Shown here: positions 1 through 64,000 of the stretch, piece by piece
Numbering within the stretch: position 1 is the stretch's first letter
How the letters are laid out: each line of letters starts with the position of its first letter
Source of the DNA: Lytechinus pictus
Lineage: Eukaryota
NCBI RefSeq assembly: GCF_037042905.1
Contig: NC_087251.1
Coordinates: 35,528,001-35,592,000 of the forward strand
Direction of reading: 5' to 3'
DNA length: 64,000 nt
Program-made: the position numbers and the translations under genes
Notes under the pieces: generated by a model
Databases searched by the model: none
Told to the model about the DNA's origin: nothing
Seen by the model: only the letters and a program-made list of their open reading frames with translations

Positions 1-3000
1 AGCGTTTTCTAATCATCTGTCTATTCCTGTTGTGGCCACTAGAACAACGTGATGTACGAAATGTGATTAGCATGTTAATGACCACTGCGAATTACTCCTA
101 GCCATTGCCCTCTATTTCAAATTGGATAAATGGAGAGCGTATGGATATTAAGACAAAAACATCCCGGTCTTCTGTGCGCGATATTAATTTAATCAGTTAA
201 TCAATTCTATAGCCGATATGATCCCTCGCATTAAGCACCACAATGTCAAATACACACACACACACACGCATATATATATATGTGTGTTGGGGGTGAGCGT
301 ATGTGTGTGTGCGCGCGTGTGTGTGTTTTATTATAACGTAATGAAATTTGTTTTGCTATTGTTTATGATCTTATAGGCTCTCGTTGGCATCCTTACATAT
401 TATCCTCATGTAATAATCTATTGATTATTTTCATTATATACATTTTATGTATTTTCTAATTGTTTTCTTATGTACCTGAAACGAAAATTAATAAAATTTA
501 AACTCGAAACTTGATTGAAGCAAAATGTCTCGATATGACCTCTTCATGGACAACCATGTCAAGCTCTTAGTACAGTGAGAAATATATAAACTTTTACAAA
601 ATCGCTCTTCATATTCTTTACCTCAGTTGGAATAAGAGAGAGAATCCATTTAATGTAGTACTTCTATAGATTTATTTTCCTCATGATAAGCGTCTCATTA
701 ATCAGCGAGATATATGAGGGAACGTTAATAAAGGGATGGGATCAGATTGTTTTGATTTAATTTATGAGAGCGCGGCACAAACGCCCATACATTATACAGA
801 AGACTTCGAGAGATCTTCATCATTTAAGTAATCTAATTATGTTTTTTCTGTAGGCATTGTGTATTCTCTCAACCTTTTTGAGCATCAGGCATTTGACTGG
901 CAGAACTATGCCTTTGTGAAGTGGGAAAATAGAGAATCGCTATTACTAATTAGCCGTTGCTCAAGGGAAAAATCAAGTTGACCGTAAATACGTTTCCTTT
1001 ATCAAATATATATATATATATAATGTTCGCAAGCGGACAGAAGTTCGGCAGTGGAAGGTGAATGATCCCTTCTCTATTTTGTTTTAATAAATAAAGCAAA
1101 GATAATATAAGAAAGAGCATCGCCACCAAATGACACTTGAGTTCTTTGTATTCATCCTTCAAGCATGCATTTGGAAATCTTGGAATGCATTAGCAGATAT
1201 ATATAAATACGTATAAAACTAGTACACTGGTCCCCTTCTTTAAACAAAACTAAATGTTTGGTGACCTATATCAAATCGGACGAAAACCTCTCGACCCTGT
1301 TAGCGGGTTCTCTCCAAAGAGCGGTCTTCCAATTAATCCTCCACTTCCCATTATTATTCTTCTAGATGACATTAAAGGAATCGGGCGCCATACGTACCCC
1401 CATTTATCCATTTGCACGTCTACAAAGCTATCTCGATCTCCCAGAATACAACTTTGCTTCCATTTAATGCGCGAGTTAACTAACTCATGCGGGGTAGCAT
1501 GTTGCTGTAAATTTCTTCGCTTTCCGGTGCCTTGGAATGCTTCGATATTATGTATAAAAGTCACGTACATTAGCATAATGACTCCTCATGGGCGTCAATC
1601 CCTGCCCCCCCCCCCCGAATGACGACTTTATGAGTAATTATATCGAGTACTGCGATTTCCTCAGATATTTACAGGTCTATATTTAAATATGTATAATGAA
1701 TCGTCTATGACTATTCATACATTTTTTAACAATAAATCTCAGTTTTATTATCGAATTTAATCATTATGTCATGACTTTGTATCATTTTTTTTTCTGCTAG
1801 AAATTGATTAATTTGAATTTGAATTCGAGAATACTATCAATTTCATGAAAGGATTCACAATAGTATTGTAAAAAAGCGTTAGGACAAATAGGTAAGATGG
1901 CAGCCCTCCGACTTCATGAAGGAAATCCTTTTATTTTGAAAGCTCCATGCACAAATATTTTCATTTAGTGTGTATTCCCCTTACTTCGTCATTCACTAGT
2001 GAGCTCACGTGGGTAGTAAATAAGAGCTGTACGTGTGTGGGTGTGTGTGTATGTGTGTAATTTTGTCGGGGGTGTGTTGTGCATTGTGTAGGTATGTGTG
2101 TGTGCGTGCGTTTTCCCCATTCTTAGGGGTTGTGAGCGTTTTGAACAACATATTGCAAGACCTTAAACTGACACAATGAAATAATTCAAAAAGGTGATGC
2201 TTTTTATAGATGGTCACCCCGGTCACCCGAGTGCCCCCCCCCCCCGATAAAATATATAAACATAATTCGCAGTACAAAGTCAGGTTTCTACTACTTTATT
2301 TTATAGAGTTATACAATTTACCCTATAAAATAAACAGGGACTCTACCCGAGAACACCGGTGTGACTATACTGTCCAGTGTGAAACGGGTTTAGATTAAAA
2401 CGCAGTGGACTTTCAGGGTTCGAAGATATACCAAACAATGAGATACTCGCAATAACGACCATCACCTGACCAGAAGGAATGTTGCATATGATTAAATAGA
2501 ATGGAATGGTCAATTTGAGATTTGGAAGGGGGACGTGGAGCTATATATGTCTCCCTTATCCGTAAAGTGCGAAAGGGCATCTACCCACGCAAAATAGATG
2601 TCATTAGGTATACTCCTGTTCATTATCATCAAGCTTGTTATTCCACTCTTCATATACATCAGCCATAAAGCATAACGTCTGACTGGGGGCATAGATATTG
2701 GTTACTCTTATCTCACTTGATGTAGAGGAGGAGAGGGGTGGGGACTATAATGTGATATTTGTTGCATAATTCCGAACTATAAATATTGCGCGTATTTGTA
2801 TAAAGAATGACGTACATTCTATGTAGATCTACCTCATCCCTTATCACAATATCACCCGAATGATGCATTTAATATTTGATCATGTTTTAGCATGCCCTTC
2901 GTGTAAATCATGTAAAGTGATATGAAGAGATCTTTGAAATAATCATTTGTATTTGTTGATTTATCACTTTTCAATTAAATTTAACCGCAAAATGAACTGC

Positions 3001-3042
3001 GTATTACATTTGAAATTTTCCCGATCTTTTCTTTTTATTTTT

Positions 3043-3290
3043 AATAATAATAATAGCTTGATTTATAAAGCGATTTTTGCTTGAGGATACAAAGCAAAGC
3101 GCTGCTATTACTACCCCGGCTTTAGCTCGAGCTTCTAGTTTTTCAACGGCGCTCAGTGCGTTTAAGGAATTAGTCCTGTCAGGTACCAATTCATCTCACC
3201 TGGGTCGAGTGCAGCAAAGTGTGGATAAATTTCTTGCTCAAGGAAAACACGCCAGGATTCGAACCAACGAAAGGCGAGAGCCAGAACCAC
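3043..3290 (-). mobile_element. tRNA-derived SINE, degenerate copy with L2-type tail
   Basis: Shares CTCACCTGGGT.GAGTGCAGCA...TGTGGATAAATTTCTTGCT and CCCCGGCTTTAGCT with the copy at 42678 (and the reverse complement of 7719). B-box remnant GGTTCGAATCC; (TAT)n tail. Confidence 0.8.
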
Positions 3291-4459
3291 TACATCATGT
3301 AGCACCAATATTCACCCAATATCAAGTTGGGCTTTTTTTCCCTGCAGTGTATATATTCATGAACTAAACTAAATCAGACTACACAATTTTAGTAAGCTGT
3401 AAACACGTCATGCACGCAACTATGACGTAGCAATAAAAGTACATTAAATATGCATTGTATTACGGTATATATACGAAGCAATTAATATGCTTTTCCATCG
3501 AGTTATCAAGGTATCGGTGAATTCTGCTTCAATGAGCAAAATCCATTCAATACAGTGAAATTATGAAATGAGTTCAACTTTACCAAATCAAATTACACTG
3601 TGTATGGTATAGAAAGGTGCGTTAGTGTGATACAGCAAAAAGGTGGACTGCGCAGGAATTGTGAGATTATTATCTGTGTTATATATAAAATTGGGGTCGG
3701 GCAAATCGTTTAGGTACAAACATTTTTTTCAATGAATTTAAATATAAAATCATTGTTAGTGAATTTTGATGTGCTATACAGATAACAGATAAATTAAAAA
3801 ATATGTATTATGTCAAGATAACAAAAGTACGTGAAGTCTAGGAGGACCTAATAGCTGTTTAAGTACGATTTACTTGACTTTCTAGCGAGCTTATGTATTC
3901 TTTTATAAATTGTTGATAATGTGCATGAATGCTCTACGTCACATCCGAGAAATTTGGGTGTAATTAAGAAGATCGACATTTACATAAATAACACTGTATC
4001 AACAACCAATCCTTACTTTCGTTCAAATGTGGATCATATGGCATGATTCATATGCATAGCTCAAAAACAATATCCATAGGTATTTATTGGTATGCGGCTT
4101 CCAAAAATTGATAGTTCCTCGGGAATCATGCACCTAGCGACGATGTTTCTCTCTTGCAAGGTAGTATCCATTATCTTTTTGATTCTCGAAACAATGGCAT
4201 ATATTTTATGAATAACACCAAAAGGAATGCTCGTTCTGCACCCATCAGAGTTAAGTCTGGAATCAAACATTTTTTAATGACCATGATCACTGACCCAAAA
4301 GTTTCACAACCAAAGAAGAAAAAAAAGGAAAAAATGGAATGAAATGAAAGGGGAAATTGTAAATTATGAAATTGTTCCCTGTTTTTTTAATACTAATATT
4401 TTAATATTAATATTAATGTCAAAATCTATTACAAAATTAGATTTCCATTTCAAAAAAAG

Positions 4460-5367
4460 AAAATTTTTCGCTAGACTTTTAGGAAATTTGCCTCAAACTC
4501 CCTTTAATATTAATATTAATGCTTTGATCATGCCCCAATTTGATTATTGTGACGTAGTTTGGTCTAATTCTTCTCTCGGTCTCCTTGATAGACTTACCAA
4601 ATTGCATAACAGAATGGCAAGGATGATCTTAGGGGCCCATCCGCGAACTAACATTTGTGATTTATTTTCCGTTCAAAAATGGAAAGATCTCTTTTCCAGA
4701 CGGCATTTACACCGAATGTGTGAAGTATTTAAATGTGTTAATTGTATTTCTCCCCCATATTTAAGTGAAAGGTTTATCAAACCTAATTATGATATAAGAA
4801 CTAGATCAATGTCCACTGCCTCCCTTCAGGTAAATAGTGCTCCTCTACATAATAATAGTGGCAAGAGGACTTTTCAGTACATTGGGACCACAGAATGGAA
4901 TAATCTTAGGAAAGATCAACGCCAGGCTATGTCCCTCAATTTATTCCGTGCCTCGTTTAACAAATGAAAAATTGATAGGCCTTGCAATGCAAGAGGAGTA
5001 ACACTGTGTTATTGATTCATATTTATATTCTAATTTGGCTAACATTCTAATCTCTACTCAAATTATTACCAATTAAATGAACATTACTCTGTTACCAGTC
5101 ATCCATCCTTTTCCCGTTAAACCGTATATTATGCAGCAGTTTCCAATAGCCTTTTCCTTTGTCTGTTTCTTGAAATTCAATATTGATCTTTTATTGGATT
5201 GTATTTTTAATTTTGTTGTTTAAGTGTATGCCATTTTGATTTATGTATTCATTGTTTGTAAATATTGTACATATTGATTTTTATCTCAGGGCCCTCAAGG
5301 ACAGCAGTTTGGTAACTGATGAGGCCACCCTGATTAAATAAAACTGAAAATAAAATAAATTAATAAA
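4460..5367 (+). mobile_element. 5'-truncated LINE 3' end (L2/CR1 group, Crack-like): ORF2 C-terminus plus 3'UTR stem-loop
   Basis: ORF 4344-4967 has PQFDYCDVVW, LHNRMARMILG, PPYL and GKRTFQYIGTTEWNNL, typical of the post-RT region. 3' stem-loop CAGGG...CCCTG at 5287-5332, then an AATAA-rich tail. The 5' boundary is approximate. Confidence 0.85.
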
Positions 5368-6165
5368 TATCCCTCAAAATGTTAGGATCATTAAGCCACT
5401 GGTCATTATTGTGCTAAATTAATTTTGTTTGCATTATGGCGCTTAAAATTTAACCACAAGCAGGTTCATATCCTTAATAAACAAGACAGTTACGAGTCGC
5501 ATGACATAAATTTGAGGATGTGACTGATAATAGCGAAATGACTTTGGTTTTAAAGGATTCTTTAAATCATGAGCAGATTGATAAGCTCTTATACTAACCC
5601 CAGAAGAGACACCGCCTCCTCTCGCTTAAGAAAAAAAAACAGCTGAAAAGCGTGAATATAATAATTGCCTAGGCCTGTAACCTTTTGTGAAAGTGGGTTC
5701 AATGAAAAAGTCAATATCGTTCTTTAATTTTACACTTTTTATATCAACTTAATTACATAGTCATTCACTTGTCCTGTCCCCGCTCATCTACTTGATAAAT
5801 AGGCGACTGAACTTATGGAAAATTACTTGTATTATAAAGTTTATCAGTGTCACGGAGAGCGTTAAAGTTTGGGAAGCCATAATATATACGACATTTAATG
5901 CAGTGGGCCTTCTTAATTTTGATAAGTGATATATGTTTCTAAAAATTATTGAGATTGCTTACGGCTATTTTTCAAACTCTAAAACCTCAGTATAAATCAT
6001 GATGAGTGTATAACACTCACACATCATGGTATGCCGTAAAAGACAGACGTTAAAAAGGGATATAAAGTTACAAAATGCTCGTAGACACCTGTCATTTACT
6101 TAAAATGCCAATCATTATGGCTACATTGTCATGTAGTTATTGTAAAGACCTCGGCCAAAGCTTAA

Positions 6166-6694
6166 AAGACAAGTCTACCACAACAAAAAGTTGATTCAAA
6201 TAAAAAGAGAAAAATCCAATAAGCATTATACTGAAAATTTCATCAAAATGACATTTTAAAGTTTCGCTTAATTTCACAAAAAGAGTGATATGCACATCCC
6301 GGTCGGTATTCAAATGAGGGAACTGATGACACCACTCACTCACCATTTCTTTTGCATTTTATTACATTAAATCTTCCTGAACATAGTGGAATTACCACTG
6401 TTTGAAATTTTATGGTTCAGTCAAGTTTGTCCTTCTTGTCAAATCTGTAGAAATTGAAATATTGTATAATTCAAACAATAATAAACAAAATAAATAGTGA
6501 GTGAGAGACACTATCGATTCTCTCATTAACATGTGACTAAATTGTGCATATAACTATTTTGTGAAAAATACGTGAAACTTTAAAATGTCTTAACTTTCTT
6601 ATTTTATATCCGATTTTGAGGTTTTTCAGCATTATGCTTGTCTGATTTTTCTCTATTGATTCAAATCAAAAATTTTCTGAGGTGGACTTGACCT
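6166..6694. mobile_element. Non-autonomous DNA transposon, Kolobok-like
   Basis: TTAA|AAGACAAGTCTACC ... GGTGGACTTGACCT|TTAC with imperfect long inverted arms; internally similar to the element at 8712. Confidence 0.7.
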
Positions 6695-7718
6695 TTACAG
6701 TTAAATTGACGAATCAAAAGCATGTAAGCTACAAAATAAACCAAGAGAATTGTTTTTGCATATTCGCCTCTTTCCAGAGAGCTGAAAATATTTGCTTGAG
6801 AAAAAAATAATAAATGAGAGGGTTTCGAGAAGAAGATTTATTATGCTTCTGAAATGTATGTGACGTCATACTGAGGGCTATAATTGCATTATGATTTTAT
6901 GATTGTAGGTAGAAAAGTTTTAATTTACATCTTCGCTTATGTTAGTGGTCTTTAAGCCATACATGTAGATCATCGGAAAAGTAATTAAGTATTTTGCGCG
7001 CTTTTCTTTCTATGATAATGGGAGAATTTTGACCTGACTAATGGGGCAAAATGCTATACGAATACACTATAGGTTAATTAAATCGTATTAACAATTCATT
7101 CAAATAGCATGTATCTTTGATCAACTTAGGTTGCAGAGCCCCATTAAACATAGGATACTCCATGTGTATAAACTTCAAAGACTCAAAATGATGAAAACTA
7201 GATATTTGTATGATACTGTCGTGAATTCATTCCAAATGATATAAGCCAGGAACACTGTAAATATAGGTCTTCGAATAAATACTAGCCAGGCATGTATACG
7301 GTATAAGGCGAATGGCATTGGAATCTGTCCTGCAATTTCTTTGCCTGTCACATATCAAACAGTCAAGTGCTCGAAATACAATTATAAACAAACAGAACAA
7401 ATTCTAGACTCCATTCGAGGTAGCGTGCAGTCAATTTATTCTTATCAGCAGATCCCGAAATGTTAAAGTTATCATAAACGCAGGTTTAATTTTTGTAGAA
7501 AAGTCAAAATTCAAAGCGCATACATACATACATAATGAAAAGAACTAACATTGAATGCCGGCGATTATATACGTAAAAGCACGAGGATTAATCGCCAAAT
7601 TAGATCATAACTTTCGACTAAATTATCTAAACAATTTTTAAAGTTTTGTACTCTTTTGTAGGCCCAAAAAACTAAAATTCAAAGTAAAACAGCGATATCC
7701 GTAATATCATATCACAAC

Positions 7719-7990
7719 GTGGAGCGTTGTGGCCCAGTGGATTAGTCTTCGGACTTTGAAACAGAGGGTCGTGGGTTCGAATCCCAGCCATGGCGTAATT
7801 TCCTTCAGCAAGAAACTGATCCACAATGTGCTGCACTCAACCCAGGTGAGGTAAATGGGTACCGGTAGGAATTAATTCCTTAAAAAGCTGTGTGCGCTAT
7901 GAACGCCTAGCTTAGCCGGGTAATATAGGAGCGCCTTGAGCACCTAACAAGGTGGATATGTGCGCAATATAAATACCCTATATTATTATA
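7719..7990 (+). mobile_element. tRNA-derived SINE, full length, L2-type tail
   Basis: A box TGGCCCAGTGG, B box GGTTCGAATCC, central domain ...CTCAACCCAGGTGAGGTAAATGGGTACC, tail GAGCGCCTTGAG...GCGCAATATAAAT then (TAT)n. Two further copies lie in the window. Confidence 0.9.
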
Positions 7991-7992
7991 TA

Positions 7993-8335
7993 AAAATGAG
8001 TAATTAACTTCTAAAAATGTCGACATTGCCTCATCGAAAATTTTCAAACACAATTGGATTAACAACTCGAAAATATGTCGACATTGCCTCCTCGAAAATT
8101 TCAAAACAATGGGTTTTCAATTCCAGAAATGCCGACACTGCCTCCTCGAAATTTTCAATCAAAATGAGTTATTAACTATAAAAAAAATGTCGACGTAGCC
8201 TCCTCGAAAATATCACACAGAATGTGTTTTAAACTCCAAAAACACCGGCATTTCCTCCTCGAAATTTTCAAACAAAAATGGGTAATCAACCCCAAAATGA
8301 TGCCGAAATTTGCCTCCATGAGAATTTAACAAGAA
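7993..8335. repeat. Minisatellite, about 6 units of about 56 bp
   Basis: The core AAATGTCGACATTGCCTCCTCGAAAATTTTCAA recurs at about 8014, 8070, 8126, 8184, 8238 and 8295. Confidence 0.85.
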
Positions 8336-8711
8336 AAAAGCCCTGCTAATTATGCCAAATACGTACACGAATATGATCCATACTCACTGTAATATTAAAT
8401 TTTCCATTTACCATCCGAAATGCCTAGTTCGGATCCAATTATACTTGCGATTAGTATGATAATATTAAACTTCGCATTGACCCTTGATAAATTCAAAGAG
8501 GAAATGATCAAATTACTCTTTGTATCAAAATCCCTCCCATCTTAAAGAAATTAATATCATCTTATAATTCCTTGGGATTTGCTTTGATCTTTATTCATGA
8601 CTCCACAATTTCTATAATTATGTGTTGATTCTTTCTGTTGGACCTAGTCACTCATCTACGTCCTTGCCCGATTCCTTCCTATATATATCACTTTTTTTCA
8701 CCACTCCTTAA

Positions 8712-9852
8712 AGGGGCACTTGGGGCTGAAAATAGTTGTATCTGAATTAATAGAGTAAAATTCACAAAGCAAAATGCTTAAAATTTCATCGAAATGTGGT
8801 GACAAGTTATCAAATTTTAAAGATTAGCAATATTCTTTGAATAAAGTTATGTGCATGTCGTCATGAATATTCATTAGGTGGGCTTACGATGTCATATCCA
8901 CACTTAACTTTTTCTTATGTTATTACATAAAATCTAAAATCATAATTGTTTAATATTTTCAGACATAAGTGTATGAATATCTCCTTTGTAATAAAACAAA
9001 TCGCACCAATGAATATCCAATGCATTGAATCAGCTGTCAATCCAATTTATTTAATTCATGGAGGACAAAATTTGAATAAACATAATTGTATATAATCAAC
9101 TACAAAAGAACGAGGGGGATGTGTAACTATATTAAACAAATTAATATGCAACAAATAACAAGACAAATTTATTAAGATTATTTTTGCTCTTTTTATTTGC
9201 AGGTAAACAAAATAATACATCCGAATATATAACTTGAAGAGTCAGTTCTGATTAATTCAAATAATATATATATCAGAGTTGACTGGCAAAGATTCCTTAG
9301 ATTAAAGTCCACAATGCTGGCGATGATGAAATTGATGTTGTAATGCGATGGATGATTAGAGTTACTGTAACGAGTGGAAATGTCCGTGAAGACGAAGTTG
9401 ATGATGATAAACAGTCGATCTCAGCAATCCATGGGTTGAAAAATGTTCTTAAGAACAGGTTGATAATCTTGATGAGAACTGAGAATTCCTTTCTCAAAAT
9501 AACTGCAAACAGTTCACTGATGGTGTGCAAATATTTCCACATAAGTTTTGATCTCCTTGAAGAAAGTACCAGCTTTTATCCTCACATTATCCTTAAAGTA
9601 AAATATGACTAAATGGATGACTGTAATTTCTCTTTCAATTTTTCTTATACGTAAAAGATGTGACATCATCAATTTGCTCATTGAATGTTCATAAAGAATG
9701 CAAAGAACTTTTTCACTTAAAAATGCAAGTCTTTAAAATGTCATAACTTTGTTATTCCTTGGCCGATTTCGATCAAATTTTCAGTGTTTTGTTTGCCTGA
9801 TTTTTTTTACTTTATCCGTTCAAATCATATTATCTCAGTTTGGAGTACACCT
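8712..9852. mobile_element. Non-autonomous DNA transposon, Kolobok-like, carrying an internal insertion (about 9124-9656)
   Basis: TTAA|AGGGGCACTTGGGGCTGA ... TCAGTTTGGAGTACACCT|TTAA; arms are similar to those of 6166-6694. Confidence 0.7.
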
Positions 9853-10546
9853 TTAAAATCTGACGAATTCGGTTCACCGACAGTGCCCTGGAAATTAAGG
9901 AAGTTTGTGGCATTTCAGGCAACGCTGGGACGCTATTTTTAACGCTAGCACACCGCACCTGCCCGATACTCAGATTGGGTTTCGCATGAATGAAAGTCCG
10001 ACAGATAATCCACTCCTTATCACCGTGTTTTCCCGGCGAGAATTATTCACAAACAAGGGCAAAGGAAAGCAAAGAATCGATCCTATTGCACGGAGAAAAT
10101 GGTCAGCGTAAGTTATCTCTATCAGACTATATACAGGAAAAAGTATAATGCCCGCTGTTTAGATTTGCAGCAAGTTATCCCCTCTTAAGAATAACTCCGG
10201 CCTATCCATTAAAATATGTCACAGGAATGTTTGTTTTAATTTTTATGACGACGGACAGAATATGTTTTGAACTCTAATTATCATGAGAATGGTGCGTGAG
10301 ACGTGGAAAAGTAAGCTGAAGTTACGGTACCCCCAACAAATATTGTACATGTACAGTGTTCTATCAGGATCAACAAAAGTCCTACGAATAGTTTGTTGTA
10401 GGAATAGCTATCATGTGAATGCATTGAAAATTTGCACGTTGCCCTACGTCGGAATACAGTCATAAAATTTGAAAACAAATAATAAAATGAAAACCATTTC
10501 GTTTGTTATATTCAAACAATTCCGGTCGTTCATATAGAGAAATATA

Positions 10547-10800
10547 CACACTAAGGAATTTTTTAACCCTAAATAAAACACTTGTACCAAACTTTTGGAG
10601 GTGTAATCTTGCACCTAAGTGAAAAAGGTGCAAAAATGCACCCGTTTTATTGTTATTTGCACCCAAAAATGCCCGTTTACACCCTATATGGCGCTTAATA
10701 TAGCTATAATATACCCTTAAGGTGCACAAATGAGCACAGTTGCACCCATTCATTGTACCAACCCCTAGGGATCAAATTTGAACTCTTATTTCTTAGTGTG
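10547..10800. mobile_element. MITE with CACACTAAG termini, TA flanks (CACTA/EnSpm-like)
   Basis: TA|CACACTAAGGAAT ... ATTTCTTAGTGTG|TA; internal TGCACC repeats. Confidence 0.75.
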
Positions 10801-11512
10801 TATAAGTTAAAGAATGACTACGAAACACTGCCTATTGTTTATATTGCTATCTTTTATCTATATTCAAGTAAAATATAAAATGAGAAAAGAACATGCAGTT
10901 GTTAACACAAAGAACAATTGCAAAGCTTAATACTTATGGAGCCCGTCAATGAATGTCAAAATATATATTCTAGACGTATAAGTATTTCCATAAACAAAGA
11001 AATTATGCATGACATATAACGCAGTGTTTCGTGCTTTGACAACAATATTCATCTTCTGATAATGGATAAAGGAGTAAATTAGTACTTAAATTCTCATAAA
11101 TTATTCTAACAGGTTCAATTAATCTACATTTTCCAGTTGACTGTAAGAGAGTAAGGAATAAGTGAATGTGAACATGATAATGATACCTTTCTAAAAACAA
11201 ACCGCGTGTTTTGTATTTCTTCTTTTTTTCTAGTTACATCACGACCATTAGTATTTTAGACTTCTGTATTACCACTACTATACTATAATAATAATAGTAA
11301 TAATAATAATAACAATAATAATATTTAAATTGTAATGATTATATTGATATTAGTAACATTGATAGTGTTATTGAATCTTTAATTTTTTATGATGTATTCG
11401 CCATAAATCATCTTTATTAGATGTGAATATACTCAGCATTAACAATTTTCAAAAATCTTAAACTAATTTGCATCCTAGTGTAGTACAAACGCATTCAATA
11501 GATTCACTACGC

Positions 11513-11715
11513 GTTTCCATGACATTTTCTCCGGCGACAATTGCTCCGATTGAAAATATGCACGTTAAAACCCAACTTCGATAAAAAAAAAAAAACCTTA
11601 ATCATTATCTTAACATGATTCTGAGCCAAATTCTATTACAATCCTAACTCTAACCCTATGCCCTCTGAGATATCAAGACCGGGGCAAATGTCGCAGGAGC
11701 AATTGTCGTGTCATC
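11513..11715 (+). mobile_element. Non-autonomous DNA element with 8-bp TSD (family also at 46762 and 50458)
   Basis: GACAATTGCTCC/GGAGCAATTGTC subterminal inverted repeats, CCTAA-rich interior; flanks CACTACGC/CACTACAC. Confidence 0.8.
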
Positions 11716-11757
11716 CACTACACGCCTTTATTTTGACAAAATATAATGTATATTACT

Positions 11758-11931
11758 CAGGGGCGGATCCAGGATTTTTCAAAAGGGGGCATGCTTGTAC
11801 ATAAAAAATTAAACACTATCAAAATCGAGGTCATTGTGTATACATGACATATTCCCCCAAAAAATGTTGTGCCTCTCAAAGGAGGGATAGGGGGCACGGA
11901 TCGGATGTGCCCCTACCTGCATCCACCACTG
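11758..11931. mobile_element. hAT-like MITE
   Basis: CAGGGGCGGATCCAGG ... CCTGCATCCACCACTG terminal inverted repeats; TSD unclear. Confidence 0.65.
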
Positions 11932-12757
11932 TGTATACGTTAAATTACATAGAATGTGCCAAATAGCATGCAAAAACATGTACAACAGCTTTAGCAACAC
12001 CTCTCTTTCAAAATGTTGTGAGATTATTAGAAATAGAGAACAATATACACAATAAGTACTTTCGTTATAGGAGATGGCTTTTCGATTAAAATTTATTCCA
12101 TAGAGAAAAGACCCATCGATAAGTTAGAAGCCATACGTACGTCCCGTGTTACAGTAAATTCGAAGGTTCAAATCTACTCATGACTTTGTAATGAGTTCAG
12201 CAAGTAAGCCATTTCACAGGGGGCGCGTTCCGATTTTTTTCTCCGTGCGATAACTTTATTAAAGTTGTGCGTTTTGTGTGTTTTGTGCGTTGTGCGCAGC
12301 CCATTCGGTCGTAATCAGATGGATAGAAGACAAATACTTAGGAGATCCCATTAAAGAAGCTTTTAGATTCAGCACTAAGGCCTCTGTCTCACGGGGCCAA
12401 TTTGGCATGCTCCTTTTATTTTATTCATGCTTTGCAGAACGTATAGCATGCACCGTAAATGTCACCGATAAGAATATTAAAGAGAAAAAATAGAAAGAAG
12501 ACGAGCAGTAGGTCACAATGGAAGGTACTATATAGAAGTATCAAAACAAGGCCAAAAAACTCCCTCAGCTGGTTAGCAGTGATTCTGTTTTTACCGCAAG
12601 GTCATCATACATTAGTGATATGAACTCCCAGTCCTGTTGACTCCATTTAAACATCTCTCATTTCTTCCGCTGGATTCTTGTTATATACCACCATATATCA
12701 TTCAGTCATCATAATCAAGCATCAGGCCAGATATGACTATTATCAAAGACATATAGA

Positions 12758-12950
12758 CAGGGAGGCGCTAAAGGGGGAGGGTTGACCGCCCCTGTCTGAT
12801 TTTTCAGGTATTGAAAAAATAAGAACGGAAGAAAGGGGGAGAGAGAAGAAAGAAGAGTGACAAAATGAGTGGTCTGAGTCATATCATTCGATCCTTGTAA
12901 ATCAAATGCTCACCCCCCCCCCCCATCAATAAATCCTGACGCCTCCCCTG
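12758..12950. mobile_element. hAT-like MITE
   Basis: CAGGGAGGCG ... CGCCTCCCCTG; flanks CATATAGA/TATATCGA (degenerate 8-bp TSD). Confidence 0.6.
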
Positions 12951-13827
12951 TATATCGACGAAGGCAGACATGAAAAATAACAGCAACAATTTAAAAGAAA
13001 ATATATTTATTTTCAAACTAGATAGGGCTATAACAAAATGAAATTCAACCCTCCTTTATTTTATCAAATATACGAACTAATATCATCTACAACATAACAT
13101 ATCAAAATCAAATTATCATTCTGTCAATTTTCCATCACGTTATTATCGCCACAATGCGCTTAAGCGCCTTTCTACGTCATACACAACTTCAATATCCTTT
13201 GAAATGGGTAGAAAGTATATTGAGGCAGAAAGCTTCATGTGGAATTAGGGTTTTATGGATGTGATCATGAGCACATTATTTTCAAAATTGATAACGATTT
13301 ACTTTGATTGTTTGTGTACCACATACAATCTATTCACAAAACACCCAATAGATAACAGTATAGCAACAAACAAAATCAGAGCTAATGGGGTTTTAGCTCA
13401 CCTATGCACTCAAACCAATTTTAGCAATAGAAATATACGAAGTTTTTAGTATTGCGTTATGATCAGTGTTCATACAAAAGAAAAATCATCGCAAAATAAT
13501 TGAAGTATTATGTTACAATGTACTTTCACGGTTGACTGCTTTGAGCAAGTCATAGAATCTGCATGTGTCTTAGGCATGATAGTTTCCGGATAGAGACAGG
13601 GCATTAGTGACGCCTATACGAAATTTTAGGAAATCCAAACGTTATTTTCTTTCAAAGCTTGAATGCATTGTCAGATTTAAAAAATATATATATATTCTAT
13701 CATTAAACACATTGGAAGTGAGTAATTGATATGTGGATAGAGTATACACCCTTAGTCAAATGCCTCTCCATCAATGTTAAAATTTTAAGGAATTCAGATC
13801 TTCGAAAAAAAAAAAGAAGACTTGTTT

Positions 13828-14001
13828 TGTGTGTGCTATTGAGTTTTAACAGACGTGTAATCAATCAGATATAATTATTTACGTCTGGGACCGACCTATC
13901 ACGTCACCATCCGAAAGACGTGACCAGGGCTCGAACCTCTGCATCAATTAGTAACTTCCCCCACATAGCTTGGATTGCAGGCGCACGCCACAACACGAAG
14001 T
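13828..14001 (-). mobile_element. SINE with a 7SL(SRP)-RNA-like head, B box and Deu/Nin-like central domain, (CA)n tail
   Basis: Minus strand reads GTGGCGTGCGCCTGCAATCCAAGCTA (13991-13966), then GGTTCGAGCCC (13937-13927), then CACGTCTTTCGGATGGTGACGTGATAGGTCGGTCCC, ending in CACACACA. Confidence 0.7.
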
Positions 14002-14284
14002 TTCTCAAGCATATAAAGGGTAAAAAATCTTCGTTTTAAGATAATGTATCATACACAATAATCAAATTATTTAAAGGGTCTTAAGTAAGGGGAAAATACC
14101 ATCTAGAAAGCTTGATCTAGCTAGTGTCGCGGTCAAGGTAAAATCTTCGCCAAGAATCAATGAAAATAGTTTTACGGTCATTTGTATGGAAGAATGAAAG
14201 CACGAAATTATTCATCATTCTTATTGAGCCTTACCGACACAGGGTGTGTGTGCGTATGTGAGGGAGGGTGTGCGTATGTGCGTA

Positions 14285-17200
14285 TTGAATTAAAAGCAGA
14301 ATGGATTCAAAAGATAAAGGGCAAATTACTGTTATGGGATTTTTTTAAAATGAAAATGAGACAGTTTATTAATACTTATACAAAAGAAAAGGCAAAGGTC
14401 AGAAAAAATTAAATTAAAAAAATAGAGAAAGAAATAGAAGAATTAGAAAATAAACTTTTGTCTCAGACATTGAGAAGGATAGAAAGGAAATATTGAAGAA
14501 GATTGGAACGTATTATGAAAAATTATACAAATTGAGTGAAGCTATTGTTAATGAAAATTATTTGTTCCTTAAGGATATTCCTCAATTAAGTAAAGAAAGT
14601 TGTAATATATGTGAAGGTAGAATAAGTATTCATGAATGTTTAAGTGTTTTAAAAGAAATGAAATATAATAAATCCCCTGGTAACGATGGTTTTACGGTAG
14701 AGTTTTATTATACTTTTTGGAATTTAATAGGCGGACTTTTGGTAGATATTTTAAATGAAACATATGAATGGGGAACACTGACAACCTCACAAAAGCAAGG
14801 TGTGAAAACGTTATTGGGAAAAAAAGGTAAAGATCCATTATATGTCCAAAATTTTAGACCAATTACACTTTTAAATGTGGATTACAAAATATTGTCAAAG
14901 GTTTTAGCAAAAAGATTAAAAGGTATACTAAATTAGATTATTCACAATGATCAAGTTGGTTATGTAAAAGATAGGAACATTGGAGATGGTGTAAGATTAA
15001 TAGATGATATGTTATATCAATCTAATTTTTAAAATATTGGATATTTAATCACTGTTGATTTTGAAAAGACCTTTGATTCTGTTTCACATGATTTTCTTTT
15101 TGAGATCCTTAAACTATTTGGATTTGGGCACTCATTCTGTTCGTGGGTCCGTGTTTTATACTCGGATATTACTAGTAGTGTTATGAATGGGGGGGTTTTC
15201 TTCCGGTTATTTTAATATAAAGCGAGGGGTAAGACAGGAGGATCCCCTCTCCCCATATTTGTTTCTGCTCTGTATTGAAATACTTGCTCTGGCAATAAGG
15301 AAAGACAGAAAGGTTGAAGGAATTCAATTTCAGAACCATGAAATAAAGCAAATTTTGTATGCTGATGATATATCATTGTTTGTAAAAAAATACACACTCT
15401 TTAGAACGTCTTCAATACCTTTTTGAAGAATTCGAGAAAATTAGTGGTCTAAAAATAAACAAAGGAAAAACTAATATTTTGTGGATGGGTCGGGATAATG
15501 ACAGACCTCAGACACAGTTGTTTGGGAATTTCGTTCAGCATGTTAAGATTTTAGGTGTTTACTTTTCTCTTAATGTTATGATAAAAGAGGACATGAATAA
15601 CGAAGAAATACTTAGTAAAATAAAAAGACTGTTGGGATGGTGGAAACAAAGGGATCTCACACTTATGGGGAAAATTCACTTGTTAAAAACATATGCATTG
15701 TCAAGGCTAAACTTTGTTTCGTCACTAAGGGTGCGTTTATCCGCCACTTTTTTACCCTATAATCATGATTCCAATCATGATTCAAATCACGATTCTGCAG
15801 AATCACGATTGCGTTTAGTCGAAATTGAATATAATCATGATTAGAATCACAAACATGAACTACGAAAAAAAGGGCGTTTGGAAAGACGTTTCTGCAGAAT
15901 CACGTACGAAAATGTTCGGATAAACGATATCGTGATTTGAATCATGATTATATGACGTCATTGTGTCGAGCTATTTCCGGTTCTTGCCAAGGCGCGCGCC
16001 CCACGTTGTCACATCACATGTACGTCGCCGACCTCCAATTAAGTGTCCAACGTTGACCTATACTTCCTGGGTCAAACTGCGCACTGTGATGCGCACTGGA
16101 TCGGTCCGAATCCGAGGAGAAACAGCGTTGGAACGAAGGTCGTCTAAACCCTGATTCTGTAGTAATTGTGATTCATGTTTGTGATTTGAATCATGATTCC
16201 AATCATGATTCAAATCACGATTCTGGCTTGAGGTCGGATAAACGCAGCCTAATAGTGGTTCCTCATATGCAGAGGTTGAAAAGATCACATTTGAATTTTT
16301 ATGGTCAGGAAAAGATCGGATAAAGAGAATTATAATGTACCAGGATTACTCACAAGGAGGTTTAAAAATGATGAATTTTAAGTTGTTTGTAAAGTCTCAA
16401 CGTTTAATGTGGCTTAAACGATTACTTTACGGAGAACGGGATGCAGGATGGAAGTTGTATTTTTATTTTTGTTTTCGATCAGTTGGGGGGAGATTTCTGT
16501 TTCTATGTGACTTTGACACTTCAAAATTAAATATAAAATTACCCCAATTTTATTCAGAAATGATGAAGGCTTGGCAAGACTTAAGGAAATATCGTTATTC
16601 TGAAGAGGAGGTTAACCCTATTATATTCAATAATCAACATATTTGTATAAAAGGTAAAACAATTTTTGACAATGATCTTTTCAATAAAGGAATATTTAGC
16701 GTTGATCAAATCTTTGATAATGGCCACTTGAAGCCTGTGACTTTTTTTCAAAATCTCGGTATTACCGCAAATCAACTTCTCCAAATAATAGATATTGTGC
16801 ACGTTATACCAGCAAGTTGGAAAAATTTTAATAGTTCAATAAAGTTTTAAAAATTGATTTCGTAGACTTCGGGATAAGTATGAATATTGGAAAACAGGAA
16901 ACAGCTTTTGAAGTAATTAAATCAAAAACAATTTATAACTTGTTTATTACCAATCTACAAGTGCTATACAAATTAACACTCAAGGATGGTCACAGTGATT
17001 TTAATTTTACGGATGTAGAAATTTGTAAATTATTTGGATATATCAGGAGTACAACTCTTATAAGAAAACAAAGGGAATTTCAGTTTATGCTTTTACATGG
17101 AGCAATATATACAAAAGAACATTTGATGAGATTTGGTTTCGTGGGAGATAATTATTGCTCGTTTTGTTGTACAAAAACTTAATCGTACTTTCATATACTC

Positions 17201-18155
17201 ATGGATTGCATAAAAGTTAAACCTCTGTGTCAATTTTGTATTGATCATTTTTGTTTAGCTGAATTAAGAACTTTGAATTAGAGGGAAATATTCTTAGGAT
17301 TACCTGGAAATTCTTGTCGAATTAAATGTGTCAATTCTGTTATTCTTTTTATTAAATATGCATTTTTTAATTCCAGAGCTGAAGGCCGGGTACCTTCATT
17401 CATTAAAATACACAAATATATTACGGGCTGTATAGAAGAAGAAAGTCGCCTGGCAACGAAATCAGGCAAGTTAAGTTTGCATTTACAGAAATGGGATGAA
17501 CTGAAAGTGAAAAGAGATTTGAATGTGAACAGGTGGGATGTGTCTAGTGTGGTGCGAGTGTGAATCCTGGTGTGAATGTTGATGATTTTCTTTTTGTTTA
17601 CTAGTTCTTTTCAATTCTCCCTTCTCTTGTATCAATATGATTTGCAGGTTCTTTTCTTTCTGTATCCTATTGCGCCAAAATGTTCAACGTTCATATGCAG
17701 ATTTGTATATATTATGTTTGTTTACGTATGCATGGTATGTGCATGTGTGTATGGGTGTTAAGGTGGGTGTGTGTATGTGTGTATAATTATGTAAAGTTAT
17801 GTTGAAGCTTGATTTAAAATGGGATGCAATGATAATACATGTAGGTTGATTTCTGTTTTCCTGCAAATCATTTAGTCATTTAATATTAATTATTATTAAA
17901 ATACATAGAGGGTTGGGGGCTCAGTTAAGTAAGTTTTTTTTTATAGATGTAAAAGTATAATTTTTACAAATTTCATTCCGTCCTTATTTGCTTCAGTTTT
18001 TGGTATATATATGTATATATATATATTTATATATGTATTTTTTTTGCATATCCTTGTTTATATAAATTGAAGATTTGTATTTTGTTTGTTTTTATCTGGA
18101 GTTTATGTAATTCATTTGAATGAAATCCTTAATAAAATCATGTTAACAAAAAAAA
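14285..18155 (+). mobile_element. 5'-truncated, decayed non-LTR retrotransposon of the L1/Tx1 clade (ORF2 RT pseudogene, 3'UTR, poly-A)
   Basis: Fragments KSPGNDGFTVEFY, NFRPITLLNVDYKILSKVLAKRLK, VDFEKTFDSVSH, GVRQEDPLSPYLF, YADD, SGLKINKGKT, GGLKM and a C-terminal CSFC. Multiple stops and frameshifts. AATAAA at 18131 then an A-run to 18155. Candidate TSD GTATGTG(C/T)GTA. Confidence 0.93.
15729..16249. mobile_element. PIF/Harbinger-type MITE nested in the LINE
   Basis: TAA|GGGTGCGTTTATCCG ... CGGATAAACGCAGCC|TAA (3-bp TAA TSD); internal AATCATGATT palindromic arrays. Confidence 0.92.
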
Positions 18156-18943
18156 GTATGTGTGTACGTATGTGAGGATGTGTATTTTTGTGTGTGTATC
18201 TTTGTGTGTCCGCAATTACGTTCATACTTAGTATTATCAATTAGCAATAATGATTACCATTGTATGCTGATTCCTACTCTGATAGTACCAGTGAAATGCT
18301 TGGTTTAAATTGATTGAGAAGAATAAAACATCGGGTTGTATAGAATATGGGAATCCACGGGGGGGGGGTGAAAATGGTACACACATCCCCCTTGGAAAGA
18401 AAACAATGTTATACAGTGTGTTCACATAGTGGACTATGTGGAGGTGTGACTGACGCCGTTAGATTGCTCAACTTTAACAATGTTAGTGATGTGAAGACAT
18501 GTTCAAACTGTGGACAACCCATCAGTGTGAATGTACACAGTGTATGTGAACGTGTGATTCACACTATTGCGGTGAATCGCTCATCAACAGTGTGAAAGTT
18601 ATTCCAAATTTCGTTCCACCTATTCCGCACTGTGGTACACACTGTGGAAAACCTATTCCGCACTGTGGTACACACTGTGGAATACTGTATGTTTTCCGGT
18701 TCGGATAGTAAGGAGCTCGTATTTTTATCTCTCTTACATCAGTTACCAATACAATAATCAATATAACAATACGTGAAAAAAATCGTATTGAGCCTTCAGT
18801 TGCGTGTTATTATAATCCAAGTTAATATGACATGTTATGCACTCGCTTACTGCCAATGAAAATGACGATATTTTTTATAGAATCGAATAATAGCGCTTTT
18901 TAAAGTCAGATCTATATTCGTCTAATTTATCACAATTTCATTA

Positions 18944-19222
18944 CACTGTTAGAAAATGTATCCTTAAAATAAAAGAAGTTCCTGCAGCAGAGTCTCGAGA
19001 ACACCTGTAATCTTACCAGATTGCGTAATCTTACAGGAAATTGGTATTTGGTGTATGGAATCTTACAAATTTCCTTTAATAAAACACCCTTTTCCCCTTT
19101 TTAAACAGACCTGTTCTGTTAAATTGCAGAAAAATTCCTGTTTTATGAATTTACAGAATGATTCTGTTATTGCTTTCTGCAAAATCTTCTTTTTTCTGTA
19201 AAATCAGGGATTTTTAACAGTG
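18944..19222. mobile_element. MITE with CACTGTTA termini, TA flanks (CACTA/EnSpm-like)
   Basis: TA|CACTGTTAGAAA ... TTTTTAACAGTG|TA. Confidence 0.8.
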
Positions 19223-19449
19223 TATCATCAATTTATATGAATTGAATGAGAAAAATTTCCATGAGAAATAATACCAATTCAATCACACTAATTACATAAA
19301 TCAATTATTGAACCTTTTTTCTAGATCATTCAATCTAATGAGTAAATCTATCAGGTAAAAGCAAAACGTCGATACATTTTATTGTAATCAGTTTCCAATA
19401 TTCAGGGTTAATCCTCGGGTTGTATACGAAGCCTATTAATATTTCAAAT

Positions 19450-19615
19450 TGTATAATGATGGTATTAATAATAATGATAATACTAATAATAATCATAATA
19501 ATTATTATAATTATGATTATCATTATCATTGTTATTGTTGTTGATGTTGTTATTATTATTATTATCATCATTATTATTTTCATTGTTACTAATAATAAAG
19601 CAAATAATAATATCT
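19450..19615. repeat. (AAT)n/(ATT)n microsatellite
   Basis: Degenerate trinucleotide repeat that gives rise to the poly-Ile ORFs on both strands. Confidence 0.9.
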
Positions 19616-22600
19616 ATTTATAAGGCGCTTACTATAGTACTACGTGCCTTTTAGCGCGCTGTTTTCTGTTAACGATTAATACTCGTGAACATAGTGAAAT
19701 GAGCATGATACAAAAATCAATCTTAAAAAGGAATTATAAAACAATTATAGTTTACTTTAGTTTATTAACAAATTTATGAATTTACATCTGATTATGGTGA
19801 CATGAAATTCACATCACATGAATACAAACATATTTAAAGCACTTAAAGCCATAAATTGCGTGTATAACATATTTCACCGTATAATATTTTATGTTAACAT
19901 TGCATTAAAAGCAATTAAAAGCACTAATAGATGATTTGCATGAACTCACCATAGCATTAAATAGGAGAAAAAATGTTGTTAAAAAGAGAACCAAAAGTTA
20001 GCACATGTGCTAGTTGAGATTGGCCCTCCTGTCATACAGGACCTACATTTCATACGCTCACTGCATGGTCTAAAATTTTCACATTAAAAATAGATTATAG
20101 TCGATAATTACAGATGATTATTCAAAGCTGGTGTGCACCTCCTATTGACCGAAACAAAACTGGAAATCATTCTTAGTTACATTTTCGATATTATTCACTT
20201 CATCGCAAAAAAATACCTATTCCTTTAAATTGCAACTTTGCTACGTAATATCAAAATGATATTACGTGATGTATTAGATAACGATAAAATTCGGTTAGGT
20301 ACAAGACAAACACCATGTATAGTGTTTATGAATGAGATAAAGTGGTAGAGATAATAAGAGAGATAATAAGAGATAATGGAACTAACATGTGTTGTAACCT
20401 TAAAATATTCACATGCCTTAAAAATCATTTGATGATACTATAGTCTTATATGGGTACCATGCTTGTTGTTTCACTTTATTTTGCTGTGTTCTTTCACTAT
20501 ATGAACGAAATAGAGTTATATCTAGCGAAATCAATGATTGGCCTCAGGCATATCTACGTTGATATATCCATGGACCTATCGTTAGACCTTGAGACCGTGG
20601 CATGGTGTTTCGATGGGGGATGGAGGTGGGATGGGTATTTCTCTATATTAGATATTCAAAATAGGGTCAAATTTGGAGTAAAACGACCCCCAAATTCTTA
20701 TGTATGTTTCGCTTTATTCTTTCTCCCCAACCTTCTTTTCTCGCTTCTTGGAAAACCATTGGGGCATTCGTCGCCCCTCCCCTCCTGTGGCACTGTCCCT
20801 TATTTATTACTATTTTTTAGAAGGAGGTTGTATTTTTTCAAAAATGGGATCTTTTCTAACAGGTTGAATACATTTACATTAAATGGTCCCAGGGTTGAAT
20901 ATTTGTTTTTTGTTTTTCTAAACAGTATTAGAATGAGATTTCTCCCAAACATATCATTTTGTTTTGGTGTTAATAAAAACTACTCGGTGCCAGAAATCTG
21001 AGTTTTAACCAATTTGATAAAATGAATACTAAGTATACTTTATCAACCTTTTCACATAAATCATTTAAATAATGCTTGATGCTGAATTACACATTTGCCG
21101 CCCCTGCGAATCGAAAATGTGTTCTGATGTCTTATATTGTGCATGAAATGACAAACGGAACCGAAAATAAATCATATTCATTACAGACAAACACCATAAT
21201 AAAAAGGGTTGCTTTGTGAGTGTGATAACTCTTGAATAACAAATAATGCATTAAAACAATGATTACACACAGCTCGTTCGACAAATAAGGGAAATTCTGT
21301 AAACTTACGTGACATGTTGAAGGGAGTGATTGATCAGATCACGCTAGCTGGGAACAAACGAATAATCCACTTAAACTTTCAACGAGTTGAGTTCACTTGG
21401 CAAAAACAAAATAAAATCCTGCTCGGGATTGAAGGTGTATCGAGATGCTGGAAGCTCATCATGTCTTCATGAGCAGGACCATATCGCCGGTGGTCTGAGC
21501 ATGTCCCTAGAATTATCCATATATGTTGGTAATCATCAAGGGATTCGTGCCTGGCATTTGATGTCGATATTGGGTCACCTCGCGAAAAGAATATGTTTTA
21601 CTGCTTAACTTTTCACCCTAAGAATATCATCAAAGGCCACCCACGTACATACCTCTTTCATCCGATCAATATGATATTGATTGATAGAAGATGATTAGTA
21701 TAAATTATCAATTCTTCTGAAATCAAACACGAAACGATCCTAACAAACCGAACACCGATAACGCTTGTTCGATAGTAAGTGATGTAGCAGACGATATTAT
21801 TTTTGCTGGCGCCAAATCCATACACTCGTGGAGCAATGAGCATAGATGACATGTACGTGCACACAACATCTTTACCTCAGCTCGCCGTTCCCTCCGTGTG
21901 ATAAACCAAACTAACTACGTCATAAAGAATTCGGCGCCGACTATATCTTTCTTTTCTCCTTTACTTCTTATTTTTATATCACACTCATGAGTTCATAGAG
22001 AGCACTGGTGATTTAGAAGATAAACATGTGGGCTTGCATCGACCACGAGAGGTTCCATAAACCGTCCATGCCTTAAACACATTATAATCCCCAAAATGTT
22101 TTATTTTCATCGTGTTGAAATCATGGATGGACAAGTTTCCAATAATGTCCCGTTTAAACCAATATTATTCCGTCTATTGTGCCCTTTTTGCAATTAACAG
22201 ATACCAGCAGAATAACTAATTATTAAATGTACCATTTTTCTTTGAAACAATAGGCCTAATGCATCCATATCCATGTGATGCATATTTCATGATATTGCGA
22301 TAGCACGCATAATGCATGTTATATTACGAAATAAGGAACGTTATGTGAGGCTATATTACTGGCTGACTCTACACTCACATTGGAGAGAATGGATGTTTGT
22401 AGCGTGAAGGTTAATATCTATGAGGTTAATAAATTACAAATCTCCATTAAGGGAGTGATATTGAAAATGACAAAACCGGTGTCCGTCGAGTGATATCTAA
22501 CTGTTAGAAATCAATAAAGTAAACCCCTGATTTGATTTAGGACGATGGCCTGGCCATATCGCAATTATCTCTCAATTTCGGCTACAAACTAATAAATGGT

Positions 22601-22869
22601 CTATTTTGCCAGTGGGCTATAGCAAGTCTGAGTTATGAGAGAGTTGTCGACGTGAGGGACTTTTTTTTCGATGAACTCTTGTTATTTCGCTATTGTTTGC
22701 ACGGTGGGTGTTTCATATAGAGCTTTGCCAATGACTTTAGGTGGTAAATCAGCTATAGGTGTATTATTGGTTCGAAACTCCCAAACCAAACAGTTCATCT
22801 GCACAAACCATTAGTACTAGCATCAACCGAAGCATGAAGTAAACAGGTCAACACTTTAAGATTAATTTC

Positions 22870-23550
22870 CCCTTTCTGTCAGCATGTCTTTTGGCTTCAC
22901 GCTCATAATTTGGTAAATTTCTTTACGATTTTATTTGTTTGTCTGAAATTCAATAACATTTTTGTCTCTCCTATCATTTAAATATATAAATTTATTAATA
23001 GTATTCAAGTATCATTGATCGTCTTGCATTGAGTTTTAGGTCATGATTAAAATCAAAGGGCGTTTAGAGTCAATGAAATTTGACCATGTTTATGTTGGGG
23101 GTATTTTTTCAAATGTCCTCAAAACTTTGCAAGTTCATGGATCTTGTTCATAAAAGTTGGACATGGGAACTCAAGTATCATTGGTCATTTTCCACAAATT
23201 TCAGGTCACAAGATGGAGGTTAAAGGTCATTTCGGGTCAGTGAAGTTTGAAAATGTGGTACTAACGTTGAAAACTTTAATACCCAAGGTCAAGTTTTTGA
23301 AATGTTAAAACCTTGAAAATAAATAGATATATTTCAAGAAACTTGGACATAGGGGTTATCAAGTCTACCTGATCATTTTGCACGAGTTTCGGGTCACATA
23401 ATCAAGGTCAAATGTCATTTTTGTCATTGAACTTAGTACTTTATTATCATGTGAATGTTGTTTTGTGAATAATTATTCATTTTATTGTTATAAAAGTCAT
23501 GAATTGCGTAATGCATGTCAGACTGCCAGAGGCGTTCCACTTATTTTGTA
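22870..23550. repeat. Dispersed-type element with three internal tandem units of about 165-190 bp (AGGTCA-rich)
   Basis: AAGTATCATTG...AGGTCA...AAAGGTCATTT...GTCA.TGAA.TT recurs at about 23008, 23173 and 23361. Boundaries are approximate. Confidence 0.65.
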
Positions 23551-23598
23551 TAAAGATCATTATGAGAATGTTTTCTCTCTTCCCCCCTCCCCCTTGTC

Positions 23599-23634
<36 letters not shown>

Positions 23635-24920
23635 CAATGAGAGGTTTACCTCAAGGATTCTCTTTTTCTCTCAACATTTCATAGAATTATGCAGTAAATA
23701 GAAAATAGAAAAGAGGATATGATTTCCCATGTGACGTGTTTTCGTAAACAAGGTCAAAAAAGCGACGACTAATCTACTAATTAGCATCAAAGTATATATA
23801 CAAGGTTAATATAACATAAACATAGTGTTCACCATTTTGACCTTCTAACTTCCATCCAGGGTATAATAGTGTTATCAAAGAGTATATATGTATATATATA
23901 TATTCAATATGCGTGATGGGTTATAGAAGACATATGAGTTATGAAATTATTTTTACACTTTCAAAACATTTCTTTCTTAACTCATTCTCTGCTAAAGGAA
24001 ATGGGTGAAAGATTATCCTTCCCTCGCATAGAATATCCCCTCCATATCGAGTATGATACATTTTTGCTCTTATGCGTTAACAAATATTCATTAAATATGA
24101 TTTCTTGATGTATCGGGAAGAAAATGCAATATATTCCCACAATTATTGACGTTTCTGATTGTTGCGCAAGCATTGTGTAATAACGTAGGACAGGTGACGT
24201 AGGAGGACAGTGCCTTTTTGCCCGTGACATTTCTAATTTGCATAATAATTTATTTAATAATTTACGATCGCGATGCGCCTTTACGTCTTTAATGTTAATT
24301 TGAATCAGGCTCGATACGTATATCCCCGGGAATAGTAAAATTTTAAGGAAAAAAACTCATCTTGACTTATTTCATGATGATATTGGTTAATTATGATGAC
24401 AGGCCCTAGATGCAGTCCCCTTTAATTGAATCAAGAGTTTGACAAGGACTTTCCATCAAGGGTAAAGCCTCCGCAATTCATCCCCTGATTAAAACCTCTT
24501 GAATTCCTAATTGAAGTTTAGAACCTCTCAAATCAAGACTTCCAGAGCAAGGAGTGTAACAGAATATGCCACAAATCTTGTGCGGGGAGTGAGATTACTG
24601 TAATTTTGCTGATTAGATAAACGCAGGGACTGTCCTAGTTCACCACTTTTCTCTTTTTCCAAGGCTTAAAAAGTTTGGAAACTGTCAAAGAAATGGTTTG
24701 TTTGGGGGGTTAGATTTGTAGACGTTTGATAATTGAGGTCTTTAGATAAGAATCATTAAAATCTCCTTAACCAAAATCTCAGTTGCACTTTGAAGTAGAA
24801 CATGTGACCTACACCATGGAAAAAATAACCATTAAAAACATATGCCATAATTAAAACAAATGCCACACCAATAGTTGTGAATGAAAAGACATAACAGAAA
24901 TATATATAATAAGTCTTTTA

Positions 24921-25495
24921 ATAAAATAAATACTTTATTTCCTTCTTCTTCTTCATTTTCAAGTTGTCTGCAATGTGTACAGTGTTGGACACAAGTATTT
25001 GGCATAGCTTTGCTGAAAAGCCCAAGACATTTGAATAAAATTATGATTCTACTTAATTTCATGAGTAATCAAATAATCAAACAAATAATAAATGATGTAT
25101 AAGACATTGAATCTAAGGGTATGGAATACATTTTTGTAATACAAGGGGGGAGGGGGGCAAAACAAATTGAAGGTGATGTCATTTGTTTTAAATCGATTTA
25201 AAGGGGTAATATAACGTCATTATCATAAAATAAATACTTTATTTCCTTTTTCTTCTGCATTGTAAAGTTATCTGCAATGGTGTTGGACACAAGTATTTGG
25301 CATAGCTTTGCTGAAAAGCCCAAGACATTTGAATAAAATTACGATTCTACTTGAATTTATGAGTTATCAAATTCTCAACAAACAATAAATGTATAAGATA
25401 TTGAATCTAAGGCTATGGAATACATTTTTGTAATACGGGGGGGGGGCAAAACAAATTTTTATAAATCGAATTAAAGGGGTAATATAGCATCAATA
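24921..25495. repeat. Tandem duplication, two units (period 304 bp)
   Basis: ATAAAATAAATACTTTATTTCC...GTGTTGGACACAAGTATTTGGCATAGCTTTGCTGAAAAGCCCAAGACATTTGAATAAAATTA starts at both 24921 and 25225. Confidence 0.92.
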
Positions 25496-28244
25496 AACGA
25501 TATTCCTAATTTCATTACATCCATTAATCAGTGAAAGGGGTTGCCATCACTTGCCCCCAGCAGAAGTGATTCAAATGTATATATAAAAAGCAACAAAGAT
25601 TTGAAATCTGTCAAAATCCATTGACCACATTGGCATGATAGGGGGAACCTTTCCAGTCTAACAGCATTTTGTAAGAAAAGGAGATGCTTTCCAGTCTTAT
25701 ATTCAGCATTGTTGCTAAAAGAGGGATTTTTTAAGCATGACATGTTGTTTTTGAGAAATAGGTTCTCATTTTAAACAGATTCTGCATTCTTTGGTGTTTT
25801 ACCACATTTTACATCATGCAACACCAGCTATGTCAAAATGGAATAGAGTTTTATGGCAAGGGCTTTATCACCCCCCCCCCCAACACCCTCCCCTGTAAAG
25901 TTTATTGATATCATAACAATTGTTCTTTTATTTTGAATAACATTATCTTTTAATTTCTCCTCTTCAGATAATAATGCATTCAGAGTAACTACCATCAATA
26001 ATCACCTTCCGAGAAGGATTTATTGATATCACAAACCATTCAATAGAAGTAATCAATCTATATAATTCAGGAAGATGTTGAGGACATGTGTTTTCTTCCT
26101 CTTTTTTTTGGGGGGAGGGGGGTGGGGAGTGGATACTCAAAACATGCTGTTAGTGTTTTCAAAAGGGTTTCCCCAACAATCAAGGATTTTCATACCTCTG
26201 TAACTCTGTTGCATTGTGGGACATTGCTTATTGGTAAAGTGTGAGCACTGGAGGGCACTATACATGAAAAATCAAACACAACAATCGATTCAAAGAGAAC
26301 ATGTCCAACAAAGTTTCAGTTAGCACTCAAATCTATGTATCTTTCCACGGAATAATTTTCCTGGTATTGCATCGCTATTTGCTCAACATGTTTAAGACTG
26401 CTCAAAAAATTCTTTTCTACAGCAACTTTTTACATTAGGACTGTTCAGAACTTGAGTCCTGTCAAGAACAAACAATGCTAATCACATTTGGTAAGCACAA
26501 TTACTCTCTGTTTTTATTCTGATCTTGTCCAATATAGCATCCCCAAAGTTGATCTGCTTTGGCCACAGGGGCAGTGGTACTGGGGGTGTAAAAAGACAAC
26601 TGCTCCACTATGATTTCTTTCAATTTATTGAAACAAAGAAGATTTTAAAAAAGAAATGAAAAGAATAAGGAAGAAAGAGGAGTATCAAAAAAATGTTCCA
26701 ATGCCATTATTTATTTTACTGATATTCAATTGAAAAAGAAATTGCATTCAAATTCCACTCCTCCTTCCCCCCCCCTCCCCACCCTTTTCAAAACACCCTG
26801 GTACTGCCCAGGCAAAACAATAACTTTTCATTCTCAGAGGATATACTAATGTTCACAACCTACTGCCTAAATCTGCAACATTGGATAAGTTTTAACATTT
26901 TAGTGGATAGGGATTTTCCAAGGCGTTTATTTTTTATGCATTTTTTGAGCATTTGAGGGAAAAAATTGCCCCAAGTCCTCATGTGTCTTCCCCCCCCCCC
27001 CCCATGTTTGGTCATACTCTCTTTATTGGTGACCATACTCTGGCATAATAAGACATTTCTAAAAATTCTGGAAAATAAACACCACACGGATCAATTTCCA
27101 TAAATCATAATTAAACATGTATTCATGAACCAAAACAATTAGCGTTTTCATAGTCTAATTATCTTCACTCACCGGGCAATCTATTTCACAGATTGTTTCA
27201 AACACTAAATTATATTTTTTTCAATTTGCATACAGAGATGACATGATATCATTAAACGGAGTTTACAAGACACTCAATAGAGCAATACTCAAAAGCAAGA
27301 GAACAAAAAATGTGACGTTTCAAGAAGTAACAATAGAGCTTAGAAACATCAAATTGATGACTAATAAAATCACAATTTTGTTTGCCTACCAGCAATTACA
27401 CTTAAATTTCAAAATATTTCATGAAGAGGACAATTAAGACTGAAATTTCAAATGTAGCAGAAGCACCCAAAAGCAATAGATCATTTATTACAGGAAACAT
27501 AATGCAATAATTTTATTCCCTCCATCTTGTTGAAAAAAATCTTTGTAATCATATGGACCTAACAAAAACATGTTCTTTTTTGGTTCATTGAAGGTTAACA
27601 GTAAATTGAAAACATAGTATTGATCTAATTCACAAAAATAAAATGGAATAGACAAATATTTTTTCATCTGAATAATAGTAGTGATACATGTAACTCATAC
27701 ATGATCTTTTTTCACCAGACCATTATATAGATAGAATCACTGCAATTAACATGTGGGTCATACTCTCGGGCACACACACGTCACAGTGATCAAGTATCAT
27801 TGACACATCCACAAAATGCAGCAACTGGGGCAAGCACAAACTTTTCCACCCCTTACAAAATCTGTTGCGAGGTAAGCACCTCTGCATGTCCATTCAAGCA
27901 GAGAGGGTCGTCCAGATGTTTGTGGTGACATCTGACAAAGATGGGTAACGTTGTGACCTTTTCACCTCTTTGCAGAGCACCCCCATCAACCCATACAGAT
28001 ACAGACGATGCGAGGCAGCCATAATCCATTGACTACTGATTACTTTTCATCTCATCGTCTTCATACAGAAGCCAGCCGGTTCTCAAAGTCTATGGGTGGA
28101 GTCACTTGGACCATCTAAATAAATGTTTAACCAATCACACATTGCCATGCTAAGTCAATGGATGAAATGCAACCTGCATACGTTGGTTCTCCATTTCAAG
28201 ATGATGAGTGCTGTCATTCTTCAAAAGAATGATGAAAGTATTCA

Positions 28245-28322
28245 TCAGTAGTCCATCCATTCTTTCATGTATATACAGGTTGCTGGTGAAATGGCTCCTC
28301 CTTCGTAGCACTGATTGAACAC
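28245..28322 (-). CDS. POLR3F: POLR3F last coding exon
   Basis: Acceptor after a long (CT)n tract; VFNQCYEGGAISPATCIYMKEWMDY followed by TGA. Confidence 0.95.
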   Translation of the reverse strand: MFNQCYEGGAISPATCIYMKEWMDY

Positions 28323-31300
28323 CTGTACACAAAGAGAGAGGGAGAGAGACAGAAAGAGAGTGAGAGGGGAGATAAATGATATGAAGGGAATATGTGCAAG
28401 AGATGGAGATGTCAGAGGAGAAAAATTACCCATAAAGGAAATACTTATACACTGCAGGCATCAGGATATATTCTACACAATCTGCTCAATCTGACCTTGG
28501 AGGCCTTCATCACCATTTCTTGTCTATCTAGTTGCCATATCTTGTGATGTTTCTTGGTTCTCATTGACTGAGAAGCATAAGGGTCTGACTGTTTCTATCA
28601 AAATTGTCAGATAATGACAACTTGTCAGAGCTGACAACCGTTATCAAACTGTCCCCAAGAGGAGACATGAAGGGACTTGTCAGATGTACTATCCTACAAG
28701 GTCAGGTATAAAGGAATGAATAAATCCCAAAACACTGACAAGAGTCAAGAACTTACTGGACAGACACCACATGGTGACCTCATGAGCCCTGTGGGTGGGG
28801 TCAAAGGTTGTATGGCACGATAGAGCTTTGACGACGAATCCGATGATGATGTTCCCGGTCCAGCGTTGATTGTCATCTCAACCTTGCCGTCATAGATGAG
28901 TGTGTTTAGAATGGTAGTGATGTCATCCACCGATAAATCAACCTGATAAGAAAGAGAATACAGAGTTCATTACAGGCATTATATGGTGGGCTATCAAAGT
29001 TTCATTTGCCTGATATTGCCAAGAATTCAGCATTAAATATACTACTGTTATCCAGGGAGGTGTTGATAGTCAACTAGTTAGCATTGAAGCATTTGTTTCA
29101 GATTCAGTGCACTTAAATCTATTCATACAGGTCAGTCTGCCTCAGTCAAAATCTGACTAAGGAGAGATGGATAACATAACACATGCATTGCATAATCCAT
29201 TTCAAAAATTGCCTCGACTTGTGCGATTATTTTATTTACGGAATATTGAATATGCAGTCGACTATGCAATAACAAGTCAACAGCCTCATGCTCAATTTCG
29301 CATTGCAATTAGTTTGTGATATATTTCTGAATTCTAAACAGATACGGATTCGTTCTAGAGTGCTCTCAAAGAAGGAGCGAAAGTTGAGTGACATTTCATT
29401 TCTTCAATCCATTTTCACTATTTTCACCACGAATCATAAGATTTTGTTTATAAAGTAATCTATAAAGCAAACTACTTATTTATTAATTCATTCATTTCAT
29501 CAATACTTTTATCACTGCAGTAAATTCACTAATGAAATCAATTCAATTACAAGGGGGAAAAAAATCAAGCTCCTATACCTTGCTGATCCGAAGCTCGGTG
29601 ATGAATTTCCAGACCTCTTCTGGTGTAACGTATGATCTATTCCTTTTCAGTAATGGATCAAGGTGTAGGGCTGAAACACTTTCAACCTGTGAGAGAAAAT
29701 CACAATTAAGCGAAGTATAATATCTCATTTGAAGTATATAAATGAAGTCTATAAAATGAAAGCTTGTACAACAAAAATATTAATTACAATATGAATATAT
29801 TGTGGTTGAATTTGTTTGTATTGTTATGCAATGGATAATTTCTTTACACTTCAGTTTCCTCCTTTTTAACCACTTGACTACGTAGCACGTAATATTATGT
29901 GCTGGGTGAGTGTGCGATCTGTGCGGGGCACGTAATATTACGTGCTTGACCTATCTTCTGTTTGAGGCGTCAGCACCGCACTGTTAACACCCCTCCGATG
30001 AAAACAGCGCATGTATATCAAATGGCGCTATTCAACAAAAGTTATCGAAACATTTGCAGTGATTTATAAATGTTTGTATTCACTTTTCCATAGTGATAGT
30101 GTACGGCACTCAGTTCAAAATGGCGACTCGCAGTGGAGAAGTGAATCGAAAGGATTTTGACGAAACTTTAGACGATAGGAGTAATAAATCTAGTGAAAGA
30201 TCTGTGTCAGAAGGGGAGGATGATTTTTTGGTATGGATACTGGAAATAGTGATGAGGAAAGTGATGTGATTATTTACAATTTTTCCCCCAAGTTGCTGTC
30301 GGTTGTCGTCCCAAATAGATCCAACTTGTTAGTCCCATTCAGTAGCACAAGGGGGGTCAGTGCGCATTACAGCCTATAGCAGTCAAGTGGTTAACACAAA
30401 ATTGTAAATTATCTCCTGACTTGTGATTATTTTTTATCAAATGTGTTGAATTGATTTGAAGAAAAAAAAAATCTATCGTTAAAAAGTTTTCAAAATGTCC
30501 AAACAGTTTTCAAAGCCTTGACACATTTTGAAAACGTTGCTTGAATGTCCACAATCATTTCTTAAACATTCTGAAAATGTTTTGTTTGCTGGATGTTTAC
30601 AAGGTGGATTTCAAAGGGATGACATCATGATGAATTACAGCATATCAGGATTCAAATAAAAACTTTAAAAAGAAATGCCACTCAGCCATTTTCGTTGTTG
30701 CTGTGTAATCCTGAACAAACACAATTATGTCCATGATGGAGCCTTTTCAAAAGTCTAAATTGTATGAGGCTTACCTTTTTCCCCTCTCACAAAAAAAGCA
30801 AGACATTGTTGGAAGTGAAGTTCAATTACTAAAATAAACAGATTGCTGCAGGAGAGCAAACAAACCTTTTGTTGAAGAAACTTGAAGCACTGTTGGTTCA
30901 GGACTTCTACAAATTCTGACTCGAACTCCTGATCACTATACCATGTTCCGCCGGTCACTGAGGGGTCAGGGGTCAGATTAAAGAGCATGTATGCCTTTTT
31001 CCTTGCTGCCTGGATTTTAAATGAAGGGAAAATTTGTGGAATGTACAATTTTTTTCATAATCCAACCCATAATATGGATCATATCATGGTCTAGTGGTTA
31101 GAGCATTGGACTTGCGTGGTTTTGAGTTCCAGTACCTGCTTGGCCATGGTCTCTACTTTGACCTAACAGGCCCTATAGTAATTTATGTCGTCTAAAACTG
31201 GTCAGCTACTATGACTGATTATATTTGTGATATTTTGTTTGAATCTAGATTTCCATACTGCACCACTGATACAGAATAATAATGCACATATGCTATCCAG

Positions 31301-34300
31301 GGGCTATAGACATTTATTAGCTTATCCAGCTTAAAGATAAGGGAGAAAACTAATCATTGCAATAGATTGCATGAGCAAAATGTCAACATTAGCATACCAA
31401 AAGGTTAATAAACACCTACCCCAACAGACTTGACAGCCTTGATGAGTTTCCTACTCTCTAAATTCTTCAGAATCTTGTTGAGTTGAGTTAGTTGTAGATT
31501 GCTCTTTAATCGGATATCTCGTGTCCATATTCCCTTGTTGCCTGATTGCTCGATGATCTGATATACAAGACGTTCCTGATTATCAGCTCCTTTGATTTTA
31601 CTACAAAAATAATATAAGCAACAGTAATCATTTAACAAAATTTTAACATATAACATAAAATAATAGTTCTCATATAATAAAATGATGATGACAGCTATCA
31701 CGTTGTATACATCTTCATTTATCAAATGATAAGATACATTTTCAATGCAGATTTGAATCCTGGCTAAGTATTCACCCCCCCCCCCCCTCCCATTAATAAC
31801 AAGTTACAATAAACCAGTCTTTTCTGCATCGACCAAATATTTCATTTATCACATGAAACCCTTATACGAATTACCAGGAAATGACAGCATTGGTCCAAGT
31901 CAAATAGTGACACTTAAGTTCATTCATTTCAAGGAATAATGAATGGAAATTACCTTACAACACCAGGATCCTTCAAACGGTACAGCAATTCAGTGCTTGT
32001 CTTCACCAAGTCTATTTTACCCTAGATAAAAGAAAAGGATGCAAATTAGATTTCTTCATCAAATATGCTCTGAATTGTAAACAAATAGGAATTACTGAAT
32101 CAAAATTATGTTTTTCATATTTATTTTGAAGGTATACCTTTGAAGGTATACCTTTTGGAGTCATTGTGTTGCTTAACTGAGAATATATTCTCAGATTAGC
32201 AACACAATGACTCCAAAATATAATGAATGCCTCTGACAACCACCTTCGCGGGGGAGGGGGGGTGAAAAAAGAAACTCACTGATGAAAGAAGTCTGTTGAC
32301 AGCCGATACTCTCTGTTGAGCATCAATGTTTGGAAGTTGCTTCTGAATAGCCGAATCTCGAATACCATCTGATTCTCCTTTACATAGTTCCAGGATTCTG
32401 TAATTTGAACAAGAAAACAGATTACAAAAGTTCAAATTAATTGGTTACTGTTGATGAGATAGACCATAATGTCTTGAGATACAATGTAAATTCAAAATAA
32501 TGGAAAATCAACTGTTTCAAATTCACATTTATAAAAAAGTGACTATGTCAGGTATTGACAGCAAAATAAATAAGCCTTCAAATCAAATAATGCCAAATTA
32601 TCTGCCTGGACTAAAAGAGAGAGATTAAGTGACACTGACTGTATTTTATTCTAGTCTTATACACTCTAGGACTAGTAGGAGGCAGTGAGTGGGAGTCTTT
32701 GGGACCTAAAAAAAGGTTGAAAAAAGCTGCCAGCGTAGTAAGACTTTCAAGTACCATTGTACAAAATCCACAGATATTTAATAAAAAGTTTTACCTTAGA
32801 TATAATTTGTAATATCTAAATTGCAATAAACAATAATAATTTCACTCAAGGAAGTTCATATCTAAACGAAAAAAAAAACTAGTCGTCATGCATTTGTGTA
32901 CTGCCACGGGAGGCGACTTTCTACAAGTGCACCTCCCCATATATGTACGATTGTTGACTATGAGGTCAATAGGTTACGTTTTGAGTCACTTTTGACCTCA
33001 TTGGTACTAGAAGTGGTCTTATAATTTAGATAATTTCATTGCAACTGCAATGCAACTTTCACAATCCAGATTCCAGGTCCAGCCTCCAGGACTGGACTCC
33101 AGTCCAACATTTTTTTACACAGAAAAGGGCAAAATTCATAAATAGCAACAAAAAAAACAAGTGACAACAAAAGTTTAAGTTTTCGTGTCCGTTTCCTTCA
33201 TATCAAAAGAACATTATGACTACCGGTACTTTTCCAAAAATCTAATGGCCCGTATTCTGAAGTCAGGTTTAACTTAGACCATGGACGGTCTAACTCTGTG
33301 CTAAAATTATGGGAAGCCAAAAGTGTCAAAATGTTTATTAAGTTGTATGTTTTGTATGTTTACTGTGCTCTTTCCTGATTCATCGATGATGAAGACAATC
33401 AATTTTAATTTTATACTTCCTAGACAATTATCAGGATTATGAATGATTTGAGAGCCAAATGAGCTGAAATATGATATCTCTACTGTTAATAGTGATTTAT
33501 GTAACCATTGGCTTACCATACTTAAACCACAACTTAAAACCTGAGTTTAAGTTAAACCCGACTTCAGAATACGGGCCAATATGTTTTAATTTTTATATGA
33601 ATGTGAAATTGAAAATAGCAATACTAGCTGTATGGCAGTGTATCCTATTGCCGGACACCTTTATTTCAGTGCTTTAAAAATGACAACTAGAGGAAATACA
33701 ATCAAGAAAAAATCACACTTGCTATTCCAAATATTATGAAAATTATGAATATGATAAAATTATTTTATAATTATATTTACCAACCATTTTCTTTGCATCG
33801 CAGTTGCCGCATACCCCTCCATGAAAAACAATTATTTTCGTGCGCGACAAATTACATCATGATTCCGGACGCGCGCCGGACGGGTAAAGATATCCTTGAT
33901 TATAATGATGTAAGAGCAAATTTGTGTGATTTTTTTCTTCTTATATCATATCATGAGTAAATTCTAAGTATTATTTGCTTTTTTATATCGAATCTGAGCA
34001 GATGTTGGTAATAAATTCGTGTTTGATAACTTATTTTATTTTGTCTTGTTAGCTGCATGTTCCATGGCACTTTCCAATAATAATATGCTCGCGTTCGTAT
34101 CATATCGTGACGCTCATCAAGTTCTATCGATGCGCTGCCGATCGACGGCTCTACTCACGGTAAACCTCGCGCACGGGTACCTTGAGAACTAGCCATCGAC
34201 GATCACCCACAATACACCACACCTCATCATTCGATCGAAGGAGTGGACGAGATTGAAATTCGGCAAATCAGGCCCATATTTCCGTTAGAAAATACATCAA

Positions 34301-34752
34301 TTGTTAATACAAAACTATGTTATAATATGATATTTTAACTTTTAAGCATTTTCTGTCATTTTGAGAGATAATTAGGTAAAAGTTGGATTTTTCGCCTTGT
34401 TTTTGCAATCTTGTTCTATGTATTGCTCTGTGAAATTGAATTGCGGAAGTTTTACGGTACGAATTTGTTTTAGAACGCAGTAATATGCGCGTCCGGAATC
34501 ATAATAGTGTCCGGTATTAATACAATACGTGACTATATTACAACTACAAACTTCCAAAACCAGAGCAAACAAAACAGACATCAGGTGGGACTGAAGTGAA
34601 GCACGACCTTTTTGGCTAGAAAAAAACAAAAATTTAAACATATAATGCAAAATTAGAAAAAAAAATCGATCTAAAATGCATATATGATACGGCTCATACC
34701 TCTCCTCTAGATTCATAGCATCTGGTGATTCCTTCTTTTCTCCTGCACTCAT
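28245..34752 (-). CDS. POLR3F: DNA-directed RNA polymerase III subunit RPC6 (RPC39/C34), spliced gene, 8 coding exons, 311 aa
   Basis: Exons 34700-34752, 32280-32397, 31954-32021, 31420-31600, 30866-31009, 29579-29686, 28757-28942, 28245-28322. All introns are GT-AG, phases are consistent, and the total is 936 nt. The translation contains GIWTRDIRLKSNL, VTGGTWYSDQEFESEFVEVLNQQC, ILNTLIYDGKVEM and the C-terminal CGVCPVFNQC...PATCIYMKEW four-Cys motif characteristic of RPC6. Confidence 0.97.
28757..28942 (-). CDS. POLR3F: POLR3F coding exon 7
   Basis: Acceptor ttcttatcag, donor GTAAGT; VDLSVDDITTILNTLIYDGKVEM...GLMRSPCGVCP. Confidence 0.96.
29579..29686 (-). CDS. POLR3F: POLR3F coding exon 6
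   Basis: Acceptor tctctcacag, donor GTATAG; VESVSALHLDPLLKRNRSYVTPEEVWKFITELRISK. Confidence 0.94.
29870..30390 (+). mobile_element. Internally deleted piggyBac-like element in POLR3F intron 5
   Basis: TTAA|CCACTTGACTAC ... GCAGTCAAGTGG|TTAA. Two GCACGTAATATTA(C/T)GTGC palindromes near the left end. Acidic ORF start MATRSGEVNRKDFDETLDD at 30120. Confidence 0.85.
30866..31009 (-). CDS. POLR3F: POLR3F coding exon 5
   Basis: Acceptor atccag, donor GTTTGT; AARKKAYMLFNLTPDPSVTGGTWYSDQEFESEFVEVLNQQCFKFLQQK. Confidence 0.96.
31420..31600 (-). CDS. POLR3F: POLR3F coding exon 4
   Basis: Acceptor tttttgtag, donor GTAGGT; KIKGADNQERLVYQIIEQSGNKGIWTRDIRLKSNL...LIKAVKSVG (winged-helix region). Confidence 0.96.
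31954..32021 (-). CDS. POLR3F: POLR3F coding exon 3
   Basis: Acceptor ttttatctag, donor GTAATT; GKIDLVKTSTELLYRLKDPGVV; too short to appear in the ORF track. Confidence 0.92.
32280..32397 (-). CDS. POLR3F: POLR3F coding exon 2
   Basis: Acceptor ttacag, donor GTGAGT; ILELCKGESDGIRDSAIQKQLPNIDAQQRVSAVNRLLSS. Confidence 0.95.
33247..33577. mobile_element. Harbinger-like MITE in POLR3F intron 1
   Basis: AAT|GGCCCGTATTCTGAAGTCAGGTTTAACTTA ... TAAGTTAAACCCGACTTCAGAATACGGGCC|AAT; about 30-bp TIR and a 3-bp TSD. Confidence 0.9.
33633..34529. mobile_element. Non-autonomous TIR element (Tc1/mariner-like ends) in POLR3F intron 1
   Basis: TA|TGGCAGTGTATCCTATTGCCGGACAC on the left and GTGTCCGGTATTAATACAATACG on the right. 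Internal perfect 16-bp inverted pair ATGATTCCGGACGCGC / GCGCGTCCGGAATCAT. Confidence 0.6.
34700..34752 (-). CDS. POLR3F: POLR3F coding exon 1 (MSAGEKKESPDAMNLEER)
   Basis: ATG in aaaATGA context; donor AG|GTATGAG, phase 2, compatible with exon 2. Confidence 0.85.
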
Positions 34753-34851
34753 TTTACTTTATCTGTGCTTCTTTCTTGGAGTTGGACAAGAAAATTTTTT
34801 TGGACAAGCCGTCGGCAGTGGAGTAATTTTGAGAGAAAACACACAAACAAA
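34753..34851. promoter_or_regulatory. Bidirectional promoter / 5'UTR interval between POLR3F and KAT5
   Basis: Only 99 bp separate the two divergent ATGs. It contains TTGGACAAG twice, and a YY1-like AAAATGGCGG overlaps the KAT5 start. Confidence 0.8.
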
Positions 34852-53870
<19,019 letters not shown>

Positions 53871-54602
53871 AGGAGACTGGAAAGAAAATTTCTGACATGT
53901 CTCCACACAAATGAGAATATACATCCTAGATAAGTCCAGAATATTGTAAAGATGATATTTATTAGTCCAGGGGGGGACTGCTTGAAAGGATAAAAGATTG
54001 TAGTACTTGTAGTGATGAGCTTAACGGTTAGTAAGTGCGAAGAGTGAAGCAAGCTGTCAGACTCTCTTGTGGGGCAGGGGAGAGGCACACAGTAATGTTA
54101 ATTGTCATTGATTTACCAAAATAACTTTTCTTTGAGAGATGAAACCATGTTTCATGTGTAATAAAGATATTTTGTTCTTAACCTCTGTATTTTTTTAGTC
54201 ACATGGTCAGTTGATTTCCATCATACATGTGTACATATATTTGTCCACTTTACACAAAACATACCACATTAGCTCCCTCTCTCCCCTCCCCCTTCATGGT
54301 GGCATATGTCAGCCAAAGAAACCTATCTGCTCAGGAATCAGGAAATGGGCTTGATAAAGCTTTTCCATGGTATCACCAGGGCAAAAATTTAAATACTACT
54401 TTTGAAGTCGATGGAAGTCGACTATGGAATGTCAGCAAAGCCATGAATCGTTACTGAGATGTGATTTGCCATGTCCCTTCATAAACAAAAAAGAAGTACA
54501 CTGATCGGTCAAGTCACTGAAGCATGCAGAGGCATAAGTAATCTCTAAAAAGCACTGTGGTTGGACATATACATAGACACGTATGTTCTAGATGACAAAT
54601 TT

Positions 54603-55015
54603 GGTACATTCACTACATTGCCAATTGGTCTACACCCACTTCATCTACTTTCCATTTGGTCTCGTCCCACTTGGTCTTATCCTACTTTGTCTCCAACTGG
54701 TTCACCTAACCATTTGGTCTAATTGCCATTAAGTACAGTAACCATTTTGTCTAATTCCCTGTCAGACTACACATTTCATCTTATTTCCACTATATGAGTA
54801 GATGAACTGTTTGTGAATCAGATTTTCCTTTTGGCAACGTAAAAAATGATAAGTAGGCAAAGTTCAGATTAAACCAGCTAATAAGAATTAGCCTTTATGG
54901 TGGTAGACCAAGTGAAGCATAGACCGATTAGACCAAATTGGCTTAGCCAATGTGGCATTAGACTATCTGGGGGAAGACCAATTGGTTTTACATGTATACC
55001 AAGTGAATATAAACC
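54603..55015. mobile_element. Foldback-type non-autonomous element downstream of the KAT5 stop
   Basis: TTGGTCT-rich left arm and AGACCAA-rich right arm; ends GGTACATTCACT / AGTGAATATAAACC. Confidence 0.6.
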
Positions 55016-55219
55016 ATATTTTATGGCTTTGCTGATTTTCAGGGCTTGAGATTTAACTTTGATAAATCATCCCAGGGAGTATTCTGTGAAGCATCTTTGT
55101 TGTGGTTTTGATATGAATAACAGTTTGTGGTCTCTCCCCGACTCTTCCTTGTAGGAATGATACTCTTGTACTCTTCATACTTCAACTAGTGGTTATCTGT
55201 GTTATGGAGGATTCTAATG

Positions 55220-55628
55220 GGTAAACTGCGAATTCGTCTACTGCCAACTCATCCACTCACCACATAGTCTACTTTCATTTAGTCTAATGCCATTCCGTCC
55301 ATCAACATTTCGCCTAACAACCATTTGGTCCAATCATCACTTCCAATAAATCTAATCACCATTTTGTCTATGATCATTTCGTCTCATAACCAGTTGGTCT
55401 AATATCCATTTTATTTTCATTTATTTTGCACAATGAACAATTGGTCCAATTAGACCAAGTGGTATATGGACTGAATGGCTATTGGACCAACTGGTTATTA
55501 GATGAAATTGTGAGTGGACGAATTGGAAATTAGACCATGTGGATAATGGACGAACTGATGGTAGACCAAATGAACGTAGACAAGTTGGAAATTGGATGAA
55601 TTGGCATTAGACGAATCAGAAATAAACC
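55220..55628. mobile_element. Foldback-type non-autonomous element with 8-bp TSD
   Basis: TTCTAATG|GGTAAA ... TAAACC|TCCTAATG; arms ATTCGTCTACTGCCAACTCATCCA / TGGATGAATTGGCATTAGACGAAT. Confidence 0.82.
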
Positions 55629-55741
55629 TCCTAATGTACATTTATATGACATATACTATTGTCACTCTGTGCGTGGATGTACATTTGTAAATAGAATTGT
55701 GCATTGTTTTGACTATTTGTGTATTATATTTTGTATTTAAA

Positions 55742-55747
55742 AATAAA
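55742..55747 (+). terminator. Candidate KAT5 polyadenylation signal (another AATAAA lies at 54160)
   Basis: AATAAA following a TGTA/T-rich stretch; usage cannot be determined from the sequence. Confidence 0.4.
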
Positions 55748-56499
55748 ATCAATGGAGAATTTAACATGAAGATGTGTCTGAGCTTGTCAGTAGATTTTTA
55801 TATATCTTGTTTTCTTGCTCTATCAGTTTAAACATTATTCTACATTTTGTTGACTAACACTGAATGTGATGCCAGATAAAACTAGACCTCTGGACCCAAC
55901 AAGTGCCATTCTTTATGATATTTCTTATATTTGAAAACTCTTCAATGTGATACATGTCCTTCATAGAATGATATATTTGAATGAGATGCTTGATGGTTTG
56001 AATTGTCTAGTAAGTTGGTCAGTAGATGGGTCAGTCAGTCAGAGGATTTATGCTCAAATATCAATTTTTTGCAGTGAAGATTGCAATGGTTACAGTGTAT
56101 GCATAAGGTTTAAAACAAATCAATTGATACAAGAGTTTGATGAATAACTTTGGATATATATAAAAAGATTTAGCTTGCATACATGTACATATTTATTTTC
56201 AATCAAAAAGAAGTTCAGATTGGCTGTCAGGGAACAAATTTTTTGGTGTAGCTAGGTGTCATTTTCAAGCATTGACCCAAATTTTTGCTATTTACAAATA
56301 CTTTCTCATTATTTTACAATAAGGGGTATTTTAACCGTCATTTTAAAGCCATAATTGATATTCGTACCATTTTCAGGTAACAAGAAAATCATCATTCCAA
56401 GGCCAAGAATTTTAGATATGGGCTCTGATTATTTTCATTTTTGAAGTATATAAAAAGGGAGTAGTGTCTGAAAATATCAACCGTAAATTGAATCCTTAA

Positions 56500-57180
56500 C
56501 CCTAAGAAGGGCTGATTCAGCCCCCCGCCCCTCGACATTTTTCGTGATAAATCCGCTTTGAAATTTTTTTTAACTGGTCGCTCGCTTACTTTTTACTTTC
56601 AAGTCTCGCGCAAATTATGAGACCAAAATTACGACCCCGGGTGCGCGGTTCCGAAATTACACATTTTGTAAGGGCATGCAGACCCAAAATTGCTCAGAAA
56701 CGTGAATTTGTGTACAAATCCAATGCATATTATGTACAATTGTGAAACGGAAACAAATAAATCAAATCGAATCAAATCAAATACTGTTTTTAACCAAAAT
56801 TCATGAATGTATCATTATTTTTCCTTTTACTGATTAAAATCAATTAATTCCATCTTGTTTATGGTTAAAATGAACTCCCTGTCAATTTAGAAAACGGTAA
56901 AATACATAAGAAAATAATGTGATGTTGACACTTGATCAGCTCCCTGTAAAAGGTCTGATTACCAAAAATTAGCATTTTAGGGGCAATGTTAATTAGAGCA
57001 AACTTTTGATTTTATGCATAAATTAGCATAATTGATCAGCAATGAGATTTTTCGCAGAATTTTATCTTCTTGTTTTGTAGATTATGCGCTTGCCAATTTT
57101 CGTCGCGATCGCACAAGATCATACCCCCCCCCCCCCCAGTCTTCATAGGCGTCGAAATAGCCCAGTATATTTCAATAGGG
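56500..57180 (+). mobile_element. piggyBac-like non-autonomous element, copy 3
   Basis: TTAA|CCCTAAGAAG ... CAATAGGG|TTAA; interior homologous to 43109 and 46076. Confidence 0.85.
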
Positions 57181-57324
57181 TTAAGGGGACCTTTGTTTTA
57201 CTTACATACAGTCATGTTGTTTAATTACAAAGTACTTTTTATCATTTTATATTTCAATTGAACATAAGAATAGGGAACACATGCATGGTGAGAACTTGAC
57301 ATAAATTATGTATCTGTATTGAAA

Positions 57325-57737
57325 TGATGGTGATGATAACGGTGGTGATGTTGTGTGTTATGAAGATGGCAATGGAGACATGGATGAGGTGATAGTGGCA
57401 ATCATGGCAGTAGCGTTATGGATGATGAGGAAGATGATGATCATGATGATCATAATTATGATCATATCAATGGTGTTGGCGATTGAAATGGTTAAGTAGT
57501 TGACGATGATAATGTTGATGATTTTGAAGATGGGTATAATGATGAGATGATTATGCGTGTGGTGATATTGATGGAGTTTGAGGTGGATGATGAAGATGAT
57601 TTTTTTTAGGATAATGAAATTGATAGTTATGGTTATGATGAGAAAATAATCGCCATGATATTGACAGCTGATTACAATCGATTGTATATGATGATGGTGG
57701 TGGTGGTGGTGGTGGTGATGATGATAATGATGATGAA
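57325..57737. repeat. Degenerate (GAT)/(GGT) microsatellite
   Basis: Long low-complexity GAT/GGT run without a sustained ORF. Confidence 0.85.
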
Positions 57738-58842
57738 AATTTATTCTACTTATGTTTCCTAAATTTGGGGAAAAGTTTATGTTATGAAAATGTTGGTCTT
57801 ACCTGCCGAGGCTTAAAGCAGGCCTAATTCAGCTAGTAATATTCGATCGGATTGTGAAAACTAATCATTCGCCAAGAACTGAATCTGTCACGAATAGGAG
57901 TGTCGTTTGAAATAACAAATTCGTCATTTTATGATATACATACAAAGTTACAATCCATCCCCGAATATATGTTATGCTGCCATCGAATGTTTGTACCAAG
58001 TATTGAAAGTAAAGGAAATTGAAAATAGAAATACATTTTATTGGGAAGTTTATCATTACCTAATAGCGCTTCCATACAGCCGTGAACTTAGGAATACACA
58101 ACCCCCCCCCCCTCCTCCGCCCCCATATCGGAAAAGAGTCATTTTGATATACAGGCCTACATATACATTGTGACGAATTACGGGGATATATGGAGGCCTA
58201 CGGTCAAAGAGTATTAACATGGTGTCATGTAAGCCACCTATCCAATTCAAAATTATGATTTGCCACCCCCCATCCCTTTTCCGGTCTATCTTTTCTGTCC
58301 ATCTGACATCTGAGAACTTAAAATACACGTCTCCGTGCATTCACTCCCAAATATATTTTTACATGCCATATATCATTTCATTTATACACACGTCTCAAGC
58401 TCGCCTATATAAAAGATCGTTCAAAGTGGGGATGGGGTGTATTTGAAATTGATATTGGCACATGACGAAAGAAAACATGAGAGCCATCTCTCAACATACC
58501 TCCAGCGTCATGATGATCGCGTCAGATACCCTCCAAGCCCGTTGTCATGGCAAAGTAAATAAACAAACTCAAAACATATTGCACTCAATCACTTCTCTTA
58601 AAAAGCATATGATTGGAGTATGAGGACTAATATTCGTTCATGCCGGGAGTTGTCTAAATGTTTGATTCCCAACATACTTGTGCGGAAATGTCCATGTACC
58701 TTGATTCGAACTTTGATCCTGCCCCCGACTCTTTAGGCCTGTTTACAAACTTTGAGCTTCGAGCGCTTTGGATTTGGTACATTTTAAATCGTATCTTTAA
58801 ACCTTTTTTAATACATTCATATTTTTCATTATCTTGGATTCA

Positions 58843-59700
58843 CAGAGGCGTCGATCCTGGGGGGGCAGGGGGGGCGATCGCCCCACCAATGAAAATATTG
58901 GGGGGGGGGCAAACATATCGTTTTGCCCCCCCCCCCAATAATTCCGCATGCATGTGCAAAAATAAAATAAGATTGCAGTGTTACACAGAAATCAGCAAGC
59001 GAGATTGAGATACACAACTCGTTCTTTATTTAAAATCGTGCTCAAAATGTCCGTTTTTCAGATTGGAATATAAAAATTTTCAGCTCGCGCTTCGCGCTCG
59101 CATCATTTATGTACCAAAACCCATACTTTTCATGATTGATTAGGTGAACAGAATGTCCCGTTCTCAGTTCTAAACCTAAAAAGAACTCACGCTCCGATCT
59201 GCAATAATCTTTTGTTGAATATATATCGTGTTCTTTATTAAAAACGTCCATTAACCTGTCAATTTTTTCAGATCGAAATATCAAAATTTTCAGCTCGCGC
59301 TTCGCGCTCGCATCTATTGTTATTTTAGATACCCATTCTAATCATTAGTACCAAAAATTAATCTTTCAGGTCAGAATATAAAGAAATTTCAGCTCGCTCT
59401 CGTTACTCGCATTATCTGTGTAGTGAGATATGTATCCTCCACATGAGTTACTGCTACAAACAGTCCTAAACAGGTACCATTCCTGTTTTCAGGTCAGCAT
59501 TCTAAAAAATTTCAGCTCGCGCTTCGCGCTCGCATTAATTTGTTGGTGAGATATGTGTCCGAGTCTCTTTCTCACATATATATATATATAATAATTAGGC
59601 CTGTGTGTGTGTGTGGGTGAGTTTGTTTGGTGTGATCGAGCGCCTTTAGAACGATTCATGATTTTGCCCCCCCAATCTGAAAAATGGATCGACGCCACTG
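58843..59700. mobile_element. hAT-like non-autonomous element with internal tandem units
   Basis: CAGAGGCGTCGATCC ... GGATCGACGCCACTG termini. AAATTT(T)CAGCTCGCGCTTCGCGCTCGCAT occurs at about 59073, 59283 and 59505, with a variant at 59384. Confidence 0.8.
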
Positions 59701-61394
59701 TCTTGGAATATAGACGAAGGGAGTGTTCCTTTAACCTGCATGCTATGCTTAGAGTCATCATTTGTTGCTATATATGCCTTGTGCACGAGCTGCCTGTCAA
59801 TCCTTCGGTCGCTTTCAGGTTTTCAAGAATAATAAATGGAATGTTTTAATAAACAGTTCTATGATGAAGTCATGAAGAGTGTTCATGTGTTGAGTTTGCA
59901 ACGCATGCTTTTCCAATATTTTTAGAAATGTATGGTATAGCATCACATTATTTTTACTATTCTGTATAATTATTTGGGGAAGGGTGTGTCCACAAAACGC
60001 TTATATATCTCGATTTGTGTTGTTGACCTGCAATTTGGTCATTTTAGTATATGCTGCTGTCTAGAATAATAATTACCTTAAACAAATTTGTCAAGAACAA
60101 GCTTTTTTATTATAATATTGATCTCTTCCAACGCAGGGAGAAAAACGAAAGTGGACGAATTTATAGATCGACGTTTTACCTTCTAACATTGTATTGGTTT
60201 TCAACACCTAATTAATGCAGCGGGGAGGGATGGGGACGTATTGCCCCCTCTCCAAAAAAAATCGAACCTTGAATTTCTTAGAGTACATTTTCTTCGAAAT
60301 CCACCAAAATCTATATCAAGTTTGAAATTGAAAAGATCCTCGTGAACAACTTGGTCCCTTCACTCCCTCGCTTGCGCAACATCGTTTTACATATTCTTGC
60401 ACCCCCTCCCCCTGTCTCGATGTTGGAAACACGATTATGTCGTAATGTTTATATCCATGTAGCCATTCAAATTGCCTCCTTGATCTACCAGCGACTCGGT
60501 ACGACTAGAGATCGTTGATAAATTTCGTCCGAATTTGAAAACTATTGGCGTATGAATGAGACAATGGGGCTATTTTTTTTTTTTATAGGTGTGCTATTCT
60601 GAAGAAAAAAATGCAAGCGAGCGAGAAAAAAAATTAAAATTTAATTCAAATAATTTTGTGATTAATTCGACGTCGGAAAAGTGATACTAAAGCAAATTTC
60701 ATAAAATTGATAATGAAAAATACTCTGAAAAAAAATTGCGGGGGGCATGCAAACCCCACCATTACACGAGCGTTTGCAAAGTCTGATTCACAAACGTTTG
60801 CAAAATAATATCTGAAACTATAAGTGCAAGAAATTTCGCCTCTGACAATGAGAGAATTGGTGCAATAAAATCATAACGCTTACAATAGTAAGTTTGTGTA
60901 TTCGAAGCCAAAGGCGGGCATATACTGAATTTTCAAATCCCCCTTTTTTGTGTTTGAAATACAAGCAAGACTCTGACAAATCAATCATAAGACTCTTGCC
61001 TAGTGCGGATCAAGGGCAGGTGGTGTTCGGATTGAAATAGGTAGGAGTGTGTGACCCGAAAATCTGAAACCATATACCGTTGAAAAGTTAAGAACTGAAT
61101 TTACAATGATTTCAGGGGCCAAAGAATTATAGATTCCCCTCTGCAAATGAGAGTGCTTAGGATATATGAAATGGGGGCATTCGAGAACTGACACCTGAAA
61201 TTACGGGCTAAGGAATGGGGAGAAGCGGTTGGTCAGTGAAAAGAGGTGAAAATGATATCCGAAATTGGGAACTTCTGGCAATGCGTGAAAAGGGGATGGG
61301 GCTTTATTAAGGGCCACACATACCCGTACTGCCTATAATTTATATCATATGTGTGAGTGCCCCCCCCCCCCCCTCCCAGGATATTAAAGAGACG

Positions 61395-61734
61395 AAAAAG
61401 TCGTACGAAAAACAAGTTCGCATCCCGGGTAGTTCCAGAAGACGCGAAGAAGACGAGAAGAACTTTGCCTTTTCGATCTTCCCGCCCTGCGGACAACTTC
61501 CGAAGATCAGCTGTATTCCCTAGTGATGTAATGTGACTGTGTTGCGTCTATCGATCGCTTCTTCGCTGACTGGCGGACTCGTAAAAACGCAAAACAATGA
61601 AATGCATTGCTGGGCATTCGCGATACATGTGTGAAGCCCAGATCCTTCACATTCATTTGAACGTCGCTTGCTTCACACTCACTGTAAATGTGGATTACTT
61701 CTCAGGAGTATAATCATATTTTAATAAGGTATGT
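61395..61734 (+). promoter_or_regulatory. Candidate promoter / non-coding first exon of an unidentified downstream gene
   Basis: CpG-rich unique sequence ending in a consensus donor AAG|GTATGT at 61728/61729; no coding exon was recognised in the window. Confidence 0.3.
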
Positions 61735-63331
61735 ATTTTTATCCGAGTTCTGTTTAAAAACCGAATGCCTTGGTGTTATTATCTTAGAAGTATATATTAG
61801 TTTTGTTTAAGGAGAGTAAGATATTCGTGGGTATTAAGCGGAATATGAGGAGACACAGCGATCGAGAGACGGTAGGAGAAAGAAAAATAAGCTGTGATGT
61901 GTGTTAAAGGGAAATGGACATTTCGTTTACTTGTCAAACGTCTTCGTACAATCTTGGCTGAAAAAGAATAGAAGAAAATGCACATGATTTACATCGTTTC
62001 CCCCCAAACGTGCCCAACATACTGCATTAGAAGGTGTCTGGTAGGGAGGCAGTCTCATATCTGACGGGAGCTCGCTTCTAAGCGTTTGAAATTGTATCAC
62101 TTTACTTTGACCTTTCAAAGTGTTTTTCATATCTTTATTCATGAATAAGAGAAAGTGAGGTAGGTGCTCTCTTTCCATGTGAAATGTTTTCGAGGCATTC
62201 TGATGCATATGGTAATCTAAGTTCGCTATTAATTTTTGTTCAGACAAAATAGCTCCTTCCTTTCAAAAGTAATGCGGGCAAATTGAGAACTATATCTGCT
62301 TCAAAATGTTATTTGTTTTTAAGATTTATTTGTGGGATATTTCGTTCCATTACCTAAATTTACTAAGCAGTTATGAGCACTTTGCTTCATAATTTACGAG
62401 ATGTGTAATAAGACTTGCTAGGTTTAAATTTTGCCAAAACTCATTTATGCCTAGAAGTTGATTCAAGAAAACATAGATGTTCCGGAAATTAACAAGTCCT
62501 ATGTAATTTAACATTGGTAAACTGAAATAAAAGCTAAAGGTTGTGATTTCAAGTTACTGTCATTATGAAAACCTTTGATTCAGTCAATATACATTTGAAT
62601 ATTATTGGGGACGTTTTCTGCTTAGCAACACACGGGCAAAAGACTTCGTTCCAAAGCAAACTTTGCATGCTCCGTGGTTCTAATTGTGACTTAAATTGTT
62701 AATTAATCTGGAATGATATACTTAATTGGGGGCAAAGAACAAATTCAACATTCTCAAACTTGAATTCTCGAGTCATGCATAATTCTGAATACTGATGTAT
62801 GGGCTAATTCATTGTTTGGCCAATTACTAGTACTTCTTTGACTACGGATGAGATTGCTGTAACGCTTGAATGGGACTCTTATTGTATGTGCGTGTTCCCT
62901 TAGTGTGAGGAGATTTGGGGTTTCGTCTTGAGCACGCCAAGGCACCGGTTGCCATGGACGCGGCCCAATACAATAGCGACATCTGTAAACTTTTCTGCTG
63001 ACCCCAACCAGTGGGTCGTTTGCCTGCTACCCGATGTGTCGATAGTATACCAGTCTCGTTGTCTGCCCTCTCCTTTTATTTCTTTTTTATTATTCAATAA
63101 TCCATGTACTTTCAAAAACATGCTGCTCGCAGAGCGCATAAGCTTATCTTCATTTCATTACCATAATGAATAATCTCCCCACAAATTTATACATAGTACA
63201 TGTACGTTATATTTGAAGAGAGAAAAAAAATATATATATATGAAGAGAAAAAAGGGCACCGTTGTCTTCCATCATAATGTGTTAGTGTTTTAATCAAAGG
63301 ATATTTACCATACTATTTTGATGTTGTGGAG

Positions 63332-63594
63332 CAGTGGCGTACAGATGGGGGCTTAGGGGCGCTTGCCCCACCCCACCCCATTTTTTCTCGACCAAGAAAA
63401 AAAAAATTCTAAGGAAAGAGAGAAGGGTAAAATATGAAATTATTTTCTTAATTATTATGTAAAAAACTATCAAAAATTTGATTTTTATAATAAAAATGTC
63501 AAAATTTTTGCTCGCTCGCTTGCAACTTTCTATGAAATTTAGCCAAATAAGCCATAATCTAGCCCCCTCAAAATTTTGGCTCATTACGCTACTG
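63332..63594. mobile_element. hAT-like MITE with 8-bp TSD
   Basis: TTGTGGAG|CAGTGGCGTA ... TACGCTACTG|TTGTGAAG. Confidence 0.8.
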
Positions 63595-64000
63595 TTGTGA
63601 AGCCCTAATTTTGAGACCATAATGGTTGTCAACTTGTGATTTGATTTCGCTTTGAAGGCGATGATATATTGTTGACCAACGTTTATTGTGTTTGTTGCCA
63701 TCCCCGGTTCGCATTGTCCGACGGGCCACTCTCCTTGTAAGACATTGATACAATGGCTGGTTGCTTGGTGCAAGGAGATCAATAGGAGTTGCCAGGGTTA
63801 AGGGGGCCGTCACACCTCAACGTTCTATAGCCAGCGTGTGCCCACGTACTGCACGCGTGACCAACCGTTTTCTACTTTAATCCAAATCCTTAAAACACGC
63901 ATTCCGTTCTTTATATCAATTTTCGCATTTTGTTAACTAACTCAAAATATCAAGAATTCAAATCATTTTTATGAAGAAACGTTTGCGTTGTTAACGGAAA

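Follow-up and report, generated by a model that had tools for sequence, protein, structure and literature searches.

A young chimeric SINE family with a 7SL RNA-derived head in a sea urchin genome

A real, multi-copy, young and chimeric SINE family in a sea urchin genome has a head copied from the 5′ Alu domain of the animal's 7SL RNA. The window, which is the whole 64,000-nucleotide stretch of DNA analysed here, contains a single copy of this family at 13828..14001 on the minus strand. The original prediction had placed a 7SL-derived SINE at this position and on this strand; both were confirmed, and 14001 is the true 5′ end of the family. The window copy is full-length and among the most decayed copies seen (6.8% from the majority sequence), and no target site duplication (TSD) was found flanking it. 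Most of the evidence below therefore concerns the family as a whole, which very probably originated as a chimera, the 5′ end of 7SL having replaced the A-box half of the head of an older SINE.

The family has a length of approximately 170 nt and an estimated 1,400–1,900 copies in the genome. A genome search (812 Mb, 368 contigs) gave 1,378 first-look candidates on many contigs, 40 of which were scored and were 89–93% identical to the window copy. The copy-number check suggested with the original prediction was run on the source genome by counting 20-mer patterns with ≤2 mismatches, using the reversed patterns as controls, and revealed a dispersed family: 1,427 matches for the head (control 0), 1,887 for the body (control 0), and 1,457 for the tail (control 31). 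Matches were found on both strands of many contigs, in agreement with the size (<1 kb), the interspersed occurrence, and the copy number of at least 100 given for SINEs in PMC3531059. A head–body junction present only once had been named as evidence against a family; the junction is multi-copy, as 17 of 21 position-ordered body matches carried the full 7SL head, one a decayed head, and three lacked most of it, with no tRNA head among the 21. The chimeric structure was uniform across 72 full-length copies, which distinguishes the family from a plain 7SL retrocopy. Median divergence was 1.25% (range 0–4.3%) in 17 position-ordered full-length copies, a value biased towards young copies because the divergence samples were picked by best scores or exact 20-mers. 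Among 24 listed sequencing runs, 14 contained at least half of the query words, 13 of them under one organism label and one under a second; four were guessed to be RNA, all as contigs, and small shares in metagenome runs did not enter the evidence.

The head (13954..14001, minus strand) derives from the host 7SL RNA gene and comprises its nt 1–44/45. Seven full 7SL genes were identified in the host with the Rfam Metazoa_SRP model (272–283 bits), with SINE copies scoring below the cut-off. Nucleotides 1–47 of the family were identical to these genes at 40–42 of 46–47 aligned positions, and according to the Rfam structure line the match extended as far as the final base of the 5′ Alu domain's closing helix; beyond this helix, identity dropped to 9/30. 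Heads of family copies gave local scores of 63–73 versus host 7SL (shuffle maxima 28–34), and the window-copy head, identical at 36–37 of 48 positions, gave scores of 47–52 versus the host 7SL genes (shuffle maximum 32–35). In Rfam scans, the copies L038 and L007 matched SRP with E values of 4.4e-6 and 1.6e-4, respectively, both below the gathering score; only SRP-clan and Alu-like miRNA models were returned for these two copies, and neither tRNA nor 5S was matched at E ≤ 1. With the window copy alone, none of SRP, tRNA, and 5S was matched at E ≤ 10, and ARAGORN found no tRNA within the window. A host tRNA-Lys matched the SINE at the B box only; this direct comparison spans one amino-acid family, as only tRNA-Lys was returned among the host loci checked. 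The claim that the head is of 7SL rather than of tRNA or 5S origin is thus borne out. The homology covers 44–47 nt with 40–42 identities, compared with the SINEBase value of at least 60% identity to tRNA, 5S, or 7SL over at least 60 nt (PMC3531059), and an overlap of 60 nt is not genuinely reached because only 9/30 positions match past the 7SL piece. The host tRNA-Lys genes form a tandem array at G000:C4:9.70–9.74 Mb (L048–L067 and L072–L075) with a spacing of approximately 470 bp and both anticodons.

The SINE from nt 47 to its end gave no plus-strand match to the seven 7SL genes (p 0.15–0.96), from which it follows that the family lacks the 3′ strand of this domain; the minus-strand comparison gave p values of 0.01–0.3. 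A double change in the closing helix, from C3-G to U3-A, is common to the family and the 7SL gene L037 (G000:C12:4895279–4895577), making this gene the likeliest donor lineage. L037 also has the longer loop 4 of the SINE head and keeps the upstream element of the other 7SL genes; it either represents the donor lineage or was itself converted by the SINE.

The retained piece contains two hairpins along with the helix that closes the domain, and it includes the UGUA junction, which reads UGCA in the window copy. The putative pol III A box lies within it at 13988..13997 (minus strand; two changes in the window copy), as assigned by analogy to the 7SL A box in PMC7245038. All 11 tested Rfam pairs were canonical in four family heads. 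In 70 copies, the eight inner pairs were conserved in 67–70 and the three closing pairs in 53–63, and UGUA was kept in 66; the first five head bases were ragged, with 12.6% changed. The window copy has three substitutions at nt 4–7, the altered UGUA motif, and 9 of 11 canonical domain pairs. The head fold was no better than that of its own shuffles (z 0.17).

In HeLa cells, 73–86% of Alu retrotransposition is retained with a 5′ Alu domain of 46 nt, which binds SRP9/14, and the Alu 3′ strand is required only for its B box, truncated RNAs being unable to move twice (excerpts of PMC11760393). The urchin head corresponds to the truncated domain of that study, with a borrowed B box. By analogy with Alu, it is somewhat favored that the head would fold as an SRP9/14-binding 5′ Alu domain, bringing the RNA to ribosomes that make the LINE protein. 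A serious but less probable competitor is that the 7SL piece served as A-box donor only and has no SRP9/14 role, the breakpoint being a by-product of template switching at the end of a structured RNA. This would fit the head showing no higher conservation across copies than the remainder of the SINE (1.9% versus 1.4–2.1%) and loop 4, which gained 1–3 nt, varying between successful subfamilies, a change that could weaken SRP9/14 binding. A tail hairpin and microsatellite also suffice to mobilize relatives without a 7SL head (see below), and the family is modest in size, comparable to a host Deu-SINE family with 1,922 candidates. However, an A box takes only approximately 15 nt, yet the entire domain was kept with its 11 tested pairs and UGUA, and the differences lie in a loop that also varies between Alu and 7SL, with activity preserved (PMC11760393).

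Evidence for a head replacement came from relatives with other heads. The exact body 19-mer was found in four marine-metagenome contigs (L131–L134, each a single sequence) and in no viral contig. Body and tail of L131, L132, L133, and L134 were identical to the urchin family at 71, 77, 76, and 79 of 81 positions, respectively, whereas the 7SL head gave no match to any of the four (p 0.5–0.9). The heads of L132–L134 contain tRNA-type A- and B-box motifs by eye, and none of the four heads was called tRNA by Rfam. L133 and L134 carry internal duplications and have a common head with different flanks; the tails of the four sequences are (CA)n or (CCAA)n. Because the same body and tail stand behind non-7SL heads in L132–L134, a head swap is indicated, and the proposed grafting of 7SL onto an old SINE body thereby gained direct support. 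The likeness of the bodies may be due to strong conservation, to close hosts, or to horizontal transfer; L131–L134 contained no ORF usable for host assignment. Among 36 body/tail matches inspected in the host genome, none was a tRNA-headed parent.

The head is followed by a non-7SL linker of 16 nt (13938..13953, minus strand), which has 7 additional nt in 16 of the 72 copies, the most diverged ones included; the long form apparently represents an older subfamily. The linker matched the heads of L133 and L134 weakly (p 0.02–0.5), and the L134 head matched 9 of the first 10 nt after the 7SL piece. The linker is probably a remnant of the tRNA-like head of the parent, as far as these alignments indicate. 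The predicted pol III B box after the head was found at 13937–13927 on the minus strand; it is of tRNA type, and the same 11-mer is present in 57 of 70 copies. Both A- and B-box motifs are present in family copies, and no T-run of more than three was found inside the SINE. Two candidate patterns for a B-box donor were rejected: a tRNA-Arg-like pattern had no match in the genome, and a looser tRNA-like pattern had 12 weak matches, of which six were fetched and proved to be an unrelated tRNA-like repeat (five) and an old SINE copy (one). Loci L107–L111 represent another repeat, in which a T-rich stretch comes after a tRNA-like head with A and B boxes, and include one inverted pair.

Six of the seven host 7SL genes (L031–L036) have a near-perfect tRNA-type B box 19–43 bp past the gene end, at +317 to +341 from the start, in four flank types. 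The internal B-box region of these genes is weak, a 22-mer of the downstream element occurred at four 7SL loci only, and ARAGORN found no tRNA at the 7SL loci. The downstream B box may be an extragenic promoter element, by analogy to the one known for yeast U6; nothing on it was found in the literature searched. Its presence raises the alternative that the B box of the SINE also came from a 7SL locus, where a deletion would have fused 7SL nt 1–45 to the downstream B box, the resulting mini-gene then capturing the body. When the position of the B box was kept constant, L091, L040, and L031up, three of the five linkers of the long form, aligned to three 7SL flanks with p values of 0.006–0.07, but these values are not robust given 54 comparisons. 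Moreover, a tRNA-like repeat, chosen by a SINE-like pattern, scored equally well, the short-form linker, L038, and L112 had no match to the 7SL downstream flanks, and L037, the 7SL gene nearest to the head, is devoid of a downstream B box. Above all, L131–L134 already have a B box, at the same 6-nt distance from the Deu block as in the urchin family, for which reason an origin downstream of 7SL was demoted and is considered improbable.

The B box inherited from a tRNA-like head, as the preferred reading has it, is followed by a 34-nt block of the Deu/Nin domain (13887..13920, minus strand). This block was identical at 26 of 34 positions to four copies of a tRNA-headed host Deu-SINE family that were not picked for the Deu motif, a value at or above that of every shuffle, and at 28 of 37 positions, by eye, to AmnSINE1 as depicted in Fig. 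S4 of PMC7245038. The first 34–37 nt, corresponding to approximately a quarter of the Deu domain, are present, and the other approximately 100 nt are absent; SINE nt 115–162 had no match to the host Deu-SINE copies (p 0.84–0.9). The Deu/Nin-like body of the original prediction therefore holds for its 5′ block, whereas the remainder of the approximately 130–140-nt Deu domain is missing, and the family, with only a partial Deu domain, is not a Deu-SINE proper. The block sits where Inv is placed in the excerpts of PMC5804259 and PMC4758252. The predicted Deu motif in its canonical form occurred once in the genome and led to the host Deu-SINE family, a second young family of 328 nt with a tRNA-like head, a full Deu domain, and 1,922 candidates (L086, L127–L130), in the heads of which ARAGORN identified no tRNA. 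This family was rejected as the direct parent because head, spacer, and tail all differ.

The 3′ part of the element contains a tail stem-loop (13850..13887, minus strand) and ends with a short (CA)n microsatellite (13828..13849, minus strand). The family tail hairpin was significant (−13.0 kcal/mol, z −5.5), and its fold is also present in L132 and L134; it is the likely recognition site for a LINE reverse transcriptase. Folding of the whole window copy gave a z value of −0.36. The CACGTC/GACGTG hairpin originally proposed for the body had to be abandoned, as it needs a substitution private to the window copy and the corresponding family segment gave z −0.2 versus shuffles. The (CA)n tail was correctly predicted but comprises only approximately four units in the window copy.

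Dispersal of the family was evaluated from the flanks and ends of the copies. At most loci, the flanks are unrelated, and homology does not reach beyond nt 1 on one side and the CA tail on the other. The simple-repeat tails are (CA)n of variable length, and seven of 79 copies are 5′-truncated, some of them with TSDs. TSDs of at least 8 bp were found in 12 of 61 single full-length copies compared with 14 of 3,658 mismatched flank pairs, a difference that identifies them as real; at ≥5 bp, the numbers were 29 of 61 and 289 of 3,658, and 32 of the 61 copies, including the window copy, had no TSD of 5 bp or more. The set left out dimers and loci with shared flanks (L017, L026, L031, L035, L036, L039–L044, L076, L079, L115, L116, and L123). 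The TSD check suggested at the outset thus turned out positive for the family and negative for the window copy.

Shared flanks do occur in some copies (L039–L044, L114/L115, L120/L123, and L031/L035/L036) and would be expected if the unit were not self-propagating, that is, if a single insertion of a 7SL fragment next to a remnant of a SINE had created a unit later spread by segmental duplication or a DNA transposon. Unrelated flanks at most loci, the end points of homology, the TSDs, the variable tails, and the 5′ truncations all speak against this explanation; it is largely refuted by the TSD and flank analysis and is regarded as very improbable. Head-to-tail SINE dimers were observed at L017, L039, L041–L044, and L116, and the dimers of L039–L044 travel in a larger repeat, as their flanks are shared across different contigs. 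A diverged SINE copy (approximately 8%) ends approximately 35 bp upstream of each of the 7SL genes L031, L035, and L036 in a tandem cluster (G000:C10:7.91–7.92 Mb) and represents one event; L033 and L034 are empty-site paralogues of this insertion.

Judged from these sequence marks, the family is mobilized by the established mechanism of target-primed reverse transcription by a LINE enzyme. No partner LINE was found among 15 tail matches in 14 loci lacking exact head/body matches, all of which were SINE copies, and a search with the 3′ 100 nt of the SINE likewise returned SINE copies only. Close to the window copy, broken frames of a non-LTR retrotransposon lie at 14454–17182 on the plus strand (weak RVT_1 match, E 7e-4, below the cut-off), interrupted by a short repeat-bounded insert near 15761–16225; no link between these frames and the SINE was seen. 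The window further contains degenerate tandem repeats at 52383–53606 and 38000–38947, with periods of approximately 266 and 230 bp, respectively, and, at 31423–31602 on the minus strand, an exon encoding part of RPC6/POLR3F, a pol III subunit. The latter was 100% identical to the proteins of two camarodont urchins, Lytechinus pictus and Strongylocentrotus purpuratus, compared with 95% for Diadema, 85% for Acanthaster, and 78–82% for the vertebrate proteins among the matches listed, which identifies the host as a sea urchin.

In the proposed scenario, the parent would have been a SINE in which a tRNA-like head preceded a short 5′ block of Deu/Nin, with a hairpin tail and a microsatellite at the 3′ end. 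Template switching or recombination would then have put the first 44–45 nt of a host 7SL gene in place of the half of this head that contains the A box. The chimera may then be transcribed by pol III from the 7SL A box together with the inherited tRNA-type B box, and a LINE enzyme may recognize the tail hairpin and prime at the CA repeat. Most likely, the family functions in the manner of a hairpin-tailed SINE with an Alu-like handle.

In the excerpted texts of PMC7245038 and PMC13023118, known 7SL SINEs come from Euarchontoglires/supraprimates, hagfish, and shrew mole, and all keep both 7SL ends around a central deletion; PMC13023118 (2026) states that 7SL SINEs are limited to these groups and that all arose via a similar central deletion. 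No description of a 7SL SINE from a sea urchin or another invertebrate was found in the open literature searched, and it is rather unlikely that the family already has an entry in a database such as Repbase or Dfam. With a weight just short of even, we tentatively consider it the fourth independent origin of a 7SL SINE and the first outside vertebrates, assembled from a bare 5′ Alu domain, a B box of foreign origin, and a body with a hairpin tail. The urchin family fits neither the taxonomic limit nor the central-deletion rule stated for 7SL SINEs.

By the origin of its head, the family is a SINE1, whereas SINE2-1_SP and SINE2-2_SP have tRNA heads. Its closest counterpart is SINE1-1_EBu from the hagfish Eptatretus burgeri, where, according to the excerpts of PMC7245038, an independent 7SL head was likewise placed on an older tRNA-type SINE body and tail. 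This family is also young, has a similar number of copies (2,363), a microsatellite tail, and a partner other than L1. Its head, however, contains the 5′ 96 nt and the 3′ strand of 7SL, and thus the whole Alu domain and the 7SL B box, compared with nt 1–44/45 only in the urchin family. Further, SINE1-1_EBu has a bipartite RTE tail and TSDs of approximately 17 bp, whereas the TSDs of the urchin family are short or absent, and the latter differs by its foreign B box, its body with a Deu 5′ block, and its invertebrate host.

Alu, B1, and the shrew-mole Urop (PMC13023118, in excerpt) resemble the urchin family in a 5′ end from the host 7SL, an intact 5′ Alu domain, and internal A and B boxes. They arose by a central deletion that kept both 7SL ends, have poly(A), and depend on L1 as partner; in contrast, the urchin family has a tRNA-type B box and no 3′ 7SL strand, and a hairpin with a (CA)n tail stands in place of poly(A). 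Because of the missing 3′ strand, the foreign B box, and the lack of poly(A), it is not of the Alu/B1/Urop type. A tree-shrew unit of dual 7SL/tRNA origin, mentioned in PMC13023118, is a possible precedent for a hybrid head but is mammalian, multimeric, and descended from the Euarchontoglires lineage.

With Deu/Nin/Inv SINEs (excerpts of PMC4758252, PMC5804259, PMC5786205, and PMC7245038), the urchin family has in common the first 34–37 nt of the Deu/Nin domain. The addition of a 5S head before a tRNA remnant has been described for Deu-SINEs (PMC4758252, PMC5804259, and PMC5786205); in the urchin family, the head donor is 7SL instead of 5S, and the remaining approximately 100 nt of Deu are absent.

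The minimal Alu constructs SA46/AY46 (PMC11760393, in excerpt) share the same 5′ domain and the same structural cut with the urchin head but are artificial, driven by pol II, dependent on poly(A) and L1, and, because they have no B box, unable to go through a second round. The part of 7SL retained in the urchin is that sufficient for SRP9/14 binding in human cells, which makes it testable whether the Alu domain is a general aid to retrotransposition or an L1-specific trick. Should the head bind SRP9/14 and thereby increase mobility, hitch-hiking on ribosomes would be a portable module that aids stem-loop-dependent, non-L1 SINEs. The relatives with tRNA-like heads and a near-identical body provide a natural control, and together with the young age of the family and a tractable embryo system they make head-swap assays straightforward.
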